Assembly: GCA_034658935.1 (NCBI GenBank)
Contig: JAYEGE010000008.1
Coordinates: 3,400-67,399 of the forward strand
Length of the DNA: 64,000 bases
Reading direction: 5' to 3'
Source: Patescibacteria group bacterium
GTDB taxonomy: Bacteria; Patescibacteriota; Minisyncoccia; Phycocordibacterales; JACOZG01
Shown here: positions 1 through 64,000 of the stretch, one piece after another
How positions within the stretch are numbered: the first letter of the stretch is position 1
Layout: each line of letters begins with the position of its first letter
Notes under the pieces: generated by a model
The model's input: the letters and a program-made list of their open reading frames with translations, nothing else
The model's database searches: none
What the model was told of the DNA's origin: nothing
Translations under genes and position numbers: made by a program

Positions 1-255
1 GATCTTATTCCCCGAATTCGGGCTGGCCTCGAGGTTAAGACCGAGGCAGGACCGCAAGCACTTCGGGAAGTTCACAAATCAGTAAGTATGCTCACGGGTG
101 GATCAAACGAGGGTGGTAGCGCCAAGGAGGGCCAATCGGCTCCAGTCATTGCGCCATCTGGCCCCCGCGTTGGCCGCAACGAGCCCTGCCCTTGTGGTAG
201 TGGTAAGAAATACAAGCATTGTGGCTTAGTTGAGGCCCCGGAGCACAAGGCCTAG
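1..255 (+). CDS. secA: SecA preprotein translocase ATPase, C-terminal fragment (gene start lies upstream of window)
   Basis: Frame 1 is open from base 1 to the TAG at 253-255 and ends ...[18 protein letters not shown]... This Cys-x-Cys-x8-Cys-His zinc-binding tail is characteristic of the SecA C-terminus. It is absent from the ORF track because there is no start codon inside the window. Confidence 0.6.
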
Positions 256-498
256 CCCCCGCTGTAGTAAAAGACATCTGTCCTATAAGGCAATGTCCCA
301 TAGAAAGACCGAGCCAGGGCTCCTTTTAGGAGCTTTTTGTGTGCGAGGCGTACAAAATAAGGGGTAGGGGGCTTGCGTTTTTGGCGCCTCTATGTTAGTT
401 ACTGAAGTAGGTGATTGTTCTTTGACTAGCTCTTTTTTGGTTCTCCGCAAGACGGGGACAGTTTCCTTTTTATTAACTGCACTAAACGCTTAACGTTT

Positions 499-1791
499 AT
501 GACCAAAAAGAGCAGTCTACTCTTTGGTTTTGTTCGCAATATCACTCAAACTATTTTAATACTGGCTTCGGTCGGGTTATTGGTCGTAGCGTTACCTGGG
601 CGTTTACATGCAGAGGATGGAGCAGTACTTATTGGGGACACCATTAGGCCGCTAGCTATTAGCGCTGAGTTCAGCGGTTCCCCGGTCGAAGAAAATCACA
701 ACACTGGCGAGAATGTTTTCACTACCACTGGTAGTTCTACAGATGATATTGGCGAAAATATCTTCACCACTGCTACCGCGGACGATGACAGGCCTTTGGC
801 CATTAGTGAAGAGTTTGGTGGTTCTACCACTGGTGACGACGGTGGCGAGAACACTTTCACCACTTTGGCTAATGGTGGTAGCGATGATGACCCTGAGGAC
901 TGTGTTAGTGGTTGTGGTGGAGGTAGTGGAGGCGGCCCTATCCATCGCCGCCCGGATCCCAAGCCAGTCGATCTTCCTGCCCCCTGTGTCCCATATTTAC
1001 TCGATTTCATAAAATTAGGCCGCGACAACGACAGGATCGAAGTACTGAAACTTCAATCTTTTCTGCGTACCTTTGAGGGTCTGGAGGTCCCACTCTCTGG
1101 AGTCTATGACCAGGTCACCTATGAGGCCGTTAAGGTTTTCCAATCCCGATATAGCAATGATGTTTTAGGGCCTTGGGGCATTGGCGAGTCTACCGGGTAC
1201 GTTTTTATAACCACTCGCTTGGCTATTAATAATATTTATTGTAGCCGTACCACTGCCAATAATCTTAATTTGCGTAATTTCTACCCAAGCTATGGCGAGT
1301 ACCAAGACTTGGACGAGGGGGTGATAAAAGAAACAGAAACCAATCTAGAAGACATTGACCTCCCCGTTGTTCCGATTGACCTGATGGGTCAAGCTGGTCC
1401 TGGAGAAGGGGTTCCTATACGTAATTTTTTCCAAGCGGCGGCGCTCGGCTTCCTCGATTGGTTAGATTTCAGTCATTTCCTTAATCTAGTCTTTCTACTC
1501 ATAGTTATTCTCGTGTTGTGGTGGGTCATTAAACTAAAACAAGAGATCAACGAAGTTGAACAAGATAAATTTAATACCGGCCGGCCGATTCCTCCAATAG
1601 AACTCCCCGCGGCTTCGACAGAAGACGAGCCTGACGAAATGGAAGAGGGGGTTCTCAAGGATCTAGATAACAGTGAGGGTGACGAATGGTTAGGCGATGA
1701 GATCGGAGACCAATTACCCCTTGGTGACCCCGATGATTCTGACTTACCTCTAGGCCCAGTTGAGGATTCTGAGCTTGACAATAAACAATAA
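499..1791 (+). CDS. secreted/membrane-anchored hypothetical protein with degenerate ENxFTT repeats, a putative peptidoglycan-binding-like domain, a C-terminal TM helix and an acidic tail
   Basis: N-terminal signal peptide. Three degenerate repeats (ENVFTTTGSSTDD / ENIFTTATADDD / ENTFTTLANGGSDDD). The segment LKLQSFLRTFEGLEVPLSGVYDQVTYEAVKVFQSRY resembles a PG_binding_1 motif. A hydrophobic helix FLNLVFLLIVILVLWWVI is followed by a D/E-rich tail. Confidence 0.5.
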   Translation: MTKKSSLLFGFVRNITQTILILASVGLLVVALPGRLHAEDGAVLIGDTIRPLAISAEFSGSPVEENHNTGENVFTTTGSSTDDIGENIFTTATADDDRPLAISEEFGGSTTGDDGGENTFTTLANGGSDDDPEDCVSGCGGGSGGGPIHRRPDPKPVDLPAPCVPYLLDFIKLGRDNDRIEVLKLQSFLRTFEGLEVPLSGVYDQVTYEAVKVFQSRYSNDVLGPWGIGESTGYVFITTRLAINNIYCSRTTANNLNLRNFYPSYGEYQDLDEGVIKETETNLEDIDLPVVPIDLMGQAGPGEGVPIRNFFQAAALGFLDWLDFSHFLNLVFLLIVILVLWWVIKLKQEINEVEQDKFNTGRPIPPIELPAASTEDEPDEMEEGVLKDLDNSEGDEWLGDEIGDQLPLGDPDDSDLPLGPVEDSELDNKQ

Positions 1792-1905
1792 ATACACTAG
1801 TTATTAAGAGGGAGTTCTTTTACAAAACAGGGAAGAACTGTTCTTAGGAAATGCCACGGATGTTCCGTGGCTAGTCAGGTGTTTCTCAGAGAAAGGAGGC
1901 CTGCG

Positions 1906-3777
1906 ATGGCCAGAAAGTTTACGTTGATCGCTGTGGTTTTGGGTACGGTTTTTGGTCTGGGGGCAGGATGTCCACCCCACCTCGATGTGACGCCTGTAGT
2001 GCCACTACATGTCGGCATTGAGGCGCTTGACTCCGATACTGGTGAGCCACTGGAGGTTGATGGGGCGCGACGACTTGAAGTGTCGGTTGGCACTTTGGTG
2101 CATTTTGTGCCGATAGAGGTGTCGCCTCCGGCCCAAGGCGGGGGCGTTGCCGACCAGGATGCTAGTCCGGCTGGACTAGCATCTAAGCCGAAGGGGGCTG
2201 CTTTGAACAAGCTGCCTTTTTCGGAAGCGACTTTCCATTGGCGAGTCTCGAGCGAGAGTGTTCCTCGGGAATCGACCTATGACTTCAATTACACGTTTGC
2301 AACCGCGGGCGTGTATGAAGTGGCCTTGCTCCGGGTTGACGTTCATTACGTTAACCCATTGGTGATTAGTCAGGATAAAGCCAGGTTACAAGTGGTGGTA
2401 TCAGAGGAGCCGATTGTGCTTCCTCCGATTCCTCCTCCACCGGTGCCTGACCCAGGGCCGCCATTTTTTACTGGCGGTGTTGAGATCAATGGCCTGATTT
2501 TCTTTGACGGCGAGTTCAGTCTCGGTGCCGGAGAGACTCTGCGCATTGATGGCACGGGCGTGGTTAGTGGGGGGCGTTTGCCCTACACGATCCAGGTGAT
2601 TGGTTCAGACGGAACCGTCTTGGCCGAGAGTTTGGGATTGAAGTTGGACTGGACGCCAACGGAGTCGGGTACTTACACCATCCGTGTCATCGATGCGGAT
2701 GGTCGGACGCTCGATTTGGTGATTGTGCTGATTCTGATCTGCCCACCAGATTCGCCCGTGCCACCCATTCCGCCTACCCCCACCGTTAACCTGAAAATCA
2801 ACGGTGGGGACGGGCCACTAGAGCTTGTTACTCTAGCGCCAGGAGGAGTCTCGGCCAACCTCAGGTTGTCCTGGGGTTCATCTGACGCTGAAACCTTAGT
2901 CGCCTCGAGCGCCTGGTCTGGTAGCAAGTCTCTCAGTGGAACAGAAACCGTCAACGGCTTGCCGGCAGGTGACTACCTTTTTACCTTAGCGGCGACCGGT
3001 GATGGCGGTACGGCGACGGATAGCGTGGGAGTCCACGTTGTTGATCCGGCGCCGAATCTCTATCGCCTGAGGGTGACCCATACTGGCGGTGGAGACGTTA
3101 GGATTTCTCCCGCAGGTGATGGTGGTTATGAAGAAGGAGTGGTTGTCACTCTGACGGCTGTTCCCGAAACAGGCTATCGCTTCGTTGATTGGGGGGGTGA
3201 TCTGTCGGGATCGACGAGTCCTACCTCTATCACTATGGATGGTAACAAGGCGGTTACAGCGAGCTTTGCTCGCCTGACCTACGCCATTACCGCCAGTGCT
3301 GAACTTGGAGGCAGCATCGATCCTGAGGGCATCGTAATGGTCGCCCATGGCGACGACCAGCGTTTCGATTTCGTGCCCGACCCGGGCTATGAGATATTCA
3401 TGCTCTGGGTTGACGGTTTGATGGCTGATGTGGCTCTGTCTTACACATTTACCGACATGGCGACGGGTCACAACATTAGCGTGACTTTCCGGGAAATCGT
3501 TCCCCGGCCTCTGATGGCAGAGATTGTCTCGCCGGAGAATGGCACACACCATGATGTCGGCGATGAGATAATTTTCAGGGCCGAGACAAGTGGTGGTACG
3601 CCGCCTTACACTTACCATTGGTTGTTTCCAGACGGCAGTAACGTCTGGACCGACCAGGCGGGCCTTGGACACGTGTTCGATTTCGAAATCCAGAACGGGT
3701 CTGTCTATATGCAGGCTCGAGACGGAGCCGGGCTCTTGAGTCCGGTAACCCAAACCATCATCTGGGTTTACCCGTAA
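1906..3777 (+). CDS. large secreted/lipoprotein-like protein with Pro-rich linkers, InlB-B-repeat (Listeria-Bacteroides repeat)-like beta domains and a C-terminal PKD-like domain
   Basis: ATG at 1906 (MARKFTLIAVVLGTVFGLGAGC...) gives a signal or lipoprotein-like N-terminus. PPIPPPPVPDP and PPIPPTPT act as linkers. Two repeat domains (YRLRVTHTGGGDVRISPAGDGGYEEGVVVTLTAVPETGYRFVDWGGD... and YAITASAELGGSIDPEG...) are followed by PPYTYHWLFPDGS, which resembles a PKD motif. Confidence 0.55.
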   Translation: MARKFTLIAVVLGTVFGLGAGCPPHLDVTPVVPLHVGIEALDSDTGEPLEVDGARRLEVSVGTLVHFVPIEVSPPAQGGGVADQDASPAGLASKPKGAALNKLPFSEATFHWRVSSESVPRESTYDFNYTFATAGVYEVALLRVDVHYVNPLVISQDKARLQVVVSEEPIVLPPIPPPPVPDPGPPFFTGGVEINGLIFFDGEFSLGAGETLRIDGTGVVSGGRLPYTIQVIGSDGTVLAESLGLKLDWTPTESGTYTIRVIDADGRTLDLVIVLILICPPDSPVPPIPPTPTVNLKINGGDGPLELVTLAPGGVSANLRLSWGSSDAETLVASSAWSGSKSLSGTETVNGLPAGDYLFTLAATGDGGTATDSVGVHVVDPAPNLYRLRVTHTGGGDVRISPAGDGGYEEGVVVTLTAVPETGYRFVDWGGDLSGSTSPTSITMDGNKAVTASFARLTYAITASAELGGSIDPEGIVMVAHGDDQRFDFVPDPGYEIFMLWVDGLMADVALSYTFTDMATGHNISVTFREIVPRPLMAEIVSPENGTHHDVGDEIIFRAETSGGTPPYTYHWLFPDGSNVWTDQAGLGHVFDFEIQNGSVYMQARDGAGLLSPVTQTIIWVYP

Positions 3778-3799
3778 TTCTTCCCTGTTTTCCCCTTCC

Positions 3800-3846
3800 A
3801 ACCCCTTCCTCAGCTTGCGAGCTGGGTGAAGGGGTTGCTTTTTTAT
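3800..3846 (+). terminator. rho-independent terminator (hairpin aaccccttc...gaaggggtt followed by a T-run)
   Basis: Inverted repeat followed by TTTTTTAT immediately after the stop of the 1906..3777 gene. Confidence 0.5.
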
Positions 3847-3900
3847 ATAGATGTGTTAGCTATGGAGCATTAGGGTATTAGTAATGTGTTTATAAATTAA

Positions 3901-5112
3901 ATGAATAATATGTTGAAAAATATAGGTTTAATGGCCTTGGTGGCGGTATTGACTGCTACTATGGTGCTACCTGCGAGTATTGCTGTGGCCAACGATGATT
4001 TGGCGACCAGTATTATTTCGCCAAACAATGCTGCTGTTTTTGAGGTGGGGGAAGACATCACTTTCTCTGGTCAGGCGACTGGCGGTGAGGCTCCTTACGC
4101 TTTTGTTTGGAATTTTGGTGACGGCACCGAGGGTGGCGGCCAGAATTTCACCAGGGCTTACTCTGAGGCAGGCGATATGGTAGTGACCCTTACTGTTACT
4201 GACTTCGCCGATAGTACTTCTGAAGTGAGTCATACGATTACCATCAATGAGGCGCCTGTCAATGCTCCTACCGTTGATTTGAAGGTTAATAATGAGGATG
4301 GTCCTGTAACTATCATCGAAGGCACGGTGGCCACTCTTAGTTGGTCTACCACTGACGCTACTGAGTGTGTTGCTTCTGGTGCCTGGTCTGGTGATAAGTC
4401 TATTGGTGATTCGGAGTCTTTCGATGATCTAGTTGCTGGTACTTATGCCTATATTTTGACCTGTACTGGCTTTGGCGGTTTGGCTAATGATTCGGTGACA
4501 GTAAACGTTGAGGAGATTGTTGATCCTACAGATACTACGCCTCCTACAGTGCCGACTATCACCTTCGCCTCTCATAACGAGGGTGAGACCTCAGCTGATA
4601 CTACTGCCAAGATTTCTTGGACCGAGTCTGCAGATGAGGGTTCTGGTTTAGCCGGCTACTCCTTCCTCTGGGATCATGGTTCTGACACTGCTCCTGATAG
4701 TACTATTGATTCTACTATTACCACTTATACTCAAGCTCTCGGTAATGGCACTTGGTACTTTCATATTGTCGCTCTCGACAATGCGGGCAATGTGTCTAGT
4801 CCGGTAACTCATTACGGTCCGATTACCATTGAGGTCGGGGATGTATTGCCGCCAGTGATCAGTAATATTCGAGTAACCGATATTACCCAGACTGGTGCCA
4901 CTATCCGCTGGGATACCGACAAGCCAGCTAATAGCCGGGTGATCTACGATACAGTTTCTCACTCAGACATCAGTGGCGAGTCCGAGCCTAATTTCGGTTA
5001 TGCTTTTTCGAGTGAGACCCTCAACGAGGACCCTCTTGTGACTGAGCATGCTGTAACTTTGACTGGCTTGACTGCTGATACCCAGTACTTCTTCCGCGTC
5101 TTATCTCGCTGA
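3901..5112 (+). CDS. secreted PKD-domain / fibronectin-III-like repeat protein
   Basis: Signal peptide. Canonical PKD motif APYAFVWNFGDGTEGGGQNFTRAYSEAGDMVVTLTVTD. The downstream segment VISNIRVTDITQTGATIRWDTDKPANSRVIYDT is FN3-like. Confidence 0.6.
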   Translation: MNNMLKNIGLMALVAVLTATMVLPASIAVANDDLATSIISPNNAAVFEVGEDITFSGQATGGEAPYAFVWNFGDGTEGGGQNFTRAYSEAGDMVVTLTVTDFADSTSEVSHTITINEAPVNAPTVDLKVNNEDGPVTIIEGTVATLSWSTTDATECVASGAWSGDKSIGDSESFDDLVAGTYAYILTCTGFGGLANDSVTVNVEEIVDPTDTTPPTVPTITFASHNEGETSADTTAKISWTESADEGSGLAGYSFLWDHGSDTAPDSTIDSTITTYTQALGNGTWYFHIVALDNAGNVSSPVTHYGPITIEVGDVLPPVISNIRVTDITQTGATIRWDTDKPANSRVIYDTVSHSDISGESEPNFGYAFSSETLNEDPLVTEHAVTLTGLTADTQYFFRVLSR

Positions 5113-5139
5113 CTTTCTTTTAGCGCACTGCGCACAAAC

Positions 5140-5186
5140 AAAATCACCCTGATCCGCTGTGGCGGATCAGGGTGATTTTGTTTTGT
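5140..5186 (+). terminator. rho-independent terminator (18-bp perfect hairpin aaaatcaccctgatccgc/gcggatcagggtgatttt followed by a T-run)
   Basis: Perfect inverted repeat followed by TTTTGTTTTG after the stop at 5112. Confidence 0.7.
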
Positions 5187-5214
5187 CGCTGGGTGCATGT
5201 TAGATTGAATCTAT

Positions 5215-6144
5215 ATGCCGGAATTAAAAATGCAAACAAATGTAGACCTTAGCCACTTCACTACTTTCGGAGTCGGTGGTACGGCAAGGTACTATGTACT
5301 CGCGGCGACACCGGGGGAGTTGATTCAGGCTCTTGAGTTGGCGTGCGAGAACGGCTGGCCCTATGTCGTCTTGGCGGGCGGTAGCAATATGTTGTTCCCT
5401 GATGCTGGTTACAAAGGGCTAGTAATACATTACTTGAACACTGGCGCCGAGCTAGCAATCGGCGGTACTAAAATCAAAGTGGGGGCCTCTCTCCCCCTTG
5501 CTTCGCTTGTTGATGGGGCGATAAAGGTGGGGTTGGCTGGCCTCGAGGCGCTCTCTGGTATTCCTGGTACGGTGGGGGGCGCTATTGTTGGCAATGCCGG
5601 TGCTTATGGACAGAGTATTTCCGACCACTTAACCCGAGTGGAAGTTTTCGACATGGTTTCTGGTGTGCGGCACTTAAGTAAAGGGGAGTGCGAGTTTGCT
5701 TATCGAAATAGTATTTTTAAAAAAGATCGAAACTTATTTGTGCTGCGGGCGGAATTTGGATTAGGGAGAGGGGATGGCGGGGCGCTTCACCAGAAGTCTG
5801 AAGAGATCATTGCGACCCGAGAGAAGAAATATCCACCTACTCTTAAGTGCCCAGGCAGTTTCTTCAAGAATGTGTTGGTGAAAGATGTTTCGTCGGAGTC
5901 GCTTAAGCTAATAGATCAATCAAAAATAATCGATGATAAGATCCCTACCGGCTATTTGTTAGAAGAAGTTGGCGCCAAGGATATGCGCCAAGGTGGCGCT
6001 TACGTTGCCGATTACCATAGTAATTTAATTATTAACGATGGCACAGCTAGTTATAAGGATGTGATGACCCTGTCTACCGAACTTAAAAAACTAGTCAAAG
6101 ACAAATTTAATATTACACTTGAGGAGGAGGTGCGGTTATGTTAG
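5215..6144 (+). CDS. murB: UDP-N-acetylenolpyruvoylglucosamine reductase
   Basis: FTTFGVGGTARYYVLAATPGELIQALE...VVLAGGSNMLFPDAGYKGLVI matches the MurB FAD-binding N-terminus. Length 309 aa. Confidence 0.85.
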   Translation: MPELKMQTNVDLSHFTTFGVGGTARYYVLAATPGELIQALELACENGWPYVVLAGGSNMLFPDAGYKGLVIHYLNTGAELAIGGTKIKVGASLPLASLVDGAIKVGLAGLEALSGIPGTVGGAIVGNAGAYGQSISDHLTRVEVFDMVSGVRHLSKGECEFAYRNSIFKKDRNLFVLRAEFGLGRGDGGALHQKSEEIIATREKKYPPTLKCPGSFFKNVLVKDVSSESLKLIDQSKIIDDKIPTGYLLEEVGAKDMRQGGAYVADYHSNLIINDGTASYKDVMTLSTELKKLVKDKFNITLEEEVRLC

Positions 6145-6189
6145 CTTCTTTTTTTGTACTCAAAATCGTGATAAAATGGCGCCACTAGT

Positions 6190-7605
6190 ATGGAATACAA
6201 GCCAACGATTGGGCTAGAAATCCACGCAGAGCTGAAGACCCGGACCAAGATGTTCTGTGGTTGTAAGAATGACCCAAACGAGGAGCGGCCCAATACGAAT
6301 ATCTGTCCGGTCTGTATGGCTCACCCCGGTACCCTGCCGGTGATTAATAAGGAGGCAGTGCGGCAAGTCTTGCGAGTTGGTGTAGCCCTTGGGGGCGAGT
6401 TGGCATTAAAATTTTCGGAGTTTGATCGTAAGAATTACTTCTACCCCGACATCTCTAAGGGTTATCAGATTTCTCAATACAAATACCCGTTAGTCGCTGG
6501 TGGCGAATTAGCCGGAGTGGCTATTACTCGAGTGCATCTTGAAGAAGATACTGCTACTTCTAAACACAGGGGCGATCATTCCTTGGTTGATTTCAATCGA
6601 GCCGGGGTGCCATTGATGGAGCTGGTTACCGAGCCGGTGATTAATTTGGCCAAGCAGGCGGGGGATTTTGCTCGTGAACTCCAGCTTCTCTTACGCTATC
6701 TCAACGCTTCCGACGCCAATATGGAGAAAGGGGAGATGCGGGTGGAAGCGAATATCTCGGTAAGTAAAGACGACAAATTCGGGACGAAAGTCGAAGTAAA
6801 AAATCTTAACTCCTTCAAGATCGCGGAGAAGGCGATTGAATATGAAATCAAGCGTCAGCAGGAAGTCTTAGAAGCTGGCGAGGAAGTAGTCCAGGAGACG
6901 CGTGGTTGGGATGAGACCAAGGGAGCAACTTTCTCACAAAGGAAGAAGGAATCTTCTCATGATTATCGCTATTTCCCTGAGCCAGACTTACCAAAATTAA
7001 AATTGGGTGAGGTAGAAGAGTTTAAACCGGAGAGTCTACTTAAAACTCTGCCCGAGCTACCTTGGCAGAAGCGAGAACGCTACCGAAAAGATTACGGGAT
7101 TAAAGAGAGTGATATTGAGATTTTGGTGGCCGATCCAGTACTTGATGAATTTTTCGAAGCTGTAGTAGCCGATTTAGGGAGAGACAAGCAGATGGTTCAA
7201 CTGGCGGCTAATTACCTAATCTCCGATGTCTTAGGGAAGATGAAGGTTAAGGCCGATCTTGGATTACCGCCACATGCTGATTTTACTTCGCTCATTAAGC
7301 TAGTGGCCGAGAATGAAGTCTCTTCGCGTGGCGCGAAAGATATTTTAGAAATCATGCTGGTGAGCGGGGAAGCGACTGGCCCCAAAAAAATTGCTGAAGA
7401 AAAAGGACTCTTTCAACAGAGCGACACTGATGCCTTAGGAAAAATTATTGATCGGGTTATTGATGAAAACCAAAAGGCGGCTGATGAATACAGGGCTGGC
7501 AAAGAAACTGCTTTGCAGTTCCTGGTTGGCCAGGGAATGAGACTCTCTAAAGGTTCGGCTAATCCTGGAGTGTTGAAGGAGTTGTTGGTCGAGAAGCTGA
7601 CATAG
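6190..7605 (+). CDS. gatB: Asp-tRNA(Asn)/Glu-tRNA(Gln) amidotransferase subunit B
   Basis: MEYKPTIGLEIHAELKTRTKMFCGCKNDP...NTNICPVCMAHPGTLPV is the diagnostic GatB N-terminus. Length 471 aa. Confidence 0.9.
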   Translation: MEYKPTIGLEIHAELKTRTKMFCGCKNDPNEERPNTNICPVCMAHPGTLPVINKEAVRQVLRVGVALGGELALKFSEFDRKNYFYPDISKGYQISQYKYPLVAGGELAGVAITRVHLEEDTATSKHRGDHSLVDFNRAGVPLMELVTEPVINLAKQAGDFARELQLLLRYLNASDANMEKGEMRVEANISVSKDDKFGTKVEVKNLNSFKIAEKAIEYEIKRQQEVLEAGEEVVQETRGWDETKGATFSQRKKESSHDYRYFPEPDLPKLKLGEVEEFKPESLLKTLPELPWQKRERYRKDYGIKESDIEILVADPVLDEFFEAVVADLGRDKQMVQLAANYLISDVLGKMKVKADLGLPPHADFTSLIKLVAENEVSSRGAKDILEIMLVSGEATGPKKIAEEKGLFQQSDTDALGKIIDRVIDENQKAADEYRAGKETALQFLVGQGMRLSKGSANPGVLKELLVEKLT

Positions 7606-8001
7606 AGCTAAAAATAGAGCTAAAACGGGACGATCCTAAAACCCGCAAACTAATCAAGACCTCCGCAACACTTCCTGTGGAGTCTGGTAATTAATCCCCA
7701 TGTGCGTTCTCTTGTTATTGTGGTAATTCAAGTAGGTTGGCAGGGCTTTCTTGTTCGCACACTCCAACCTCGTCTTACTAACTCTACTGCCTGCCCCCTT
7801 ACCTTGGGGATGTTGGGATTTTTAGTATATGCCATATTGTGGCTTATTTTAGCCCCTTAAGTGGTCCCAAGGCAGTGAACCATTGCGGGGAGTTGACATT
7901 TATACCAACATGATGTAGTCTTTATGTAGATACATTGTCAGGCCTGAAAAGACAACCGAGGTGTTCTCGATTGTTCTGGATGGGCCAAAAAGGAAAGGGA
8001 G

Positions 8002-8742
8002 ATGATGACGATGAGTACATCGATCACATCGACTGAAGGTTCGGGGATCACGCGGGGACAGAGGGAGTCTTGTACAGAGTTGATCACTCATGCCGCCCGT
8101 AAAGCGGCGACAGCAGCGATCAACGACCTTGAGGCCAACGGCGTACTCGACAAGGAGAACATCGAACGGGTCAGAGCCCGAGGAAACGAGGTGGTTGCCG
8201 CGATCACTGCGACAGTTAAGGCGAAATTCGCTGAGATCGCCGACAACGTCGCCGGTTACCTCCGCCTTATCTCCGGGGCTGAGACTATCACCCTCGACCC
8301 AACCGACGGGCAGGCAACCATCGCCAGGGCGGAGAATGTCTTCACTGACCGGATTGGCGGTGATTTCCGGGACTACTACGGCATTGACGTGCCTGGTCAG
8401 CCTACTATGGAGACCAAGGTCCAGGTCCACGAGATGGTCAAGGATGGCAACTTCAGGAGGATCTTTGGCGGCCTGTCAGAGAAGCTCGATGCCTTGAAGT
8501 TCGAGCAGAACCAGATCATCCAGTTCTGTCAGAAACACCGCCGGTGGCTCCGCACCGGCGGCTACGCCACCTTCTTCCTTTTCAAGGTGAAGGGTGAGTT
8601 CTTCGTGGCGCACGTCCGCTACTACGCCGGTGGCTACCTCGGGGTTGACGGGGGCCGCTTCTCGTACGACTATGTCTGGGGTGCTGACCACCGGCATCGG
8701 GTGGTCGTTCCGCAACTGCCCCTTGGCCCCTCTGACTCCTGA
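8002..8742 (+). CDS. GC-rich orphan hypothetical protein; candidate DGR target (its C-terminal 117 bp is duplicated downstream)
   Basis: Good RBS (aaaggaaagggag). No recognisable domain. Visibly higher GC than the flanks. The 3' segment 8596-8712 is identical to 9047-9163. Confidence 0.5.
   Translation: MMTMSTSITSTEGSGITRGQRESCTELITHAARKAATAAINDLEANGVLDKENIERVRARGNEVVAAITATVKAKFAEIADNVAGYLRLISGAETITLDPTDGQATIARAENVFTDRIGGDFRDYYGIDVPGQPTMETKVQVHEMVKDGNFRRIFGGLSEKLDALKFEQNQIIQFCQKHRRWLRTGGYATFFLFKVKGEFFVAHVRYYAGGYLGVDGGRFSYDYVWGADHRHRVVVPQLPLGPSDS
8596..8712 (+). repeat. 117-bp direct repeat copy A (VR-like, inside the 3' end of the 8002..8742 ORF)
   Basis: Identical base-for-base to 9047-9163 by manual alignment. 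The repeat ends 30 bp before the ORF stop. Confidence 0.85.
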
Positions 8743-9046
8743 TCCCTTGATCCTTTGTTCGCCTCTGGCGGACTCGGTCCCTCTGATTGGCCAAATTGGC
8801 TAGTCGGGGGGATTTTTGTATATTGATGGATGCATTTATTCAAATATCGCGGCTATGGCTCCGGTACAATGAATGTGTAAGGATAGGTTTGAGAGTTCTG
8901 TCGTCTAATTGATTGCAGAAGAGTAGGTCTATTTTTGCTAAACAAAAAATAATCAGTTGGTGCGATGAATTGGCGGACTTCTAGGTCCCAGATAAGATTC
9001 AATCTGTCATGATTTGGCAGATGGTATTAAAGGTGATTTATCGGCC

Positions 9047-9163
9047 GAGTTCTTCGTGGCGCACGTCCGCTACTACGCCGGTGGCTACCTCGGGGTTGAC
9101 GGGGGCCGCTTCTCGTACGACTATGTCTGGGGTGCTGACCACCGGCATCGGGTGGTCGTTCCG
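9047..9163 (+). repeat. 117-bp direct repeat copy B (TR-like position, immediately 3' of the Avd-like gene on the opposite strand)
   Basis: Identical to 8596-8712. The ORF-track ORF 9014..9319 that spans it is probably spurious. Confidence 0.85.
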
Positions 9164-9170
9164 AAACTTG

Positions 9171-9514
9171 TTATTTCTCTCGCTGCTTGTTGGCGAGAGT
9201 TTTCTTTTGCAGACCCTTTTCCCAGCCGCCGAGTTGTCTGCCCACCTCTTCTAATTTGGTTATTAAGTCAGAGTATTTGCTCGTTGCTATTATCTTGCTT
9301 TCCCAGGCTAATTGAGTGAAAAATTTTAACGAGTCTAGTTTGGCGATTGCTCTGCTTAGCACTATGATTTTGGATTCTGGTGACAGATAAATTGAAGTAA
9401 AGACAAGGTCTAGAACATCAAGAAACATTTGTTCTATCTTTTGTCTCAAACCACCCTTTCCACTCTAGGGAGGTTGCGGTGAATTGGCAGCCAGAACTGA
9501 TAAGCTTCCTTCAT
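9171..9514 (-). pseudogene. Avd-like (DGR accessory variability determinant / four-helix-bundle) gene, frameshifted near its 5' end
   Basis: The 92-aa ORF 9171..9449 (TTG start) ends ...LEEVGRQLGGWEKGLQKK and contains MFLDVLDLVFTSIYLS, resembling the C-terminal helices of Avd/bAvd-family proteins. The missing N-terminal helix (MKEAYQFWLPIHRNLPRVERVV) is encoded in another frame at 9446..9514. Confidence 0.5.
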
Positions 9515-9517
9515 TTT

Positions 9518-9540
9518 GAGAAGCACTGCCGGTGCTTCTC
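9518..9540. other. perfect 9-bp-stem hairpin (gagaagcac-tgccg-gtgcttctc) between the divergent Avd-like and RT genes
   Basis: Seen directly in the sequence. Followed by a G8 homopolymer at 9544-9551. Confidence 0.6.
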
Positions 9541-9570
9541 AAAGGGGGGGGTATTGGTAGAATTATTAGT

Positions 9571-10421
9571 ATGTTTCATAATTATCACCATATCATATCA
9601 GTCGGAAATCTTTTCCTAGCTTGGAGAGAATTTGTTCGCGGTAAAAAGAAAAGAGATAATGTGACCAAGAGGCATTGGTGGCTGATCGCTTATTACACCA
9701 TGTCATTTACCGATCTTTGTATATCTTCTTTGAACGCAGGTTTATCTATGATTCTTATTCTTGTCGCAACGGCAAGGGGACTCACAAGGCCCTCAATCGT
9801 TTTAGGACTTTTACTAGAAGAGTTTCACAAAACAACAGTCGCACTTGCTGGGTTTTAAAATGCGACATTCGTAAGTTCTTTGCCTCAATTGATCATTAAA
9901 TTCTGGTTGCTATTTTAAAGAGACATTTAGCCGACTCGGACAATATTTGGCTGCTAGACAACATTATTGGCAGTTTTTCCAGTACGGCTCCCGGCAAAGG
10001 TTTGCCTTTAGGCAATCTCACTTCCCAGCTTTTGGTGAATATTTATATGAACGAGTTTGACCAATTTATTAAACACCAACTTAAACAGAAGTATTATATC
10101 CGCTACGCTGACGATTTTGTGTTTATGCACCAGGACCGACTTGCACTCCTTGAAATATTTTCTATAATCCAAAGGTTTTTAACGCAAGAACTTAAACTAT
10201 TACTTCACTCTGATAAAATATTTTTGCAACCTGTTTCGTCCGGGGTCGATTTTCTAGGCTGGGTTCATTTCCTAGATCATCGAGTTTTGAGGACCAGCAC
10301 CAAGAGGCGAATGTTTAGGAATTTACAATTAGCTAGAGATAATGAGGAAGTTTTACAGTCATATCTTGGTTTAGTTCGCAACTTGACATCTGGGGGCGAT
10401 AGGTATATAATGACCAGGTAA
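9571..10421 (+). pseudogene. DGR-type reverse transcriptase, disrupted
   Basis: NLFLAWREFVRGKKKRDNV (RT N-terminus), DRLLHHVIYRSLYIFFERRFIYDSYSCRNGKGTHKAL, VLKCDIRKFFASIDH, PLGNLTSQLLVNIY (the LGxxxSQ motif typical of DGR RTs) and YIRYADDFVF (YADD). A frame change falls between 9660 and 9690 with about 45 aa missing relative to canonical RTs. An in-frame TAA sits at 9897-9899. Confidence 0.6.
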
Positions 10422-10522
10422 GTGTTTTTCTCACGATGTATTCTCGAGCACTCACAAGGTGTAAGGAAGGACTAGGAGAAAATGGTCGCCTTACATTTTA
10501 GTGTTAACGAAGTATAGTTCCA

Positions 10523-10810
10523 ATGGCTAAGAGATTGTATGTCGGTGGTTTGCCCTACACTACTACCGAGGAAAGTCTCCGCACTGCTTTTGCTCAAGCT
10601 GGGACCGTGGAATCCGCCAATATCATTATGGACAGGATGACCGGTCGCTCTAAGGGCTTTGGTTTCGTGGAGATGGCCACCGATGAGGAGGCCGCTAAAG
10701 CAATTGAAACGTGGAATGGTCAGGACTTCGAAGGACGTCGTCTCACCGTAAATGAGGCCCGCCCACTCGAAGAGCGACCCCCACGCCGCAATGGCGATTA
10801 CCAGGCCTAA
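10523..10810 (+). CDS. RRM-domain RNA-binding protein
   Basis: LYVGGLPYTTTEESLRTAF (RNP-2) and KGFGFVEM (RNP-1). Length 95 aa. Confidence 0.8.
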   Translation: MAKRLYVGGLPYTTTEESLRTAFAQAGTVESANIIMDRMTGRSKGFGFVEMATDEEAAKAIETWNGQDFEGRRLTVNEARPLEERPPRRNGDYQA

Positions 10811-10821
10811 GGCCTAGTAAC

Positions 10822-10856
10822 AAAACTCCCCCGCCAGTCGGGGGAGTTTTGTTTTG
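10822..10856 (+). terminator. rho-independent terminator (aaaactcccccg / cgggggagtttt followed by a T-run)
   Basis: Perfect 12-bp hairpin followed by TTTTGTTTTG. Confidence 0.7.
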
Positions 10857-10878
10857 CCTGAGAATAACCAGGCGAGGC

Positions 10879-10906
10879 TTGACAAAATGATTTTATAGTA
10901 TATAAT
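10879..10906 (+). promoter_or_regulatory. sigma70-like promoter TTGACA-N16-TATAAT
   Basis: Consensus -35 at 10879-10884 and consensus -10 at 10901-10906, upstream of the SPFH gene. Confidence 0.45.
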
Positions 10907-10980
10907 GGGGGGCAGTATAGAGTAATGAGAAGATGCGGCGTGTAGCTGTATCACTGAGGTCTTTGAAAGGGAGAAATCCA

Positions 10981-12363
10981 ATGGTAGCGAGAATTGTTGT
11001 GTTTTTGTTGTTGGCGGCCGTGTTTGTCGGCGGAGGGGAACTTTGGCAATCAGCCATCGCTCCGGAGATGTCCACGGATCTGGCATTGGCCCAGGTCAAC
11101 GGCGGCGACGCTGACGCAGTCGCCCTGCGTACTTATGAACAGGCGGCCCGCTCCATCACGGTGCTGCAGTGGGCGAGTATTGTTGTTCTCATACTCGCCT
11201 GTTTCGCTGGGCCGCTGTACCGCGAGCTCACCGGGACTCAGAAGAGCAAGGCGCTTTTCGGCGAAGGTTGCCGCGGTGGAGGCATGGGTGATGCGGCCAG
11301 ATCGTTCTTATTCGTATTGTTCGTTGGGGCCTTGTTGGCTTCCAGCGGATGTCGCCAGCCCTACGATGTGCCCGAGTACGTGGAGGTGGCCACCAACGAG
11401 ACCGCCTTTGTCGTACCCCTTGAAGGGGATACAGCGAAGCAGGTCGCTTTTGATTCAGCGGAGCAGTTGGATCAACACAAGGTGGCCGCCAAGCGAATCC
11501 GGATTACTCACCGCTTCAACCAGACGGGCCGTTATTTTTGGTCCGGCGAGTGGATTGACAATATCCGGGTGATCAAGGTCAGTCGAACACCGATCACCCG
11601 AGAGTGGGTGACTGGCGATGACAGAGGAACCGGCAACAAGGATGAAGCAATTTGGGCCGAGAGCTCAGATTCAGTCGGTTTCTCAACCGGCATCACTTGT
11701 ACCGGTATGGTGTCGGAAGCCGATACCGCGCTGTTTCTCTACAGCTACAACGGCCAATCACTGGCTCAGGTGATGGACACTGAAGTCCGGGCGCGAGTTC
11801 AGATGCTCTTGTCCGAGTTCTCCGCCAAGTACGTGATGGATGCCCTGCGGAATAAGAAGGGTGATATGATGACTGTCATCCGCGAAGGCGTTGTGCCCTT
11901 CTTCAAAGATAAGGGAATGGATATCACGACTATCGGCCAGTTCGGCGGCTTCGCTTATGAAAACCCGGCCATCCAAGAGGCGATCGATAAAGTCTTCATC
12001 GCCCAGCAAGAGAAGCAGGTTGCCAACGCACAGCTTGTTGCTCAAGAAGACAAGAACAAGCGATTGAAGATGGAGGGCGAGGGTGAAGCGGCCAAGCTAC
12101 GCGAGATGGCCAAGGGGCGCAAAGACGCGGCCATCACCGAGGCCGAAGGTCGAGCTTCAGCCATTGCCATGATCGCCGCCGCCACCAAGGAAGCCGGGCA
12201 AGACCCGCTCTTTTTGGAGATCCGTAGACTTGAGGTGGAACTCGAACGGATTAAGCGCTGGGATGGCAGGTATCCGTCCTACATGATGACAATGGGGGGC
12301 GACGGCGCCGGTCTGGGATTACTCCTGAATGTCCCGGGGCCAACGGTGGCCGCCGCCGATTAA
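10981..12363 (+). CDS. SPFH/band-7 (prohibitin/stomatin/HflK-like) membrane protein with an N-terminal two-TM extension
   Basis: The C-terminal region EAIDKVFIAQQEKQVANAQLVAQEDKNKRLKMEGEGEAAKLREMAKGRKDAAITEAEGRA is a typical SPFH coiled-coil region. Start chosen at the ATG at 10981 because of its RBS (aaagggag); the ORF track starts at 10933. Confidence 0.65.
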   Translation: MVARIVVFLLLAAVFVGGGELWQSAIAPEMSTDLALAQVNGGDADAVALRTYEQAARSITVLQWASIVVLILACFAGPLYRELTGTQKSKALFGEGCRGGGMGDAARSFLFVLFVGALLASSGCRQPYDVPEYVEVATNETAFVVPLEGDTAKQVAFDSAEQLDQHKVAAKRIRITHRFNQTGRYFWSGEWIDNIRVIKVSRTPITREWVTGDDRGTGNKDEAIWAESSDSVGFSTGITCTGMVSEADTALFLYSYNGQSLAQVMDTEVRARVQMLLSEFSAKYVMDALRNKKGDMMTVIREGVVPFFKDKGMDITTIGQFGGFAYENPAIQEAIDKVFIAQQEKQVANAQLVAQEDKNKRLKMEGEGEAAKLREMAKGRKDAAITEAEGRASAIAMIAAATKEAGQDPLFLEIRRLEVELERIKRWDGRYPSYMMTMGGDGAGLGLLLNVPGPTVAAAD

Positions 12364-12453
12364 TTTCTCCCTATTGCAGGAAGGAGGTGTCTTATGGCCC
12401 TTAAGCGTTGGATCATTCCGGAAGTGGCCCATTGCGTAAAAGGCTGCTGGCAC

Positions 12454-12491
12454 GGCCCCACGAGAACTTGTTCTCGTGGGGCCCTTTTTTT
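12454..12491 (+). terminator. rho-independent terminator (ggccccacgagaa / ttctcgtggggcc followed by T8)
   Basis: 13-bp hairpin followed by TTTTTTTG. Confidence 0.7.
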
Positions 12492-12505
12492 GTTATCCTT
12501 TGTGC

Positions 12506-13477
12506 ATGGAAGAAACGATTCTCAATTTCGCCGAACAATTCAAATGGGAGCCAGAAATAAATAATAGTGAATCACTTGGAGGAAGAACCTCCAAGTGGAT
12601 AGTTTGTGGGATGGGCGGTTCTCATCTGGCCGCAGGGCTGATGAGAGTCCATAATCCCCGGCTCGACTTATTGATTCATCGTGATTATGGTCTGCCCCGT
12701 GTACCCGATTATTTTCTCGAAGGCAGTTTAATTATTCTCAGCTCCTATTCTGGTAATACCGAAGAGATTTTAGATGCTGGTAAGGTGGCCCTAGAGCGGG
12801 GCTTGAATTTGGCGGTCATAAGTACTGATGGGGCATTACTTGAATTTGCTGAAGCTAATCAGTTGCCCTATGTTCAATCGCCAAGTTCTGACAAGCTCCA
12901 GCCGCGCATGGCCCTAGGCTATAGCTTAAAAGCGATGGCGAAATTAATTGGTAATGACGACATCTCGGTTCAGTTGAGTGCGTTGGCTGATACTCTTGAG
13001 CCGGCAGAATTACGACCGGCAGGGGAGAAGCTAGCCGAGCAGATTAAGGGTAAGATTCCCCTCTTTTATTCCTCTGTTGCCAACCTGCCCCTGGCTTATA
13101 ATTGGAAGATCAAATTCAATGAGACGGCTAAGGCGCCAGCTTTCTACAATGTTCTGCCAGAGGCGAACCATAATGAGATGGCTGGTTTCAATGGTGTTCT
13201 CGCCCAGCAGGATTTAAATCAGAAATTCTTTACTCTTTTTCTTACTGATCCCAATGACGAGCTACGCCTCGCTAAACGCTTTCAAGTCTTGGCTGAGATG
13301 TATCGAGATTGGGGGGTATCAACAGAAGAAGTGCCCCTATCGGGGGGCACTTCTTGGCAACGCATCTTTAACTCCTTAGTCTTAGCTGACTGGGCCGCCT
13401 ACCATCTGGCCACCTTGAATGGTGATGATCCAGAAGCGGTACCAATGATCGAAGAGTTCAAGAAATTAATTGGCTGA
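12506..13477 (+). CDS. bifunctional phosphoglucose/phosphomannose isomerase (SIS-domain, archaeal-type PGI/PMI)
   Basis: WIVCGMGGSHLAAGL (SIS motif) and SSYSGNTEEIL (the SxSGNTxE signature of the PGI/PMI family). Start placed at MEETILNF because the GTG at 12476 lies inside the terminator hairpin. Confidence 0.75.
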   Translation: MEETILNFAEQFKWEPEINNSESLGGRTSKWIVCGMGGSHLAAGLMRVHNPRLDLLIHRDYGLPRVPDYFLEGSLIILSSYSGNTEEILDAGKVALERGLNLAVISTDGALLEFAEANQLPYVQSPSSDKLQPRMALGYSLKAMAKLIGNDDISVQLSALADTLEPAELRPAGEKLAEQIKGKIPLFYSSVANLPLAYNWKIKFNETAKAPAFYNVLPEANHNEMAGFNGVLAQQDLNQKFFTLFLTDPNDELRLAKRFQVLAEMYRDWGVSTEEVPLSGGTSWQRIFNSLVLADWAAYHLATLNGDDPEAVPMIEEFKKLIG

Positions 13478-14629
13478 AGCTGGGGGAATAGGGAAAGGCA
13501 TCATCCCTTCAGGCATACCTGGAGGCATTTGAGGCATCGGCATATCGCTGAAGGCCTCGCTCATGGTACCGAAGGACTCACCAAACATTGCCCCAAGTAC
13601 TTCTTGGATGGTCTGGCCGTCACTGGGCGCTTCAATATTTACTGGTTCATTGTGGTTGTTGAAACTTGCCGAGAAATTGACTGTCCCGTTAATGATCGCG
13701 ACATCTTCAGGATCGCCAGCCCAGAGTTGGGTATTATCGAAGACCATCTCGAGATTCATCTTGTGAGGCAGGTAGTCACTTTTCGCTAGCCAAATATCTC
13801 CGACTAGATCGGGCAAGGTATCTATTACTCTGCCTATTATCGCTAAGACCTCAGCCTTATCTTGTTGGCTCTCGACGGTATACTCACTTGGGTATTCGGT
13901 AACCAATAGGTCGAAAGACCTGGCGATTAACCTCTTTAGACTATCCTTGTCGAGGTCAATGGCGTAATGCCAAGTTGCTTCGCCGTCAATGTTCCCACTG
14001 TCAATGAGTTCGCCGAGACTGATTACTTTCTCCTCCTTCCAGATTCCGATCAGTTTGAGAGCGATCTCCTTAGTCTTCTCGTCCATGTTCTCTATGCTGT
14101 GGTCCACTCCGAGTCGGTCTTCCAGATCTTGTCTGTCGATTTTTATCCAGCGATCAGAGAGGAAGCTGGCCCCAAAGGCAGCTAAGAGTGGAAATTGTCC
14201 TATCTTAACGTAGGTGATCCCGTCGATGGTGCGGCTCTCGCCGCCTACTTTAAAACTGGCCAGTTCGTTACTGCTAGTTAGCTCGGCGGTTACTTGGACG
14301 CTAGATTTTATATTGTCTAAATCTGACCAATCACTCTGGCCATTTGCATTTATCTTGACATCGCCGCTTAGTGGCTCGTCCTTCTCGTCCCCCTCTTGTC
14401 GGACTTCTCCTCGGAGGCCGATTTCCTGTTGGTAGGTTAAGGTTTTAAGCGACCAGATACCCTCCCACATTTTGGCTTCAGCCGCCGATGCCCCTGAGTT
14501 GGACCTGAAGACGCTAGTTACCTTATTGAATGATTCTGGCTGGGCAAAATAGGCATAGGCGCCTCCTCCGATCAGCAGAAGGATGATTGTGATGATGATC
14601 AGGGGTGCTCCTCCGCGTTGTTTGTTCAT
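13466..14629 (-). CDS. hypothetical secreted/membrane-anchored protein with a Pro/Met-rich C-terminus
   Basis: N-terminal TM/signal segment (LIIITIILLLIGGGAYAYF). No recognisable domain. Confidence 0.45.
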   Translation of the reverse strand: MNKQRGGAPLIIITIILLLIGGGAYAYFAQPESFNKVTSVFRSNSGASAAEAKMWEGIWSLKTLTYQQEIGLRGEVRQEGDEKDEPLSGDVKINANGQSDWSDLDNIKSSVQVTAELTSSNELASFKVGGESRTIDGITYVKIGQFPLLAAFGASFLSDRWIKIDRQDLEDRLGVDHSIENMDEKTKEIALKLIGIWKEEKVISLGELIDSGNIDGEATWHYAIDLDKDSLKRLIARSFDLLVTEYPSEYTVESQQDKAEVLAIIGRVIDTLPDLVGDIWLAKSDYLPHKMNLEMVFDNTQLWAGDPEDVAIINGTVNFSASFNNHNEPVNIEAPSDGQTIQEVLGAMFGESFGTMSEAFSDMPMPQMPPGMPEGMMPFPIPPASAN

Positions 14630-14704
14630 CTTAGTACTTGGTTATTTTTGTTGTATAATAATGCTTACAAGCGGTAGTCTACCAATAATCTATTAATTAG
14701 ACCA

Positions 14705-15499
14705 ATGAGCTATTTACTTTTTGATTTGGGGGCAACCAATCTGCGAATGGCCGCAGTCTCTGAAGCCGATTGGAGCAAGGGGGAGTTGGGGGAGAAGAAG
14801 ATGGTTGCCCATTCGGGTGGCACTGAGCCCACCCTGACCATAATGCAGCAATTGATGGAGGAGCTTAAACCAGCCGATGGCTATAGCCTAATGGCTGGGG
14901 GGATCACTCGTAAATTATCTGCCTTAGTGCCGGAACTAACTCAGGCTGCTGGTCGCCCTCTCTACTTGGAGAATGATGCTGCCTTGGTTGGTTTAGGGGA
15001 GGCTCTGACTGGTGCTGGGCGAGGACATGGCATTGTGGCTTATGTGACGGTTAGTTCTGGTGTCGGTGGAGTGAGGATAGTTGATGGAATGATCGATCGC
15101 AAGGCGGTTGGCTTTGAGCCTGGTTATCAAGTTATTAATTACGACGGCGAGCCCAAAGTTTTAGAGCAGATTGTGTCTGGTTTTGGTATTAAGGAACGAC
15201 TCGGTAAGGACCCCAGCACAATTGAGGATGATAAGTTTTGGTTGGAGATGTCCCAGGTCTTGGCTTATGGGCTCTACAACATGATTCTCCATTGGTCACC
15301 CGAGGTGGTGGTAGTGGGCGGAGCGATGATGGGTTCACCGGGGATAATTTTAGGTGAGGTGAAGAAGACCCTGGCCGATATTAACCGGCTGCCTTCCTTG
15401 CCAGAAATTGTCCCAGCCGAACTGGGGGAGTGGGGCGGGCTCCACGGGGCAGCTGCCTATTTGCGCCACGAACTTGAGGATCAAGTAGAAGAGGAGTAG
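14705..15499 (+). CDS. ROK-family sugar kinase/regulator-like protein
   Basis: LLFDLGATNLRMA (ATPase phosphate-1 motif), ENDAALVGLGEA and GVGGVRIVDG (ROK signature-like). Confidence 0.6.
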   Translation: MSYLLFDLGATNLRMAAVSEADWSKGELGEKKMVAHSGGTEPTLTIMQQLMEELKPADGYSLMAGGITRKLSALVPELTQAAGRPLYLENDAALVGLGEALTGAGRGHGIVAYVTVSSGVGGVRIVDGMIDRKAVGFEPGYQVINYDGEPKVLEQIVSGFGIKERLGKDPSTIEDDKFWLEMSQVLAYGLYNMILHWSPEVVVVGGAMMGSPGIILGEVKKTLADINRLPSLPEIVPAELGEWGGLHGAAAYLRHELEDQVEEE

Positions 15500-15543
15500 A
15501 TTTGGGTACTTGCTTTTTCATATATACCTGATATAATAACGAC

Positions 15544-16090
15544 GGCTTGGTGCCGGGCAATTAATCCAATGTTTGGCGTTGGGTAGGAAAGTCCGGACAC
15601 AGCGATTCCTTTATTTAATAAGGGATGGGAATGGTAGCGGCTCCGATGCTCCATAGGGAACTATAGAGTTCGGAGCTCCGACCCTCGATGTAATATCGGG
15701 GCGTCGGAGGTAACGCCCGTCCTCCGATGGACATCGGAGAGGGATGCGAGCAGAGACGTCGAGGGCGAGAGCCTAAGACCCCTTCAGGGTGATGCTCATG
15801 GAGACGTGAGCTTGAAACGGCAAAATTCCTACCTCTGTGCAAGGTCGTGCCCAGCACCACTTTCAGAAAAGTGGTGCTGGGAGTGCCGCTATAGGCGATT
15901 GGCGACAATCGTCACAGATAAATGATTGCCACCAATTTTGTTCACCACAAGTGAGTACAAAATTGAGTGCTCCGACTTTACGTCGGAGTTAAACCCCGAC
16001 GACCTGTCGGTATCGGGGTACTCGATTTTGCGTCCACCTGCGGTGGGCAAAATCGGCACAGAATCCGGCTTATGAGCACCAAGCCACCAA
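15544..16090 (+). ncRNA. rnpB: RNase P RNA (bacterial type), unusually long, about 545 nt
   Basis: Contains AGGAAAGTCCGG (P4 5' strand), ATAGGG and ACAGAATCCGGCTTAT (P4 3' strand). The P1 stem pairs ggcttggtgc (15544-15553) with gcaccaagcc (16076-16085). A terminator hairpin lies at about 16107-16135. Confidence 0.7.
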
Positions 16091-16155
16091 AAATCAAGAC
16101 TCCTCGCTCCAAGCGGGGAGTTTTGCTACCATGATAATTATAATCAACTAATACT

Positions 16156-17832
16156 GTGGAGAGATTATGGCGCTGGTTTAATAAGGGTTGGGGCGGCTTG
16201 CATGAGGCTGCCCTGGTTTTGGCGCTCTCGGCTCTCGCTTCGCAACTCCTCGCTCTGATCCGCGATCGCCTCTTGGCCGCTAGTTTTGGCGCCGGTCGAG
16301 AGCTCGATATTTATTACGCCGCTTTCCGCTTACCAGACTTAGTTTACGTCTCGATCGCTTCTTTCATCTCTGTCGCCGTTGTTATTCCCCTATTGGCCGA
16401 GAAGGAGAAGTCGGGGGATACTGCGGCAAGTAAGAAACTACTAAATAATATTTTTACCGCCTTCATCTTGGTGATGTTGGTAGTCAGCTTGATCCTATTT
16501 ATTGTGATGCCTTGGTTGGCGCCCTTAGTCGCCCCCGGCTTTGATGCTGGTTCCGCAGACCTATTAACCACCTTAAGTCGCATCCTCCTGCTCTCACCAT
16601 TTTTGCTGGGTCTATCTAATCTCTTTAGCGCAGTCACCCAATCACTTCGCCGCTTCTTTATCTACGCTCTCAGCCCAGTCCTCTACAACGTTGGCATTAT
16701 TATTGGCATTGTCTTTTTCGAGCCGCATCTGGGCTTGCCTGGCTTGGCTTGGGGTGTTGCCTTGGGGGCCCTTCTCCACCTGGCTATCCAATGGCCGACT
16801 GTTTGGCAACACGGCTTCTTCCCCCGCTTAATTCGCCACCTGGATTGGCGGGAATTACGCCGGGTGATTTGGCTCTCCCTGCCTCGGACTCTTGGCTTGG
16901 GGGCAGTGCAGTTAACCACTCTCGCCCTAGTGGCCATTGCCTCGCTCATCGGGACTGGGGCTATTGCCGTCTTCAATTTCGCTAATAATCTCCAGGCTGT
17001 CCCTCTAGCAATTATCGGTGTTAGCTATTCGGTGGCCGCCTTTCCCACGCTAGTAAATCTTTTTGCTAGTGGCGAGCGTGATAAGTTCAAACTACAGATC
17101 AGTACCGCCATCCGACATATTCTCTTTTGGGCTCTACCAGCAACGATACTCTTTATCGTCTTGCGGGCCCAAATTGTCCGGGTGATTTTAGGTAGTGGCC
17201 GCTTCTCTTGGGACGATACTCGCTTAACGGCCGCGGCCATGGCTTTATTCATTGTCTCCTTGGCTGCCCAAAGCCTGGTCCTGGTTCTAGTTCGGGCCTA
17301 TTATTCTGCTGGCCAGACTCGACGCCCCCTACTCGTTAACGTGCTCTCGGCCATCTTAACTATTCTATTAGCTTTCGTCTTTTGGCGGATCTTTATCTCC
17401 TCTGCTCAGCCGCTCTTTTTCCTAGAAGGCTTATTGCGGGTGAGAGATATATCTGGCACCGCCGTCTTGGCTTTGCCGCTAGCCTTTACCCTCGGCTCAC
17501 TACTTAATATTTGGTTCCTTTGGCAGTTGTTCCAACGAGACTTCGGTCGCTTCCCCAAGATGGTAGATAAGGCCCTGGGGCAATCGGTGGCGGCTTCTTT
17601 GGGCGGCGGCCTCACCGCCTATATTGCCCTTAATTTGCTCGACAATGTTCTAGATCTTAATACCTTTGTCGGTATCTTCACTCAAGGATTCGTGGCGGGT
17701 ATTTTAGGCCTGCTAGCCTTTACCTTAATCCTTTGGAAATTGAAAAATAAGGAGCTTAAAGAAATCACTAAATCCCTACACAATAAATTCTGGCAATCCC
17801 GCCCCATCGCCCCCGAACCAGAGGGGCTATAG
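16156..17832 (+). CDS. murJ: lipid II flippase MurJ (MviN family)
   Basis: N-terminal LIRDRLLAASFGAGRELDIYYAAFRLPDL matches the MurJ motif. About 14 predicted TM helices. Length 558 aa. Confidence 0.75.
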   Translation: MERLWRWFNKGWGGLHEAALVLALSALASQLLALIRDRLLAASFGAGRELDIYYAAFRLPDLVYVSIASFISVAVVIPLLAEKEKSGDTAASKKLLNNIFTAFILVMLVVSLILFIVMPWLAPLVAPGFDAGSADLLTTLSRILLLSPFLLGLSNLFSAVTQSLRRFFIYALSPVLYNVGIIIGIVFFEPHLGLPGLAWGVALGALLHLAIQWPTVWQHGFFPRLIRHLDWRELRRVIWLSLPRTLGLGAVQLTTLALVAIASLIGTGAIAVFNFANNLQAVPLAIIGVSYSVAAFPTLVNLFASGERDKFKLQISTAIRHILFWALPATILFIVLRAQIVRVILGSGRFSWDDTRLTAAAMALFIVSLAAQSLVLVLVRAYYSAGQTRRPLLVNVLSAILTILLAFVFWRIFISSAQPLFFLEGLLRVRDISGTAVLALPLAFTLGSLLNIWFLWQLFQRDFGRFPKMVDKALGQSVAASLGGGLTAYIALNLLDNVLDLNTFVGIFTQGFVAGILGLLAFTLILWKLKNKELKEITKSLHNKFWQSRPIAPEPEGL

Positions 17833-17876
17833 GAATCCTTTGATTTCTTGCTGTTTTCCAGTAGAGTCTATAGGCA

Positions 17877-19712
17877 ATGTCAACTGATAATATTAGGAAT
17901 TTTTCAATAATCGCTCATATCGATCACGGCAAGTCGACCTTGTCTGATCGGCTTTTAGAAGTGACAGAAACGGTGGAGAAACGGAAGATGAAAGATCAGG
18001 TGCTTGATCAAATGGATTTGGAGCGCGAGCGGGGGATTACCATTAAAATGCAGCCAGTGCGGATGGAGTACCATTCGCAGAATCAAGATTCAGGAATTAA
18101 GATTCAAGAATCGTACATCTTAAATCTCATCGACACTCCGGGGCATATCGATTTCTCTTACGAGGTTTCCCGGTCCTTGAGGGCGGTGGAGGGGGTGTTA
18201 CTTTTAGTTGATGCTACCCAGGGTGTCCAGGCTCAAACCTTCACTGTTCTTGAAATGGCCCGGGAGGCCGGCTTAGTTATCATCCCAGTGATTAATAAGA
18301 TTGACTTGCCGGTGGCTCAGGTGGAAGAGGTTAAGGAAGAAATTGTTGAATTGCTCGATTGCGATCCTGATTCAATTATCGCCGTATCTGGTAAGACGGG
18401 GGATGGTGCGCCCGAACTCCTAGAGGAGATTGTTAAGAAGATTCCCCCTCCCCAAAGCGAAGCGGTGTCAGGTAAGTCGGGCGTCAGGTCCCTTGTTTTT
18501 GACTCTGAGTTCTCGACTCACCAGGGGGTGATTGCTTATGTCCGAGTTATGGACGGCGAAATTAAGAAGGGCGACAAATTATCCTTTGTCGCTGGTGGAG
18601 AGAAATTCCCAGTGCTTGAGCTCGGCACCTTCCAGCCAGAGAAGCGTCCAGTTGATAAATTATCGGCCGGAGAAATTGGTTATCTAATGACCGGTATTCG
18701 CCAAGTTGGTCAGGCTAAAGTGGGGGACACTATCATTGATCCAACTCGCCCCCTGCCGGCCATTCCCGGCTATGTTGAACCCCGTCCAGTGGTCTGGGCC
18801 TCGGTTTACCCGGAGGGGCAAGACGATTTCAATAATCTCAAGCAGGCCCTAGAGCGTCTTCAGCTCTCTGACGCCTCACTGTCTTTTGCTGAGGAATCTT
18901 CTAACGCCTTGGGGCGCGGTTTCCGTTGTGGTTTCTTGGGTCTACTCCATCTAGAGATTATCACCGAGAGATTAAAAAGAGAATTTTCTTTGGAGCTAGT
19001 AATAGCTACGCCGACTATCGGCTACCGGATTAAAAATATGCGGACAGGTAAATCTGAATCTGTCTACTCGCCCCATCTTTTCCCCGATGCGTCATCTGCC
19101 GCGGAACAAGAGGTCCATGAGCCTTGGGTTTCGGCTAAAATTATTACTCCGCCGGAATATCTCAATGCCATCATCAAATTATTTAATGATCACGAGATCG
19201 CCCTGCTCTCGACTATCAACCTAAGTAGTAGTCGGGTGATGGTGGAGGTGGAAATGCCCTTGCGTGAATTGATGCGCAATTTCTTCGATAACCTAAAAAG
19301 CGTTTCCTCAGGCTTTGCCTCCTTCTCCTATCAATTGTCTGATGAACGTTTGGCCGATGTTACTCGTCTAGACATCTTGGTTAATAATCAGGTGGTGCCA
19401 GCTTTCTCGCGGGTGATCTCGCGGCGGCGGGCCCAGACTGAGGCCGAGGCGGCGGTAGAAAGATTGAGAAAGATTATGCCCAAACAACTCATCGTTGTTA
19501 AGCTCCAGGCTAAGGCCTTAGGTAGAATTTTGGCTGCTCGCTCTATTTCTGCTCTCCGCAAGGACGTTACTGGCTACCTATATGGTGGTGACGTTACTCG
19601 TAAGAAAAAGCTCCTGGAGAAGCAGAAGAAGGGTAAAAAGAAAATGCAGGCGCGAGGAAGCGTTAATATCCCGGCGTCTGTTTTCTTGAAGATGGTTTCT
19701 TCGGAGAAGTAG
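17877..19712 (+). CDS. lepA: elongation factor 4 (LepA)
   Basis: IRNFSIIAHIDHGKSTLSDRLLE G1 motif. Length 611 aa. Confidence 0.95.
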   Translation: MSTDNIRNFSIIAHIDHGKSTLSDRLLEVTETVEKRKMKDQVLDQMDLERERGITIKMQPVRMEYHSQNQDSGIKIQESYILNLIDTPGHIDFSYEVSRSLRAVEGVLLLVDATQGVQAQTFTVLEMAREAGLVIIPVINKIDLPVAQVEEVKEEIVELLDCDPDSIIAVSGKTGDGAPELLEEIVKKIPPPQSEAVSGKSGVRSLVFDSEFSTHQGVIAYVRVMDGEIKKGDKLSFVAGGEKFPVLELGTFQPEKRPVDKLSAGEIGYLMTGIRQVGQAKVGDTIIDPTRPLPAIPGYVEPRPVVWASVYPEGQDDFNNLKQALERLQLSDASLSFAEESSNALGRGFRCGFLGLLHLEIITERLKREFSLELVIATPTIGYRIKNMRTGKSESVYSPHLFPDASSAAEQEVHEPWVSAKIITPPEYLNAIIKLFNDHEIALLSTINLSSSRVMVEVEMPLRELMRNFFDNLKSVSSGFASFSYQLSDERLADVTRLDILVNNQVVPAFSRVISRRRAQTEAEAAVERLRKIMPKQLIVVKLQAKALGRILAARSISALRKDVTGYLYGGDVTRKKKLLEKQKKGKKKMQARGSVNIPASVFLKMVSSEK

Positions 19713-19715
19713 GGC

Positions 19716-19823
19716 CTAGAGAAGGGCTGGAATATAGAGCATAACCATGCCGATGATGGTCAGAGCGCCGATAATAATCCAGATTATTTGGAGGCCTTTC
19801 TTGTGTTTTTTATTCAGTAACAT
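19716..19823 (-). CDS. possible 35-aa single-TM small protein (MLLNKKHKKGLQIIWIIIGALTIIGMVMLYIPALL)
   Basis: Short ORF of my own translation from the reverse strand. No homology support. Confidence 0.25.
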   Translation of the reverse strand: MLLNKKHKKGLQIIWIIIGALTIIGMVMLYIPALL

Positions 19824-19844
19824 TAGGTTATAGTATAGCCGAGG

Positions 19845-20222
19845 ATGAGGAAATTTCAAACAAGGAATTGGGGCAGGCGGATAATCTACTCCAAGTGGGC
19901 AGTGGCCGTGTTAATCGTCCTCGTGCTTCTATTACTCCGCTCGGTTATCTTAACCTGGCAACGTGAGCGCTTGGCGGGAGATGGATTGACGGAGGTTAGG
20001 GAACAGGTGGCGGCTTTGGAGGTGCGTAAGGAGCAATTGGCTGCCGATTTGGCCTTGCTCGAAACTGAGCGCGGGGTAGAAGAACGCATCCGCCGTCAAT
20101 TTGCAGTTGCCAAGGAGGGGGAGAAGGTAATGACGGTGGTTTTGCCAGACCGCCCAGCAGATTCTGCTGCTCCCTCAGCCATTTTGCCCTGGTGGCAGCC
20201 GCTATTAGACTTGTTTGATTAA
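19845..20222 (+). CDS. FtsB/DivIC-like septum formation initiator (TM plus coiled coil)
   Basis: N-terminal TM helix followed by the coiled coil LEVRKEQLAADLALLETERGVEERIRRQFAVAKEGEKVMTV. Confidence 0.5.
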   Translation: MRKFQTRNWGRRIIYSKWAVAVLIVLVLLLLRSVILTWQRERLAGDGLTEVREQVAALEVRKEQLAADLALLETERGVEERIRRQFAVAKEGEKVMTVVLPDRPADSAAPSAILPWWQPLLDLFD

Positions 20223-20321
20223 GGTTAGAGTTTTTGTATGATTGCGGCGGGCCTTGCCTCGCCGTAGCCGCGAGGTAGATTTGGCGAAGCCCGACTTCGC
20301 TAGAGCTACGTCGTGGCGAAG

Positions 20322-20392
20322 GCGGGTATAGTTTAGTGGTAGAACACGACCTTCCCAAGGTTGAAACGGGGGTTCGATTCCCCCTACCCGCA
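20322..20392 (+). tRNA. tRNA-Gly (anticodon CCC)
   Basis: Manually folded cloverleaf: acceptor gcgggta/tacccgc, anticodon loop ttCCCaa, T-loop ggttcgattcc. No encoded CCA. Confidence 0.8.
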
Positions 20393-20477
20393 CTTTTGTT
20401 GAGAAAAGAAAAAGCCCCCCTGATCCGCTGTAGCGAATCGGGAGGGCGTCGAGGTTTAAGTGCCTCTGTGTCTGTGA

Positions 20478-20852
20478 AGGTTAGTCCCGCCTCTTCGGCG
20501 TACCCATACGTTTTCTACTGCTTCGATAGGGTGGCACTCAGTTACCTACGGCGATGGCCTCTTTGTAGCGGTGGCATATGATGGCACCAATAGCGCGATG
20601 ACTTCACCTGACGGCATTACTTGGACAGCTCGTGCGACCGCGGAAGTAAATTTTTGGTACAGTGTTACCTACGGCAATGGCACCTTCGTGGCAACGGCTG
20701 GTTCTGGCACCAACCGTGTCATGACCTCAGGAAAAGCCGATCTCTACGACAATCCACACGATAATATCTACCAAGGTGGTATGTCCATCATGGGCGGTAA
20801 CGTCGGCATGGGAACAACCACTGACATTCCACGAGGCTCAACCTCGTGGTAA
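20478..20852 (+). pseudogene. 5'-truncated fragment of a repeat protein (WxSVTYGNGxFVA tandem repeats)
   Basis: The open frame starts right after a stop, with no ATG or RBS. It contains GWHSVTYGDGLFVAVAYDG...ITWTARATAEVNFWYSVTYGNGTFVATAGSG. The ORF track gives it a GTG start at 20571. It sits between tRNA-Gly and the IS-like element. Confidence 0.4.
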
Positions 20853-21583
20853 GATAGGGTTATGTCTAGGCAGATTGAGTTCTCGGTTGACGAATTTTAT
20901 CATCTCTATAATCGCGGTAATGATAAACGCGATATTTTTTTAAGCTCGGCCGACAGGCGTCGCTTTACTGCTTTATTATATCTCTCCAACTCTTGCCACT
21001 CCTTCCACTTCGAGGAACTAAAAAATGCCCCATTTGATTTTGATCGTGGGGCGGCTCTGGTCGATATCGGGGCCTATTGTTTAATGACCAACCATTACCA
21101 CTTGTTAGTCCGAGAACGTCAAGAAAATGGTATCAGTCAATTTATGCATCGTCTGTCCACTGGCTACACCATGTATTTTAACAAGAGGTGGCAACGTCGC
21201 GGTTCGTTATTCGAAGGTCGTTTCCGCGCCAACCATGCCGGTGAGGACAGGTACCTTCATTATTTATTTGCCTATATTCATCTTAATCCGGTCAAAATGA
21301 TTCAAGCGGATTGGCGGGTGATTGGTTTGAAAGACAAAGCATCGGCCAAAGATTTTCTCGGCCAATATTTATACTCGAGTTATCAAGATTGTCTTGGTTT
21401 GAAGCGTGAGAGTGGCAAACTGCTTGCTCGAGAGGCTTTTCCTGACTATTTCTCCGAATCGAATGAGTTTGATAGTTTTTTATCTGATTGGTTGAATTAC
21501 CATGACCACGAGGTTGAGCCTCGTGGGGAGAGGGGGCTAAAGTGACTTGACCTTTTAAGATTCCACGAGGCTCAACCTCGTGG
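20829..21583 (+). mobile_element. IS200/IS605-like mini-element 1 (Y1/HUH transposase gene bounded by palindrome ccacgagg-ctcaa-cctcgtgg)
   Basis: Identical hairpins at 20829-20849 and 21563-21583, both within the direct repeat attccacgaggctcaacctcgtggt(a/t)aag. An inverted copy lies at 21506-21526. Total length 755 bp. Confidence 0.65.
20862..21545 (+). CDS. Y1 HUH transposase (IS200-like / RAYT-like)
   Basis: CLMTNHYHLLV (HUH motif) and YLFAYIHLNPVK (catalytic Tyr motif). Length 227 aa. Paralogous to 43120.. and 57321.. Confidence 0.7.
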   Translation: MSRQIEFSVDEFYHLYNRGNDKRDIFLSSADRRRFTALLYLSNSCHSFHFEELKNAPFDFDRGAALVDIGAYCLMTNHYHLLVRERQENGISQFMHRLSTGYTMYFNKRWQRRGSLFEGRFRANHAGEDRYLHYLFAYIHLNPVKMIQADWRVIGLKDKASAKDFLGQYLYSSYQDCLGLKRESGKLLAREAFPDYFSESNEFDSFLSDWLNYHDHEVEPRGERGLK

Positions 21584-21635
21584 TTAAGCTTGTCGGGCTT
21601 CCATTCCCGGCCAAAGATTAGTAGCATTTTAGTAA

Positions 21636-21923
21636 ATGGCTATTGATTTTATTAAAAAACAGGAGGATTTTACTTGTGAGCATTGTGGAGTGCTGGTGGA
21701 GGGAAGTGGTTATACTAATCATTGTCCTCATTGCCTATGGTCTAAGCATGTTGATATAAATCCCGGGGACAGGGCGGCTGATTGTGGTGGCTTGATGCCG
21801 CCTGTGGGCTATGAATCTGAAGATGGCACCTACACTCTGACTCATCGTTGCGAAACTTGTGGTCATGAGAAGCGTAATAAGGTGTCGTCGGGAGACGATC
21901 TCGCTCTGCTTGCCGGGCTATGA
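21636..21923 (+). CDS. small zinc-ribbon protein, RNHCP-domain-like
   Basis: CEHCGVLVEGSGYTNHCPHCLWSKHVD...CETCGH. The TNHCPHC motif and four Cys pairs support the call. Confidence 0.45.
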   Translation: MAIDFIKKQEDFTCEHCGVLVEGSGYTNHCPHCLWSKHVDINPGDRAADCGGLMPPVGYESEDGTYTLTHRCETCGHEKRNKVSSGDDLALLAGL

Positions 21924-21937
21924 TATGATTTTAGTCT

Positions 21938-22189
21938 ATGGCAAAACAAGTAACAATTTATAGTACTCCTGCCTGCGGCTATTGCCGCATGGCTAAGGAG
22001 TTTTTTAAAGAAGAAAATATCGAATATACCGAGTACGATGTTCAAGCCGACCCCAGTAAGGCTCAAGAGATGATTAAGAAATCGGGCCAGATGGGCGTGC
22101 CGGTAATCGTTGTTTCTGGGGAGGGGAGTGAGGAGCAGATGTTTGTTGGCTTCGATCGACAGGCTCTAAGCGAGGCGCTTGGTATATAG
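21938..22189 (+). CDS. glutaredoxin-like protein
   Basis: VTIYSTPACGYCRMAKEFF shows a CxxC thioredoxin fold. Length 83 aa. Confidence 0.75.
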   Translation: MAKQVTIYSTPACGYCRMAKEFFKEENIEYTEYDVQADPSKAQEMIKKSGQMGVPVIVVSGEGSEEQMFVGFDRQALSEALGI

Positions 22190-22224
22190 TTTATCCGCCC
22201 AAATGCGAAGCTTTTGGCAGGGCG

Positions 22225-22444
22225 GTTTGCTTGCCCTCGTAGCCCCGACGCCTTTGCATAGGGGTCGGGGTCCCGACTGAAGCAAGGCGAACGTCGGGAT
22301 TCAATGATAGACTTTGTGCGAAGTGGTTTGCTTGCCCTCGTAGCCCCGACGCCCTTGCATAGGGGTCGGGGTCCCGACTGAAGCAAGGCGAACGTCGGGA
22401 TTCAATGATAGACTTTGTGCGAAGTGGTTTGCTTGCCCTCGTAG
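22225..22444 (+). repeat. 101-bp tandem repeat (2.2 copies) whose 5' 18 bp equals the first 10 nt of tRNA-Arg plus its 8-nt leader
   Basis: Unit starts at 22225, 22326 and 22427, so the period is 101 bp. Each unit has two hairpins with cccgac/gtcggg stems. Confidence 0.8.
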
Positions 22445-22506
22445 TTCAATGGATAGAACGGCCCCCTCCTAAGGGGCAGATGCAGGTTCGACTCCTGCCG
22501 AGGGCA
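22435..22506 (+). tRNA. tRNA-Arg (anticodon CCT)
   Basis: Manual fold: acceptor gccctcg/cgagggc, anticodon loop ctCCTaa, T-loop ggttcgactcc. Confidence 0.8.
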
Positions 22507-22665
22507 AAAAATAAAAGAGACTTATGCGTATGTATGAGGCGACTGTTATTTTTTAGCCCTCGGCAGGAGTCGGGGTCGAGAGTACTTAGATTTTTGCGAA
22601 TGCCTGGAGTAAAAAGCTTAGTAACTCGTGACCGACTCCCCCTCCTCCACCCTATTTTATATACT

Positions 22666-22694
22666 TGACAAAAAGGCTAGTGTATGCTAGTATA
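22666..22694 (+). promoter_or_regulatory. possible promoter TTGACA-N17-TAGTAT
   Basis: Consensus -35. The -10 hexamer is weak. Confidence 0.3.
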
Positions 22695-22771
22695 CTAGCA
22701 GTTCTTCGAAATCGGCAATTGACTGCGGTTGATTGCCACTTTTACTCTTTTTTCCAGGGAGGAAAAATATC

Positions 22772-23458
22772 ATGTTGCCGAATCCTTTTCCGGTAGTGTT
22801 GGAGTTCGAGGTCGCAAGGAACGCGAACCACAGGGCAAGGGGGGCAAAGCAAATTGCCGCCTTTGGCCGCAATGGGGACAAATTTGTCTCTGATCGTGAC
22901 GGCAGACACCAGCCTCGTGCTGGTGAGACCTGGTTGTGTCGAGCGCACACCCAGATCGGGCGGATCAAGCGCCGGGGTCATCGAGACGGGCGTCTCATCC
23001 TCGTTGTCTTGGAGGCACGGTTGACGGCCAAGACCAAAACCCTCGTCTTCTCATACGATGAGGACGAGTGGGTGCGTCTCGGCGCGGTGAAGGATGATTG
23101 TTTTCATCGGATATCTGATGTCACGCCGCCTTTTTGGAGGCGCGCGGGCGAGTTTGTCTGCCGAGCGGTGCTTGACCTAGAAGGCTGTGGTGACGATGAA
23201 GAGCCCCAGCCTCGGCGTATTGGCTTCGACGAGGAGAATCGGCCGATCTTCCTCGTCGTCCCTGAACGCCCCTCAGAGGAGGAGGCCCGAATATTGTGGG
23301 CGGCTAGGGTGGCGAAGAGTAATGAGCCGCATCGGCAAGCTCGTCTGAGGGCAGTGAAGGATCGCATCCCCGTGGAGGACGCGGTAGCGAGGATTTGCCT
23401 CGGTGGCAGCCTCTTCAACGGAGTTATTACGGCAGGGCCCGAAACCAAATCAGCCTAA
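22772..23458 (+). CDS. GC-rich, Arg-rich orphan hypothetical protein
   Basis: ATG at 22772 has a GGGAGG RBS. No recognisable domain. GC content is clearly above the flanks. Confidence 0.4.
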   Translation: MLPNPFPVVLEFEVARNANHRARGAKQIAAFGRNGDKFVSDRDGRHQPRAGETWLCRAHTQIGRIKRRGHRDGRLILVVLEARLTAKTKTLVFSYDEDEWVRLGAVKDDCFHRISDVTPPFWRRAGEFVCRAVLDLEGCGDDEEPQPRRIGFDEENRPIFLVVPERPSEEEARILWAARVAKSNEPHRQARLRAVKDRIPVEDAVARICLGGSLFNGVITAGPETKSA

Positions 23459-23479
23459 AGGGGGTGATCGCATCTAGTG

Positions 23480-23535
23480 CCCCCGTGAGACCCCGTCTGT
23501 AAAAAGACGGATTATCTCACGGGGGTTTCTTTGCG
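23480..23535 (+). terminator. rho-independent terminator (nested hairpin cccccgtgaga...tctcacggggg followed by a T-run)
   Basis: Inverted repeat followed by TTTCTTTG. Confidence 0.55.
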
Positions 23536-23552
23536 TCTAATTTTGTTATAAG

Positions 23553-23849
23553 ATGAACCACATGAGTCCGGAGGAGAAGAAGTTGCTTGAAGAGGCAGTT
23601 GGTCTATCACGCGAAAATAATAAGATGCTCCATCGCTTGCAGAGTGCCATGCGTTGGGGTCGTTTCTATTCCATCCTTAAGTGGGTCATTATTGTCGGCT
23701 TCACTTTTGGAGTCTATTATTATCTCCAGCCGTATTTGATTGGCCTTATTGATGCCTACCAAGCCGTGTCAGAAGGATTAGATGAGGTTAGGGAGGCGGG
23801 GAGTAATCTACCCGACTTCTCTGGTTTGCTTGATAGATTCGGTCAATAA
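23553..23849 (+). CDS. small hypothetical membrane protein
   Basis: One TM helix (WVIIVGFTFGVYYYL). Confidence 0.4.
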   Translation: MNHMSPEEKKLLEEAVGLSRENNKMLHRLQSAMRWGRFYSILKWVIIVGFTFGVYYYLQPYLIGLIDAYQAVSEGLDEVREAGSNLPDFSGLLDRFGQ

Positions 23850-23862
23850 GTAACAAAGCCTC

Positions 23863-24126
23863 ATGGCCTATGTCTATATTCTTCGCTGCGATGGCAATCG
23901 TTATTATGTGGGCAGTGCAGTTGATTTACAAAAGAGGCTTAAACATCATGATAGAGGTCTAACTCCCTCGACAAAAAGATTAGGAAATTGCCACTTGGTT
24001 TTGTCTCAAGAGTACGAAACCTTGATTGATGCTAGATTAGTGGAGGGTAAAATTAAGAAGTTGAAAAGAAAAGATTACATCGCTAGAATGGTAAAAGATG
24101 GCGTAATCAAAGTAATGCCTCGGTAG
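23863..24126 (+). CDS. GIY-YIG nuclease family protein (small stand-alone)
   Basis: MAYVYILRCDGNRYYVGSAVDLQKRLKHHDRG shows the GIY-YIG motifs. Its 3' end overlaps tRNA-Phe by 10 nt. Confidence 0.75.
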   Translation: MAYVYILRCDGNRYYVGSAVDLQKRLKHHDRGLTPSTKRLGNCHLVLSQEYETLIDARLVEGKIKKLKRKDYIARMVKDGVIKVMPR

Positions 24127-24188
24127 CTCAGTGGTAGAGCGCCTGCCTGAAGAGCAGGGCGTCGGTGGTTCAATTCCGCCCCGAGGCA
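24117..24188 (+). tRNA. tRNA-Phe (anticodon GAA)
   Basis: Manual fold: acceptor gcctcgg/ccgaggc, anticodon loop ctGAAga (G37 is atypical for Phe), T-loop ggttcaattcc. Confidence 0.7.
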
Positions 24189-24189
24189 C

Positions 24190-24352
24190 ACTCGTACTTA
24201 CTTGGTAGCTTGTCCCGACCGGTTTGCGTGCGTCGGGAAGCGCCTGCCCCCGACGTTTCAGTCGGGGCGGAGCTGAAGAGCAGGGCGTCGGTGGTTCCCC
24301 GCCCGACACGCAAGACGAGCTTGCGAGTCGTTGCGGGCGGGAATTCCGCCCC
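24190..24352 (+). repeat. degenerate tRNA-Phe-like copy (anticodon arm through 3' end plus CCA) interrupted by three small GC-rich hairpins
   Basis: agcgcctgc[ccccgacgtttcagtcggggcggag]ctgaagagcagggcgtcggtggttc[44-nt hairpin]aattccgccccgaggcacca. The D-arm region is replaced by the hairpin tcccgac...gtcggga. Confidence 0.6.
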
Positions 24353-24466
24353 GAGGCACCACTTGTATCCCCGTCTTACTATTTACTTCTCAGCTATAGT
24401 TTGTTATAATCCTTTTAGTATTAGATGGTAGGTCTATGTCTCTTGGCAGGAATAGGGAGTTTAGTT

Positions 24467-24676
24467 ATGGCAGGAAATGAACAGCCAAAGAAAGACGGTG
24501 GAGTGCTTGGCAATGTTCAAGTGTTTAATCGGTTCACCCCCAGAGGTCCCGGTCCCGAAAGGCTTGAGTACGGCGTGCAACTTCTTCCTGATGGTGGGGT
24601 CGGCGTCTTTATCGGCGGAAATTTGGTCAGTAGAGATGATCTCCTAAAGATCGCCGGCGCGGTCGAAAGGTGCTGA
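24467..24676 (+). CDS. hypothetical small protein
   Basis: ORF only, with no support beyond its length. The ORF track starts it at 24425. Confidence 0.3.
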   Translation: MAGNEQPKKDGGVLGNVQVFNRFTPRGPGPERLEYGVQLLPDGGVGVFIGGNLVSRDDLLKIAGAVERC

Positions 24677-24700
24677 CTCACTATGTTTCCGGTGAGGCCA

Positions 24701-24731
24701 AAAAGGCGGCTATCGAAAGCCGCCTTTTTTG
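24701..24731. terminator. bidirectional rho-independent terminator (aaaaggcggct-atcgaa-agccgcctttttt)
   Basis: Hairpin flanked by an A-run and a T-run between convergent genes. Confidence 0.65.
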
Positions 24732-24744
24732 ATGTCCCAAGTTC

Positions 24745-25200
24745 TTAAAGTGACTTAACCTTCAAGCTCTGATTTTTCTGCTTATCTATTTTAGGCAAGC
24801 GGAGGGTTAAGAGGCCGTGTTTTTCGATGGCTTCGGCTTCCTCTACCTCGATTTCAGTTGGTAGGGAAATGGCGCGAGTGAAAGAGCCCCAATAGAGCTC
24901 TCGTTGAAAATAGTCTTCGGTATTTACCTCGCGAGTCACCTCTCGCCGCCCCCTGATAGTCACCATCTCACGAGTAATATTAACGTCAAGATCTTCTGGT
25001 TTTACTCCGGCCACCATTGCTCGAATGATGATCTCCGATGGCGTCTGGTAGACATCAACTGCCAGCTCTCCTTCTTCCTCGGCTTCATCCTTCCAGGTTG
25101 GTTGATCGGTGGTCTCCTCGCTCGAGATATCTAATTCCAGTTCATCTCCGTCTAGGGCGACACTGCCAGTTAGACGTTCAAAGAAAGATCTTTTTTTCAT
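24745..25200 (-). CDS. Hsp20/alpha-crystallin family small heat-shock protein
   Basis: The alpha-crystallin domain pattern (AVDVYQTPSEIIIRAMVAGVKPEDLDVNI...GLLTLRLPK) is present. Confidence 0.8.
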   Translation of the reverse strand: MKKRSFFERLTGSVALDGDELELDISSEETTDQPTWKDEAEEEGELAVDVYQTPSEIIIRAMVAGVKPEDLDVNITREMVTIRGRREVTREVNTEDYFQRELYWGSFTRAISLPTEIEVEEAEAIEKHGLLTLRLPKIDKQKNQSLKVKSL

Positions 25201-25202
25201 AA

Positions 25203-25910
25203 TTATTTTTTGTAAATGTGTTTAACTTTCTCAAAGAATAAGATAACCAAAACAGCGACTAGCCAAAGGATGAAAAAGATAGACAGGATCTGGCCTGTGT
25301 CACTAGAAATTATAAAGTAGTTGAAAATAGCGTGCAAGACGACGGCCGTTAATAAACCCCAAAAGAGATAGAGTCTTTTGCGTGCCGCTTGCCCGTAGAA
25401 GGCCAAGCCGATAAAGCCGCCGACCAGGGCCGAGGAGACAATGTGTACCAAGGTGGCGCCTAGGAAACGGAAATTACCAGTGAGAAGGAAGCTCATCCCG
25501 CCCATCGCTCCATCTTGCATAGCGCTCCAGATGAAGAGGCTATTTTCTAAAGCGGCGAAGCCGATTGCCCCAGTGATCATATAGACCATGGCGTCGACTG
25601 GCTCATCATAGGAGCGATTATGAAAGGCGACTAGATAGACAGCGCCAAATTTTAGTATTTCTTCGATGGCGGACCATATTAGGACCCCCCCGATTAACCA
25701 ACTTTGGTTGCCGAGATCAAAGGGGAAGTAGCCGTAGAGCCCCTTCTCTAGTAAGTAGGCCGGGATAACTGCTACTGCGCCGACGACAAAGACTAAAGCT
25801 AAAAGCCCGCGGGGCTCGGGGTGCCGCCTATCTTCTTTAAGCCAGAACCAAAGCCAAATCAAGGCTGGTAAGAGGCCGAGAATGGCGGCTGAGATTATTT
25901 GATTGGCCAT
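25203..25910 (-). CDS. PrsW-family intramembrane protease-like membrane protein
   Basis: Multi-TM protein with EEILKFGAVYL (the EExxK motif) and FAALENSLF (the FxxxE/N motif). Confidence 0.5.
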   Translation of the reverse strand: MANQIISAAILGLLPALIWLWFWLKEDRRHPEPRGLLALVFVVGAVAVIPAYLLEKGLYGYFPFDLGNQSWLIGGVLIWSAIEEILKFGAVYLVAFHNRSYDEPVDAMVYMITGAIGFAALENSLFIWSAMQDGAMGGMSFLLTGNFRFLGATLVHIVSSALVGGFIGLAFYGQAARKRLYLFWGLLTAVVLHAIFNYFIISSDTGQILSIFFILWLVAVLVILFFEKVKHIYKK

Positions 25911-28147
25911 GGCGCGATAATAAGTGGTCTATCTTCCCCCATTAGTCCCCAGATTTCCTCAGTGATAAAGGGCATGAAAGGGTGGAGGAGTTTTAATTGT
26001 TGTTTAAGTAAGTGGACTAACAAAGTTTTAGCCGTTGGTGCATCTCGGCCCTCTTTAATGCGTTGTTTGCAGTTCTCAATAATAATATCAGCAAAAGTGT
26101 GCCAAAAATAGTGATAGATTTTCTCACCAGCTAAATAGAAGCGGTGATTTTCCATGTCCACAGTAATTCCAGTGGCTAGTTCTTTGAAATCATCGATTGT
26201 TTTCCGGTCTTCTGTTGGTGCCGAGTCATACTCAAAATCGCCAAGTCGTTCGTCGTCGTCGTTTTCCATTACAAACCTAGAGGCATTCCAAATCTTATTG
26301 GCAAAATGTTTGTAAGCTTTGATTTTGTCGGGCCAGATTTTGGAGTCATTGCCAGGGGCAGTACCAATAATAAGTGACATCCGACTAGCGTCAGCTCCAT
26401 ATTGCTCTATCATCTCTAGGGGGTCGATAGCATTGCCGAGTGATTTGGATAATTTGCGGTTCTTTTGGTCTCGCACTAGGCCGTGGAGATAAACAGTGCG
26501 GAAGGGGACATCGCCGAGCAAGAAGCCCGACATGAGGATCATTCGAGCAACCCAAAAAAAGAGAATGTCGTAGCCAGTCTCAAGAATGGTGGTAGGGTGA
26601 AATAACTCCAAGTCTGTGGGCGTGCCCCGCGAAGCTTTAACGGAGTGGGGCCAACCTAAGGTCGAAAATGTCCACAGTCCAGAAGAAAACCAGGTGTCTA
26701 ATGTGTCAGGGTCTTGTTCTAGTTCTTGCTTGCAATCTGGGCAAGTACTCAACTTTTCAATGCTGACGATCGGCCCCGCGCATTTTTTGCAGTCTTGACC
26801 TTTGACATTTGAGCTTTGGATTTCCGATTTACGGTAGTAAACCGGTACCCCGTGCCCATACCAGATTTGACGAGAGATGCACCAATCGTGGAGATTGTCG
26901 ATCCAATGATGATAAGTTTTAGCAAAGTGGTCGGGGATAATATTGATTTGGCCACCATCCACTACCTTTTTCATCACCTCCTTAAGAGTAATCATTTGTC
27001 CTTTCCCAATCCCCTTAATTTTGTCAGTAGAGAAAGGGAAGGGCTTTTCAACGGCCACGAACCATTGTTGCATGATCTGGGGCTCTATTAAGCCATTGGT
27101 GCGCTCTGCCCGGGCGATATTGTGGGTGTAGGGCTCTTCTTTCCCTAATAGTCCCTTTTTTCTTAGCTTTTCGACTAATTTAGGTCTAGCCTCGGTGATT
27201 TTTAGGCCAGCAAACTCCCCGGCGATGGGCAGGAGTTTGCCGTATTTATCAATAATCTGCTCTTTGTCTAGGTTGTGGCGTTCAGCAATGGCAAAGTCGG
27301 CATTAGAGTGCCAAGGAGTAATTGTCATTACTCCGGTGCCGAATTCCATATCTATAGACTCGTCCTTAATGATGGTGGCGGTGATTGGCCCGTTGATCCA
27401 CTCTAAATCTATCTTCTGCCCATGCTTGTACTCGGCATAGCGCTTATCTCCGGGGTGCATAACCACATACTTGTCACCGAATTTAGTTTCTGGCCTTGCC
27501 GTACCGATGGTAAAGGGTCCGTATTTGAAATAATAGAAGTTCGCTTTCTCCTCTTCGTAGACTACTTCATCATCAGAGATCGTTGTTTGGCCCTTGGGGT
27601 CCCAATTAACGATTCGGTGTCCGCGGTAGATGAGCCCCGCGTCGTACATTTGCTTAAAGGCGGTCCTGACGGCCAAGGAGCGCTGCTCATCGAGGGTGAA
27701 GGCCTCTCTCGTCCAGTCTAGAGAGGAGCCCATCTTTTTAGTTTGATTGATGATGGTGTTGTGGCTCTCTTGAGCGAAAGCGTTGACTCTCTTTAGGAAT
27801 TCTTCTCGGCCTAAGTCATGGCGATTTAGCTTTTCTTTCTTTCGAATTTCCTTTTCTACCTTTGATTGGGTGGCGATGGCGGCGTGATCGGTGCCTGGCA
27901 GCCAAAGAGTATATTTGCCACGCATTCGGGCAAAGCGCGTCATGATGTCCTCGATGGTTAGCATGGCGGCGTGGCCCATATGGAGCTCGCCGGTGACGTT
28001 TGGCGGCGGCAAAGCCATGGAGAATTTCTCATCTGTCGGCGTGGCCCCGTTAGAACCGGGCGTAAAAAACCCGCCTTCTTCCCATTGGCGGTAAATTCGC
28101 CCTTCAGTTTCCCCTGGGTCGTAGGGTTTTAGCAGTTTTTCATCCAT
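25895..28147 (-). CDS. valS: valine--tRNA ligase
   Basis: PPPNVTGELHMGHA (HIGH region) and KLSKSLGN (KMSKS). The likely start is MDEKLLKPYDP at 28147; the ORF track extends to 28225. Confidence 0.85.
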   Translation of the reverse strand: MDEKLLKPYDPGETEGRIYRQWEEGGFFTPGSNGATPTDEKFSMALPPPNVTGELHMGHAAMLTIEDIMTRFARMRGKYTLWLPGTDHAAIATQSKVEKEIRKKEKLNRHDLGREEFLKRVNAFAQESHNTIINQTKKMGSSLDWTREAFTLDEQRSLAVRTAFKQMYDAGLIYRGHRIVNWDPKGQTTISDDEVVYEEEKANFYYFKYGPFTIGTARPETKFGDKYVVMHPGDKRYAEYKHGQKIDLEWINGPITATIIKDESIDMEFGTGVMTITPWHSNADFAIAERHNLDKEQIIDKYGKLLPIAGEFAGLKITEARPKLVEKLRKKGLLGKEEPYTHNIARAERTNGLIEPQIMQQWFVAVEKPFPFSTDKIKGIGKGQMITLKEVMKKVVDGGQINIIPDHFAKTYHHWIDNLHDWCISRQIWYGHGVPVYYRKSEIQSSNVKGQDCKKCAGPIVSIEKLSTCPDCKQELEQDPDTLDTWFSSGLWTFSTLGWPHSVKASRGTPTDLELFHPTTILETGYDILFFWVARMILMSGFLLGDVPFRTVYLHGLVRDQKNRKLSKSLGNAIDPLEMIEQYGADASRMSLIIGTAPGNDSKIWPDKIKAYKHFANKIWNASRFVMENDDDERLGDFEYDSAPTEDRKTIDDFKELATGITVDMENHRFYLAGEKIYHYFWHTFADIIIENCKQRIKEGRDAPTAKTLLVHLLKQQLKLLHPFMPFITEEIWGLMGEDRPLIIAPWPIK

Positions 28148-28381
28148 TGACTGTATTTTACCCCGAAAATGTCGGTTTGAGAAGTTAACTTCATTAAGGT
28201 GCACTCTATACTGGAGGGTAGCCAACGAATGGGCGAAGTTTTGGGTTGAGTACCTACTAAAATTCTGTCAGTACTTAGTGGTCGATGGTATTTAATTCCA
28301 GGCTTCGCCTTTGTTGTGTAAATAGATTAGACCTTTGGTGAGTTAATTGTTTATAAACATTAAATTAAGTAACAAATAGAT

Positions 28382-29197
28382 ATGAAGAAAATTTTACTAA
28401 GCTTGGGCGTAGTTGCTTTTGCCGCTGCCCTCGTCGCTGGTGGCACCGGAGCTTTCTTCTCTGATGAGGAAGTTTCGTCCGGCAACACCTTTACCGCTGG
28501 ATCAATTGATCTCGGTATCGACAATGAGAGTTATTATAATGGTGAGGCTAACCCAGGCACTTCATGGTTAGAGGTCGCCTTTGACCTCGATGATGGCGCA
28601 GGTCCTTCTACCGATGGTAAGTACCTCTTCTTCGAATTTGATGACCTTAAGCCGGGAGATTATGGTGAAGATACTATCTCTATCCACGTCAATAATAACG
28701 AATCTTGGCTCTGTGCTGACGTTACTTTGACCAGTGATGATGATAATGCTCTAACTGAGCCTGAAGAGGATGATGGAGATGATACTGACGGCGTAGGTGA
28801 GGGTGAATTGGCCAGTGCGGTTGAGTTCATCTGGTGGGCAGACGATGGCGACAATGTCCTTGAGGACAATGAGACCCTATTGCCAGCTGGTACCTTGGGC
28901 GAATTGGGTGTTGATGGAACTGCTTCCATCACTCTCGCTGACTCTCACGTGAATATCTGGGGCGATGATGGTCCTGTTGCGGGATCTTCTACCCGCTACG
29001 TTGGTAAGGCTTGGTGTTTCGGTGAATTTACCATTAATCCTGTAGCTGAGGGCGACAATGACCCATTGGTAGACCCAGGATTCACCTGTAATGGCGCTAA
29101 CGAGAACAATATCACTCAGACCGACAGTATGACCGCTGATATTGGTTTCCGGGCAGTCCAGGCTCGTCACAATGCAGACTTCTCCTGCCGGGACTAG
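28382..29197 (+). CDS. TasA/camelysin-like secreted protein with a SipW-cognate-class signal peptide
   Basis: N-terminus AALVAGGTGAFFSDEEVSSGNTFTAGSIDL matches the SipW-cognate signal/N-domain pattern (GGTxAxFxD...TFxAGxLDL). Confidence 0.6.
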   Translation: MKKILLSLGVVAFAAALVAGGTGAFFSDEEVSSGNTFTAGSIDLGIDNESYYNGEANPGTSWLEVAFDLDDGAGPSTDGKYLFFEFDDLKPGDYGEDTISIHVNNNESWLCADVTLTSDDDNALTEPEEDDGDDTDGVGEGELASAVEFIWWADDGDNVLEDNETLLPAGTLGELGVDGTASITLADSHVNIWGDDGPVAGSSTRYVGKAWCFGEFTINPVAEGDNDPLVDPGFTCNGANENNITQTDSMTADIGFRAVQARHNADFSCRD

Positions 29198-29266
29198 ATC
29201 GAGATACCTGACAATAACGTCTAGTCTTTGACTAAACGGTAACTATTACTGATTAACAAAAACCCC

Positions 29267-30667
29267 ATGAAGAAAAGAATCCTATTAAGTCTAGGGGTCG
29301 TGGCCGTAATGGCTGCAGCGGTGGCTGGTGGCACCGGTGCTTTCTACGCTGACCATGAGGTCTCCGCGGGGAACACCTTTACTGCCGGGGCCATTGACCT
29401 CAAGATAGACAACGAGAGCTACTACAACGGGGCTGTCTCTGAAGAAACGACCTGGTTAGAACCGGCCGATCTTGATGAGGGGAAATTATTTTTCAACTTC
29501 AACGATCTTAAGCCGGATGACGAGGGCGAGGATACGATCTCTATTCATGTCAACAATAACGATGCTTGGCTATGTCTAGATATGACCTCGACCTCTAATG
29601 ATGACATCTCATCCAATGAGCCGGAGCTGGATACTTCTGATCCAGAAGACGATCCTAATGATACTTGGGACGGCGAATTGGCGGGTCTTATCGAGATGGT
29701 CTGGTGGGTAGATGATGGTGATAATGTGCTAGAGACTGGGGAAGATCTATTGTCTGACGATGTGCAGACCATCACTGAGCTCTTTGGTGATGACAAGACT
29801 TTCTCAGTGGGTTTGGCTGATGCCTTCAATAATGTTTGGACTGGCGAGGCTGGTCCAGCAAATGGCGGCGAAACTTATTATCTTGGTAAGGCTTGGTGCT
29901 ATGGTGATATGACCTTGGCCCCTGTCTCCCAAGACGGTCTAGACAGTTCTGGTCCACTTGATGGGCGCGGTTCTGGCTTTAATTGTGACGGTAGTCTGCT
30001 AGGCAACGAGTCTCAGACTGACGGCACAACTTTGGATGTAGCCTTTAGGGCTACTCAGGCTAGACATAATCCCACCTTCACTTGTAACGGTAATCAGCCG
30101 CGTACGGCGACGGTTACTGTGATTAAGGAGATTGTCAACGATAACGGAGGCGATAACGTAATTGATGACTTCCAATTGTATGTTGATAACGGTACCGTCG
30201 CCACTCCTGTAACCTCAGGCGTTTCTACTCTAGTGGTGGATGGCGATTATATCGTGAGCGAAACTGGAGTTTCTGGCTACGTGGCTTCCTTCAGTGGTGA
30301 TTGTGATGCTAATGGCCGATTGATGTTAATGCCTGGTGACAATAAGACTTGTACCATCACCAACAACGATCTCCCGGCCAATATTACGTTGATTAAAGAA
30401 GTGATAAATGATGATGGGGGCCAAGATGACCCAACGCAATTTAGGCTTCTAGTTGACGGTAATTTGGTTCCAAACAACACCTCGGTTGCGGTCGACTCTA
30501 ATGTCGCTCATACAATCGACGAGGATAATCGTCCTGGTTATCACTTTGTCAGTATCACTGGTAGCCCTGAGTGCCCAGATGTTCTTGGTGGCACAGCTAC
30601 TCTTGATGAGGGCAAAGTGATTACTTGTACGATCACTAACGACGATGACTACCCTGGTACTAACTAG
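29267..30667 (+). CDS. TasA/camelysin-like secreted protein paralog with two C-terminal Ig-like repeats (...CTITNDD)
   Basis: N-terminus AAVAGGTGAFYADHEVSAGNTFTAGAIDL. The C-terminus carries two repeats of about 95 aa, TVIKEIVNDNGG...SGYVASFSGDCDANG...CTITNND and TLIKEVINDDGG...CTITNDD. Confidence 0.6.
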   Translation: MKKRILLSLGVVAVMAAAVAGGTGAFYADHEVSAGNTFTAGAIDLKIDNESYYNGAVSEETTWLEPADLDEGKLFFNFNDLKPDDEGEDTISIHVNNNDAWLCLDMTSTSNDDISSNEPELDTSDPEDDPNDTWDGELAGLIEMVWWVDDGDNVLETGEDLLSDDVQTITELFGDDKTFSVGLADAFNNVWTGEAGPANGGETYYLGKAWCYGDMTLAPVSQDGLDSSGPLDGRGSGFNCDGSLLGNESQTDGTTLDVAFRATQARHNPTFTCNGNQPRTATVTVIKEIVNDNGGDNVIDDFQLYVDNGTVATPVTSGVSTLVVDGDYIVSETGVSGYVASFSGDCDANGRLMLMPGDNKTCTITNNDLPANITLIKEVINDDGGQDDPTQFRLLVDGNLVPNNTSVAVDSNVAHTIDEDNRPGYHFVSITGSPECPDVLGGTATLDEGKVITCTITNDDDYPGTN

Positions 30668-30753
30668 TACCTAGGTTCTGTTGAAGTCTTACTCTCTTGC
30701 TCCAGCCTGGGAAACGGGTTGGGCCAGAGGGCTAAGGCCTGAACGCCTTAAGT

Positions 30754-31281
30754 ATGAAAACTTTATTAAACGTTGGTTATTACGTGTTTATCGCCTTGGT
30801 GGTTGTCATCGGCCTCCTGCTGGTGTCTTCCTATTTCCAGTTTACTGACTCTTACCAGCTTAAAGTGGTCAAGTCTGGCTCAATGGAGCCGGCCATTAAG
30901 ACGGGTAGTTTGGTTTTGATCAGCCCAGCCAGGACTTATGGTGAGGGTGACGTTATCACTTTTGGTCGCGATGTTGGGTCTGCGGTCCCGACAACCCATA
31001 GGATTATTGGGGTGCGGGCAGAGGGCGGGACGATGCTCTATAAGACTAAGGGTGATGCCAATGAGGAGGCCGATCTCAACGAAGTTGCTCGGCGCGAGAT
31101 AATTGGTCGAGTGAATTTGAGTATTCCCATATTAGGTTATTTGTTAGATTTTGCTCGTCAGCCGATAGGCTTTGTTTTACTCATTGTCTTGCCGGCGATC
31201 ATGGTTGCGGTGGATGAGGTTTACAAAATCGTGAAGGAGATTAAAAAGATGCGTCAAAAGCGTCAAGAACATGCTGTTTAA
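30754..31281 (+). CDS. signal peptidase I, SipW-like (archaeal/eukaryotic S26B type)
   Basis: N-terminal TM helix followed by VVKSGSMEPAIKTGSLVLI, which is the SGSMEP catalytic-Ser motif of SipW-type peptidases. Length 175 aa. Confidence 0.7.
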   Translation: MKTLLNVGYYVFIALVVVIGLLLVSSYFQFTDSYQLKVVKSGSMEPAIKTGSLVLISPARTYGEGDVITFGRDVGSAVPTTHRIIGVRAEGGTMLYKTKGDANEEADLNEVARREIIGRVNLSIPILGYLLDFARQPIGFVLLIVLPAIMVAVDEVYKIVKEIKKMRQKRQEHAV

Positions 31282-33736
31282 AACAAAATCAATCGCTAGT
31301 TGTTTGATCGGAGTTGCTGTTGTTGCAGTCCTAGTCCTTCTGTCGTCCGCAGCCCTGGCCTATTACCAGGACCCAGAGGTGGGGGGCTTGGTGGGGCAGG
31401 CCACGGACCTAGACTTCATTTTAGACGTGGGGGAGTGGGCGCCGGGGGCCGATGTTGATGATTTGGAGCCGGGTGAGTCTGTCGCTCGTCTGATTAGATT
31501 GGTCGATGACGCTCCTCGCCCCTCGACTCCCTTTTGGTACCAGGTAACTGCTCTCGAGACTGGGGGTAATCCTGATTTTTGTGCGGCACTCCAATTAGAC
31601 GCCCAGGTAGACGGTGTCCCGGTCTACGATGGCCCGTTACTTAGTTTGGCTGTGGGTTTTCCACTAGCTTTCGACCCCCTGGCCTCAATTTGGGATATGC
31701 GGGTGTATTTGCCACTCGGTTCACCATCGTTAGATGATCGGCAATGCGATTTCGATTTTGTCTTTCAGGGTTGGCAGGAGCGCTTCGATGTTTTTCCAGA
31801 GGGCTATCATGATGAAGAAGTGTCCTCCAATCAGCTCTCGACTCCAGAGACACGTCAGTGTTTGATGATCAATTTTGAAACGGATGCTAATGATGCTCCG
31901 ATTGAAACTGGGCAGAGAATTAACGATGAATATTCTCCATGGGGCGTACTGATAGATGCACATAATAATAACCATCGTCACCCGGATGAGGCCATTATAT
32001 TTGACTCCGATTTACCCACTGGTCGTGATATAGATTTAGGTACTCCTAATGAAGACTTTGGTGGACCTGGCATCGGTGCTGGTGGACGTCTTGGTACACT
32101 TGGGGCCAATTTCCTTGCTCAGCATAATTTCTTGATCATTGCCGAGAACGATGAAGACGCTAACGGCGATGGCTTAGTTGATGACCCCGACGATGAAAAT
32201 GATGGCGGTTATTTGGGCTTCACCTTCGATCAACCTTCTTGGGTCAAAGAGTTGCGCCTTTTCGATATTGAGGAGCAGGGGGCCGAGGTCCAACTTTACG
32301 ATGAGGCCGGGATCAATTTCTCCACCATCGCCGTACCTCCTCTTGGTGATAACTCGGCGCAATTGGTGTATATCGACCAGGAGAATGTTAAGGAATTGCG
32401 CGTGTCTCTACCGGGCTCGGGTGCGGTGGATGATATCTGTGTCGATGTGCCACCCCCTCCAATACTCGGCTGTAGTCCTGGTTTCTGGAAAAATCATACT
32501 GAGATCTGGTTTGACCTAAATGACCCTTATGATGTTAGCCTCTTAGCCTACTTGGAAGCACAGGGAGATGGGGCCGAAGATCGACGTTATGGAGCTACCG
32601 CCCACCTGAATGCTGAATTCCCAGAGGTTGCTGTTGGGTGTGCTGAGGAAATGCCTCCAGGTACGCCACCACCACCTCCACCATCTTTCCCCGTCGTGTT
32701 AAACGAATTTCTACCGCGGCCACGAGGCGAGGACTATGGTTTTGATTTCGGTAATGATTCCAGTGTCATGCCGCAGGGCGAATGGGTGGAGCTCTACAAT
32801 AATGGTGACCAGGTATATGACCTAAGCGGTTGGTATGTTTGGGATGCCAGCAGCGATGAAAACAATAAGATTATGATTACTGTCGCCAATACCGTACCAG
32901 CCGCTACTGAGATTGCCCCCCACGATTGGTTGGTTGTGTATCTCAATCAGGCGGTCATGAATAATAACGGCGATGAAATTCGACTATATGATGGTGCTGA
33001 TGAATTAGTCGATGCTCATAGTTATAGCGGCGGTAATTATTGTGAACAAGAGCCGACACCAGGAGAGGGTAATGATACTGGCCCGAGCGAGGAGGAGTGC
33101 AATGCCGTTCCGCCGAATAAATCTTACGCCCGCATTCCTGATGGCGTTGGGGCTTGGGTGGACCCCGTTCCAACTCCGGGCGCTCCCAATATTCCAGATG
33201 ACCCAGCACTTGGTATTACCATAGAAATTGCCTTGGATGCTGTTGTGGACTTGGCTGAGAACTTCATTGTTCCATTGCGTGATATTAAGATCGTCAAGAC
33301 TACTAGCAGTGGAGGAGGTGGGTCGTCTTCGGCAGTAGTGACAGCAGCTGAAGTCGCCGATGGCCCAGCGACAGGGGGGCCGGTGGCCGTTAGTGAAGAT
33401 GACACCATGTCGGTTAGTGATACCCCAAACGCCGCAGATATTATTGAGGCAATAGATGCGTTAGGAGGCACTCCGGCAGAAGCCGTTGAGGCCGCCGAAG
33501 GTCCAGTGACGGGGGAGGCAACCGCCGTCGACGAGGGCGATACTGTATCTGCTGGCGTCACCGAGTCGGCAATGCCGGCAACCCCGGCGGACAGTAGTGC
33601 GTCTGCTGAGCCAGCGGTCCCTAGCGCCCCTGAACCAGCTCCGACCCCGGCTTCAGCGCTACCACCACCAGCCCCTGTTCCAGCCGCCGGTGGTGGTGCG
33701 GGTGCGTCTGGCGATAATCAATCAAGTGATGAATAA
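31271..33736 (+). CDS. large secreted protein with a SipW-cognate-like N-terminus, a lamin-tail domain (LTD) and a Pro/Ala/Ser-rich tail
   Basis: SSAALAYYQDPEVGG...ATDLDF is SipW-cognate-like. NEFLPRPRGEDYGFDFGNDSSVMPQGEWVELYNNGDQVYDLSGWYVWD...GDEIRLYDGADELVDAHSY matches the LTD pattern. Length 821 aa. Confidence 0.55.
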   Translation: MLFKTKSIASCLIGVAVVAVLVLLSSAALAYYQDPEVGGLVGQATDLDFILDVGEWAPGADVDDLEPGESVARLIRLVDDAPRPSTPFWYQVTALETGGNPDFCAALQLDAQVDGVPVYDGPLLSLAVGFPLAFDPLASIWDMRVYLPLGSPSLDDRQCDFDFVFQGWQERFDVFPEGYHDEEVSSNQLSTPETRQCLMINFETDANDAPIETGQRINDEYSPWGVLIDAHNNNHRHPDEAIIFDSDLPTGRDIDLGTPNEDFGGPGIGAGGRLGTLGANFLAQHNFLIIAENDEDANGDGLVDDPDDENDGGYLGFTFDQPSWVKELRLFDIEEQGAEVQLYDEAGINFSTIAVPPLGDNSAQLVYIDQENVKELRVSLPGSGAVDDICVDVPPPPILGCSPGFWKNHTEIWFDLNDPYDVSLLAYLEAQGDGAEDRRYGATAHLNAEFPEVAVGCAEEMPPGTPPPPPPSFPVVLNEFLPRPRGEDYGFDFGNDSSVMPQGEWVELYNNGDQVYDLSGWYVWDASSDENNKIMITVANTVPAATEIAPHDWLVVYLNQAVMNNNGDEIRLYDGADELVDAHSYSGGNYCEQEPTPGEGNDTGPSEEECNAVPPNKSYARIPDGVGAWVDPVPTPGAPNIPDDPALGITIEIALDAVVDLAENFIVPLRDIKIVKTTSSGGGGSSSAVVTAAEVADGPATGGPVAVSEDDTMSVSDTPNAADIIEAIDALGGTPAEAVEAAEGPVTGEATAVDEGDTVSAGVTESAMPATPADSSASAEPAVPSAPEPAPTPASALPPPAPVPAAGGGAGASGDNQSSDE

Positions 33737-35135
33737 ATTAACCCACATCTTATCCTTAGCCTGGCTCCTTGTGGCCATGAGTTGCGCCGGTACAGCTTTG
33801 GCTGATACCCGGCTGGAAGTTACCTTTGATCCTAATCCGCTCTTTGACGTCGGCAATTTTATTCCTGGCGATGAGGAGGAGGGCATAGTTACGGTGGGTA
33901 ATTTAACTGAAGTAAATCAGCAGGTGATTGCAGAGGCTATTAACGTCGACGACCCAGACACCTTGGGTCAGATGATTTCTCTGGAGATTCGTGACGGTGC
34001 TGACAATCAAATTTTTAGCGACGAGTTGGCCGAGTTCTTAAGAATAGGTGAAGTGGACTTAGCCGAGCTCCTTGCTAGCGATAGCCAGACTTTTGTTTTC
34101 ACTGCGAGATTTGAAGATACCGAAGATAATACTTGGCAAGAATCGAGCCTAGCTTTTGATCTATGTATCGGGTTCCGTGGGGATGACCAATCTATGAATT
34201 GTGGAGGGACGGTGATCGGCGAGGAACAGGATCTTGATTCCGGCGACCTCGACGGTGATACTCCTGGCGGCGGCACTGTGAGCGGCGGCCGCCGACTCAC
34301 TATCCATGACGAGCGAGTGGAGAGCATTAACGCCCCAGCTGGCACCGCTGTAATCACTTGGCGAACTAATCTCCTGGCCACCAGTCAGGTCATCTATGGT
34401 CTGTCTGAAGTCGGCCCCTATACTCTTGATCTTGAAGCGATTAATTTTGGCTATTCATCGATGACACCCGAGGACCCTATTAAGGTCCTCGATCATACAA
34501 TGACTATTGGAGGTTTGGTGCCGGGAGCCGTCTATGATTACCGAGTGGTTTCGCGCGCCTCTCCGCCAACTATTAGCCCGGCGCACCAATTTACGGTGCC
34601 GGCCTCTGACGGCACGCCTCCTTCGGAATTATTGGCACTAGTCCCCGGAAATGTTTTGCCGGCTGGTGTTAACTCACCGACGGGCGTAGGGGATCAGGAC
34701 GAAGGCGGCTCATCGCCATCCTCCTCTGGGTTGGTAGACGATAGCGTTGGTGCGGCCGGTCTTGATGGCGGGGGAGATAAGACTGGAGTAGATGGTAATG
34801 CCACCGACACTGGCAATCTTGCTGCTGCCCTGTTTGCCTTCCCAGAGGACTTGGCGGCGTTTCTAGACTGTGCCTGGGCTTGGCTGATCGCTCTCTTAAT
34901 AATCTATATTGTTTGGCGCTTGTGGCGGGCCTATCACCCTCATTATCGCTCTAGCGCTGTTTCGAGCAAAGACTTAGCCATAGACAGGTCTCATTTCTTT
35001 ATGGTTGCCATCGTCGCGGCTGGTATAATCTTGGCCCTGATGGATAGGTATTGCGCTCTCTGGCCACTAATAATCGTCTTCATTATTTTCCTAATCATTC
35101 GTATTAAATTGGGCGGCAGGCAGGTGGCGGCTTAG
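33729..35135 (+). CDS. secreted protein with a C-terminal membrane anchor
   Basis: Start placed at MNKLTHILSLAWLLVAMSCAGTALA, which is a signal peptide. The ORF track begins upstream, overlapping the previous gene. C-terminal TM helices are present. Confidence 0.5.
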   Translation: MNKLTHILSLAWLLVAMSCAGTALADTRLEVTFDPNPLFDVGNFIPGDEEEGIVTVGNLTEVNQQVIAEAINVDDPDTLGQMISLEIRDGADNQIFSDELAEFLRIGEVDLAELLASDSQTFVFTARFEDTEDNTWQESSLAFDLCIGFRGDDQSMNCGGTVIGEEQDLDSGDLDGDTPGGGTVSGGRRLTIHDERVESINAPAGTAVITWRTNLLATSQVIYGLSEVGPYTLDLEAINFGYSSMTPEDPIKVLDHTMTIGGLVPGAVYDYRVVSRASPPTISPAHQFTVPASDGTPPSELLALVPGNVLPAGVNSPTGVGDQDEGGSSPSSSGLVDDSVGAAGLDGGGDKTGVDGNATDTGNLAAALFAFPEDLAAFLDCAWAWLIALLIIYIVWRLWRAYHPHYRSSAVSSKDLAIDRSHFFMVAIVAAGIILALMDRYCALWPLIIVFIIFLIIRIKLGGRQVAA

Positions 35136-36416
35136 CTATTGGCCCAGGCGGAGATTGCCCTTAGCGACAAGGGAAGCCCCGATGTTGCATCGGGGTTCTT
35201 CGCTGTTTAAGGCTCTAAAATAGCCTGCGGCGGCGATCATGGTGGCATTATCGGTTGCCAGGGTGACGTCGGGGAAGAGTACTTTAATTGAGCTATTTTG
35301 GCCCTCTAGGGCCTGTCCCAAAGCTTGCTTGAGGCTTTTGTTGGCCATGACTCCACCGGCGGCAATAAAGGTTTTTGGCCCGTGTTTCTCGGCCGCTTTA
35401 AGGGTTTTGTGGACCAAGACGTCAATTACTGCTTGCTGAAATTCAGCCGCGATGGCCGCCTTGGTGGTTTGATCCAGCTCTTCTGCTCCGCCGAGTTTTT
35501 TGACCAAATAAAGTACCGCCGTTTTGAGCCCTGAAAAGGAAAAATCAAAATCCTTAGAATTAATCATCGGCCTCGGCAGCCCCCACTTGCACTTGGACAT
35601 TGAATGTCCAAGTGGCCCATTCTGACCTGGACATTCAATGTCCAGGTGGTTCTTAGCTAGTTTAGAAATTTCTGGTCCGCCCGGGTAGGGCAGGTCGAGG
35701 ATGCGAGCTACCTTGTCGAAGGCTTCACCGGCGGCATCATCGCGGGTCTGGCCGATAATTTCGTAATCAAGCCAATCGCGCATCAGTACCAACTCCGTAT
35801 GCCCCCCACTTACTATCAACCCCAAAACAGGAAACTCTATTTTTTTGGACTTTGGACTTCGCAATTTGAATTTCCTGTCAGTTATCAGAACTGACAGCAA
35901 GTGTCCTTCTAAGTGATTGATGGGCACCAACGGTTTGCCCCAAGCGAGAGCAAGGGCTTTGGCCGCGTTGATTCCCACCCATAGGGCTGGTTCTAGTCCG
36001 GGGCCTTCAGTGACAGCGATGACGTCAATATCTGACACCTCATTGGCGTCGAGAAAAGCCAGCAGTTTTTCAGCCAACTCTGGCTCACGTTCTAAAATCT
36101 CTTTAATTTCTTCCCGTATTTCTTTCTCAAGTTTGTTGGCCCCGTTTTCTTTTTTTGAACCCCGTCTCGCCGTCGGGCAGGTTTGAACTTTGAACTTTGA
36201 CATTTCTAGTGCCCTCTTCAGTAGGGGCACTAGGCGTTTAGCGTGTTCGCGTTTGGCCAGCATGGGCACCACACCACCGTAGAGGGTGTGTAAGTCTACT
36301 TGCGAATGGACGGCTTCGGCTAGAACTTCAAAAACAGGCCGCTCGAAGCCGCCTTTAGCTGACACTATACTAACCGCTGTCTCGTCGCAGCTTGTTTCAA
36401 TCGCGAGTATTTTCAT
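35136..36416 (-). CDS. tsaD: tRNA N6-adenosine threonylcarbamoyltransferase TsaD, carrying three insertions
   Basis: MKILAIETSCDETAVSIV, HLEGHLLS, VSGGHTELV and DFSFSGLKT are all present. At 426 aa it is longer than the roughly 340 aa typical. Confidence 0.85.
   Translation of the reverse strand: MKILAIETSCDETAVSIVSAKGGFERPVFEVLAEAVHSQVDLHTLYGGVVPMLAKREHAKRLVPLLKRALEMSKFKVQTCPTARRGSKKENGANKLEKEIREEIKEILEREPELAEKLLAFLDANEVSDIDVIAVTEGPGLEPALWVGINAAKALALAWGKPLVPINHLEGHLLSVLITDRKFKLRSPKSKKIEFPVLGLIVSGGHTELVLMRDWLDYEIIGQTRDDAAGEAFDKVARILDLPYPGGPEISKLAKNHLDIECPGQNGPLGHSMSKCKWGLPRPMINSKDFDFSFSGLKTAVLYLVKKLGGAEELDQTTKAAIAAEFQQAVIDVLVHKTLKAAEKHGPKTFIAAGGVMANKSLKQALGQALEGQNSSIKVLFPDVTLATDNATMIAAAGYFRALNSEEPRCNIGASLVAKGNLRLGQ
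35585..35646. repeat. pair of perfect palindromes (25 nt cacttggacattgaatgtccaagtg and 21 nt cctggacattcaatgtccagg) inserted in-frame within tsaD
   Basis: Seen directly in the sequence. Together they encode the extra peptide HLDIECPGQNGPLGHSMSKCK, which is absent from canonical TsaD. Confidence 0.75.
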
Positions 36417-36667
36417 ATGGTCGGCGAATCGAGTGGACTATAATTGAAAATGTGCGAACCTTTTTTAAGCGAAACGCCTGCGGCGTTTCGCAAAATCCCA
36501 AACTGCTCAGGCGGGGCGGGAAGGAAAGGGGTTGAAGGGGAAAGGAATTCCCGCCCTCCGAAAAAATTTCGCAGCGTTCTTTGAAAATTCCAAATCCCTT
36601 AATGAGTTAATCATAACTCATTTCAGAAAATTTTTCAACAAAAAATATTCTGATTCGGTGGTAAGCT

Positions 36668-36707
36668 TAGAATAGAAAAAGGGCTACTCACATTTGTGAA
36701 TAGCCCT
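36668..36707 (-). terminator. rho-independent terminator for the 36727..38139 gene (hairpin gggctactcaca/tgtgaatagccc, with a T-run on the minus strand)
   Basis: Imperfect 12-bp hairpin. On the minus strand it is followed by TTTTTCTATTC. Confidence 0.5.
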
Positions 36708-36726
36708 TGCCAGATCAGAAAACTGG

Positions 36727-38139
36727 TTAGCGTTCTGCCCTGGTATAGAAAGTGAAATCGAGAGCCGACTTCTGTTTCAAGTGTCGCGCTTTCTGGTGGA
36801 GCTTATCTGCTTGCTCGTTCTCTCCGAGGTATTCGGCGAGCGCGGATGCTACTCCGAAGCTTCTGTTGTCGACGGCACATTCGATGGCACCCCGCATTAA
36901 ACGATGCAAGGATTCTTCGAACTTTGCCCGTTCGCACAGCGTGACTTCAAAACTGCAGAGACGAAAGTATCGGCCGAAGCGTGCCAGGATGATCGATGCT
37001 TTGGCGGCTTGTCCGCGCGCCAAACAATTCACCAACATGTCCTCAAAGCACTCCTGGCCTTCTTCCGACCTACACCAATCCCAGCGGCTTGAAGCCAAGG
37101 ACTCCAGCATCTCGAGATATCCCTCGTCGGTAATCTTAAGATGGTGTCCGAGCCAGGTGTAGCGAAGGGTGTCGCCGTCTTCAGACAACAGGTTTTTGAG
37201 GTCGCGCACCAAACACTGCCGGCTTGTTTCTTCAACAACCTTTCGGTTGCTGAGATACTTGCCGTCGATTTTGAGATTCTTCCACCATTCAACGATGCAA
37301 ACAGTGACAAAGTTCTCACGCATGCGCATCTGAAGCATCTGACGCCACAAGTCCTCAAGTTCTTCGATTGTAAAGTACTTAAGCGCATGGTCGATGACCA
37401 GCTGAAGCGACTTGTCCGGCATAAGCCCGGACAGACGGTTCTTATCCTCATCGGTTTGCTCGACTTTGGCAATTTCCTCTTGGGGAATTACTGCCGTAAG
37501 AAGACCGACGGGATCCTTACTACAACCGCCGTGATACACAATGGTCGCAGCGAGTACCTTTTTGTAATACTCGTTGTCAGCGAGATGCGTCCGAACAGCA
37601 AGCATGGCTGAAGCCCAGATGCCGCCGTAGGAAAATTGCTTAACCTTCGGCGTTGACCACTGAGCAAGCATGGCATCAATGATGCGACGCACCAAAGTTT
37701 GCGTTTGCTTGGAATCGAGTTTGAGTCGATTCACTTCCTCTTGAAAGTTGACCCCTTTCGTAACTTGCCCGTCGTTGGCAACGAGCCAAACAGCAAGTCG
37801 ATCGGGAGTATGCGCGTGTGGAGCGAAAACCACATTGCGAACACCATCAGGATACAGAGAATCTAGCGTAACCATAACACCATCTCCTTGAGCGTGCTCC
37901 ATGCCATTAGGCTGAGCGTGCTCCGTTTGAGTTATGAGGGCTTCAAAAGCCCTCTGACCATGATCCCTGCGCAACATTGCCAGGAATCTTGCTGCTTTCG
38001 CCTGCCTACGAGGCCAGCGAGTTGAAGCCAATTCATATGCCTTGTTTGGAGTTTCTGTCCGTGCAAGGTGTATGAGCTCCGCATGTCGCAGAGCAGGCTT
38101 CGCGAGCTTCTGAAGCTCTTCTGAAGTATACTCCGGCAT
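36727..38139 (-). CDS. GC-rich orphan hypothetical protein (470 aa, cytoplasmic, no recognisable domain)
   Basis: Long clean ORF with no signal peptide and no motif I can recognise. GC is clearly above the genome background. It is flanked by a terminator and tRNA-Val. Confidence 0.5.
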   Translation of the reverse strand: MPEYTSEELQKLAKPALRHAELIHLARTETPNKAYELASTRWPRRQAKAARFLAMLRRDHGQRAFEALITQTEHAQPNGMEHAQGDGVMVTLDSLYPDGVRNVVFAPHAHTPDRLAVWLVANDGQVTKGVNFQEEVNRLKLDSKQTQTLVRRIIDAMLAQWSTPKVKQFSYGGIWASAMLAVRTHLADNEYYKKVLAATIVYHGGCSKDPVGLLTAVIPQEEIAKVEQTDEDKNRLSGLMPDKSLQLVIDHALKYFTIEELEDLWRQMLQMRMRENFVTVCIVEWWKNLKIDGKYLSNRKVVEETSRQCLVRDLKNLLSEDGDTLRYTWLGHHLKITDEGYLEMLESLASSRWDWCRSEEGQECFEDMLVNCLARGQAAKASIILARFGRYFRLCSFEVTLCERAKFEESLHRLMRGAIECAVDNRSFGVASALAEYLGENEQADKLHQKARHLKQKSALDFTFYTRAER

Positions 38140-38341
38140 GCGATTTCTCCTTTCTTTGTCAAAGATCTAATTCTCATCTTATCGTTAGTTTTGAACTCCG
38201 AAATATGGAAAATGAGAATAATATATCTTAGCATAATTCATATTGTGTGTCAAGCCCCAAACAAAAACAGAAATTCGTTAGAATTTCTGTAATAAATCAA
38301 AATGATTTTTTTCCTTTTCCGAAAATTTGCAAAATCCTGTT

Positions 38342-38418
38342 TGGTGGGCGATACAGGGCTCGAACCTGTGACCTTCTCAACGTCAATGAGACGCTCTAGC
38401 CAACTGAGCTAATCGCCC
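38342..38418 (-). tRNA. tRNA-Val (anticodon GAC), CCA encoded
   Basis: Reverse complement folds as gggcgat...ttGACgt...ggttcgagcc...atcgccc-a-cca. Confidence 0.8.
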
Positions 38419-38501
38419 CTCACCCAGAAAGCTTTTGCTCTTATTTTGCCTCCGCTTTCTGCTATTTGCCTAACTACATTTGGCGTCTCTATCTTACCTT
38501 A

Positions 38502-39059
38502 TTATGGCCCATCTCGCAAAATAATCTCGCTATTTCTAGCCCCCGTCTCGGCCTCTACCCGATTCATTATTCTCTCTTGGATGAATATGTTGGTTGGCGA
38601 AATGGCATTTAGAATGAGCCATAGGGCCGCTGGTATGGTGGCGATCTTCCAGGTCCAAGAATATTTTCTGCCCAAGAGGCCTCCCAGGACGACCATTAAG
38701 AGGTCGCCGATCAATCTATTGCCCCAATGTTCGTGATTGTCTTTCCAATGAGAAACTATTTGTCCGACTACCCCTTTCTCCATGGCTAGCTCCATGGCCT
38801 CCCAACTCATGGCGATGATTAAGATAACTAAGATATATTCTCCGATGGCTAAGGATTTGCTCTTTACAAAAAACTTAGCCAGCAGGGCGGCGATGATGAT
38901 GCCAGATAGAAAATGCTGAATGGACCACAGATCAAAGATGGCAACGTTGCGGTTACCGAGTAGGCAAGGCAAATCGGGTTGGTCAGTAATGAAGAGGTGG
39001 AGGGCGGCGAGAGCTAAAAATAAAACCACCGTTATTGTGGTTGTCCGATGTCTAGTCAT
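38502..39059 (-). CDS. hypothetical integral membrane protein
   Basis: Four to five TM helices. No recognised domain. Confidence 0.45.
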   Translation of the reverse strand: MTRHRTTTITVVLFLALAALHLFITDQPDLPCLLGNRNVAIFDLWSIQHFLSGIIIAALLAKFFVKSKSLAIGEYILVILIIAMSWEAMELAMEKGVVGQIVSHWKDNHEHWGNRLIGDLLMVVLGGLLGRKYSWTWKIATIPAALWLILNAISPTNIFIQERIMNRVEAETGARNSEIILRDGP

Positions 39060-39106
39060 ATCTATTTTATTATACAGTTTTTATATGGAAGTTTCTCTAT
39101 TGGTTA

Positions 39107-39361
39107 GTGGTCGCAACAACAGGCGAAGATGCTGGGATCTTAGTAAAACAGCTTAAAGAAATGGGATTTGAGGGCTTGATAATCGGCAACCCAGCCCTCG
39201 GCCTCGAGGAGTTCTTGGAGATAGCAAGGGATTATCTATACGGAGTCGAAAATTACCCGGGCGTTGGAGGCCTAACAACCTTCGATGAAAATGGAGATGT
39301 TGTTAAACCAATCATGCTGAAAACGATAAAGGACGGGGAAATAATGCCGTACGAGGAATAG
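39107..39361 (+). pseudogene. C-terminal fragment of a periplasmic substrate-binding protein (LivK-like)
   Basis: Only 84 aa, with GLTTFDENGDVVKPIMLKTIKDG typical of branched-chain amino-acid SBP C-termini. No N-terminal domain is present. Confidence 0.35.
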
Positions 39362-39388
39362 AAAAGCCAGGCAAAACCTGGCTTTTTT
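39362..39388 (+). terminator. rho-independent terminator (agccagg-caaaa-cctggct followed by T6)
   Basis: Hairpin followed by TTTTTT. Confidence 0.65.
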
Positions 39389-39413
39389 ACGATTTGCCGC
39401 TTGCAGCAATTTT

Positions 39414-39486
39414 TGACCCCACCGGGAATCGAACCCGGATTACCGGCTTGAAAAGCCGATGTCCTAACCGTTAGACGATGGGGCCC
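39414..39486 (-). tRNA. tRNA-Glu (anticodon TTC)
   Basis: Reverse complement ggccccatcgtctaacggttaggacatcggctTTTCaagccgg...ggttcgattcccggtggggtca. The D-arm matches bacterial tRNA-Glu. Confidence 0.8.
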
Positions 39487-39591
39487 CACTACGCTGAAAC
39501 TACGCGGGGCAAGCCCTAAGTAGACAACATGTAGACGCAAATAATAACATTTTTTGTCAAAAAAGTAAAAAGATGGTAGATTGATCGCACT

Positions 39592-39676
39592 GGAGGCGTG
39601 GCAGAGTGGTCTATCGCGCCGCACTCGAAATGCGGTTGGGAGCAATCCCTCGGGGGTTCGAATCCTCCCGCCTCCG
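39592..39676 (+). tRNA. tRNA-Ser (anticodon CGA), long variable arm
   Basis: ggaggcg...ccgcaCTCGAAAtgcgg...long variable arm...gggggttcgaatcctcc-cgcctcc-g. Confidence 0.75.
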
Positions 39677-39720
39677 TCCTCGCCACGACGTGGTTTTAAC
39701 GAAGTCGAGACGAGTCATTG

Positions 39721-39745
39721 TCAAGGTCGGACCTTGCCACGGGCG
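39721..39745. repeat. solitary degenerate copy of the element-3 terminal palindrome (tgtcaaggtcggaccttgccacg)
   Basis: Matches cactgtcaaggtc(c/g)gaccttgacagtg of 57229-57255 and 57996-58022, with a mutated 3' arm. Confidence 0.55.
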
Positions 39746-39998
39746 GCCTAGGGGGTTGTCTGTGTACTTAACATTTTGCTATTTTTGATAAAATCAATTT
39801 GATAAAATCAATATTGGCATGAGTATTTAATCTACTGGATATAAAAGAAATCTAGGGCAGCGGCAGCAAGTTGAAGCATCGTGTCGAGTTGGAGAAAGAT
39901 AGATCAAAATAGAAGTAGCCCTCCGCGAGGAGGGCTGCTCTTGTATCAAAGTTGATCAGATAGGTAATGAGGGCGCCTATCTGGCGGCAATTACCAGT

Positions 39999-40313
39999 AT
40001 GACTGAGGGGCAGGTATATGTGATCGGCACTGACACTTCTGGCTGTGATGATCAGAATGCTTATTGTGATACTAACGTGACTGCCGACGATACCTGTGTT
40101 AACCTGGCGGGGTTGGTCACGGAGGGGTATATCGGGTCAGTGCCTATTGGTCCTGATGGCGATGACACTTGGGTGGCGGGGCAGACTGGCTATACACTCT
40201 CAAAGGCCTCAACTGGCATTCTCATTATAGAGGACTGTGAATCTGAAAACGCCACCGAGATTTCCATCTTACGACAAAAAAAAAGTCAGAAAAAGGGCGG
40301 GGATACGTCTTAG
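39999..40313 (+). CDS. hypothetical protein
   Basis: ORF only. Confidence 0.3.
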   Translation: MTEGQVYVIGTDTSGCDDQNAYCDTNVTADDTCVNLAGLVTEGYIGSVPIGPDGDDTWVAGQTGYTLSKASTGILIIEDCESENATEISILRQKKSQKKGGDTS

Positions 40314-40336
40314 TATTGGTATGAGTATTTCACAAC

Positions 40337-40657
40337 ATGAATTATTCCGCGCCAATATTAATCGCTGGCTTTGTCGGTGGTGCTTTGCGGGGAATTGTTG
40401 GGTATATTAAGTACCAGACAAAATATAAGAACGTTGATTTTAAGCCCTGGCATTTTGCTGGAATGACCGCTACGGCTGGAGTCGTGGGCCTATTGGCCGC
40501 TTGGGCCACTAAAGATTTAGGGGTGTCGTTCGCGGGGGTTGAAGAACTTCCAAGTTCCGTTGCTTTTATTATTGGTTATGCCGGGGGAGATTTCATTGAG
40601 AACCTCTTCAAAATTATCTCCGGTAAATCCGTCCTATATTCGATTGGTAACTCCTAA
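40337..40657 (+). CDS. hypothetical small membrane protein
   Basis: Three predicted TM helices. Confidence 0.35.
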   Translation: MNYSAPILIAGFVGGALRGIVGYIKYQTKYKNVDFKPWHFAGMTATAGVVGLLAAWATKDLGVSFAGVEELPSSVAFIIGYAGGDFIENLFKIISGKSVLYSIGNS

Positions 40658-40670
40658 TCTCTGCGGTGGC

Positions 40671-41735
40671 CTAGTTGCTAGGTTTGTTTTCGGTCAGCCA
40701 GTTCTTAAACCATTCGAGGCATTTTTCTGGGTCGCGAGGTTTGTCATCTCCTAACTCAAATGTGCCGCCAGCAGCTCTATCGTGACCACCTCCTAAGTCG
40801 GTTTTTTCCATTAGTTCGCGGGAGTTGGCTGAGCCGGGCTGGGAGCGAGCGGAAATACTGCACTCGCTATTTTCGTCGGGAGTGATAACAATGCCCCAGG
40901 GGTATCCCTCGATTACCCTGAGGTAATGACTCATATAGATGTGACTAGCACTACTGATCTCGTTGTCACTGTAGCCTTGTTTAGTGATGACTGAGCGAGG
41001 CAAGAAACTAGACTGCCAATTACCCCAGCCCGCCGTTTGATTGTGTGCCGTGTTGGCAATCAGCATCTGGATTAATTTAAAGACACGATCGGGGATCAGA
41101 CGGTAGCGAGATTGGAACTCGCCAATACTATTGATCCCAGCTATCTTTAGTAGATTTCGAACTATATCAAAAATATATCCATCTTTCAGTTTTAAGAAGG
41201 AGAAATTTCCTGTGTCACCTAATATACCCAGGAGTAGGGTTTCGGCTAAGGGTTTATTGATCTCGATTTCTGCCTGGAAGAGTTGGTAGATAATAGAGGT
41301 GGTGGCTGGCGCATCTGGTACCACGGTGGCTAAAGTAAACTCATCTACTGATGAGGAATGGTGATCAATACATATTGTCTGAGCCGGTAGCTTTGCTTTT
41401 AGTTTCTCGACTTGGCCGGTGAAGCGATAATGCTGGCTACCGTCGAGTGTGATTAGAAGGTCGGTGTCTTCTAGGTTATTTGCTAAGTCGTCAACAAATT
41501 TGATTTGATCAAAATATTGAAAACTGGCGAACCGCTCCACTACTCGACCGGTAATGATTATTTCCACCGTCTTATCTGGTTGTTTCTGTAGAATGATTTG
41601 ATAAAGCGCTAAGACGGAGGCGATAGCGTCATCGTCGGGGGAGATATGGGCAGTTATGGCAATACGTTTGGCATTTCCCACCAATTGCCAAAAATGTTTA
41701 TTGAAAGTGGGATGCACCTCCCGGTATAATTCCAT
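40671..41735 (-). CDS. DHH-family phosphoesterase (NrnA-like nanoRNase/pAp phosphatase)
   Basis: HISPDDDAIASVLAL, DHHSSS and the DHHA1 motif GGGHDRAAGG. Confidence 0.75.
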   Translation of the reverse strand: MELYREVHPTFNKHFWQLVGNAKRIAITAHISPDDDAIASVLALYQIILQKQPDKTVEIIITGRVVERFASFQYFDQIKFVDDLANNLEDTDLLITLDGSQHYRFTGQVEKLKAKLPAQTICIDHHSSSVDEFTLATVVPDAPATTSIIYQLFQAEIEINKPLAETLLLGILGDTGNFSFLKLKDGYIFDIVRNLLKIAGINSIGEFQSRYRLIPDRVFKLIQMLIANTAHNQTAGWGNWQSSFLPRSVITKQGYSDNEISSASHIYMSHYLRVIEGYPWGIVITPDENSECSISARSQPGSANSRELMEKTDLGGGHDRAAGGTFELGDDKPRDPEKCLEWFKNWLTENKPSN

Positions 41736-41739
41736 TTTT

Positions 41740-43044
41740 CTATTTTATTAGTTTAATCTTTGCTCCCAATTTCTTGAGTCGATTGGCGAGATCCTCATAG
41801 CCCCGATTGATTGAGTAGATATTGCGGAGGATGGATGTGCCCTTGGCGGCCAACATCCCAATAAGTATCAAGGCGGCTGGTCTTAGGGCTGGCGGGCAGA
41901 TGATTTCAGCGGGACGGAGAGCCGTTGGCCCTTTGATATAGACGCGGTAGGGGTCAGCCAAGATAATATCTGCTCCGAGTTTGGTCAATTCCATGTAGTA
42001 AATGGCGCGGTTCTCGTAGACCCAATCATGAATTAAAGTGGCGCCATTAGCTTGGGTGGCGATGGGGACAAAGAAGGGGAGATTATCGATATTGATTCCT
42101 GGGAAAGGTAAAGGGTGGATCTTCTCCTCTAAGGCCTTGAGTTTGGAAACTTTGGTGCTGATATCAACTAATTTGGCGAAGCCGTTGTCGCTGAGATAGG
42201 GCTTAGACAGGCTGTAGAGGAAACCCATTTTCTTCAGTTTCAGCAGTTCTAGTTCTAAGAAATTTATTGGACAACGCTTGATATTGATCTCTGAATTAGT
42301 GGTAGCGGCAATGGCCAAGAAGAGCATTGATTCAATCGGGTCTTCACTAAGGGTAAATTCGATGTTGCGGTTTATCTCTTTTTGCCCCGACACACTGATG
42401 GTGCTAGTGCCCAGGCCTCCCACTTTACAACCAAGAGCCAAGAGGAAGTGGCCCAAGTCCTGGACCATGTAATTAGCGGTGGCAAATTTAATGAAGGTGG
42501 TGCCTGGCAAACCGGCAGCAGCCATCATGGCGTTTTCAGTAACAGTATCGCCGGCCTCGTAAAGAACTATTTCTGACGCTTTTAATTTTTTGGCACTAAC
42601 TTCGTGGCGGTCGTCTTTGGAGATTATTTTTACTCCCAGGTTTTCTAGGGCGTAGAGATGTGGTCGGACACTGCGTGCGCCAAGCTTGCAGCCGCCAGGG
42701 TGGGGAAGAGTGAAAGATTGTTCCCAATGGATGAGGGGGCCGAGGAACATGAGGATACTTCGTGTTTTGGTGGCGGCCTCTTGGTCAAGCCTACTGAGTT
42801 TTAATTTCTTGGGAGGATTAATAATCAGATTGTCTCCTTTCCAATTGATTCTAACTCCGATACTTTTCAAGACTTCAATTAGCCTATTGACCTCCTCGAT
42901 ATGAGGGACCCGCTTGAGGGTGGTGGTGCCGTGGTTTAAGAGTGAGGCGCAGAGTAAAGCCACGGCCGAGTTTTTTGCCGTTTTAGTTACCACGGTTCCT
43001 GAGAGTTTTTGCCCCCCTTCAATTTGTAGATTTAAAGTATCCAT
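41740..43044 (-). CDS. murA: UDP-N-acetylglucosamine 1-carboxyvinyltransferase
   Basis: MDTLNLQIEGGQKLSGTVVTKTAKNSAVALLCASLL shows the MurA N-terminus and EPSP-synthase fold. Length 434 aa. Confidence 0.85.
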   Translation of the reverse strand: MDTLNLQIEGGQKLSGTVVTKTAKNSAVALLCASLLNHGTTTLKRVPHIEEVNRLIEVLKSIGVRINWKGDNLIINPPKKLKLSRLDQEAATKTRSILMFLGPLIHWEQSFTLPHPGGCKLGARSVRPHLYALENLGVKIISKDDRHEVSAKKLKASEIVLYEAGDTVTENAMMAAAGLPGTTFIKFATANYMVQDLGHFLLALGCKVGGLGTSTISVSGQKEINRNIEFTLSEDPIESMLFLAIAATTNSEINIKRCPINFLELELLKLKKMGFLYSLSKPYLSDNGFAKLVDISTKVSKLKALEEKIHPLPFPGINIDNLPFFVPIATQANGATLIHDWVYENRAIYYMELTKLGADIILADPYRVYIKGPTALRPAEIICPPALRPAALILIGMLAAKGTSILRNIYSINRGYEDLANRLKKLGAKIKLIK

Positions 43045-43071
43045 TGCGCTATTCTAACATGCATTCCAACC

Positions 43072-43825
43072 TGTGCAACACTTAGTGTTGCACAAATGAG
43101 CTGAGCTTACTAAACTGTAGTGGATATGCGTCGGATCAAAATCAGTCCAGGAGAATGTTACCATCTTTATAATAGAGGCAATAATAAGCAGAACATATTC
43201 CGTGATAATCGTGATCGAGCCCGCCTCCTCTTCCTTTTGATAGGTTTGCAATCCGAACTATCTTTCAAAAATATCAGTCGATTAGTTTCAGCTTTAACTA
43301 AAAGACCAAAACTTATCTTGAATGCTCGAGTTGTCTCTGAGGTTAGTGCAGCTCGTTACGTTGATCTAATTAGTTTTGTCTTAATGCCCAACCATTTTCA
43401 TTTAATTGTTTTTGAACGCAAAGAAGGTGGTATTGCTAAATACATGCAACGAGCGCTCAACGCCTATACAAAATATTTTAATACTCGGTATAAAAAAATG
43501 GGCATGTATTTGGGGGGACATACCAAGCCGTTCATATCGAAGACAATGATCAGCTTCTTTATGCTTCTGCCTATCTCCACAGAAATGCTCACCAATTACC
43601 AGTTTGGACTGGTCGCTCGGCGGAGTATCCTTGGTCAAGTTATAGTGATTACGTCGGAAATAATCGGTGGGGGGAGCTTTTAAACCGGCGAATGATTATG
43701 GAACAATTTGTCGACGGTAACGAATACCGACAGTGGGTTGAGACCAGTAGTGCCAAGGACCAAGATTGGGAATTTCAAGAGGGGAACTAAATTGTGCAAC
43801 ACTGTGCAACACTTAGTGTTGCACA
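43072..43825 (+). mobile_element. IS200/IS605-like mini-element 2 (palindrome tgtgcaacac-tta-gtgttgcaca at both ends)
   Basis: Hairpins at 43072-43094 and 43803-43825, plus an extra half-copy at 43793-43802. Total length 754 bp. Confidence 0.65.
43120..43790 (+). pseudogene. Y1 HUH transposase paralog, frameshifted
   Basis: The N-terminal part (CYHLYNRGNNKQNIF...LMPNHFHLIV) is in one frame. The C-terminal part (...LLYASAYLHRNAHQLPVWTGRSAEYPWSSY...) is in another. The switch falls at the A7/G6 homopolymers around 43500-43520. Confidence 0.6.
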
Positions 43826-43829
43826 GAAA

Positions 43830-44762
43830 CTATTTTGTTAGGTGTAAAAAGCTGTAGAGGTCCTCGAGGGCCTTAACGGCATCGCCGGCGGCAATATTGT
43901 TTTGGTGATAACGTCCGTCCGTGCAGTCGCCGGCCGCCCAGATGCCAGTGATCGAAGTTCGCTGAGTGCGTGGGTCGACGATGATTTGATCATTTTGGTT
44001 CAATTCAAGCAAATCTTTAGCGAAATAGGTAGCCGGCACCAGGCCGATTTCGACGAAGACACCTCCAGTCTTTAATTCGTGAGCTTTTCCCGTTATCGTG
44101 TCTTTATAAGTCAATGATTCGATGAATTGGCCACCCTTAAATTCAGTGACCTCAGCATTGGTAATGATTTTAAATTTTGGATCCTTTTTGACTTTCTCAA
44201 TTGTGATCTTGTCTGCTCTGAATTTTTCACTGCGGTTCAATAAGGTTACGCTCTTGCAATAAGCTAGGAGCTGGGCCGCTGATTCAAAGGCAGCATTGCC
44301 GCCACCAATTACCACCACATCCTTGCCAGCAAAAAGGGGGCCGTCGCACGAAGCGCAATAGGTAATACCTTTTTGATCAAATTCTTTTGCTCCGGGGGCG
44401 GTCAGGCGGCGTCTATCGGCGCCGGTCGCGATTAAGACGGTTTTGGTGTTGAATTGTTCGCCGCTGTCAATCTCCACCGTGAATTGGTTGTTGCTTTGAG
44501 CGATCTTTTGCACCTTGTGTCCGAACATCACTTTCAAATCTGGCCCCTCGTAAGATGTTAAGTGTTCTTTAAGGCTAATGGCCAATTCTGTTCCAGAGAT
44601 TTTTTTAGTCCCTACCCAGTTTTGGATATCGGTTGAGACTGCAGATTGCCCACCCCATTTAAAAGCAATAGAGAGTGTTTTTAGTTTTTTTCGTGCGGCG
44701 TAGATGCCGGCAGCAGCCCCACCTGGGCCGCCGCCAATGACGATTAAATCATAAGTATCCAT
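43830..44762 (-). CDS. trxB: thioredoxin-disulfide reductase
   Basis: DLIVIGGGPGGAAAGIYAAR (FAD binding), CASCDG redox motif and VVVIGGGNAAFE (NADPH binding). Confidence 0.85.
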   Translation of the reverse strand: MDTYDLIVIGGGPGGAAAGIYAARKKLKTLSIAFKWGGQSAVSTDIQNWVGTKKISGTELAISLKEHLTSYEGPDLKVMFGHKVQKIAQSNNQFTVEIDSGEQFNTKTVLIATGADRRRLTAPGAKEFDQKGITYCASCDGPLFAGKDVVVIGGGNAAFESAAQLLAYCKSVTLLNRSEKFRADKITIEKVKKDPKFKIITNAEVTEFKGGQFIESLTYKDTITGKAHELKTGGVFVEIGLVPATYFAKDLLELNQNDQIIVDPRTQRTSITGIWAAGDCTDGRYHQNNIAAGDAVKALEDLYSFLHLTK

Positions 44763-44785
44763 ATTTACTTATTTAAAAGAAACTG

Positions 44786-45925
44786 TTATTTCTTGTTGCG
44801 ACGTAAGAAAGCGGGGATAGAAGACCAATCATCCTCCTCTTCCTCGATATCTGACTGTTTTGGTATTTTTTCTGGTTCTGGGTTGGCGGCCACCTTTTCT
44901 TTAATTTTTCCGTTTTTGTTGTCATCGATTATTTTGTTATCGAGGTCGATCGCTGGTTTGCGTTTGGCATTCTCGGGGAAGCCAGAGGCAATGACTGTTA
45001 CCTTAATTTCATTTTTGCCTAATTTATTATCACGGATCGCTCCGAAAATAACTTTGGCGTTGGGATCAATCGAGGCGATGATCAACTTAGCAGCCTCCTG
45101 GATCTCGAACATGGTCATATTGTCGTCGCCGGCGATAGCGAAGAGGACGCCCTTGGCTCCATCAATGGAGATGTCTAGTAGGGGAGAATTGACTGCTGCC
45201 CGGGCCGCCTCGATGGCACGATTTTCGCCACTTGAGCGGCCGATGCCCATAAGGGCGGAGCCGGCATTCTGCATGATGGAACGAATGTCGGCGAAGTCGA
45301 CGTTAATAATGCCGGGCATTGTGATTAGGTCTGAGATACCCTCGACTGCTTGACGAAGGACCTCGTCACACATTCCAAAGGCTGAAGCGCAAGAGGTGTT
45401 CTTGTCGATCAAAGAAAGCAACCGATCGTTGGGAATAGCGATAATCGCGTCTACCTCTTTGCGCAGGGTCTCGATTCCTCCTTCAGCAATCTGCATTCGT
45501 TGTTGGCCCTCAAAGAAGAATGGTTTAGTAACTACTGCCACTGTTAAGATGCCCTGATCCTTGGCCGCTTTGGCCACTATAGGGAGGGCGCCGGTGGCTG
45601 TGCCGCCACCTTCACCGCCAGCCAAGAAGATCATGTCGGCCCCTTTAATGACATCCTGGACGTCCTCCAGGCTCTCCTCAGCTGCTTTGTGTCCAACCTC
45701 GGGGTCCATCCCCGCCCCTAGGCCACGAGTTAGGTCCTTACCGATATGGAGCTTCTTTTTAGCTAGCGAATGATGGAGTCTCTGGGCGTCGGTGTCGATG
45801 GCGGTGAAATCTAGCCCCTTAACGTTAGAGCGGGCCATATGACTTATGGCATTAATACCGGAATTACCAACACCAATTACCTTGATTCTAGCGAAAGCCT
45901 CGATATCTGGTTCAATTTTGGCCAT
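44786..45925 (-). CDS. ftsZ: cell division protein FtsZ
   Basis: IKVIGVGNSGINAI and the tubulin signature GGGTATG. Confidence 0.9.
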   Translation of the reverse strand: MAKIEPDIEAFARIKVIGVGNSGINAISHMARSNVKGLDFTAIDTDAQRLHHSLAKKKLHIGKDLTRGLGAGMDPEVGHKAAEESLEDVQDVIKGADMIFLAGGEGGGTATGALPIVAKAAKDQGILTVAVVTKPFFFEGQQRMQIAEGGIETLRKEVDAIIAIPNDRLLSLIDKNTSCASAFGMCDEVLRQAVEGISDLITMPGIINVDFADIRSIMQNAGSALMGIGRSSGENRAIEAARAAVNSPLLDISIDGAKGVLFAIAGDDNMTMFEIQEAAKLIIASIDPNAKVIFGAIRDNKLGKNEIKVTVIASGFPENAKRKPAIDLDNKIIDDNKNGKIKEKVAANPEPEKIPKQSDIEEEEDDWSSIPAFLRRNKK

Positions 45926-45984
45926 ATATAGACTCTAGGTTAACAGAAGAAGCGGAAAAAGCAAAGGCTCTTCTCTGGCTATAT

Positions 45985-47151
45985 TTAGGGCCACAATTCC
46001 TTTAGCCAATGGAGGAAATTTTTTCCTGCTGCGCCGATCGCTTTGACGCTTTCTATGTTCCCAGCTGGATCATTACTAAGTCCCCAGAGACAGAGTCCGT
46101 AAGCCACTACCCAGGTGGAGTCTCGGATTTGGTTTTTTAGAGGACCGACCTCGCTTGGGTCGAATATTTTGGCTGGCAACTTTAGTTGGTTTTTGGCCAA
46201 TTTTTCTAGGTCATTAGCGCTGGCGCCTCCACCAACAATAATGATTCCTGCTGGCAATAACCCATTACGGCCGATTTTTTTAAGATGGGCTTCAATCAAT
46301 TCCATCATGTCCGATAACCTAGCTTCAATGATCTCGTCTAGTTTGCGCTTAGCATTTGTGGTGGTGGTGTTGCCGACTTTCATTCTCTCGGCTTCATCAA
46401 GGGGGACTCGCAATCCGAGAGCAATGTCGTTAGTGACGTCGTTGGACCCTATGGGGAAAACTTGGAGTGAGACTAAATGATCGTCTTCAAAGGTGACCAG
46501 GGATGTAGTTTGGGAGCCGATATTAACTAAAACACAGCCGGCTGCTTTCTGTGTTCCCATTAGGGTAGGGGTGCTGGCCGCTAGAGGTGAGGCCACCACG
46601 TCTTCAACTACTAAGCCAGCTGCGGTAGCAACTCTGATCAGGTCGTTCAGGTGTTGGGTTAGGCAATGAATGAAGAGAGTTCTGACTTCTAATTTCTGTC
46701 CTTTCCAACCCAGGGGGCGACCGGGCACCTTCTTGCCATCTATTTTGAAGGCGATTGGGAGAGCGTAGATTACTTTACGATTAGTAAAATCACCAAGATT
46801 GGATTCGCTGACCTCCATTGCTCGCTCGACCTCGTTTTCAGTGACTTCTAAGTCGGCCTTAGTAACAGCGACTTGTCCCTCAACGATTTTAGATTCCAAG
46901 GTGATGCCTCCTATTCCTAAGATGACTTTTTTAATCTTAGTTTTGGTCTGGCGCTCGGCTTCGCGGACCGCCGCCCGGACACTCTCAGTTGCTTCTTCAA
47001 AATTAACAACGTAACCCCGCTTTAAGCCTCGGGATTCACGTTTAACTTGAGTTAGAACTCGTGGCGCTCTATGTCCGCCGCCCCACTCGCAAACCACCAA
47101 CCTTATAGTTGCTGTCCCGATGTCTAATCCGGCGATGATGTTTTTGGACAT
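45985..47151 (-). CDS. ftsA: cell division protein FtsA
   Basis: MSKNIIAGLDIGTATIRLVV matches the actin-like N-terminus. Start moved to 47151; the ORF track extends to 47187. Confidence 0.8.
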   Translation of the reverse strand: MSKNIIAGLDIGTATIRLVVCEWGGGHRAPRVLTQVKRESRGLKRGYVVNFEEATESVRAAVREAERQTKTKIKKVILGIGGITLESKIVEGQVAVTKADLEVTENEVERAMEVSESNLGDFTNRKVIYALPIAFKIDGKKVPGRPLGWKGQKLEVRTLFIHCLTQHLNDLIRVATAAGLVVEDVVASPLAASTPTLMGTQKAAGCVLVNIGSQTTSLVTFEDDHLVSLQVFPIGSNDVTNDIALGLRVPLDEAERMKVGNTTTTNAKRKLDEIIEARLSDMMELIEAHLKKIGRNGLLPAGIIIVGGGASANDLEKLAKNQLKLPAKIFDPSEVGPLKNQIRDSTWVVAYGLCLWGLSNDPAGNIESVKAIGAAGKNFLHWLKELWP

Positions 47152-47494
47152 GTTGAGTAAAAAATTTGGCGAGCACCTGCTCTTCATGTTCCATCTTACT
47201 ACCGTGAGCGTATCCTTTCAAATGTAAAAGGCCGTGGATAAATAAAAAGATGGTGTAATCAGTTGGTTTCCACCCAAGCTTCTCTGCTTCTTGGGTTATT
47301 AATGCTTCAACCATCAAGATTTCCCCGTCTGTGTCTGTCAGTGGAAAACTTAAAATATTTGCTGGTTTGTCTTTGTGGCGATAAAGACGATTAAGCTCCC
47401 GAGAAACCCGGGAGCTAACAAAGGCGAGGCTTAACTCGTAACGTGGTCCGAGGACGTGGTCCTTAAGAGCTTTAACGTCGGCGGAATCTATCAT
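47069..47494 (-). CDS. ybeY: rRNA maturation endoribonuclease YbeY
   Basis: HGLLHLKGYAH matches the HGxLHLxGYDH zinc motif. The ORF 3' end overlaps the ftsA 5' end by about 83 nt. Confidence 0.7.
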   Translation of the reverse strand: MIDSADVKALKDHVLGPRYELSLAFVSSRVSRELNRLYRHKDKPANILSFPLTDTDGEILMVEALITQEAEKLGWKPTDYTIFLFIHGLLHLKGYAHGSKMEHEEQVLAKFFTQHVQKHHRRIRHRDSNYKVGGLRVGRRT

Positions 47495-47714
47495 TCTTAA
47501 TCTTCCCCAGCTTCTTTAGACGTTCGTAGGTGGCGGTACGCTCTAGGCGTTTGAGGGCGGCTTGTTTTTTCTTCTGAGCAGAGAGAGGGCGCTTCTGGGA
47601 TTTGAGGGATTTAACCTGTCTGACTATGCCGGAGGCGTTCATCCGTCGACTAAAGCGCCGCATAGCGCTACTGGTAGACTCGCTTCCCTCTCGTTTAACT
47701 TCCACGTTTATCAT
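47472..47714 (-). CDS. rpsU: 30S ribosomal protein S21-like
   Basis: 80-aa basic protein (MINVEVKREGSESTSSAMRRFSRRMNASGIVRQVK...) with a bS21-like pattern. Confidence 0.55.
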   Translation of the reverse strand: MINVEVKREGSESTSSAMRRFSRRMNASGIVRQVKSLKSQKRPLSAQKKKQAALKRLERTATYERLKKLGKIKNDRFRRR

Positions 47715-47749
47715 GAGGCCAGATTAACACATTAAGGGTAAATGGGCAA

Positions 47750-49081
47750 TTATTTAAGTTTCTTCAAATATTCAGCCAACTTCTCTATTTTGACTACGTC
47801 CTGAGAGCGGCTCTGGAGATTACGGACGATTACCGTCCCGTCTACGGCCTCTTTTTGCCCCAAGATCATTACGTTGGGCACTCCCATCTTCTCGGCGATG
47901 GCCAATTGAGCGCCAAGGGAATCTTTAGAGATCGATTGGGCTAGAGGAACCCTGGCTTTGCGTAGAACCTCAATGATTGCCAGGCATTTTAACTTAGCCT
48001 CGAAGCTCAATTGGATGAAGAAGACTTTTGGTTTTTTTAGAATACGCGGGTCAAGTTTTTTGTTCTGTGCGGACATTAGTACTCGGTCTACGCCAATAGC
48101 TACTCCAACACCCGGCACATCCTTCTTGTGTCCTAGGGCGCGAGCTAGGTAATCGTAGCGCCCGCCACCAGCTACCGACAAAGGCGATGCTTGTTTTTTA
48201 TCAACTTCACCGTCTTGGTCTTTCTCGGCGTCGCCCGCCTCCTCCGCCTCACTGATTTCAAAAACAGTTCGAGAGTAATAATCTAAACCGCGTACCAGGT
48301 TATTATTGATCTCATAGACGATGTCCATCATCTCTAGATATTCCAATACTTCGCGGAAATGGCTTTTGCAAGCATTGCAGAGGAAGCTCACGGTAGACGG
48401 TGCCCCCCCCTTGGTCTCTTGACAACCCGGGCGCTTGCAGTCGAGTAGGCGTAGGGGATTAGTTTTTAGTCGCTCACGACAGTCGGCGCAAATTTTCTTA
48501 ACGTTCTTGCGGTAATAAGCAACTAGTTCGCGGCGGTAATTCTGTCGACATTCTTTGTCCCCGATGCTATTGATCTCTAGTTTTAGATTTTTTAGGCCCG
48601 CTTCCTCCAGTATTAACATTGTTACTCGGATAATTGTGGCGTCATTAATACTCTTGGGACTGCCAATAGTTTCTAGGCCGAATTGGTAGAATTGACGGTA
48701 ACGTCCTCGCTGTGGCCTATCGTGACGGAAATAAGGGCCGTAATAATAAAGATTTACTGGTTGAGGTTGCGATTGGAGGCCGTTCTCAAAATAAGCTCGC
48801 ATTATCCCGGCGGTTCCCTCGGGCCTCATGGCCAGTTGATCTCCGCCTTTTGTTTTTAATTTATAGATTTCTTTTTGAACAATATCGGTGTCGGTGCCAA
48901 CGCTAGAGCTGTAGATCAATTCTTTTTCCAGCATCGGTGTCTCGATCGGAGAGAAGCCGTAATACATTGCGATCTCAGCGGCTCGCTCAAAAAAACCTTG
49001 GTAGGAATAGTATTTTTCCCCCAAGAGATCGCGCATTCCTTTGGGCGCCTGAAGATTATCCGCAACTTCTTTTTTACTCAT
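47750..49081 (-). CDS. hisS: histidine--tRNA ligase
   Basis: GMRDLLGEKYYSYQGFFERAAEIAMYYGFSPIETPMLE and motif 3 AGGGRYDYLARALG. Confidence 0.8.
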   Translation of the reverse strand: MSKKEVADNLQAPKGMRDLLGEKYYSYQGFFERAAEIAMYYGFSPIETPMLEKELIYSSSVGTDTDIVQKEIYKLKTKGGDQLAMRPEGTAGIMRAYFENGLQSQPQPVNLYYYGPYFRHDRPQRGRYRQFYQFGLETIGSPKSINDATIIRVTMLILEEAGLKNLKLEINSIGDKECRQNYRRELVAYYRKNVKKICADCRERLKTNPLRLLDCKRPGCQETKGGAPSTVSFLCNACKSHFREVLEYLEMMDIVYEINNNLVRGLDYYSRTVFEISEAEEAGDAEKDQDGEVDKKQASPLSVAGGGRYDYLARALGHKKDVPGVGVAIGVDRVLMSAQNKKLDPRILKKPKVFFIQLSFEAKLKCLAIIEVLRKARVPLAQSISKDSLGAQLAIAEKMGVPNVMILGQKEAVDGTVIVRNLQSRSQDVVKIEKLAEYLKKLK

Positions 49082-49103
49082 AGATATAAACTTAGGGGTT
49101 TTA

Positions 49104-49691
49104 TTAATAATTACCCGGGGCCCCGGGTAAGATTGCCAAACGGGCTGGTGGGAAGAGGCGGACTAGGGCCCGGCCAGTGATCATCTCTCCAGGCAGGGCC
49201 CCCCAATTGCGGGAGTCAAAACTAACATCACGATTATCTCCCATGACAAAATACTCGTTGTCCTTGAGGGAGAGCTCGGTGTCGATCAAGGGGTTCTCTG
49301 GGCTCTGAAGGTATGGTTCATCCACATTAATTATTTGTCCGTCGCGCAGAATGTTGATCTTATTATTAGTGATTACTATCTGTTCGCCAGGCAAACCGAT
49401 GATTCGTTTGATGAAGAACTTCTTTGGGTTTTTGGGGTAGCGGAAAATAATAACTTCTCCTCGTGTTGGTTTGCGAAAGAGGTAAGAGGCCTCATCAACG
49501 ATCAAATACTCCTTGTCCTCAAAAGTTGGGTACATTGAGGCCCCGCTGACGATGAAGGGTTGAGCAATATAAGTTCGGATGGGGATGACAATAATCAGAG
49601 TGAGGATGACCATCTTGATTACTTCCCAGGCGGTAGACTTAAAATTGCTAGACATGAGACCCAGTTTATTACAAATAAATGGCTGAGGCAA
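49104..49691 (-). CDS. lepB: signal peptidase I (bacterial type)
   Basis: SGASMYPTF (Ser box) and GDNRDVSFDSRNWG (box E). Confidence 0.85.
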   Translation of the reverse strand: MPQPFICNKLGLMSSNFKSTAWEVIKMVILTLIIVIPIRTYIAQPFIVSGASMYPTFEDKEYLIVDEASYLFRKPTRGEVIIFRYPKNPKKFFIKRIIGLPGEQIVITNNKINILRDGQIINVDEPYLQSPENPLIDTELSLKDNEYFVMGDNRDVSFDSRNWGALPGEMITGRALVRLFPPARLAILPGAPGNY

Positions 49692-49692
49692 A

Positions 49693-50532
49693 TTACAAAT
49701 TATTGTAAGTTTTCACTAAATTAGTAAAAAGTGAAGCGACAGTAAGTGGCCCGACTCCACCGGGGACAGGGGAGATCGCTCCAACGATGTCTTTGATGTT
49801 TTCGAAATCAGTATCGCCGATTAGCCCATCTTTTGTCCTGGTAATTCCAACATCGATGACCGTAGACTTTTTTTCAGTATTGAGATGTCCAGCTTTCAAC
49901 AATTTTGCCTGGCCGGTTGCTACAACGATCAAGTCGGCCGTCTTGGTGTGAGCAGATAAATCGGTGGTGCCTCGGTGGCAAACGGTGACGGTGGCGCCGA
50001 GATTGCCTAAAGCTAAGGCGGTGGGTCGGCCGACTAGGGCCGAGCGCCCAATGACTACCACGTCTTTGCCGTCGATCGGGATCTGATAATAATCAAGCAG
50101 GGTTAGGATGGCCTTAGTGGTGGCTGGCAGGAAACCACTTTGATCTCCGGCCTTAACCTTTTCGGTGTTCGTGGTGGTTAGGCCATCGACATCTTTCTGG
50201 GGCGAGATTTTCTCAATCAATTCATTGGCCTCTAGATTTTCGGGGATAGGTAATTGGAGGATAATGCCGTGAGTTTTTTGATCGGCATTCAGCTTTGTTA
50301 TTGTCTCGGTGATTTCATTTTGCCGCACGTCCTCGGGAAATTTGTAGAGATTAACTTCTGCTCCGATCTTTTCACCAAAAAGCTGCTTCTGCTTAATATA
50401 GACTCCTGAGGCCGGATTATCGCCGATCTGGAGGATGGCTAGCCCAGGCACGCTTTCAAACCCAGCTATTCGCTTAGCTAGCTCGCCGGCGATCTCGTCT
50501 CGGGCCTTATTTCCGTCCAATATTAGGGCCAT
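49693..50532 (-). CDS. folD: bifunctional methylenetetrahydrofolate dehydrogenase/cyclohydrolase
   Basis: MALILDGNKARDEIAGELAKRI...PGLAILQIGDNPASGVYIKQK. Start placed at the Met at 50532, because the ORF-track N-terminal extension overlaps pth. Confidence 0.85.
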   Translation of the reverse strand: MALILDGNKARDEIAGELAKRIAGFESVPGLAILQIGDNPASGVYIKQKQLFGEKIGAEVNLYKFPEDVRQNEITETITKLNADQKTHGIILQLPIPENLEANELIEKISPQKDVDGLTTTNTEKVKAGDQSGFLPATTKAILTLLDYYQIPIDGKDVVVIGRSALVGRPTALALGNLGATVTVCHRGTTDLSAHTKTADLIVVATGQAKLLKAGHLNTEKKSTVIDVGITRTKDGLIGDTDFENIKDIVGAISPVPGGVGPLTVASLFTNLVKTYNNL

Positions 50533-50617
50533 ATAACCGCACTTTACCATTTTTTGAATCTTCTGTCTAATAATCTGTGGCGTCCGATCCAACCTTGTTA
50601 TATTATATACTGAAGGC

Positions 50618-51223
50618 ATGTCATATATCATAGTTGGTTTGGGGAACCCGGGGGAGGGGTATGAAGGGACTCGGCATAATGTCGGGCGGATGGTTTTGGA
50701 GAAGCTGAGGAAGGGGCAAGATTGGCCTGAGTGGAAACTCGATAAGAAGATAAGGTCATTGGTGAGCAAGGGGAAAATGGGAGTAGGGGAGAAGGCTCAG
50801 GCCGTAACTTTGGCGATGCCCGAGACGATGATGAATAATTCTGGCAAGGCGCTGGTGTCCTTAGTGGAGTCTAAGAAGCAAGCTGAGAAGCTGGTGGTAG
50901 TTTACGACGATCTCGATTTAGCTCTGGGTGCGATGAAGGTGAGTTGGAATAGGGGAGACGGCGGTCATCGTGGGTTGGCTAGTATCATTAGGTTGCTCAA
51001 GACGCGCGAGTTTGTGCGAGTGAGGATTGGCGTTTCGCCAACAACGCCGGGGGGCAAATTAAAGAAACCGCCTACTGAGACAAAAGTCTTGGATTTTATC
51101 CTTGGCGATTTCCGAGATAAGGAGAAAATAGTATTCAAAAAAGTCGCCAAATGTGCCGTTGAGGCTCTTACCACTATCGTCGCTGATGGCCGAGAGCGAG
51201 CGATGAATCAATTTAATAAATAA
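50618..51223 (+). CDS. pth: peptidyl-tRNA hydrolase
   Basis: IIVGLGNPGEGYEGTRHNVG. Confidence 0.85.
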   Translation: MSYIIVGLGNPGEGYEGTRHNVGRMVLEKLRKGQDWPEWKLDKKIRSLVSKGKMGVGEKAQAVTLAMPETMMNNSGKALVSLVESKKQAEKLVVVYDDLDLALGAMKVSWNRGDGGHRGLASIIRLLKTREFVRVRIGVSPTTPGGKLKKPPTETKVLDFILGDFRDKEKIVFKKVAKCAVEALTTIVADGRERAMNQFNK

Positions 51224-51329
51224 AGACTTCAAATAAATAATCCCCGGTATGAGCTCAGCTCGTACCGGGGACGGTCTCAAAGAGACCAACTATTGACAGG
51301 ATCTCGCAAGTAATTTTTCCACAAATAAA

Positions 51330-51610
51330 AAGGGTCCGGGGCAAGCTGATGCTCGTCCCGGACCACACACAGTGTACCCGATGTCGGTTTTGTTGACGGA
51401 GAAAGTCGGGTTGTTTCTCCATCTCACCGCTGTTACTTGCCGACGCCATGACCACGGACCGTCCTCGTGGCGTCGACACCTAGCCTGCGTTACTACGCGC
51501 CCGCTCGGCGGGGGGAGCCAAGCGCGTTGTTCGGAGCTCCGTCCACATTCCTCGCAGATCGCTGGTGGCTTTCCTTCCTGGTGCATGATGGCGCCGTTCA
51601 ACCTATATTA
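51330..51610. other. GC-rich non-coding island (about 280 bp) between pth and rpsA; possible structured RNA, identity unresolved
   Basis: GC is far above the flanks. The hairpin ggtccggg-N16-cccggacc sits at about 51337-51370. Only short overlapping ORFs with no support are present. Confidence 0.3.
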
Positions 51611-51709
51611 TTTGTCAAGCCTTTCTGTTGGTCGGCACTTGTTTTGAGGCCCAAAACAGCAAAATACGGCTCAATTGAGCCGTATTTCGGAGAATTTCTC
51701 GTGGTTTAT

Positions 51710-52969
51710 TTACTTGGTTTTAGGTTGCTCCATTTCCGTGGCAGCTCCTGGCGCGGAAATCTTCTTCTCGCCAAAAAGCATGGTCATTTTTTGGTTCTTG
51801 GGATCAAAAATGTTGATGGTCAGAGCATAGGTCTTGCCCAACTCCAATTTTTGACGCAATTCATCCTCACTAATGAATTCTGAGATATGAACTAAGCCAG
51901 CGACGCCCTCTTCAATACTCACTAAGGCGCCGTGCTTATTGTGTCGTATAACTACCCCCTTAACTGTATCGCCCTTTTTATACTTACCTTCGGCGTCTAA
52001 CCAAGGGTTACGTTTCAGAGCCTTAACCGAGAGAGAGACCTTGTCGTCTTTGACCTCAATGATCTTGGCCTTGATTTTGTCTCCAGGGTGGAACATCTCA
52101 CGGAGATTCTCAACCAGGGACCAATCGACTTCCGAGATATGAACTAGGCCTTCGAATCCTTCTTCGATCTTCACGAAGACGCCGAAGTCTACTACGCCAG
52201 TTACCTCACCCTCTACTACGTCACCGAGAGTATATTTGGAAACAATTTCCTTGCGACTCTTGGACCCGAGCTCCTTTTCAGAGAAAATCAGCTTGCCCTC
52301 CTTGGGGTCAGCACTGATCAAGTAGACGGTCAAACTCTGAGTGATCAATTTCCTGAGTTCTTCGGCGATCTTATCTTTATCGCCGTCTGCTACTTTGGGG
52401 TAATGTTCTGGCTTTAATTGTGAAGCGGGAATGAAGCCATCTAGTCCTTGCCACTCAACCATCAATCCGCCCCGATTGGCGTTCTTGATGGCCAAGTTAA
52501 AGGTGGCGTTGGTGTCTATCGCCTGCTTGGCCTCAGCCCAGACGATTGCCTGCTTGGCCTCCTGGAGTGAGAGCTCAATATAGCCTCCTTCGCCCTCGGG
52601 AGTGACCACTTTGGCGCTGATGGCGTCGCCGGTATTTATTTCTTTGATGATATTGCGGGCGTTCAAGTACTCACGGCCGAAAATAATGCCGGTGCCGAAT
52701 GGGGGGATATCTACATAAACCGCCATTTTCGACTTGCCGATAACTGTGCCCTCGACGAGTGTTTTCTCGAGGGGTTTATCTGGCGCACCTTTAAGCATCT
52801 CAGCCATTGCGCCCGTTGGCCCGTCCGAATGGACGGAAAGTTCCGTCCGGGCGGGCGCCGCAATTGCCACAGCCTCATCGGTTATAGCACTGTCTTTCTC
52901 TAATGTCTCATCTGTACTAGACATGGCCGTATAGTATAAGGGTTTTTGGGGGATTAGCAAGTTGTCCAC
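51710..52969 (-). CDS. rpsA: 30S ribosomal protein S1 (short, four S1 domains)
   Basis: Repeated S1 domains (GDVVEGEVTGVVDFGVFVKIEEGFEGLVHISEV..., GTVIGKSKMAVYVDI...). Confidence 0.85.
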   Translation of the reverse strand: MDNLLIPQKPLYYTAMSSTDETLEKDSAITDEAVAIAAPARTELSVHSDGPTGAMAEMLKGAPDKPLEKTLVEGTVIGKSKMAVYVDIPPFGTGIIFGREYLNARNIIKEINTGDAISAKVVTPEGEGGYIELSLQEAKQAIVWAEAKQAIDTNATFNLAIKNANRGGLMVEWQGLDGFIPASQLKPEHYPKVADGDKDKIAEELRKLITQSLTVYLISADPKEGKLIFSEKELGSKSRKEIVSKYTLGDVVEGEVTGVVDFGVFVKIEEGFEGLVHISEVDWSLVENLREMFHPGDKIKAKIIEVKDDKVSLSVKALKRNPWLDAEGKYKKGDTVKGVVIRHNKHGALVSIEEGVAGLVHISEFISEDELRQKLELGKTYALTINIFDPKNQKMTMLFGEKKISAPGAATEMEQPKTK

Positions 52970-53062
52970 TCCACTCCCACCGCTTCTTGGGGTTCTGTTG
53001 TATACTAAATTTATTATATATGTGAAAATTAATAATGTATATTAACAATTCGATGTTTAAAT

Positions 53063-53674
53063 ATGTCTAAAGTCCATAAAGTTATAGGTATAATCGCTCT
53101 GATAGTGTTGGCGATTTGGGTCTGGAATGTTTATCGCGCGCCTGCGCCAGAGGGAGACAGCCAAGCTGCCCAGATTTCACTCATTGATGTTATTAGGAAG
53201 CAATTCACCGGCGCTAAGGAGGCGCCGGCCGAACCAATTGGCAGAGACATGATTGGTAGCTGTACTAAGGAGCAGGAGGCCGGTTTTAGAGAGTGGTGTC
53301 GAAATGTGCACGATACTTGGTATACAGACGTTTATTTACCTTGGTTCAATAATGTCCATCAGCCTTGGCTAGAGGCCAGGGAGACGGCCATTGCAGCCTA
53401 CCAAGCGGCTTATCAGGAATATCTTGATGCTTGGAACGCTTGGTATGCACGTAAACTTGCTTGTAATATTGCGACTGGGGTTGTTTCCACGGTGTCTCTT
53501 GGCGGCGGCGCAGTTATTGAGGTGGTGCGTTGCGCGACTGATCATGAGCCTCAACCACCGGGACCACCGGTTATTCCTCCTCAGCCAACTCCTCCACAAC
53601 GACCGATTGCCCCTCCGGATCTTCAGGGTTGCGCAGGAATAAATCCAGGCAGTGGCGGTCTGTGCGGATTTTAG
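53063..53674 (+). CDS. hypothetical Trp-rich protein with an N-terminal TM anchor and a Pro-rich C-terminus
   Basis: ORF and TM helix only. Confidence 0.4.
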   Translation: MSKVHKVIGIIALIVLAIWVWNVYRAPAPEGDSQAAQISLIDVIRKQFTGAKEAPAEPIGRDMIGSCTKEQEAGFREWCRNVHDTWYTDVYLPWFNNVHQPWLEARETAIAAYQAAYQEYLDAWNAWYARKLACNIATGVVSTVSLGGGAVIEVVRCATDHEPQPPGPPVIPPQPTPPQRPIAPPDLQGCAGINPGSGGLCGF

Positions 53675-53700
53675 ATTTGTGCTGATGTAGGGTATTTCGG

Positions 53701-54399
53701 ATGTTTGACAAAACGCTCCGATGGCCATTGGGGGGTTTTGTTTTGGCTTCAGATTTGCTAAAATATAGGCATATGGTGATTAATCACTATGGCTTAGGGA
53801 TGATTAAAATCCAGCAAGGGGAGCTGGCAGTTGCTTTTAATCCGATTGATGAAGTGCCCAAGGGGCGCAACGATATCAAGGTGGTAAATTTTGGCGCTGA
53901 CATTGCCCTAGTGAGTCTCAACCAGCCTGGCTATAACGGAGCCGCTCGAGTGGCTCGTGGAGACCGCGCCCTTTTCTTAGTTAACAGTCCAGGCGAGTAT
54001 GAAGTTGGCGGCACTTTCATCCGGGGTTTGCCAACGGCCGGCCCAGAGGGTCAGAACAATACCATTTACCTATTAACGATTGACCAGATCCGCCTTGTTC
54101 ATTTGGGGGCCCTGGTTGACCCTAAATTACCAGATGACGTCACTGAGAAATTAGGCAGTGTAGATGTTCTCTTTGTGCCGGTCGGCAATGGTTCTCTTTT
54201 GAATCCCAAGCAGGCGGCTCAAGTTGTTGCCACCCTAGCTCCTGAGTTGGTGGTCCCGGTAGATTACGACGCCAAAACTCTTCCTATTTTCTTGAAAGAG
54301 ATGGGGGCCGAGAAAGAACAGCCAAATGAGAGTTTAACTCTCAAGCGTAAAGACTTGATCGGTGGATCTACCCGAGTAAATATAATTAAATCTTTTTAA
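53701..54399 (+). CDS. MBL-fold metal-dependent hydrolase-like protein
   Basis: VHLGALVDP...VDVLFVPVGNGSLLNPKQAAQVVATLAPELVVPVDYD resembles the UPF0173 / beta-lactamase-fold family. Confidence 0.5.
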   Translation: MFDKTLRWPLGGFVLASDLLKYRHMVINHYGLGMIKIQQGELAVAFNPIDEVPKGRNDIKVVNFGADIALVSLNQPGYNGAARVARGDRALFLVNSPGEYEVGGTFIRGLPTAGPEGQNNTIYLLTIDQIRLVHLGALVDPKLPDDVTEKLGSVDVLFVPVGNGSLLNPKQAAQVVATLAPELVVPVDYDAKTLPIFLKEMGAEKEQPNESLTLKRKDLIGGSTRVNIIKSF

Positions 54400-54408
54400 T
54401 TTAATAAG

Positions 54409-54693
54409 ATGTCCGCCTTAAATTATCTTGATAATCTTCGAGCTCGACCAGAACGTGAACGGCGACATCTTGCCTGGCTCTTCGCCTCATTAATTACGGC
54501 GTTGATCGTGGGAGTTTGGTTGCTCAATCTTTATCTTACCGGGGCTTGGGGGCTCTCGGCCGGGCAATCTGGAAAAGCAGTAAACGGTACTTCTTGGCGG
54601 CAGACCCAGAGTGTTAGATGGCATAATATCCAGGCCGGCATTGTTGAGGGTTGGCGGGTGATTATTAAACGGGAAGCACCGCCAGCTGAATAA
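54409..54693 (+). CDS. hypothetical small membrane protein
   Basis: One TM helix. Confidence 0.35.
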
Positions 54694-54697
54694 AAAT

Positions 54698-57178
54698 ATG
54701 GCTGAAGAAGAAAAAAAAGGAAAAATCGTTCCGGTGGACATCTCTCAGGAGATGCAAGAGTCCTATATCGATTACGCCATGAGCGTGATTGTTGATCGAG
54801 CCTTGCCCGACGCTCGTGATGGCTTGAAGCCGGTTTTAAGGAGGATCCTCTTCTCGATGCATGAACTCGGTCTGACTTCTAGTGCTAAGTTTCGTAAATC
54901 AGCCTTGGTAGTTGGTGATGTGCTAGGTAAATACCATCCTCACGGTGACCCGGCCTGTTATGGCGCCCTGGTTCGTATGGCCCAGGACTTTAGCATGCTC
55001 CACCCACTCGTCACGGGTCAGGGTAATTTTGGTTCCATCGACGGGGATCCACCGGCGGCTATGCGTTATACCGAGGTTAAGATGGCGCCATTGGCCACTC
55101 AATTATTGCGCGACATTGAGAAGGACACGGTAGATTTTGTCCCCAATTATGATAATACTCGCAAGGAGCCATCTGTTCTGCCTTCAGCCGTCCCCAATCT
55201 TCTTCTAAATGGAACTCTCGGTATTGCCGTGGGTATGGCCACTAAAATCCCGCCACATAATTTGCGGGAGATGATGTCGGCCTTGATTCACCTGATCGAG
55301 CATCAAGATGCCACTACTGAGGACCTAATGAAGTTTGTTAAAGGGCCCGATTTCCCTACTGGCGGTCTAATTTTCGATGAACAAAGCATTGAGCAAGCTT
55401 CTGCTACTGGCCGCGGTGGGGTACTTACTCGAGGTGAGATGGAGATCATTGAGCCGAAGAGCGGCTTCTTCCAGATCGTAATTTCATCGATGCCCTACCA
55501 GGTCAATAAGGCCGCCTTGATTGTTAAGTTGGCCGACTTGGTGCGAGAGAAGAAGATAGAAGGGGTCAAAGATATCCGCGATGAATCTACTACTCTAGAC
55601 GATATTAGGATTGTTATTGAGTTAAAGAGCGGCGCTTTTCCACAAAAGATCGTTAACGCTATTTATAAGGCGACAGAGATGGAGTCGATGTTTCATTACA
55701 ATATGTTGGCTTTGGTGGACGGAGTCCCCAAATTGCTCTCACTCCATACCCTATTAGAGGAATTTCTAGGCCATCGGCGAGAGATTATTACTCGTCGGTC
55801 TAAGTTTGATCTCAGCAAAGCAGAGGAACGTGAGCATATTCTGCTCGGTCTCAAGAAGGCGATCGATATTATAGATAAGGTTATCGCAACAATCAAAAAA
55901 TCAGTTGATGCGCCAGAGGCTCATCGTAATTTGGTTAAGAAATTTAGTTTTTCTGAGAAGCAGGCCACCGCTATTCTTGAGATGCGACTGCAGAAATTAG
56001 CTGGTCTAGAAATCAAGAAGATTTTGGAAGAGCTGAAGGAAAAGCAGGCTCTGATCAAGTATTTGAAAGAGCTCTTGGCTAGCCCCAAGAAGCTGGATGA
56101 AGTAATCAAGACTGAATTTGAAGAGATCCGCGACAAGTATGGCATTGACCGCAAGACTAAAGTTATTAGCCAAGGAGTTAAAGAAATCAAAACCGAAGAC
56201 TTAGTGCCTGAGAAAGAGAATGTATTAGTGGTCACTGCTGGGGGCTATATTAAGCGGACTGACCCAAGTGAGTATCGAGCCCAGCGGCGCGGTGGTAAGG
56301 GGGTAATCGATTTAGACACCAAAGAAGAAGATTTTGTCTCCATTTTCCTGTCTGCCAATACCCATAGCGATCTGCTTTTCTTTACTGATCTGGGCAAGGC
56401 TTACCAAATCAAGATGTACAATATCCCAGAAGGTAAGCGAGCGACGCGCGGTAAGTCAATCATGAACTTCTTGCCGCTGTCAGATACTGAGAAGGTTACT
56501 TCAGTTCTGCCGGTGCCTAAAGGCACCGAACCTGCCCGCCATGCTTCGCTCGGCGATTCGGGCGGGGGCAAGCCAGCCGCACTAATGATGGTGACGACCA
56601 AGGGCCTGGCCAAGAAGGTGGCCATTAGGAGCTTCGCTGATGTCAGGCGGACGGGGATTATTGCCATCAGATTAGGTAGGGGCGATTCCTTATTATCTGC
56701 TCTCCTCATAGAGAAGGGCGATGAGGTGATTGTCGCTTCTCGTGAGGGCCAGGCGATCCGCTTTAAGGCTGGTGATGTTAGGGAGATGGGGCGGACAGCG
56801 GCTGGTGTACGGGCGGTCAAGCTTAAGGGCAATGATGTTATGGTTGGCGCCAGTGTTATTAAAATGGCCGACAAGGGGGGTTCTTTCTTGGTCCTCACTT
56901 CTACTGGTTATGGGAAGAAGTCTAAATTATCTGAATATAAGGTACAGAAGCGCGGTGGCTCGGGTATTAAAACAGCTAAGCTTACTACTAAGACAGGACA
57001 CTTAATAGACGGTAAGGTTATTTACGAGAATGAGGAAGAGTTGATTGCAATCACTAAGCAGGGGCAGATCATCCGGATTAAACTCGATGAGATCCCAATA
57101 CTCGGACGTCAAACTCAGGGCGTCCGCATCATGCGCCCCAAGAGTGGGGATAGTTTAGCTTCCCTCACCTTCCTCTAA
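54698..57178 (+). CDS. gyrA: DNA gyrase subunit A
   Basis: [26 protein letters not shown] and [11 protein letters not shown]. The C-terminal beta-pinwheel repeats are present. Length 826 aa. Confidence 0.9.
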
Positions 57179-57228
57179 ATAAGGGGAGATGGGCATGCGC
57201 TCTCATACCTGGCGTTATTTCGCACACC

Positions 57229-58022
57229 CACTGTCAAGGTCCGACCTTGACAGTGAAGTTATCCCCCTAAAACAGGGGGTATATCTTTGGCAAGGTCCGA
57301 CCTTGGGGTAGAATTGACCAATGACTAGGAGGTTTAAGTTTGCTCCTGGAGAGTATTACCATATTTATAATCGAGGCAATGATCGCCGCAGTATTTTCCT
57401 ATCTGGCAAAGACCGTGATCGCTTTCTCGCTCTGCTTTACGTTTGCAATAGTGGCGAGGTTCTCCATCTGAGTGATTACCCCCAAACCTCCCTGCTGAAA
57501 TTGCTGAGTCTGCCTAGGTCTTCAGTATTGGCAGATATCGGTGCCTATTGTTTGATGCCAAACCATTTCCACTTATTGGTACGGGAGAACGAGGAGGGTG
57601 GCATTAGCCGCTTGATGCAGAAATTACTGACTGCTTACACCATGTATTTTAATCGTAAGCATCAACACACCGGCTCTTTGTTTGAGGGTCGCTTTCGAGC
57701 CAGACACGTTAGCGACGATCGACATTTGCAGTATCTCTTCGCCTATATTCATCTCAATCCTGTTAAGGTTAGAGACCCTGACAATTGGGAGAAAAAAACT
57801 ATTCTCGATACGGATGAAGCGGTACGTTTTTTGAATACCTACCCGTACTCTAGTTTTCTCGATTATCTCGGTCGGAATAGGGGAGAGGGGGCAATCATAA
57901 ACCCGTCGGCTTTCCCAGAGTATTTTTCGGTGCCGTCTGATTTCTCCGATTTTGTACAGGATTGGATGAGTTTTGACGAAGAGGAGGATCTCACCACTGT
58001 CAAGGTCGGACCTTGACAGTGA
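57229..58022 (+). mobile_element. IS200/IS605-like mini-element 3 (palindrome cactgtcaaggtc-c/g-gaccttgacagtg at both ends)
   Basis: Hairpins at 57229-57255 and 57996-58022 lie within 40-bp direct repeats. An extra partial hairpin is at 57291-57305. Total length 794 bp. Confidence 0.65.
57321..58016 (+). CDS. Y1 HUH transposase (IS200-like / RAYT-like)
   Basis: CLMPNHFHLLV (HUH motif) and YLFAYIHLNPVK (Tyr motif). Length 231 aa. About 60% similar to the 20862 copy. Confidence 0.7.
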   Translation: MTRRFKFAPGEYYHIYNRGNDRRSIFLSGKDRDRFLALLYVCNSGEVLHLSDYPQTSLLKLLSLPRSSVLADIGAYCLMPNHFHLLVRENEEGGISRLMQKLLTAYTMYFNRKHQHTGSLFEGRFRARHVSDDRHLQYLFAYIHLNPVKVRDPDNWEKKTILDTDEAVRFLNTYPYSSFLDYLGRNRGEGAIINPSAFPEYFSVPSDFSDFVQDWMSFDEEEDLTTVKVGP

Positions 58023-58074
58023 ATAATCCCCAGAGGGCGGCTTTGTTTTAAGATAAAAGAGGTATAATTGAATT

Positions 58075-58605
58075 ATGTTTTCCGATCCTGCCCAGAATGT
58101 GGCGGCTTTTGGTTTGACCGAAGGAATGCGTGTAGTCGAGTTCGGTGCTGGTTCTGGTGCCTATACGTTAGCTATGGCCGAGCGAGTTGGTAGTACTGGC
58201 AAGGTCTACGCTATTGATGTGCAAAGCGAGTTGCTCTCCCGTCTCGATAATTTAGTCAAGGAAAAGAGGAGGAGTAATATCGAAATTGTTCGGGCTAATA
58301 TTGAGCGCCAGGGAGGTTCGGGCTTAGCAGATAATCTTGCTGACGTTGTTTTGTTGACCAATGTCCTCTTCCAATCTGATGCCAAATACAGCATGGTCTT
58401 GGAGGCCAAGCGAGTACTTAGGCCAGGTGGTCAGGCAATTATTATTGACTGGCAAGGCTCTTTCTCTCAGCTCGGGCCAACGCCAGAGCAGGTTATTAAA
58501 CCGGAAGAGGCCAAGCAGATTTTTGACCAGGCTGGCCTAAAGTTTGATCGCGATTTTTCTGCCGGCGATCATCATTATGGCATGATCTTCAATAAACAAT
58601 CATGA
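58075..58605 (+). CDS. class I SAM-dependent methyltransferase
   Basis: VVEFGAGSGAYTLAMAE (motif I) and VLLTNVLFQ. Confidence 0.7.
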   Translation: MFSDPAQNVAAFGLTEGMRVVEFGAGSGAYTLAMAERVGSTGKVYAIDVQSELLSRLDNLVKEKRRSNIEIVRANIERQGGSGLADNLADVVLLTNVLFQSDAKYSMVLEAKRVLRPGGQAIIIDWQGSFSQLGPTPEQVIKPEEAKQIFDQAGLKFDRDFSAGDHHYGMIFNKQS

Positions 58606-59918
58606 ATACCTTCCAATTAGTCATTCTCGGCATCTTCATTTTTCTGGCCATCTTTGCGGTCCTCGTTTTCTCGGGCATTATTCCTTTGGGGGTTGGTTTT
58701 GGTGGCTCGGATCCAGTGGAACTGGTTTGGTGGGGGACGGTACCGTCTCGGGCCCAAGGCCTCGATCTCTCGATCAGAACTTTCAATGCGGAGCACAAGG
58801 ATCAAATTTCGGTTAGATATGTCCAGAAGGATAGTCGGACCTTAGAACAGGAGTTAATTGGGGCCTTGGCGTCTGGTCGGGGGCCCGATCTTATCCTGGC
58901 GCCCCATGAATTAATCATTAGACATGCTGACAAGTTACGTCTCTTCTCCTATGAGTCTATCAGCCAGCGGAAATTTATAGATACTTTTGCTCAAGAGGCT
59001 AGGTTGTGGCTCTACCCAGAGGGGATTCTGGCCCTACCGATGTATATAGATCCATTGGTGCTCTATTATAATCGAGACCTATTTACCACAGCGCGTTTGC
59101 CGTCTCCTCCGCGCACTTGGGAAGAGCTCAGGGATCAGGCCCAGGCTCTGACCCAGACTGACGAGCGTGACAATATATCTCAAAGCGCCATTGCTTTGGG
59201 TGGCTTTAATAATATTGCCTTGGCTAAAGATATTTTGGTCGCTTTGATTATGCAGGCAGGTAACCCCTTGGTCATGCAAGGGGATTCGGAATTCGAGGTG
59301 ACCCTGCGTAATACTCTGGGCTATGCAGAGGCGCCGGCCGGAGGGGCGCTCGCCTTCTTCAATAAGTTTAGCGACTCAGCCAACTCTCTGTATTCTTGGA
59401 ACAGTGCCTTGCCTGAGGCGCGGTCGATGTTTACTCGGAGTGGTCTGGCGATGTATTTGGGTTATGCCAGTGAGCTCAATCTTATTCGCCGGCAGAATCC
59501 CCAACTTAATTTTGATGTCACCACGGTGCCTCAGTCGGCGAGGGCCAATACTGCAGATATTACCTTGGGGCGGCTTTACGGCTTGGCGGCACTGAAATCC
59601 TCCCCGCATGCCACCCACGCCGCCCAGGCCATCTTGTTCTTAGAAGCTCCGGACTTTCTCCAATCATGGTCGGAGGTTGTGGAATTGCCGCCAGCGCGGC
59701 TGGATCTCTTGCGTAATAAACCACAAGACCCGGCCCAAAGTGTGTTCTACGACTCAGCCATTATCGCCCGTGGCTGGTATGATTTTGATCCCCAGGCCAG
59801 TGGCGAAATCATACGAGAGCTGGCTGAGAGCGTTAGGCAGGGGAGGGCTCAGACGGGCGAGGCGCTAAGTCTGGCCCACCAACAATTAACCAATTTGATC
59901 CCAAATTTTGGCCAATAA
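58602..59918 (+). CDS. extracellular solute-binding protein (ABC transporter, family 1-like) with an N-terminal TM anchor
   Basis: N-terminal TM helix, then the VELVWWGTV...WEEL pattern typical of sugar SBPs. Confidence 0.55.
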   Translation: MNTFQLVILGIFIFLAIFAVLVFSGIIPLGVGFGGSDPVELVWWGTVPSRAQGLDLSIRTFNAEHKDQISVRYVQKDSRTLEQELIGALASGRGPDLILAPHELIIRHADKLRLFSYESISQRKFIDTFAQEARLWLYPEGILALPMYIDPLVLYYNRDLFTTARLPSPPRTWEELRDQAQALTQTDERDNISQSAIALGGFNNIALAKDILVALIMQAGNPLVMQGDSEFEVTLRNTLGYAEAPAGGALAFFNKFSDSANSLYSWNSALPEARSMFTRSGLAMYLGYASELNLIRRQNPQLNFDVTTVPQSARANTADITLGRLYGLAALKSSPHATHAAQAILFLEAPDFLQSWSEVVELPPARLDLLRNKPQDPAQSVFYDSAIIARGWYDFDPQASGEIIRELAESVRQGRAQTGEALSLAHQQLTNLIPNFGQ

Positions 59919-59920
59919 AT

Positions 59921-60355
59921 ATGTTATTTTTTTCTCGACTCAGTAATAAGTCCTGGCTTGCGATATCCTGCTTCCTGCTTGTCCTCGTGGTTTTATTATT
60001 GACCCCGGCTCTGACCTTTGCTCAGGATGGGATTGTTCCCTGTAAGGACGGGTGCGGCTTCGCAGATCTCATACAGCTTATAAAAAATCTCTTAGGTTGG
60101 TTTGTGATGATTGCTGTGCCGGTGGCTACCATGATGATTGTCTATGCTGGCGCCCTGCTTGTCACTGCCCCGACAGATACCGGTAAGCGCGTTAAGGCTA
60201 AAAGTGTTTTCAAGGTGGCAGTCATCGGCTTGGTTGCTGTCTTGGCCGCCTGGCTGATCGTTGATACAATATTAAATGAGTTAACTGGCACGGGGATTGA
60301 TCAGAGAACAGAAAATATATCATCCTCTGCGCCACCACTCCTTAGACAGTCATGA
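59921..60355 (+). CDS. VirB2/TrbC-like small pilin-family membrane protein (paralog 1)
   Basis: Signal peptide ending ALTFA, followed by two hydrophobic helices (LGWFVMIAVPVATMMIVYAGALLV and FKVAVIGLVAVLAAWLIV). Confidence 0.55.
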   Translation: MLFFSRLSNKSWLAISCFLLVLVVLLLTPALTFAQDGIVPCKDGCGFADLIQLIKNLLGWFVMIAVPVATMMIVYAGALLVTAPTDTGKRVKAKSVFKVAVIGLVAVLAAWLIVDTILNELTGTGIDQRTENISSSAPPLLRQS

Positions 60356-60798
60356 TCAAAAGAAAAGCATTTTTACACCACCTAAGTGTGTTACTGGCCA
60401 CGTTTATGGTGTTTGGCCTGTTTTCTACTGCTGGCGTTGCCTTAGCGGGTCCCCTTGGGGGCGGCGAGACGAGTGAGTCATCCGGTGGTTTAACCAATCC
60501 ACTTGAGCCTGCCGGCATAGATAGTATTCCCCTTCTTATAGATAAAATCTTAGAGATAGTTGTTAAGGTGGGATTACCGATTGTGGCGATAGCGATAATC
60601 TACACTGGTTTCCTTTTTGTCTCGGCCCGAGGCGATCCCAGCAAATTAACTACAGCCAAGGACGCCTTTAAATACACCATCATCGGCGCTGCTATTGTCT
60701 TGGGGGCCGCCGTCATTTCTGCGGCTATCAATGCGACAGTGGACGAGATAAGGTCTGATGCTACCGTGCTTATTAATATTTTCTCAAATATTGTATGA
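60352..60798 (+). CDS. VirB2/TrbC-like small pilin-family membrane protein (paralog 2)
   Basis: Signal peptide ending GVALAG and two TM helices (FKYTIIGAAIVLGAAVISAAI). Its start overlaps the stop of the previous gene. Confidence 0.55.
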   Translation: MIKRKAFLHHLSVLLATFMVFGLFSTAGVALAGPLGGGETSESSGGLTNPLEPAGIDSIPLLIDKILEIVVKVGLPIVAIAIIYTGFLFVSARGDPSKLTTAKDAFKYTIIGAAIVLGAAVISAAINATVDEIRSDATVLINIFSNIV

Positions 60799-61145
60799 AG
60801 AGATTATATCCCAGCCTATTGATTGCTCTTATCGCTTTGCCTGCGGTGGCCTTGGCGACTGATCGCACTATTGCCCAAATAATCAAAGAGACCCTCATCC
60901 GTGATTTGGCTCCCCCCGTTGTTGTCCTTATTCTTACATTGGCGCTAGTTTATTTCTTCGCTGGAGTTGCTAAGTATATTGGCAAGGCTGGCGAGAGCAA
61001 AGATCGGGAAGAGGGTAAGAAGATGATGGTCTACGGCATTATTGGTCTGGCGGTAATGATCGCAGTCTGGGGACTTGTTGCTCTGCTGGTGAATACCTTT
61101 TTCCCTGGGGGGCCTCCTGACGCTATCCCCACCCTTACGTTGTAA
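60795..61145 (+). CDS. VirB2/TrbC-like small pilin-family membrane protein (paralog 3)
   Basis: Signal peptide ending VALA and two TM helices (MMVYGIIGLAVMIAVWGLVALLV). Confidence 0.55.
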   Translation: MKRLYPSLLIALIALPAVALATDRTIAQIIKETLIRDLAPPVVVLILTLALVYFFAGVAKYIGKAGESKDREEGKKMMVYGIIGLAVMIAVWGLVALLVNTFFPGGPPDAIPTLTL

Positions 61146-61239
61146 TTCATAGCCCAGATTAGAGGGTGTGGTACAATTTGAATAGTTAGTATAATTATAA
61201 AAGGTCGTTTTTAGGTATTATTATTGTTATTAAAAAAAT

Positions 61240-61587
61240 ATGAGTAAAGTTGGAAAATGGTTCATGGGGATAGGAGTTTTCGCCCTTCCTATGTTGGCAG
61301 CTGCCGAAAATTTGGAAGATACCGTGGGCACTGTTGATTCATTGCTGCGATCTGTCATCCCTATAATTATGGTTTTGGCCATCCTCTACTTCTTCTGGGG
61401 ATTGGTCAAGTACATCCAGGCCGCCGGGGATGCTGGTAAGGCCTCAGAAGGGAAGAGCATCATGATCTATGGTATTATTGCCCTTTTCGTGATGTCAGCC
61501 ATTTGGGGTTTGGTAGGATTACTGTCTGAGACTTTTGTCTCTGATGGTGGCGATGCTCCTGATTCGGCAGATCTACTTCCCACATAA
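61240..61587 (+). CDS. VirB2/TrbC-like small pilin-family membrane protein (paralog 4)
   Basis: Signal peptide ending LAAA and two TM helices (IMIYGIIALFVMSAIWGLVGLL). Confidence 0.55.
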   Translation: MSKVGKWFMGIGVFALPMLAAAENLEDTVGTVDSLLRSVIPIIMVLAILYFFWGLVKYIQAAGDAGKASEGKSIMIYGIIALFVMSAIWGLVGLLSETFVSDGGDAPDSADLLPT

Positions 61588-61624
61588 TCTTTCTAATGAT
61601 TAGTGGCGACAGCTAAAACTTATC

Positions 61625-61864
61625 TTGGACTCACTCTTAACCAAAATAAATACCGAACTTCTGAACCCGTTTATTGCCCTGCTTTTTGCTCTTGCTTTAG
61701 TCTTTTTCCTCTATGGTGTGTATGAGTATGTCAAAGGGGCTGATAGTGGAACAATTAGGGAAACGGGGAAGATGCATATGATTTGGGGGGTTGTTGGTAT
61801 GGCCATCATGGTTTCAGCTTTTGGGATCATGGGAGTGATCTGCAAGACGATTGGTAGTTGTTGA
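61625..61864 (+). CDS. VirB2/TrbC-like small pilin-family membrane protein (paralog 5, short)
   Basis: Two TM helices (MIWGVVGMAIMVSAFGIMGVI). Confidence 0.5.
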   Translation: MDSLLTKINTELLNPFIALLFALALVFFLYGVYEYVKGADSGTIRETGKMHMIWGVVGMAIMVSAFGIMGVICKTIGSC

Positions 61865-61875
61865 TCGACAATAAC

Positions 61876-61971
61876 ATGACTGTGAGTAAAATCGGAAAAT
61901 GGTTTCTGGGTATGGGGCTTCTCGCTCCGCCTATGTTGGCGCTCGCCGCTGACGATGATTTATATGGATAA
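61876..61971 (+). pseudogene. 5' fragment (31 codons, signal peptide only) of a pilin paralog
   Basis: MTVSKIGKWFLGMGLLAPPMLALAADDDLYG* closely parallels the N-terminus of the 61240 gene (MSKVGKWFMGIGVFALPMLAAAEN). Confidence 0.4.
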
Positions 61972-61973
61972 AA

Positions 61974-62009
61974 CGTCCCGGTCCGCCATGGCGGACCGGG
62001 GCGTTTTTG
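61974..62009 (+). terminator. rho-independent terminator (cccggtccgcc-at-ggcggaccggg followed by a T-run)
   Basis: 11-bp perfect hairpin followed by GCGTTTTTG. Confidence 0.7.
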
Positions 62010-62082
62010 TTTGAGAACAAAAAAAGCGAGGGCGGCATTTCCTTTCGGAAACGTAGCTCTCGCTTGTGTACAGGGGAGTGGC

Positions 62083-63048
62083 CTATTGGCGCAATATCTG
62101 TATCGCCCCATTCGATACTTGATTACCTGCTACTGACTCGTCGGTTCTCCAATGCCCGACGTAGTCCTGCCCCCCGGCCCTCCTTTCGAGGACCATGTTA
62201 CCCCAGCCGCCTGGTTCTCTCCAGTCACCAGACATACTGGAGGCTGGGCCGGATATCTCGACGTAGCCTCTGCCCTTGGGGGTTAGATATTGGAAGGACA
62301 GATTTCTTCGGCCCCCCTCCATATGCTCGATCTTGTGCCGAGTCATCATCTCTCCGTCTTCGTCGTAGACAACCATGACCCACTTTGGCTCGGCCAGCCG
62401 AGCCCTCTCGATCGCTTCGACTCTGGCGTCTGCTACTTTCGCCGCCTCCCATCGTGTTTGTACTGGTTGGGAGGAGAGGAGTAGGGCCAAGAGGATAGTT
62501 ATGCTATTGAGCCATATGCCCGCACGACGAAAGTGGAGGGAAAAGGCTGCCCAGCCCACCAATAAGACGAAGAAGGAAAACCAACCTTCGTCCCACCAAG
62601 TCTGCCACGTCTCCCACCTAACTTTGCGTTCTGGGTGGAAGTAGATGGTGCCCAGGGCTACTGCCCAGAAGACAGCGGCGAGCCAATAAGTCCTGACGAT
62701 GCCCTGTCGGGTTTCAGCCGCTTCCGCCGCATCTTCTGCAGCTGCTGGGGTCCCCGCGGTCCTTGCTTCGCGGGCTCTTTTTCTGGTGCCTCCGATCGAA
62801 ACTACGACGCTGATGATAAGAGCAAGGGCCAGCACGGGGCCTACAAAACTCATGATGATTCCCCACGAGATCTCTGTGCCCGTGCTTGCTACACCCACAG
62901 TCGTTGCCGCGCTCGCACTTGTTCCTGTTGTGCCGCCTGTGTTTACCTCCTCGCTACCTCCTTGCGCGGCGTTCAAGATCAAGAGAATGCCGATGACGAT
63001 TGCCACAACAATGATGGCAATCACTTTGATCCACTTATTTCTCGTCAT
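62083..63048 (-). CDS. GC-rich hypothetical membrane protein
   Basis: N-terminal TM helix, a Thr/Gly/Ser/Ala-rich linker and further TM helices. No recognised domain. Confidence 0.45.
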   Translation of the reverse strand: MTRNKWIKVIAIIVVAIVIGILLILNAAQGGSEEVNTGGTTGTSASAATTVGVASTGTEISWGIIMSFVGPVLALALIISVVVSIGGTRKRAREARTAGTPAAAEDAAEAAETRQGIVRTYWLAAVFWAVALGTIYFHPERKVRWETWQTWWDEGWFSFFVLLVGWAAFSLHFRRAGIWLNSITILLALLLSSQPVQTRWEAAKVADARVEAIERARLAEPKWVMVVYDEDGEMMTRHKIEHMEGGRRNLSFQYLTPKGRGYVEISGPASSMSGDWREPGGWGNMVLERRAGGQDYVGHWRTDESVAGNQVSNGAIQILRQ

Positions 63049-63301
63049 TTCTCAGTCTCCCTTTCAGTTTTTTGTTTTCCTTGATCTTTGCCAAGAGAAG
63101 CCCGGGAAGTTCTGTAAAAGCAACTGGTATAATCACTAGCCCTTGAGCCAGCAACACCATGCTCTGTAGGAGTCTCCATAGGCCCCGTTTTTTCTGTAGT
63201 CGACCGTTAGCTGCACGACAGAGACTGTCGATCAGAGGATAGCTGAGGTCAAGCCCCAGCGATACCATCAACACGATGAGAAACCGTATCCAGAATTCCA
63301 T
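63035..63301 (-). CDS. small hypothetical membrane protein
   Basis: Two TM helices. Overlaps the upstream gene by 14 nt. Confidence 0.35.
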   Translation of the reverse strand: MEFWIRFLIVLMVSLGLDLSYPLIDSLCRAANGRLQKKRGLWRLLQSMVLLAQGLVIIPVAFTELPGLLLAKIKENKKLKGRLRNDEK

Positions 63302-63539
63302 GAGAGTACCTCCCGTATCTTCTACTCAGTAGAGCCCTAGGGCTCGAAATTCAGGTCTTTTGTCAAGGAACCACTCCTCGATGCTACCCCCAGTGTAGCA
63401 TATATATGTCGTATTTGTCAAGTATAGGGTTGACAAGATCATCTAATTATGATAGACTAGGGGCAGTTACCAATCCAGTATCTTATGCCTATGTTGGTGT
63501 AGATATGGGGTGATCGGACCTTAACATAAGGGGTTATGC

Positions 63540-64000
63540 CATGTTTCTGAATATCCTGTTGGGTGTGTTGTTGTTCTCGGCAAGTGTAATCGTACTCATC
63601 GGGGTGCTCTGGGTTTCTGCCCTGCACAAGATCCATGCTTCATTCGTGGCGCACGGGACGATTGAATTGGTGATGGCCGGCGAGACCCTCTTCAAGGTTC
63701 TCGCCAACGTGCCGGGTTATTACTATGACCCGATTACAAAGAGAATGAGAAAACTAGCGGTAGGCGAAGAAGACCCAAATGAGGGCAAGATTGCTAGTTA
63801 CTTGCGTAGAAGGTGGGGTTTTTTCTGGGTAAGTATCCTGTATCCAATGCGCCAAGTCCATCGTTTTGTCCTGGCATCCCCAGACAAACTGGAAAGTCAG
63901 GGGCGTCAGGTGGAGACTGGAGTTGCGGCCCCCGGTGAAGTGCGGAAGCGGCTGTTGGCTCAACCCAATAGGCTTACAGAGTTCTTGCTCTGGCAGATCC
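63540..64000 (+). CDS. hypothetical membrane protein, 3' end outside window
   Basis: ATG at 63540 opens a frame (MFLNILLGVLLFSASVIVLIGVLWV...) that runs to the window end without a stop. It is absent from the ORF track for that reason. Confidence 0.35.

What the first reader, a model, noticed from the sequence alone, without database searches (positions are those of the whole stretch)
35585..35646. Palindromic DNA inserted in-frame inside the essential gene tsaD
A perfect 25-nt palindrome and a perfect 21-nt palindrome, sharing the core ggacattgaatgtcc / ggacattcaatgtcc, lie 11 nt apart within tsaD. Relative to canonical TsaD (...AAQGTAGRFVFPRPM...) they add about 21 residues (HLDIECPGQNGPLGHSMSKCK) with no stop codon. 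A tandem cacttg-cacttgg immediately precedes them. Two other tsaD-specific insertions, coding RKFKLRSPKSKKIE and about 50 aa after LKRALE, also coincide with inverted or tandem DNA repeats at about 35845-35875 and 36150-36200. This looks like miniature inverted-repeat insertions tolerated as surface loops in a universally conserved enzyme, a way such genomes may gain lineage-specific insertions.
Basis: seen in the sequence. Interest (0 to 1): 0.6.

Follow-up and report, generated by a model that had tools for sequence, protein, structure and literature searches.

The report
Mobile palindrome pair inside tsaD
Two short DNA palindromes translated as a loop of the essential enzyme TsaD belong to a repeat family spread through Patescibacteria genomes; the family flanks transposase-like genes and sits in frame in many housekeeping genes, so mobile palindromes probably create these bacteria's extra protein loops.

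Summary
tsaD (35136-36416, minus strand) carries two perfect palindromes, at 35590-35614 and 35625-35647. They are reverse complements of each other, 34 nt centre to centre, and are read in two frames as HLDIECPG and PLGHSMSK.

They are not strain-specific. Four orthologues (57-66% protein identity) keep a perfect palindrome at the same position, through paired substitutions that change amino acids. Codons for shared residues are identical in 45/52 cases there, against 1021/2482 elsewhere in the gene.

They are not tsaD-specific either. The core ACTTGGACA-N5-TGTCCAAGT occurs in at least 119 stretches of public genomes, mostly Patescibacteria:
- It flanks and interrupts IS200-like Y1 (RAYT-like) transposase genes in 12 loci.
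- It lies in frame, in all three frames, in UvrA, DnaE, LigA, GatB, MnmA, SHMT, several tRNA synthetases and others.
- One genome has an identical 53-nt doublet in both PheT and GatB.

The window itself holds two RAYT-like genes, each flanked by its own 25-27-nt palindromes.

Best reading: a REP/REPIN-type element tolerated in a variable TsaD loop. The closest precedents are Rickettsia palindromic elements and the intragenic REPs described in 2013. This family is new in lineage, sequence, perfect symmetry and mostly intragenic location. RAYT-driven movement is inferred.

The parts
35136..36416 (-). tsaD (426 aa), intact, with three lineage-specific inserts
   Evidence: ORF. It is 100% identical to a Patescibacteria TsaD, with PF00814, and matches PDB TsaD at E = 1e-66. 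The AF2 model has mean pLDDT 85.8, with low confidence only in the inserts.
35590..35614 (.). Palindrome B, CACTTGGACATT-G-AATGTCCAAGTG. On the coding strand it reads P-LGHSMSK-C (frame 1 of the family).
   Evidence: (I4). Four orthologues keep a perfect palindrome at this position.
35625..35647 (.). Palindrome A, ACCTGGACATT-C-AATGTCCAGGT. On the coding strand it reads HLDIECPG (frame 2). It is the reverse complement of B apart from one compensated pair.
   Evidence: (I5, I1). Also present in L001 and L003 with the same 34-nt centre spacing.
35584..35596 (.). Tandem duplication CACTTG-CACTTGG of the outer arm; it adds residues CK.
   Evidence: An analogous TCCAAGT duplication occurs in orthologue L003.
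35827..35900 (.). DNA under insert 2 (RKFKLRSPKSKKIE): TTTGGAC x2 tandem, an imperfect 16-nt inverted repeat and a perfect 9-bp hairpin, CTGTCAGTT/AACTGACAG.
   Evidence: (I3, I6). Whether it is related to the palindrome family is only inferred.
36170..36200 (.). DNA under the start of insert 1: TTTGAAC x2-3 tandem. On the coding strand, ATGTCAAAGT resembles the arm ATGTCCAAGT.
   Evidence: The similarity is weak and not statistically supported.
12573..12597 (.). Related palindrome CACTTGGAGG-AAGAA-CCTCCAAGTG in the phosphoglucose isomerase-like gene, read in frame as SLGGRTSKW.
57321..58016 (+). RAYT-like Y1 (HUH) transposase gene, 'RAYT2' (231 aa).
   Evidence: PF01797 at 38.7 bits against a cutoff of 23. 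The best NCBIfam hit is the REP-associated tyrosine transposase model, below its cutoff. The HUH motif and YIHLNP tyrosine are visible.
57229..57255 (.). Family-B palindrome CACTGTCAAGGTC-C-GACCTTGACAGTG, 5' of RAYT2.
57995..58021 (.). Family-B palindrome, centre G, overlapping the 3' end and stop codon of RAYT2.
39716..39740 (.). Dispersed family-B copy (GTCAAGGTCGGACCTTG core) downstream of tRNA-Ser.
43120..43683 (+). Second RAYT-like gene, 'RAYT1', apparently frameshifted after a G-run near 43510.
   Evidence: PF01797 at 26.7 bits. The sequence reads on in another frame.
43072..43094 (.). Family-C palindrome TGTGCAACACT-T-AGTGTTGCACA, 5' of RAYT1.
43802..43826 (.). Family-C palindrome CTGTGCAACACT-T-AGTGTTGCACAG, 3' of RAYT1.

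Best explanation
The feature is a head-to-head doublet (REPIN-like) of a 23-25-nt perfect palindrome, with core ACTTGGACA-N5-TGTCCAAGT. It belongs to a REP-type repeat family that is dispersed in Patescibacteria genomes and is physically associated with a family of RAYT-like (IS200-type Y1 HUH) transposase genes.

Shown:
- The doublet occupies a variable, low-confidence loop of TsaD, between the ...PEISKLA helix and the conserved LPRPM motif.
- It is translated in two frames.
- It has been kept at that codon position in at least five species-level lineages.
- In those lineages its two-fold DNA symmetry is preserved by paired substitutions, even where these change the encoded residues.
- The arms contain no stop codon in any of the six frames, so any in-phase insertion stays open.

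Inferred mechanism:
- The palindromes extrude as hairpins in single-stranded DNA.
- They are cut and rejoined by the RAYT-like enzyme, as in known REP/RAYT and IS200/IS605 systems.
- Copies landing in genes survive only in permissive loops.
- Local slippage (CACTTG-CACTTG) and hairpin-templated correction, or replacement by the genome's master copy, then shape them.

The net effect on the host is extra peptide in surface loops.
For: Structure of the feature:
- Palindromes and doublet are confirmed.
- The region folds far better than shuffles, with DNA z = -4.3 and RNA z = -4.9.

Conservation in orthologues:
- Orthologues keep perfect palindromes at the same site. CAT/ATG replaces CAC/GTG, and CTG..CAGG replaces TTG..CAAG, as paired changes.
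- Identical-residue codons are the same codon in 45/52 cases within the palindromes, against 1021/2482 in the rest of the gene.

Dispersal:
- The genome-contig scan found at least 119 stretches, mostly Patescibacteria.
- 107 of 126 copies have A..T flanks beyond the searched pattern, and 117 of 126 have a Watson-Crick Y..R pair.

Transposase association:
- RAYT2 homologues are present in 15 of 119 loci.
- In 12 loci, copies lie beside the gene, consistently on its 5' side (about 18 nt before the ATG where read) and after the stop in 8 of them (about 15 nt where read). In 10 of those 12, copies also sit in frame at two loops inside it.
- The window has two RAYT-like genes, each flanked by its own palindrome family.

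In-frame copies in real housekeeping genes:
- Pfam confirms the host genes.
- The copies are insertions relative to solved SHMT and MnmA structures.
- An identical 53-nt doublet lies in PheT and GatB of genome CAYWCU01.

Genome-specific variants:
- The inner variant is shared by the tsaD copy and the dispersed copies of the same genome.

tsaD inserts in general:
- The inserts of other CPR tsaD genes carry other long perfect palindromes, including family-B-like ones.
- AF2 confidence is low over residues 256-279.
Against: - No RAYT gene flanked by the ACTTGGACA-type palindrome lies in the 64-kb window. This genome's cognate enzyme is therefore unknown. Only three copies at two loci (tsaD x2, pgi x1) are seen here.
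- The family lacks the GTAG/CGTC tag of described REPs: only 8 of 252 ends have it.
- Copies are perfect rather than imperfect palindromes, and are mostly intragenic.
- Retention of perfect symmetry at one orthologous site across about 35-40% protein divergence is more than a decaying selfish insertion predicts. It points to renewal, conversion or host-level function, and none of these has been shown.
- No experiment links these RAYT-like proteins to these hairpins.
Confidence: 0.75

Rival explanations
1. Host-domesticated DNA motif. The palindrome would be a binding or recognition site for a host function, such as nucleoid or gyrase binding, replication-linked processing or a DNA-uptake signal, and would be kept by selection wherever it lies, genes included. 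Under this reading the RAYT-like protein is a domesticated partner, not a transposase.
For: - The core sequence is conserved across many Patescibacteria classes.
- The tsaD site is retained, with compensatory changes, across five species.
- Recurrent presence at equivalent positions of UvrA, MnmA, PheT and ComEC in different genomes.
- REPINs and RAYTs are argued in the literature to be long-lived, vertically inherited partners (abstracts listed).
Against: - Density is low: three copies in 64 kb here.
- Identical doublets in unrelated genes of one genome, and genome-specific variants including a faithfully copied imperfect one, are signatures of copying, not of independent selection.
- There is no positional regularity relative to genes.
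Confidence: 0.12
2. A cis-acting element of tsaD itself: an mRNA hairpin or operator that tunes tsaD translation, stability or co-translational folding.
For: - Very stable predicted fold.
- DNA-level conservation with compensatory substitutions in tsaD orthologues.
Against: - The same sequence is found at more than 100 other places: in at least 15 other gene families, between genes and around RAYT genes.
- No G-U pairs appear in any tsaD copy.
- More distant tsaD genes carry unrelated palindromes or none at that loop.
Confidence: 0.07
3. A protein-level motif (for example H/D/C/H metal ligands in HLDxxCP...LGH), with the DNA symmetry as a by-product.
For: - The peptide motifs HLDxxCP and LGHxxSK recur in orthologues.
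- AF2 draws a small beta-hairpin at residues 264-274.
Against: - Synonymous positions are conserved at 87% against 41% elsewhere.
- Amino acids change (V to M, S to G, T to I) exactly where needed to keep base pairing.
- The same DNA is read in three different frames in different proteins.
- pLDDT is only about 56-81 in the insert.
Confidence: 0.03
4. Palindromes generated locally and repeatedly by template-switch (quasipalindrome) mutation, with no mobile element involved.
For: - Perfect symmetry up to a 1-nt centre.
- Local tandem duplications of arm sequence.
Against: This cannot produce the same 23-nt sequence in hundreds of unrelated sites and genomes, nor its association with RAYT-like genes.
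Confidence: 0.03

Closest known systems
REP / REPIN elements with RAYT (REP-associated tyrosine transposase) genes (PMC3116915; PMC3337134; PMC6006769)
   Same: - Short palindromic units.
- Doublets in inverted orientation able to form one long hairpin.
- Dispersed copies, with genome-specific variants.
- Y1 HUH transposase-like genes bordered by the same repeat.
- No target-site duplication is evident.
   Different: - Classical REPs are almost wholly extragenic. Only 14 of 1,067 16-mers overlap genes in P. fluorescens SBW25 (PMC3116915). Here 79 of 126 copies lie in stop-free frames of 200 aa or more.
- Here the units are perfect palindromes with a 1-5-nt centre.
- There is no GTAG tag.
- Copy numbers are low.
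- Copies sit in frame inside the transposase-like gene itself.
- The proteins score below NCBI's RAYT equivalog cutoff.
- The host lineage is Patescibacteria. I found no paper in the held library that links RAYT or REPIN to it.
Intragenic GTAG/CGTC REPs (Di Nocera et al. 2013, PMC3733652)
   Same: - REP singles and dimers inside known genes, encoding 20-30 extra residues.
- Often in replication and repair genes such as uvrA.
- Argued to sit in loops or linkers.
   Different: - Those families carry a GTAG or CGTC tag and are a minority of otherwise intergenic repeats.
- They were found in Opitutus, Rickettsia, Thioalkalivibrio and others.
- Here the intragenic state is the majority state, and the family is untagged.
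Rickettsia palindromic elements (RPE; Ogata et al. 2000 and 2002, as summarised in PMC10969869)
   Same: - Palindromic selfish DNA inserted in frame into many unrelated housekeeping genes of a small-genome bacterium.
- Compatible with protein fold.
   Different: - RPEs are about 100-150 bp and restricted to Rickettsia, and no dedicated transposase is known for them.
- Here the units are 23-25 nt (doublets about 50-60 nt) and carry a RAYT-like association.
IS200/IS605 transposons and their non-autonomous derivatives
   Same: - A Y1 HUH enzyme (PF01797) with hairpin-forming subterminal sequences.
- Single-strand DNA chemistry is expected (PMC6006769).
   Different: - No TnpB partner.
- The flanking hairpins are near-identical perfect palindromes, not distinct left and right ends.
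- The gene appears single and stationary, while the hairpins are what is dispersed.
Coding palindromes in Nematomorpha mitochondrial genes (PMC6649704)
   Same: Perfect inverted repeats embedded in functional protein-coding genes, with structure and coding preserved together.
   Different: Those are long (up to 284 bp), lie in conserved protein regions, are mitochondrial, and have no known transposase.

Membership tests
REP/REPIN-RAYT system | Short (about 20-40 nt) palindromic unit able to form a stem-loop | tested here: met
   The units are 25 nt and 23 nt, with 12-bp and 11-bp perfect arms. DNA and RNA folds give z = -4.3 and -4.9.
REP/REPIN-RAYT system | Two units in inverted orientation with a short spacer, forming a larger hairpin (REPIN) | tested here: met
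   - Repeat I1 has 24-nt arms at 92% complementarity with an 11-nt spacer.
- In L001 and L003, copy B is the exact reverse complement of copy A, loop included.
- The RNA minimum-energy structure is one long hairpin.
REP/REPIN-RAYT system | Many dispersed copies within a genome | tested here: inconclusive
   - In the window: two loci (tsaD x2, pgi x1) in 64 kb.
- In other genomes: at least 5-9 copies on several contigs, namely CAYIMH01, CAZJOI01 and JAHITU01.
- The scan was truncated, and the window's whole genome was not available.
REP/REPIN-RAYT system | A RAYT (Y1 HUH transposase) gene bordered by the same repeat | tested here: met
   - For the ACTTGGACA family: 12 loci in other Patescibacteria genomes.
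- For the window: met for families B and C.
- Not met for the tsaD family within the 64 kb.
REP/REPIN-RAYT system | Extragenic location | tested here: not met
   79 of 126 copies lie in stop-free frames of 200 aa or more. 18 of the 20 frames checked have housekeeping Pfam domains.
REP/REPIN-RAYT system | Conserved GTAG (or CGTC) tetranucleotide at one end | tested here: not met
   Only 8 of 252 ends read AAGTAG. The position after CCAAGT is G 44%, T 34%, A 17%.
REP/REPIN-RAYT system | RAYT binds and cleaves the hairpin in single-stranded DNA | not testable with these tools
   Only the HUH and Tyr motifs are visible in the alignments.
NCBIfam NF047646 REP-associated tyrosine transposase (equivalog) | Score above the curated cutoff (80 bits) | tested here: not met
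   RAYT2 scores 51.1 bits and RAYT1 22.1 bits. NF047646 is the best and only family hit. Pfam PF01797 is above its own cutoff.
Rickettsia palindromic elements (RPE) | An element of about 100-150 bp belonging to the Rickettsia RPE families | tested here: not met
   The units here are 23-25 nt, the doublet is 58 nt, and the host is Patescibacteria.
Rickettsia palindromic elements (RPE) | In-frame insertion into many unrelated functional genes | tested here: met
MITE (TIR-bounded miniature transposon) | Terminal inverted repeats around an internal segment, plus target-site duplication | tested here: not met
   The unit is a simple hairpin. The two identical doublets in PheT and GatB show no flanking duplication (contexts).
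DNA uptake sequences | A 9-12-nt motif at about one per kb, with no transposase association | tested here: not met
   There are three copies in 64 kb, the unit is a 23-nt palindrome, and copies flank RAYT-like genes.

The most novel reading that the evidence does not exclude
Patescibacteria carry an old, phylum-wide RAYT/REP-type system. Its stop-free perfect palindromes live mainly inside genes, including essential genes and their own transposase gene. They are renewed or conserved at the same protein loops over long evolutionary times. This would make them a principal generator of the lineage-specific protein insertions typical of these ultra-small bacteria, and possibly a domesticated partner rather than a parasite.
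Probability: 0.4. Interest if true: 0.8.

Novelty: new variant of a known kind. Interest (0 to 1): 0.62.

Why it matters
Proteins of Patescibacteria (CPR) often carry unexplained lineage-specific inserts. This case gives a concrete, testable source for them: short mobile palindromes that are open in all six frames and settle in permissive loops.

It would also extend REPIN/RAYT-type systems beyond the lineages where they have been studied, into genomes with almost no intergenic space. That may explain why the elements live inside genes there.

The combination of an orthologous site kept for a long time with a genome-specific sequence variant bears on two open questions: whether such elements are parasites or long-term partners, and how they are renewed.

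There is a practical point too. These inserts create recurring peptides (LGHxxSK, LDxxCPS, TWTxxVQV) that can mislead homology searches and alignments.

Tried and rejected
- **Chance.** Rejected. The core occurs twice against 0.12 expected. The window holds 24 palindromes with arms of 9 bp or more, against 1.4 in Markov shuffles.
- **Strain-specific recent insertion.** Rejected. Four orthologues at 57-66% identity carry a palindrome at the same site.
- **Protein-level conservation only.** Rejected by the codon test and the three reading frames.
- **tsaD-specific regulatory hairpin.** Rejected as the main reading by the dispersal data.
- **GTAG/CGTC-tagged REP.** Tested and not found.
- **Consistently inverted orientation of the copies flanking RAYT genes.** Tested and not consistent, so not claimed.
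- **Finding this genome's cognate RAYT by walking off the window.** Two contig look-ups added only about 1.3 and 2.4 kb, with no further copy.
- **Is the pgi palindrome an insertion?** The only solved relative aligns from just after it, so this is unresolved.
- **Metagenome tsaD loci.** Twenty CPR-size genes were usable in the final analysis.
- **Are the window's inserts 1 and 2 relics of the palindrome arms?** The 9/10 and 6/7 matches are within chance expectation, so this is only mentioned.
- **Literature.** Searches found no paper in the held library that links RAYT or REPIN to Patescibacteria. That library is incomplete.
Full report
**1. The observation**

The gene is tsaD, on the minus strand at 35136-36416 (426 aa). 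It is 100% identical to a TsaD annotated in a Patescibacteria metagenome-assembled genome. It matches solved TsaD structures at E = 1e-66.

Plus-strand positions 35590-35614 read CACTTGGACATT-G-AATGTCCAAGTG (12-bp arms). Positions 35625-35647 read ACCTGGACATT-C-AATGTCCAGGT (11-bp arms). Both are perfect palindromes.

Relations between the two units:
- They are reverse complements of each other (24-nt arms, 92%), 34 nt apart centre to centre.
- The core occurs twice in the window, against 0.12 expected.
- On the coding strand they are read in two different frames: CAC CTG GAC ATT GAA TGT CCA GGT gives HLDIECPG, and CCA CTT GGA CAT TCA ATG TCC AAG TGC gives PLGHSMSKC.
- The CACTTG-CACTTGG tandem is present.

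Against Salmonella and E. coli TsaD this loop is 16 residues longer. The 86-nt region folds far better than shuffles. As DNA it forms two hairpins (z = -4.3). As RNA it forms one long hairpin (z = -4.9).

**2. It is not strain-specific, and the DNA symmetry itself is conserved**

All close relatives are Parcubacteria-type TsaDs of 380-450 aa, with variable inserts at the same three places. I fetched the DNA of the four closest orthologues, which are 57-66% identical in protein.
- All four carry a perfect palindrome at the position of copy B.
- Two of them (L001, L003) also carry copy A, again exactly 34 nt away centre to centre.

The differences between species are paired:
- The window has CAT...ATG (His, Met) where the others have CAC...GTG (His, Val).
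- The window's copy A has CTG...CAGG (Leu, Gly) where the others have TTG...CAAG (Leu, Ser).
- L003 and L004 have ACACC-W-GGTGT where the window has ACATT-S-AATGT.

So a synonymous change on one arm goes with an amino-acid change on the other. In L001 the 5-nt loop of copy A (CTTCG) is the exact complement of that of copy B (CGAAG).

I compared codons at positions where two orthologues share a residue encoded by a degenerate codon family. They use the same codon in 45/52 cases inside the palindromes, against 1021/2482 in the rest of the gene. The constraint is therefore on the nucleic acid, not on the peptide.

**3. The window contains the likely machinery for such elements**

A census of perfect hairpins (arms of 9 bp or more, loop of 6 nt or less) finds 24 in the window, against about 1.4 in Markov shuffles. 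Some are terminator-like. Two pairs stand out:
- CACTGTCAAGGTC-S-GACCTTGACAGTG at 57229-57255 and 57995-58021.
- (C)TGTGCAACACT-T-AGTGTTGCACA(G) at 43072-43094 and 43802-43826.

Each pair brackets an ORF with the IS200-like Y1 transposase domain: PF01797 at 38.7 and 26.7 bits, against a cutoff of 23. For both ORFs the only NCBIfam hit is the REP-associated tyrosine transposase model, below its equivalog cutoff. HUH and Tyr motifs are present.

A further copy of the first family lies downstream of tRNA-Ser at 39716-39740. A relative of the tsaD palindrome, CACTTGGAGG-AAGAA-CCTCCAAGTG, lies in frame in the phosphoglucose isomerase-like gene at 12573-12597, where it is read SLGGRTSKW.

**4. The tsaD palindrome is a dispersed Patescibacteria repeat associated with RAYT-like genes**

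I scanned one genome per species for CTTGGACAYNNNRTGTCCAAG.

Among 126 copies in Patescibacteria-like loci:
- 107 have A and T immediately outside the searched pattern, where 1/16 is expected.
- 117 have a Watson-Crick Y..R pair.

RAYT2 homologues (27-40% identity) occur in 15 of the 119 loci. In 12 of these, copies of the palindrome lie beside the gene. There is always one on the 5' side (about 18 nt before the ATG where I read it) and, in 8 of the 12, one after the stop (about 15 nt where read). In 10 of the 12, copies also lie in frame at one or both of two loops inside the gene, as ...Q-LGHxMSK-LV... and ...KVH-LGHRxSK-SSW.... Some of the loci without an internal pattern match carry degenerate versions at the same sites, such as QLGSEASK in L016.

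The orientation of the flanking copies is not consistent. There is no GTAG or CGTC tag.

**5. It is inserted in frame in many housekeeping genes, and it moves**

79 of the 126 copies lie in stop-free frames of 200 aa or more. All three frames are used: LGHxxSK 36 times, xLDxxCPS 23, TWTxxVQV 20.

I checked 20 of these frames against Pfam. Eighteen are clear housekeeping genes:
- UvrA (x2), DnaE, LigA
- PheT (x2), a class-I (Val/Leu-type) tRNA synthetase, ArgS, GltX, CysS
- ComEC (x2), GatB (x2), MnmA (x2)
- an ATP synthase alpha/beta-family subunit, and SHMT

Against solved structures the palindrome-encoded residues are insertions: +9 aa in SHMT, and +14 aa for the doublet in MnmA. Different genomes carry singlets or doublets at equivalent loops of UvrA, MnmA, PheT and ComEC.

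In genome CAYWCU01 an identical 53-nt inverted doublet, encoding NLDTRCPSALGHRVSKL, sits in both PheT and GatB. I take this as direct evidence of duplicative movement of the doublet as a unit.

Inner variants are homogeneous within genomes and differ between them:
- CAYIMH01 has ACCAGGT in 5 of 6 copies, including its tsaD copy.
- CAZJOI01 has the window's variant, ATTCAAT, in 5 of 5.
- JAHIOX01 has an imperfect variant, faithfully copied, in 3 of 3.

**6. tsaD inserts in general**

I compared 20 CPR-size tsaD genes with 61 ordinary-size ones.
- Long palindromes occur at 0.88 per kb in the CPR-size genes, against 0.13 per kb in the ordinary-size ones.
- 15 of 21 fall in columns that are insertions relative to ordinary TsaD. 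Those columns hold 17% of residues (binomial p = 4e-8).
- Five of the 20 genes are the close orthologues, so the counts are not fully independent.

Examples from other lineages:
- A family-B-like ACTGTCAAGGTG-A-CACCTTGACAGT in insert 1 of L126, and TCAAGGTG-T-CACCTTGA in its insert 3.
- A GGACATCSGATGTCC doublet in insert 3 of L128.
- Other palindromes in insert 2 of L136, L137 and L152.

The AF2 model of the window protein is confident overall (mean pLDDT 85.8). It is weak exactly in the three inserts: residues 71-100, 181-190 and 256-279.

For the window's own inserts 1 and 2, only short tandems and weak inverted repeats are present. Their origin from palindromic elements is an inference by analogy.

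**7. Interpretation**

Shown:
- A REPIN-like doublet of a dispersed palindrome family lies in a variable TsaD loop and is translated.
- It is kept symmetric at the DNA level across species.
- The family is tied to RAYT-like genes and is inserted in many genes.

Inferred:
- Hairpins in single-stranded DNA are processed by the RAYT-like Y1 enzyme, by analogy with REP/RAYT and IS200/IS605 (PMC6006769, PMC3116915).
- Only in-phase insertions in permissive loops survive. This is helped by arms that have no stop codon in any frame.
- Slippage and hairpin-templated correction shape the copies afterwards.

Unexplained: the tsaD site is orthologous in five species, with identical spacing but unrelated spacer sequence, yet each copy carries its own genome's variant. 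This needs either repeated replacement at a safe-haven site or conversion by the genome's master copy.

**8. Comparison with known systems**

- REP/REPIN-RAYT systems are the closest mechanistically. However, classical REPs are extragenic: only 14 of 1,067 16-mers overlap genes in P. fluorescens SBW25 (PMC3116915). They are also imperfect palindromes, and many carry a GTAG tag.
- Intragenic REP singles and dimers encoding 20-30 residues, often in replication and repair genes such as uvrA, were described in Opitutus, Rickettsia and Thioalkalivibrio (PMC3733652).
- Rickettsia RPEs are the classic case of in-frame palindromic insertions (PMC10969869).

The kind of phenomenon is therefore known. 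Five things appear new here:
- the host superphylum;
- the untagged, perfect 23-nt palindrome conserved across it;
- the predominance of intragenic copies, including copies within the RAYT-like gene;
- the long retention at orthologous loops;
- the systematic coincidence with CPR-specific protein inserts.

I found no paper in the held library that links RAYT or REPIN with Patescibacteria. That library is incomplete.

**9. Verdict**

I rate it a new variant of a known kind, with interest 0.62.

Noticed in passing
window 43120-43790: The RAYT-like gene 'RAYT1' appears frameshifted after a G-run near 43508-43516. The conserved C-terminal part (…FGGTYQAVHIEDNDQLLYASAYLHRNA…) continues in another frame. 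It is either a pseudogene or an assembly error in a homopolymer.
   Followed up: partly
window 5136-5183, 10819-10853, 24700-24729, 12454-12483: Long perfect GC-rich hairpins with A/T-run flanks lie between genes. One example has 22-bp arms: AAACAAAATCACCCTGATCCGC-TGTG-GCGGATCAGGGTGATTTTGTTT. They look like bidirectional intrinsic terminators, not members of the palindrome families.
   Followed up: no
window 2158-2183, 13326-13355, 49111-49130, 51662-51687, 61977-62000: Further perfect palindromes (arms of 10-13 bp, loops of 0-6 nt) lie inside or at the ends of ORFs. The hosts are a surface-repeat protein, the 3' end of pgi, the HisS/signal-peptidase junction, and two ORFs with no Pfam hit. 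No second copy of any of them is in the window.
   Followed up: partly
alignment A1 and GatB locus L054: AT-rich peptide motifs such as FLISN/FLISK, EIRN and LEIQNF recur at different insert positions of TsaD and GatB in other Parcubacteria (P0005, P0012, P0028, P0117, L054). They may be the translated products of other genome-specific repeat families.
   Followed up: no
L029:7495-7998 (Bacteroidia MAG JACJYV010000003.1): A tandem repeat of about 179 nt, in three copies at 95-98% identity, contains ACTTGGACA..TGTCCAAGT-like motifs in a non-Patescibacteria genome.
   Followed up: partly
L058, L091, L093, L118, L121 (Holophagaceae/Geothrix MAGs): All five match the search pattern (TCTTGGACACGAAGTGTCCAAGC in L058 and L121; related variants in the other three) inside long ORFs, read as FLDTxCPS in four and in another frame in L093. 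They lack the A..T flanks of the Patescibacteria family. This is probably a conserved coding motif, not the mobile element.
   Followed up: no
loci L004/L086, L035 and others: Several MAGs whose record titles say 'uncultured Candidatus Saccharibacteria' or 'Bdellovibrionales' carry Parcubacteria-type genes. CAYIMH01, for example, carries a Parcubacteria-type TsaD 63% identical to the window's, together with the same palindrome family. The names in those titles look unreliable.
   Followed up: no
window 60352-61587 (gene calls on L206): Four adjacent small genes with T4SS_pilin (PF18895) hits lie next to a solute-binding protein gene and a methyltransferase gene, just downstream of RAYT2.
   Followed up: no
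window 31271-35135: Two large secreted-looking proteins (821 and 512 aa) with long Pro/Ala/Ser/Gly-rich low-complexity tails lie immediately convergent with tsaD. The second ends one base before the tsaD stop codon.
   Followed up: no

Follow-up and report, generated by a model that had tools for sequence, protein, structure and literature searches.

Between murA and trxB in a Patescibacteria genome lies a 754-bp unit, here called E2, with a transposase-like gene whose reading frame is interrupted. The locus raises the question of what kind of element this is, and of whether the interruption reflects an inactivated gene, a site of slippage or an error of assembly. An earlier note on this DNA described the unit as an IS200/IS605-like mini-element, and its gene as either a pseudogene or slippage-prone. 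Analysis of the window (the whole 64-kb stretch of DNA) and of homologous loci in other genomes suggests that E2 is probably a member of a large, Patescibacteria-specific branch of RAYT-like Y1/HUH transposases, in a REPtron arrangement, that was broken by the loss of one A and only recently inactivated.

Structure of the E2 unit

E2 consists of one gene between two identical 23-bp perfect palindromes (Table 1), in agreement with the boundaries first proposed for it. A gap of 27 bp separates the left palindrome from the start codon of murA, and one of 31 nt separates it from the ATG of the transposase gene downstream; the right palindrome, 4 bp from the trxB stop codon, gave a terminator-like hit on the + strand in a terminator scan. 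The extra half-repeat that had been seen at the right end is a tandem copy of the left arm, and the 10-mer concerned has no further occurrence in the 64-kb window beyond the E2 copies. The window contains 24 perfect palindromes whose stems are 9 bp or longer, compared to 0-4 in shuffled sequences. Folded as single-stranded DNA, both E2 ends gave -11 to -14 kcal/mol (z = -2.6 to -4.3) and the left palindrome alone gave -11 kcal/mol (z = -3.1), in keeping with a gene bracketed by hairpin-forming palindromes; the extra arm at the right end permits an alternative hairpin register. Both E2 palindromes probably still act as hairpins.

Table 1. Positions of E2, its neighbours and the paralogous units E1 and E3, counted from the first nucleotide of the window.
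Feature	Position	Strand	Remarks
murA	41740-43044	-	neighbour left of E2
E2 unit	43072-43825		754 bp
Left palindrome, TGTGCAACAC-TTA-GTGTTGCACA	43072-43094	.	23 bp, perfect; 11-bp arms around central T
Possible -10 box, TAAACT	43111-43116	+	read by eye, in the 31-nt gap between left palindrome and ATG
Transposase part 1, frame 1	43126-43497	+	N-terminal motif YHLYNRGN; HUH motif NHFH
A7 tract, sole frameshift site	43492-43498	+	one more A (A8: AAA AAA AAT) joins frames 1 and 3 as ..RYKK-NGHVFGG..
Transposase part 2, frame 3	43497-43790	+	NGHVFGG, AYLHRN (Tyr152 of repaired protein), YPWSSY; stop TAA 43788-43790
Extra tandem left-arm copy, TGTGCAACAC	43793-43802	.	10 nt, directly abuts right palindrome
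Right palindrome	43803-43825	.	same 23 bp as left; 12-bp arms if taken as 43802-43826
trxB-like gene	43830-44762	-	neighbour right of E2
E1 unit	20829-21583	+	intact 227-aa Y1 gene, 20862-21545
E1 palindrome, CCACGAGG-CTCAA-CCTCGTGG	20829, 21506, 21563		21506 copy inverted, inside 3' end of ORF
E3 unit	57229-58021	+	intact 231-aa Y1 gene, 57321-58016
E3 palindrome, CACTGTCAAGGTC-C/G-GACCTTGACAGTG	57229, 57995		57995 copy overlaps stop codon; degenerate copy at 57288

A two-hexamer promoter scan found no match in the gap between the left hairpin and the ATG. The nearest homologues carry TATAGT or TATGAT at the place equivalent to TAAACT, 6 nt upstream of their ATG, and it is possible that TAAACT is a -10 box, in which case the transposase mRNA would be leaderless or nearly so. 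On the other side of the left palindrome, murA retains an extended -10-like sequence, TGTTAGAAT, seven bases upstream of its ATG, which may be a murA promoter element. An Rfam search over the E2 unit returned nothing at E <= 1.

Two further units in the window, E1 and E3, have the architecture of E2 with an intact gene, and each has its own, different palindrome. The E1 and E3 proteins are 34-35% identical to E2, and both genes end inside their own palindromes.

Insertion between murA and trxB

The gene order hisS-ybeY-ftsA-ftsZ-trxB-murA is conserved in relatives. In two of these (L084 and L085, with TrxB 70% identical) trxB and murA are 21 bp apart, compared to the order trxB, 4 bp, 754-bp unit, 27 bp, murA in the window. 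The 21-bp spacer indicates that the E2 unit is an insertion, as had been proposed, and the comparison of spacing indicates that the added DNA coincides, give or take about 10 bp, with the stretch from one palindrome to the other. The empty site is known from relatives at only 70% TrxB identity; in a search for a same-species empty site the nearest TrxB was only 75% identical. Other relatives have unrelated small genes at the trxB-murA spot.

The transposase gene and its reading frame

The likely start of the E2 gene is the ATG at 43126, although the ORF listing begins at a GTG at 43120. Uncorrected, frame 1 runs to a stop at 43681-43683 and encodes 185 aa from the ATG, or 187 aa from the GTG, without the catalytic Tyr; the 185-aa form is the one called by both NCBI and Logan (P0011). 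When the repaired protein was used as a tblastn query, the homologous reading switched to frame 3 at 43494-43787. Adding one A to the A7 tract suffices to join the frames and yields a continuous protein of 223 aa, which can be aligned over its whole length with intact homologues of about 220 aa. The repaired protein retains all of the invariant columns of the family (YH..NRGN, NHFH, GH.F.G, AY.HRN and YPWSSY).

The earlier note had placed the frame switch at an A7/G6 run. There is a single switch, and it is at A7; the conserved FGG is read in frame from the G6 run (43512-43517), which needs no correction and is not involved. The further claim that the downstream frame still encodes the catalytic-Tyr block was correct, with AYLHRN and YPWSSY lying in frame 3 up to 43790. 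As sequenced, E2 therefore has its HUH motif and its catalytic Tyr in different frames. Compared with its four nearest homologues, E2 is 59-64% identical upstream of the shift and 61-66% identical downstream, and this equality indicates that the downstream part of E2 is undecayed.

A RAYT-like branch of Y1/HUH transposases

Identification of the gene as a Y1/HUH transposase is upheld by Pfam PF01797 (Y1_Tnp), in which repaired E2 scored 31.7 bits and its paralogues 36.2 and 38.7, above the cut-off of 23. Against NCBIfam NF047646 (REP_Tyr_transpos) the three paralogues scored 33.4, 37.5 and 51.1 bits, below the cut-off of 80. A family profile compared with the PDB had as its best match 4ER8, the TnpA-REP of E. 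coli (E = 0.003), ahead of ISDra2 TnpA. An AlphaFold2 model of the repaired protein (pLDDT 89, pTM 0.87) also had 4ER8 as its best fold match (E = 2e-6, target TM 0.68), followed by ISDra2 and IS608 TnpA (2XMA, 2VJV); E2 and 4ER8 are 12% identical. In the model NHFH forms residues 91-94 on a strand, and Tyr152 lies in a helix spanning residues 143-159.

The motif around this tyrosine has the family consensus YIHRNP. It is YIHLNP in E1 and E3, and YLHRNA or YVHRNC in E2 and its closest relatives, in which the N is kept and the P is lost. The motifs of the E2 family (NH[FY]H, FQ/FG, Y-x-H-x-N(P) and an SS tail) are those of the class 2 / subclass 2.1 set in Table 1 of Quentin et al. (2018; PMC6006769), who place IS200 in subclass 1.1, with DH[VI]H, Y[IV]ENQ and a length of 152 aa. 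By its sequence, motifs and predicted fold, E2 is a class-2 (RAYT-like) Y1/HUH transposase, closer to RAYTs than to the TnpA of IS200.

The family is large, with 13,831 clusters at 50% identity matching at E <= 1e-3 and 3,434 at E <= 1e-10, and the named matches in the protein search for E2 were all from Patescibacteria. In the searchable literature we found no description of the E2 family, of its palindrome, or of REP/RAYT in Patescibacteria, and the family is apparently a very large, undescribed relative of REP/RAYT systems.

We regard it as unlikely that E2 is instead a classic, autonomous IS200/IS605 insertion sequence, with hairpins for ends, peel-and-paste movement of the whole unit, and solo hairpins left as remnants of excision or decay. 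The Y1_Tnp domain would suit such an element, as would an insert whose limits, judged against the empty site, nearly coincide with the two hairpins, and nearest homologues whose surroundings are unrelated, frequently on contigs of about 1.3 kb. However, the Tyr motif is Y-x-x-x-N and not Y-x-x-x-Q, the protein is about 220 aa long, and among solved structures TnpA-REP is its nearest relative. Both ends carry one and the same perfect palindrome, without a conserved flanking cleavage or target motif, and, far from being near-identical, the three units of the window share only 34-35% identity and have different hairpins. In addition, as described below, solo hairpins far outnumber gene-carrying units and their loops are genome-specific. 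The description of E2 as IS200/IS605-like is thus sound for the Y1/HUH superfamily that the two share, but the branch is of the RAYT type.

Cause of the frame break

No frameshift was found elsewhere in the family. None of 80 loci fetched by protein similarity was split between frames, nor were any of about 16 further homologous genes, from genome loci and nearest-homologue loci, making about 96 genes in all. The slippery context is not conserved either, as homologues use other codons at the site, for example CGA CAC GAG AAA CAC. From these two observations, the break is most likely a recent loss-of-function mutation in a mutable A8 tract that is now A7.

There is a small chance that the break is a sequencing or assembly artefact, and that the true genome has A8 and an intact E2 gene. 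The change is of a single base in a homopolymer, and the downstream frame is without any decay, both of which would fit an error. The NCBI MAG and the Logan assembly of SRR26901924 nevertheless agree on A7, the latter being 100% identical to the window over 15.3 kb, tract included, although a common set of reads may underlie both. Elsewhere in the window, large genes stay in frame through their own runs of 7-8 identical bases (A8 in gyrA, C8 in hisS, T7 in trxB, and others of A7-A8 and G7-G8), indicating that homopolymer errors are not general in this assembly. The truncated product was found on only two contigs. A metagenome search for an intact E2 allele, using a pattern that spanned the tract with a variable gap, gave 0 matches, and an intact near-identical protein was absent from a set of 5.8 billion proteins, in which the best full-length match was 66% identical.

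It is quite improbable that A7 serves as a functional recoding or phase-variable site, where full-length enzyme would be made at a low level through slippage of RNA polymerase (+A) or a ribosomal -1 shift on A AAA AAA, and the short product would be a regulator. Slippage at poly-A tracts is known from IS elements and endosymbiont genes, and here a -1 shift on AAA AAA would give exactly the homologous reading (..YKK-NGH..). The downstream frame stays open over 97 codons, with conservation equal to that of the upstream part. Against this, the homologous genes, the closest included, all read in one frame, the A-run at the site is not conserved among them, and A7 is short for efficient transcriptional slippage. 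The break, when placed on the AlphaFold2 model of the repaired protein, falls between the HUH strand and the Tyr helix, inside the catalytic domain and not at a domain boundary. The only nearby pairing, 10 bp between 43438-47 and 43502-11, does span the site but is at chance level, and it was rejected as a frameshift stimulator. The two options left by the earlier note can therefore be narrowed, with an inactivated gene most likely and a slippage-prone site unsupported as a designed feature.

Pairing of palindrome and protein

The nearest homologues of E2, fetched by protein alone and 62-66% identical to it, have the E2 palindrome on both sides of the gene. Their palindrome lies 24-31 nt upstream of the ATG, and the TAA of the 3' loop is the stop codon (the protein ending ..DTVQH), unlike in E2, where the stop is just upstream of the extra arm; a third near homologue has degenerate copies of the palindrome. 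More widely, the same palindrome flanks homologues of 44-66% identity in other genomes and in other phylum-level lineages.

Among the 80 metagenome loci, 70 had enough flanking DNA for palindromes to be counted, and in half of these (35/70) the same palindrome core was present both upstream and downstream of the gene. An additional copy lay inside the gene in 21 of those loci, at a fixed place near residue 55-60. This internal copy accounts for a conserved peptide of the family, FVKHRVFNI, which is encoded by TGTTAAACAC-CGA-GTGTTTAACA, a variant form of the palindrome of E2.

The palindromes vary among clades yet stay perfect. The arms are TGTnCAAnAC-like in the E2 clade, of the form ..AAGGT(T/C) with a one-base centre in the E3 clade, and of the form ..AGG with a five-base loop in the E1 clade. 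Similarity of the arms was correlated with similarity of the proteins (Spearman 0.31, reached in 1 of 2000 permutations), and comparison of these loci thus showed that the palindrome sequence diverges together with the protein. Since the E1 and E3 palindromes differ from that of E2, it is unlikely that the E1 or E3 enzymes act on E2.

The palindrome as a dispersed repeat

An exact scan for TGTGCAACAC-NNN-GTGTTGCACA covered one genome per species (596 Gb), in which about 1 chance match is expected. It returned 89 copies on 78 stretches in 51 genomes, all of them Patescibacteria except one bin labelled Firestonebacteria. Only about ten loci had a pair of copies, 696-743 bp apart, around a gene of the E2 clade; the rest were solo, with up to 6-7 exact copies per genome. 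Most of the 89 copies were away from any transposase gene, and many were intragenic. Copies within a genome tended to have a common loop type (64 of 81 pairs, compared to 24 expected; 0 of 10,000 shuffles), indicating that the palindromes multiply within genomes. The 64 kb of the source genome that was read, which is the window, has no solo copy of the E2 palindrome, and the evidence of spread comes from other genomes.

Extra half copies adjoined 9 of the 89 palindromes, whereas 0.18 would be expected, and one locus (L052) had the same tandem arm as E2. The half-repeat of E2, in which a duplication footprint had been suspected, thus belongs to a recurring pattern, as a by-product of whatever acts on the hairpins. 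In 27 of 88 copies the palindrome continued into the flanks for 3 bp or more, compared to about 1.5 expected, and these extensions were of locus-specific sequence; the same 88 copies had a flank bias, A-rich on the 5' side and T-rich on the 3' side. A conserved motif for cleavage or target choice was sought beside the palindromes of 7 complete units and 88 copies and none was found, nor did the 88 copies have a conserved tetranucleotide that could correspond to the GT[AG]G guide. Subclass 2.6 and class 3 are likewise without a GT[AG]G guide, according to Quentin et al. (PMC6006769). A 32-bp direct repeat flanking one unit (L077) was considered as a target duplication and rejected, as it consists of repeated gene 3' ends.

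In 6 of 7 units the two ends agreed in loop orientation, which varied relative to the gene between genomes. This orientation rests on one central base, and we draw no conclusion from it about a strand marker; a perfect stem is identical on both strands, which may account for an orientation that is not fixed relative to the gene.

Many of the solo copies were in frame inside housekeeping genes, including uvrA, lepA, tsaD, mnmA, rsmI, dprA and others, and an in-frame palindrome is also present in the window's own tsaD. For one lepA gene (L067), alignment with homologues 72-76% identical showed that the 23-mer takes the place of eight native codons without a gap. DNA identity in the palindrome segment was 9-11/23, compared to 30-31/40 in the flanks. 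In this one case examined, the alignment is that of a replacement without change of length.

It is scarcely credible that the palindromes are ordinary terminators or regulatory hairpins that belong to neighbouring genes and have no link to the transposase. The right palindrome is terminator-like, 4 bp after trxB, and A-rich 5' and T-rich 3' flanks are frequent among solo copies elsewhere. Against this, an identical 23-mer stands on both sides of the E2 gene and, in other phylum-level lineages, of homologues with 44-66% identity, the palindrome type co-varies with the protein clade, and copies also lie in frame inside coding genes.

Proposed mechanism

By analogy with TnpA-REP and with the TnpA of IS608 and ISDra2, the intact enzyme of E2 would be a dimer that recognises the palindrome when it is folded as a hairpin in single-stranded DNA, such as that at a replication fork. 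Cutting beside the hairpin would depend on the tyrosine and on the metal bound by the HUH motif and would form a 5'-phosphotyrosine link, and rejoining of strands would then follow. By the same analogy, this rejoining would move or copy the hairpins, and perhaps the whole unit too.

In E2, the change from A8 to A7 would separate the HUH half from the Tyr half, leaving a 185-aa product incapable of cleavage. Since this product ends after the HUH half, the E2 copy appears inactive; barring a rare restoration of the frame by slippage, its reading frame marks it as an immobile relic that lost its activity recently. The right palindrome is so placed that it could terminate two convergent genes, the transposase on the + strand and trxB on the - strand.

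More speculatively, RAYT-like enzymes might write palindromes into the chromosomes of Patescibacteria, essential genes included, by overwriting sequence of equal length (templated short-patch replacement) and not by insertion. Palindrome and enzyme would then co-diverge into hundreds of specificities, and E2 would be the dead driver of one of them. We offer this as a tentative proposal that has some chance of being right but is more probably wrong. If it were true, sequence would spread in a manner unlike both cut-and-paste transposition and the insertion assumed for REPs/REPINs.

Significance

The broken gene of E2 is itself of little weight; the element is fairly ordinary, and the family is of more interest. 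Patescibacteria genomes are about 1 Mb, and despite the small genomes of these hosts the 64-kb window alone contains three diverged RAYT-like genes, each with a private palindrome. To our knowledge, how RAYTs generate and spread REPs is unsettled in the field. The family offers short, perfect and easily recognised palindromes, together with many independent protein-palindrome pairs for the mapping of specificity, and the copies inside well-conserved genes allow the ancestral sequence to be reconstructed. For gene callers and curators of MAGs, in-frame palindromes (as in tsaD, lepA and uvrA) and hairpins that contain a stop codon are features to be aware of.

Comparison with known systems

Of the better-known insertion sequences, the IS200/IS605 family (IS608, ISDra2, IS200) has in common with E2 the HUH/Y1 superfamily and Pfam domain, the use of hairpin DNA signals, second-best fold matches and, by analogy, probable action on single-stranded DNA. 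IS200 TnpA has Y-x-x-x-Q and is about 130-150 aa, whereas E2 has Y-L-H-R-N in 223 aa with N- and C-terminal additions. IS200/IS605 elements have two different, imperfect, subterminal hairpins with defined tetra- or pentanucleotides for cleavage and target, in contrast to the identical perfect ends of E2, which are without such a motif. They make no target duplication. They also occur as several near-identical copies per genome, often with tnpB, in contrast to the diverged copies in the 64-kb window, which are without tnpB.

Subclass 2.1 of TnpA-Y1 (Bertels group 1, 'TIRYT') resembles the E2 family in NH[YF]H, FQ, Y[IV]HLNP, an SS in the proximal C-terminal tail and a length of about 220-240 aa. 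It has been reported to be without REP-like sequences, and to have terminal inverted repeats, GGGG[AT][CG]A[CG], and a C-terminal HTH domain (PMC6006769). E2 has hairpin palindromes in place of terminal inverted repeats, and no HTH domain was detected in it, Pfam giving Y1_Tnp only and the model only short C-terminal helices.

The copies of the E2 palindrome inside genes resemble Rickettsia palindromic elements and the insertions of REPs in genes (Di Nocera et al., 2013, as cited in PMC6006769), in that repeats are present inside housekeeping genes without breakage of the frame. The lepA case is different, since the palindrome there takes the place of native codons, unlike an added segment of the Rickettsia or REP type.

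The closest likeness is to RAYT/REP systems (REPtrons; TnpA-REP 4ER8; class 2 in PMC6006769), with which the E2 family shares the Y1/HUH fold, its best match in both sequence and structure, the Y-x-x-x-N(P) tyrosine motif, and a gene bracketed by its own palindrome. Also shared are several diverged paralogues per genome, each with its own palindrome family, scattered solo palindromes that amplify within genomes, and palindromes that are read in frame within the transposase gene and within genes unrelated to it, which have been reported for subclass 2.4 (PMC6006769). The E2 palindromes are short (23 bp) and perfect whereas REPs are imperfect, and they reach 6-7 exact copies per genome in the species genomes scanned, compared to tens to hundreds for REPs. 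The flanking copies of E2 are direct and not inverted as in RAYT/REP, an orientation that depends on one central base. The hosts are Patescibacteria, which are outside the coverage of the cited RAYT surveys. The E2 family differs from canonical RAYT/REP systems in the absence of a GT[AG]G guide tetranucleotide and in a score below the NCBIfam RAYT equivalog cut-off, and it would work like a REP/RAYT system, on the class-2 branch of TnpA-Y1.

Palindromes inside coding sequences

Solo copies of the 23-bp palindrome that bounds E2, the 754-bp unit with a frameshifted RAYT-like transposase gene, were found in frame within housekeeping genes of other genomes, where they encode the peptides CATxGVAQ, VQHxVLH, and CNTxCCT. 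Comparison of the LepA of L067 with homologues that are 72-76% identical indicated that the 23-mer replaces eight native codons and leaves protein length unchanged. Several of the intragenic copies occupy orthologous positions across species, in some cases with the loop flipped.

The window's own tsaD gene contains two perfect palindromes that are related to each other, are spaced 10 nt apart, and have opposite central bases. The doublet, which is REP-like and lies within an essential gene, keeps the reading frame (TsaD peptide ..NHLDIECPGQNGPLGHSMSKCKWG..), and the TsaD of L066, from another member of the Patescibacteria, has unrelated sequence at this position. No transposase gene matching the doublet was seen within the 64-kb window.

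Transposase genes of the E2 clade also carry palindromes. In most of them, an internal palindrome lies in frame at a constant position, about 160-190 nt downstream of the gene start (many loci of L089-L168, the set fetched by protein similarity). Translation of this palindrome gives the conserved peptide FVKHRVFNI. The internal palindrome has degenerated in E2 and its nearest relatives.

Palindromes, transposase units, and spacer genes in the window and in other genomes
Feature	Location	Details
E1, intact RAYT-like gene	window 20829-21583	own palindrome
E3, intact RAYT-like gene	window 57229-58021	own palindrome
Perfect palindrome pair	window 35590-35647	inside tsaD (35136-36416, - strand); CACTTGGACATT-g-AATGTCCAAGTG and ACCTGGACATT-c-AATGTCCAGGT
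Solo E2 palindrome	L067 3534-3556	lepA, in frame
Further solo E2 palindromes	L032, L066, L048, L059/L003, L031	uvrA, tsaD, mnmA, rsmI, and dprA, respectively, in frame
Further solo E2 palindromes	L021/L040, L005/L050/L030/L073	in frame, housekeeping genes
Internal palindrome, E2-clade gene	L004 3666-3692	
Internal palindrome, E2-clade gene	L028 3741-3769	
PaaX_M-like gene (185-189 aa, opposite strand) or 125-145-aa ORF	L080/L081 5156-5725 and L082/L083	trxB-murA spacer

Unit boundaries and insertion context

The intact paralogous units E1 and E3 each have an ORF whose end overlaps the 3' palindrome, and the E3 stop codon falls inside the right arm; the E1 palindrome is present in three copies, one of them inverted. 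At the locus of the nearest E2 homologue, the call for P0001 (298 aa) runs on from an upstream integrase-like fragment (..ELVEIDVKHVP..) and continues through the left palindrome (..CATLSVAQ..; L086 271-486). This call is an annotation artefact, and the read-through shows that the transposase unit adjoins another mobile-element remnant.

The trxB-murA spacer, where E2 resides, seems to collect insertions, because other relatives (L080-L083) hold unrelated small genes there. Among the 88 E2 palindrome copies in L002-L079, the DNA outside the 10-bp arms is often complementary, locus-specific sequence (e.g., gccgacaa / ttgtcggc), and the flanks extend the palindrome by at least 3 bp in 27 copies, versus an expectation of about 1.5. 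Either the palindrome core appears to be centred in hairpins that already existed, or an inverted flank appears to be generated.

Resemblance to DnaA boxes

The right arm of the E2 palindrome, TGTTGCACA (window 43085-43094 and 43816-43825), matches the DnaA-box consensus TT[AT]TNCACA, as quoted in PMC6006769, at eight of nine positions, a likeness in sequence that may be coincidence. Some proteins of subclass 2.1 in PMC6006769 carry a DnaA-C-like HTH.

Follow-up and report, generated by a model that had tools for sequence, protein, structure and literature searches.

The unit that we call E3, one of three related units in the 64-kb stretch of Patescibacteria DNA analysed here (the window, in what follows), is probably of the TIRtron/REPtron type: a gene for a RAYT/TIRYT-class Y1 (HUH) single-stranded DNA endonuclease, set between two cognate hairpins. 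In behavior it resembles a RAYT/TIRYT gene of a REPtron or TIRtron, not an insertion sequence (IS) of the IS200/IS605 type, and its hairpin–gene–hairpin layout is common in CPR/Patescibacteria.

The E3 locus

The features of E3 are these:

57229..57255, no strand assigned: left (distal) full hairpin, CACTGTCAAGGTC-C-GACCTTGACAGTG, with apex AGG-N5-CCT
57263..57279, + strand: terminator-like stem-loop, CCCCCTAAAACAGGGGG and then a T-rich tail, from a consensus scan only
57287..57314, + strand: promoter-like site, TTGGCA, 16-nt spacer, TAGAAT (10/12 matches)
57291..57305, no strand assigned: proximal partial hairpin, CAAGGTCCGACCTTG, with a 7-bp stem, its centre 23 nt before the ATG
57321..58016, + strand: intact gene for a Y1 HUH endonuclease of the RAYT/TIRYT class, 231 aa, assigned from Pfam, motifs and fold
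57995..58021, no strand assigned: right full hairpin, the palindrome of the left hairpin but with a central G

The open reading frame (ORF), 57321-58016, is uninterrupted, and two exact 27-nt perfect palindromes flank it, at 57229-57255 and 57995-58021. Zero matches to this palindrome are expected by chance, even at three mismatches, and as single-stranded DNA each full copy folds with −12.7 kcal/mol (z about −6 to −7; −6.2 for the left one). The initial annotation thus read E3 correctly as a palindrome-bounded unit with an intact transposase gene of 231 codons. It was less exact about the ends, which it described as 40-bp direct repeats. There is a repeat, but of about 31 nt—the palindrome and 2–3 nt on each side—and the ends beyond that cannot be aligned; nor is it direct, for, to judge by the base at their centers (C in one, G in the other), the copies are mutually inverted. 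Because they differ only at that base, the orientation of the hairpin is nearly symmetric.

The right hairpin encodes the final residues of the protein (..TVKVGP) and its TGA stop codon, at 58014-58016. Homologs end in VKVGP, VKVKP or VKARP, and the overlap between hairpin and gene end is conserved among them. A 13-nt core, AAGGTCSGACCTT, occurs four times in the window (39723, 57236, 57292 and 58002), where 0.07 occurrences are expected by chance and four were reached in none of 100 shuffles. Two copies noticed earlier, a partial extra hairpin inside the left end (57291-57305) and a solitary one at 39721, are therefore real. Folded on its own, the partial hairpin is weak (−4.6 kcal/mol, z −1.8); its position is kept in two orthologs, L028 and L031. 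An Rfam scan of the whole window returned six tRNAs only, so the hairpins are not explained by any known RNA family. The E3 locus was also assembled independently in a Logan run.

Paralogous units and a solitary hairpin

Elsewhere in the window lie two further units and one hairpin that stands by itself:

20829..21583, + strand: paralogous unit E1, copies of hairpin CCACGAGGCTCAACCTCGTGG and ORF 20862-21545
39721..39745, no strand assigned: solitary, decayed hairpin of the E3 type, CATTGTCAAGGTCGGACCTTGCCACGG, intergenic, with the genome-specific GTC.GAC core
43072..43825, + strand: paralogous unit E2, a pair of TGTGCAACACTTAGTGTTGCACA hairpins and the frameshifted ORF 43126-43790

The E1 ORF encodes 227 aa that are 50% identical to the E3 protein; copies of CCACGAGGCTCAACCTCGTGG lie at 20829-20849, at 21506-21526 (inverted, within the end of the ORF) and at 21563-21583. 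The E2 ORF, about 40% identical to E3, has one frameshift (A7 run, 43492-43498), and its hairpin is found at 43072-43094 and 43803-43825, with a half copy at 43792-43801. The earlier description of three units, each with its own palindrome and a diverged but homologous transposase, fits what is seen. A fourth tblastn match, at 54292-54492 (28%, E 0.22), was rejected as chance; it covers the last part of a Lactamase_B_3 ORF together with the first part of the ORF that follows.

The solitary hairpin begins 42 nt downstream of tRNA-Ser(cga), at 39591-39679. It had been called a degenerate copy, and rightly so: the core at 39723 is above chance, the outer stem carries three mismatches, and the fold, at −4.8 kcal/mol, is no better than those of shuffled sequences.

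The E3 protein

The structural relatives of the protein came from a fold search; searches of the PDB by sequence gave marginal matches only. The AlphaFold model (pLDDT 90.8) has as its top fold match 4ER8, the TnpA-REP/RAYT enzyme of Escherichia coli with a REP hairpin (E 3.6e-7), which ranks ahead of the TnpA proteins of ISDra2 and IS608; Foldseek gives probability 1.00 to 4ER8, 2XO6, 2XM3, 2A6M and 2VJV alike. At the level of sequence, the protein matches Pfam PF01797 (Y1_Tnp) with 38.7 bits, above the curated cutoff of 23. Its best NCBIfam match is the RAYT model NF047646, to which the three paralogs of the window score 51.1 (E3), 37.5 and 22 bits, all under the cutoff of 80. Pfam at E ≤ 0.01 finds nothing besides Y1_Tnp, and no HTH-like tail (Bac_DnaA_C, HTH_23, HTH_28); the tail is predicted to be helical in the AlphaFold model.

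The motifs are informative. The protein has the HuH motif N81-H82-F83-H84, the catalytic tyrosine motif Y142-I-H-L-N-P147, and a further F-E motif, LFEGRF; the HuH and tyrosine-motif residues, Y142, N146 and P147 included, are invariant across 72 homologs. In Table 1 of PMC6006769, TnpA-Y1 subclass 1.1, that of IS200/IS605, has the Y motif Y---Q and the HuH motif DH[VI]H, which are not the NHFH and YIHLNP of E3. Subclass 2.1 (Bertels group 1) has NH[YF]H, F/W-E/Q and Y[IV]HLNP in about 238 aa (PMC6006769), and the E3 protein fits it by length and by its motifs NHFH, F-E and YIHLNP, a placement that goes by motifs only. Judged in this way, the protein is a class 2 (RAYT/TIRYT) Y1 HUH enzyme rather than IS200 proper. 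The label ‘IS200/IS605-like’, given earlier, is thus right as to superfamily—Y1 HUH, by PF01797 and by fold—but not as to the class-2 Y---NP motif or the behavior of the unit, which is not that of an IS. A search of a phage collection gave a single partial match, and hence no phage link for E3.

Hairpins and proteins change together

Seventy-four homolog loci were compared. In 60 of them (81%), a hairpin peculiar to the locus stands both ahead of the ATG and at the stop codon, scored as an identical word of 12 nt or more shared by the pre-ATG and stop-codon regions; in control pairs, with the loci permuted, the figure is 7/216 (3%). A stricter rule, which matches perfect inner stems, finds 37 of the 74 loci and under-counts, and it is these 37 that supply the counts of orientation, stop overlap and T-runs given here. 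Relative to the ATG, the 3' end of the upstream hairpin has a median position of −25, and the downstream hairpin lies over the stop codon in 20 of the 37. The gene, then, has one hairpin over its promoter region and a second that runs across its stop codon. The loops follow no single orientation (20 pairs inverted, 12 direct and 5 other, among the 37), so the strand rules are not clean.

The hairpins share a simple design: the stem varies and covaries, and the AGG-N5-CCT apex above it is conserved. Of 56 upstream hairpins, 45 close with the triplet AGG/CCT, as do 48 of 55 downstream ones (about 85%). In the stems, 93% of cells are paired and the covariation score is 0.80, versus 0.17 when shuffled, a statistic that is partly circular since the hairpins were pre-selected for stems of at least 6 bp. 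Protein identity averages 54.6% for pairs of loci with the same apex versus 46.7% for pairs with different apexes, a difference reached in 0 of 1000 permutations.

The hairpins keep their structure while their sequence changes, and all the copies at a locus change together. E3 in the window has AAGGTC.GACCTT. In its orthologs L028 and L031, each of the three to four copies reads AAGGTT.AACCTT; the switch from C:G to T:A was made in every hairpin copy at these loci. A compensatory change made in concert in all copies calls for a copying process. Taken with the bracketing of 60 of 74 loci and with the way apex class tracks protein identity, it bears out the idea, put forward at the start, of hairpins and transposases that co-evolve. 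The same annotation thought such a family unusual for streamlined genomes. For Patescibacteria this is wrong: the family runs to over 7,400 clusters of proteins, nearly all of them from this group, often with several paralogs per genome, and the architecture recurs in dozens of independent assemblies. The limited literature that we searched held nothing relevant on CPR tyrosine transposases or on the pairing of IS200 and palindromes in CPR.

Dispersal of the hairpin

REP-like dispersal of the hairpin, also proposed at the outset, is weak in the window and convincing only in other CPR genomes. Outside its unit, the E3 hairpin has left one decayed solitary copy in 64 kb, and the flanks of 55 homolog loci (332 kb) contain nine extra hairpin copies. 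In some Saccharibacteria, dispersal is clear. Two metagenome-assembled genomes (MAGs) have 14 and 6 copies, with outer stems specific to the genome; the copies lie mostly outside long open frames, one per genome adjoins a Y1 gene, and solitary hairpins far outnumber Y1 genes.

Insertion and inheritance

E3 is located between gyrA and a methyltransferase gene. Orthologs at 68–73% aa identity occupy the identical site, and they are as conserved as the genes beside them: identities in the syntenic orthologs are 73/68/74% for the transposase, 67/67/75% for the methyltransferase and 57/57/62% for the SBP gene. In four more distant relatives, with the same neighborhood, the site is empty: gyrA and the methyltransferase gene are 17–34 bp apart, with no hairpin between them. 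Since these relatives have the site but not the unit, the unit moved as a block at least once, and the view of E3 as a unit that entered its site is borne out. The palindromes came with the gene; that they are a duplicated insertion target, as with ISs that insert into REPs, is ruled out because the empty sites contain no palindrome. Same-site orthologs and empty sites together point to an old block insertion followed by vertical inheritance: E3 entered the 17–34 bp spacer in an ancestor of the lineage, and it has been inherited in place since, under purifying selection.

Might E3 be an autonomous mini-IS of the IS200/IS605 kind, still active, the hairpin–gene–hairpin unit of ~0.8 kb excising and reinserting as single-stranded DNA? 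The Y1 HUH fold, the IS200-like size and subterminal hairpins, the intact ORF, the absence of the unit from the same site in four relatives and the presence of three paralogous units within 64 kb would all suit such an element. We nevertheless think it unlikely. The paralogs share only 40–50% identity and differ in their hairpins, so none in the window is a recent copy of E3; the same-site orthologs, at 68–73% aa identity, are conserved like their neighbors; and one family member, P0063, has a single genomic context in 24 contigs. IS200/IS605 elements use both end hairpins on one strand, as is known from the structures of IS608, whereas here hairpin ends with asymmetric loops, though mixed, are more often inverted, and so on opposite strands, than direct. 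Solitary hairpins, moreover, far outnumber genes in the Saccharibacteria MAGs, and the Y motif is the class-2 Y---NP, whereas IS200 transposases have Y---Q (PMC6006769).

The promoter region and the 3' end

The −10 box of the promoter-like site lies at −12 to −7 from the ATG, the geometry of a leaderless mRNA, and its −35-like hexamer (TTGGCA) is the left arm of the partial hairpin. Family-wide, TANNNT occurs at −12 in 46 of 74 loci and TG at −15/−14, and SD-like words are almost absent. The neighboring methyltransferase gene has leaderless promoter geometry too, so this is a trait of the genome and no sign of special regulation. A clear −35 consensus within the hairpin is present at E3 and is not uniform in the family, and the right-arm CCTTG was dropped as a regular source of the −35 TTG, its position profile being too blurred. 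Our claim goes no further than that the −35 region is covered by the upstream hairpin. The stem-loop at 57263-57279, between the two left hairpins, is a possible terminator of gyrA read-through. The 3' hairpin was considered as a terminator and rejected, a T-run following only 3 of 37 downstream hairpins.

These observations bear on a reading that would confine the palindromes to regulation in cis: an operator at the promoter and an RNA-stabilizing or -terminating stem at the 3' end, with palindromes that are bound as duplex DNA or serve as RNA, with neither cleavage nor copying of DNA, and with solitary copies that are unrelated or mere remnants. In its favor, the upstream copy lies across the promoter region (median −25 for its 3' end; the promoter-like site of E3), the downstream copy takes in the stop codon at 20 of 37 loci, and a perfect palindrome would suit a dimeric binder of duplex DNA. 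This reading seems to us somewhat less likely even than an active IS. The catalytic histidine and tyrosine are invariant throughout the family, the concerted compensatory change in all copies requires copying, and one genome has 14 dispersed copies, with a genome-specific outer stem, away from Y1 genes. It leaves unexplained the non-palindromic inverted repeats found at both positions in non-CPR relatives, and the T-runs, after only 3 of 37 downstream hairpins, tell against the terminating stem. The position of the upstream copy, 5' of a leaderless −10 box, and the scarcity of T-runs count for a role of the hairpins at the level of DNA over one at the level of RNA. Nothing was found in favor of chance or of misassembly as the origin of the pattern (the source genome was assembled from a metagenome), and the idea is negligible given zero matches expected by chance, an independent Logan assembly of the locus, and the same architecture in dozens of independent assemblies.

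Comparison with known systems

The closest known kind for E3 is the TIRtron/REPtron. The TIRtrons of Di Nocera et al. 2013 (PMC3733652) contain TIRYT genes, which are equivalent to TnpA-Y1 subclass 2.1 (Quentin et al. 2018, PMC6006769) and to RAYT group 1 (Bertels et al. 2017, PMC5581495). Like them, E3 has the motifs and length already described (NHFH, LFEGRF and YIHLNP in 231 aa), low copy number with diverged paralogs within the genome, and an inverted repeat pair with one member upstream and the other overlapping or abutting the stop codon. Such pairs are seen in relatives from Sporomusa, Legionella and R. rubrum, and in relatives outside the CPR inverted GGGGTCAG.. repeats stand at both places, as in TIRtrons (PMC3733652); plasmid-borne relatives carry GGGGTCAG. 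TIRtron repeat families are, likewise, moderately abundant, and some of the repeats are self-complementary (PMC3733652); GGGGTCAGACCCC of R. rubrum resembles AAGGTCCGACCTT of E3, and AGGCCTTGCCT, the apex met most often in CPR, is part of the Legionella repeat. There are differences. E3 has a full, perfect hairpin with an AGG-N5-CCT apex and a covarying stem, whereas the motif in the literature is GGGGWSAS, in a linear TIR; the E3 motif AAGGTCCG matches five of its eight positions. The CPR proteins, at 219–240 aa, are without a Pfam HTH tail, and non-CPR relatives have 236–296 aa. Subclass 2.1 was reported to be without REP-like structures (Quentin et al., PMC6006769); CPR genomes lie outside the published surveys, and it is in CPR that the family, with its more than 7,400 clusters, is strongly expanded.

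TnpA-REP of E. coli (RAYT, YafM), the REPtron, and the REP, BIME and REPIN systems (PMC3333891, PMC3479197, PMC8266576; PDB 4ER8) provide the best structural match to the E3 protein. The likeness extends to a class-2 Y1 enzyme that is fixed in place and vertically inherited, to cognate hairpins inverted around the gene and found also as solitary copies or doublets in intergenic DNA, and to a separate hairpin family for each paralog. The defining feature of canonical REPs, a GT[AG]G foot, is absent from the 5' side of all three hairpin types in the window, however, and the conserved CPR element (AGG/CCT) is apical, not basal. CPR hairpins number tens per genome at most, versus hundreds; the E3 protein scores 51 bits against the NCBIfam RAYT cutoff of 80, and its model has an extra helical region of about 80 aa at the C-terminus.

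With IS200, IS608 and ISDra2, the members of the IS200/IS605 family compared, E3 shares the Y1 HUH fold with its HuH motif and single catalytic tyrosine, a unit of about 0.7–0.8 kb with hairpins near both ends, and one past block insertion. It differs in its Y motif (Y---NP, not Y---Q), in its long residence at one site, and in having neither tnpB nor near-identical copies in the 64-kb window, where its paralogs are 50% and about 40% identical. Ends of the E3 type, moreover, are identical perfect palindromes, more often than not on opposite strands, whereas those of the ISs are imperfect LE and RE hairpins on the same strand.

A proposed mechanism

If E3 is a TIRtron/REPtron-type unit, its workings may be sketched by analogy with TnpA-REP and with IS608/ISDra2, from which we infer the binding, the site of cleavage and the copying of hairpins. 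A dimeric enzyme would bind the hairpin in single-stranded DNA, at a replication fork, for example, and would read mainly the AGG/CCT apex. The DNA beside the hairpin would be cut and rejoined by way of Tyr142 and the His82/His84 metal site. Such cleavage might copy hairpins over each other, so that the flanking copies stay matched to the enzyme, and now and then it might seed solitary copies elsewhere, such as that at 39721 here or the 14 in one Saccharibacteria genome. The E3 gene itself would no longer be mobile. More speculatively, the enzyme, bound to the promoter-proximal hairpin, might repress its own leaderless transcript.

Significance

REP/RAYT best exemplifies how a transposase can become a resident enzyme, with a population of DNA hairpins that it maintains itself. 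To our knowledge, studies of REP/RAYT have been almost confined to Proteobacteria and a few other phyla. The present findings would extend its logic to the ultra-small CPR bacteria, in which the family is very large, and in which genomes that have lost most of their non-essential DNA retain several diverged pairs of enzyme and hairpin. With its conserved AGG-N5-CCT apex and free stem, the hairpin is simple in design; this design leads to direct predictions about specificity, and it ties the CPR hairpins to the GGGGWSAS repeats published for the TIRYT group, in which REP-like structures were reported to be lacking. For annotation of CPR genomes, the consequence is that such genes should be kept apart from active insertion sequences.

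We suggest, tentatively, that these may be members of an undescribed, CPR-wide class of hairpin/Y1-endonuclease pairs—several, mutually orthogonal, in a genome of ~1 Mb—that are kept by selection for some host function, self-regulated processing of single-stranded DNA or the structuring of the genome, for example, and are not decaying selfish DNA. If so, the selected pairs of the CPR would offer a minimal and tractable model of REP/RAYT-type domestication.

The E3 gene and its hairpins

E3, a Y1 HUH gene in the window, was described in the initial annotation as an IS200/IS605-like mini-element with 40-bp direct repeats. The sequence matches that description in its intact 231-aa ORF, its bracketing palindromes and its extra core sites, but the repeats extend for only about 31 nt and, judged by their central base (C versus G), are mutually inverted.

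57229-57255: left hairpin, perfect 27-nt palindrome CACTGTCAAGGTC-C-GACCTTGACAGTG
57291-57305: partial hairpin, extra site of the 13-nt core
57321-58016: E3 ORF, intact, 231 aa, between the two palindromes
57995-58021: right hairpin, same palindrome with central base G
39723-39735: solitary core copy, intergenic, 42 nt downstream of tRNA-Ser(cga)

The stop codon (TGA, 58014-58016) falls within the right palindrome. Allowing up to three mismatches, the full palindrome occurs in the window only twice, where chance predicts none, and the 13-nt core, AAGGTCSGACCTT, occurs at four sites against 0.07 expected. Folding as single-stranded DNA gives a strong structure for the full hairpins (-12.7 kcal/mol, z about -6), but not for the partial and solitary copies.

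Protein class and paralogs

The E3 ORF has an exact match in MEA1929689.1, a protein labelled transposase on a 132,795-bp contig of a Patescibacteria (CPR) MAG. Used as a tblastn query, it finds two paralogs in the window; a fourth, weak match was rejected as chance.

20862-21545: E1 ORF, 50% identical to E3, bracketed by hairpin CCACGAGGCTCAACCTCGTGG
43126-43790: E2 ORF, about 40% identical to E3, bracketed by hairpin TGTGCAACACTTAGTGTTGCACA

An inverted copy of the E1 hairpin lies inside the 3' end of its ORF (21506-21526), and a third, direct copy 36 bp downstream (21563-21583); together these two form a REPIN-like inverted doublet. Upstream of E1, a 93-aa ORF (20571-20852) ends within the left hairpin. 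E2 has one frameshift, in an A7 run (43492-43498), and adding one A yields a 221-aa ORF with the Tyr motif YLHRNA; it may be a recent pseudogene, or reflect slippage or an assembly error.

All three paralogs exceed the Pfam cutoff for Y1_Tnp, and the top NCBIfam model for each is the REP-associated tyrosine transposase, at scores (51, 37 and 22 bits) below its cutoff of 80. The AlphaFold model of E3 is confident (pLDDT 90.8), and its top match in the PDB is 4ER8, E. coli TnpA-REP with a bound REP hairpin (E 3.6e-7), followed by the TnpA proteins of ISDra2 and IS608. Across 72 aligned homologs, residues N81, H82 and H84 of the HuH motif and Y142, H144, N146 and P147 of the Tyr motif are invariant. 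Compared with the motifs tabulated by Quentin et al. (PMC6006769), E3, with NHFH, F-E and YIHLNP in about 230 aa, fits class 2, subclass 2.1; IS200 proper is not a fit, its motifs being DH[VI]H and Y---Q. Subclass 2.1 is the same as group 1 of the RAYTs in Bertels et al. (PMC5581495), and Quentin et al. report finding no REP-like sequences for it. Di Nocera et al. (PMC3733652) named the same proteins TIRYTs; their flanking inverted repeats carry GGGGWSAS, and some are self-complementary and some overlap gene ends.

At E <= 1e-5 the family comprises 7,446 protein clusters, the named ones from Patescibacteria, and a pattern scan of JGI metagenomes confirmed at least 574 loci; with a family of this size, the gene is typical of CPR genomes. 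Plasmid-borne homologs of 236-296 aa (25-35% identity) occur outside the CPR in Sporomusa, Legionella and Rhodospirillum rubrum. Their inverted repeats contain GGGGTCAG, one lying 55-118 nt upstream and one at the stop codon, which is the published layout and motif of TIRtrons. E3's AAGGTCCGACCTT has a similar counterpart in the R. rubrum repeat, GGGGTCAGACCCC, and AGGCCTTGCCT, the most frequent CPR apex, is found within the Legionella repeat. Because of these likenesses, the CPR hairpins look like a fully self-complementary TIRYT repeat.

The hairpin bracket across the family

We surveyed 74 complete homolog loci (27-73% protein identity). In 60 of them, the 220 nt preceding the ATG and the surroundings of the stop codon have an identical word of 12 nt or longer in common, and in 50 one of 15 nt or longer; among permuted locus pairs the figure for 12 nt is 7/216. 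The best hairpin with a 5-nt apex has a stem of at least 6 bp in 56/74 upstream regions versus 13/74 ORF interiors. The three pairs that close the apex read AGG/CCT in 45 of 56 hairpins upstream and 48 of 55 downstream (AAG/CTT in four each), and the stem beneath this apex differs at almost all loci. In 45 such hairpins, 93% of cells are paired, with a covariation score of 0.80 versus 0.17 when shuffled, although inner-stem pairing is partly built in by the selection rule; the rule guarantees neither AGG/CCT conservation nor the match between upstream and downstream copies.

Where two loci have an apex in common, their proteins are more alike (mean identity 54.6% versus 46.7% otherwise, reached in 0/1000 permutations), and the lower stem scarcely tracks protein similarity. 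Hairpin turnover is rapid, with an apex shared in just 15 of 61 nearest-neighbour proteins. The loops of the upstream and downstream hairpins are inverted at 20 loci, direct at 12 and otherwise related at five. The median distance from the upstream hairpin's end to the ATG is 25 nt, and in 20/37 loci the downstream hairpin begins ahead of the last base of the stop codon, an overlap that accounts for the recurrent C-termini VKVGP, VKVKP and VKARP. One Parcubacteria locus (L113, 3001-5231) has two Y1_Tnp paralogs, of 224 and 221 aa, either side of ksgA within 2.3 kb, an arrangement that recurs on several contigs from different samples.

Aligned at the ATG, the family has T at -12, A at -11 and T at -7, each at about 0.72; TANNNT at -12 occurs in 46/74 loci, with TG at -15/-14, and Shine-Dalgarno-like words are nearly absent before the ATG at the 74 loci. 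This is the geometry expected of a leaderless transcript. In E3, a scan places a promoter-like site at 57287-57314 (TTGGCA, 16-nt spacer, TAGAAT; ATG at 57321), with the partial hairpin's left arm as its -35-like hexamer. The adjacent methyltransferase gene has TATAAT at 58063-58068, -12 to -7 from its ATG, with no Shine-Dalgarno, and the same pattern recurs in four relatives that lack E3 (L127-L130, around 3980-4000). Leaderless starts therefore look like a trait of these CPR genomes, and the gene-specific feature is the hairpin copy over the promoter region. In that position the upstream copy is not transcribed with its gene, suggesting that it acts at the DNA level.

Dispersed copies

The 19-nt core is found in 26 stretches of other genomes, most of them CPR. 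One Saccharibacteria MAG has 14 copies on nine contigs, all with outer stem GCTGTCAAGG..CCTTGACAGC, and a second has six, with TGCGTCAAGG..CCTTGACGCA.

L003-L027 (CAYQCN01 and CAZTQB01 contigs): Saccharibacteria dispersed copies, GTCAAGGTC-S-GACCTTGAC, outer stem genome-specific

These are mostly intergenic or outside long open frames, and some form inverted doublets (e.g. L010, 2368/2424). Just one copy per genome brackets a Y1 gene, whose protein is 27-35% identical to E3. These dispersed copies make up a REP-like family of low copy number in TM7. The flanks of 55 homolog loci hold nine extra copies in 332 kb. The REP-like dispersal proposed initially is thus real at low copy number; within the window it amounts to just one decayed solitary copy.

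Hairpins of AGG-N5-CCT design number seven in the window, against 0.15 expected. Two of the seven follow.

12573-12597: CACTTGGAGGAAGAACCTCCAAGTG, 10-bp stem, inside a 333-aa ORF (12476-13477), reads ..ESLGGRTSKW..
39362-39386: AAAAGCCAGGCAAAACCTGGCTTTT, followed by more Ts, after ORF 39107-39361

The first could be an in-frame intragenic insertion, as known for REPs, or chance; the second looks like an ordinary intrinsic terminator.

History of the site

Two orthologs, P0002 (73% identity) and P0003 (68%), share the neighbourhood of E3: gyrA, Y1 gene, SAM methyltransferase, SBP, then T4SS pilins. Their hairpins are laid out as in E3, with a full copy, a partial one some 23 nt ahead of the ATG, and a full one over the stop codon. 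At these ortholog loci (L028 and L031) the core is AAGGTT.AACCTT in every copy, whereas in the window it is AAGGTC.GACCTT, a compensatory C:G to T:A change concerted at three or four hairpins. Such a change requires a copying process between hairpins, presumably driven by the enzyme as the obvious candidate. In L028 (317-630) and L031 (989-1400), gyrA is separated from the hairpins by 220-410 bp of extra, lineage-specific DNA with small ORFs of 40-44 aa, which the window lacks. A fourth, divergent hairpin, AGAAGGTCTGACCTCCT, is found in L031.

Among the orthologs the transposase (73/68/74% identity) is conserved like the methyltransferase (67/67/75%) and more than the SBP (57/57/62%). Four more distant relatives have the same neighbourhood (methyltransferase 57-62%, gyrA about 72% identity), with a gyrA-methyltransferase gap of just 17-34 bp and no hairpin in it. 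From these empty sites, the unit entered the spacer a single time, as a block, in the ancestor of the clade of the window, L028 and L031, and has been retained since; loss from the other clade is possible, and would need a precise deletion. One homolog, P0063, is found on 24 contigs in a single genomic context.

Interpretation

E3 is best explained as a unit of the TIRtron/REPtron type, an old block insertion that has become a resident gene, kept by purifying selection, with a product that recognizes the flanking hairpin. It is less likely to be an active IS200-like element, given the lack of recent copies, the stable occupancy of the site, the class 2 motifs and the mostly inverted asymmetric loops. 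A purely regulatory role for the palindromes leaves both the invariant catalytic residues and the dispersed copies unaccounted for.

If the E3 product works like TnpA-REP and the IS608/ISDra2 enzymes, it would recognize the hairpin on single-stranded DNA and cleave by way of Tyr142. The promoter-proximal copy could plausibly serve in autoregulation. Systems of this type are already known; what appears to be new, in the literature searched, is the CPR clade and its abundance in streamlined genomes, together with the CPR hairpin design and the way its copies cover promoter region and stop codon.
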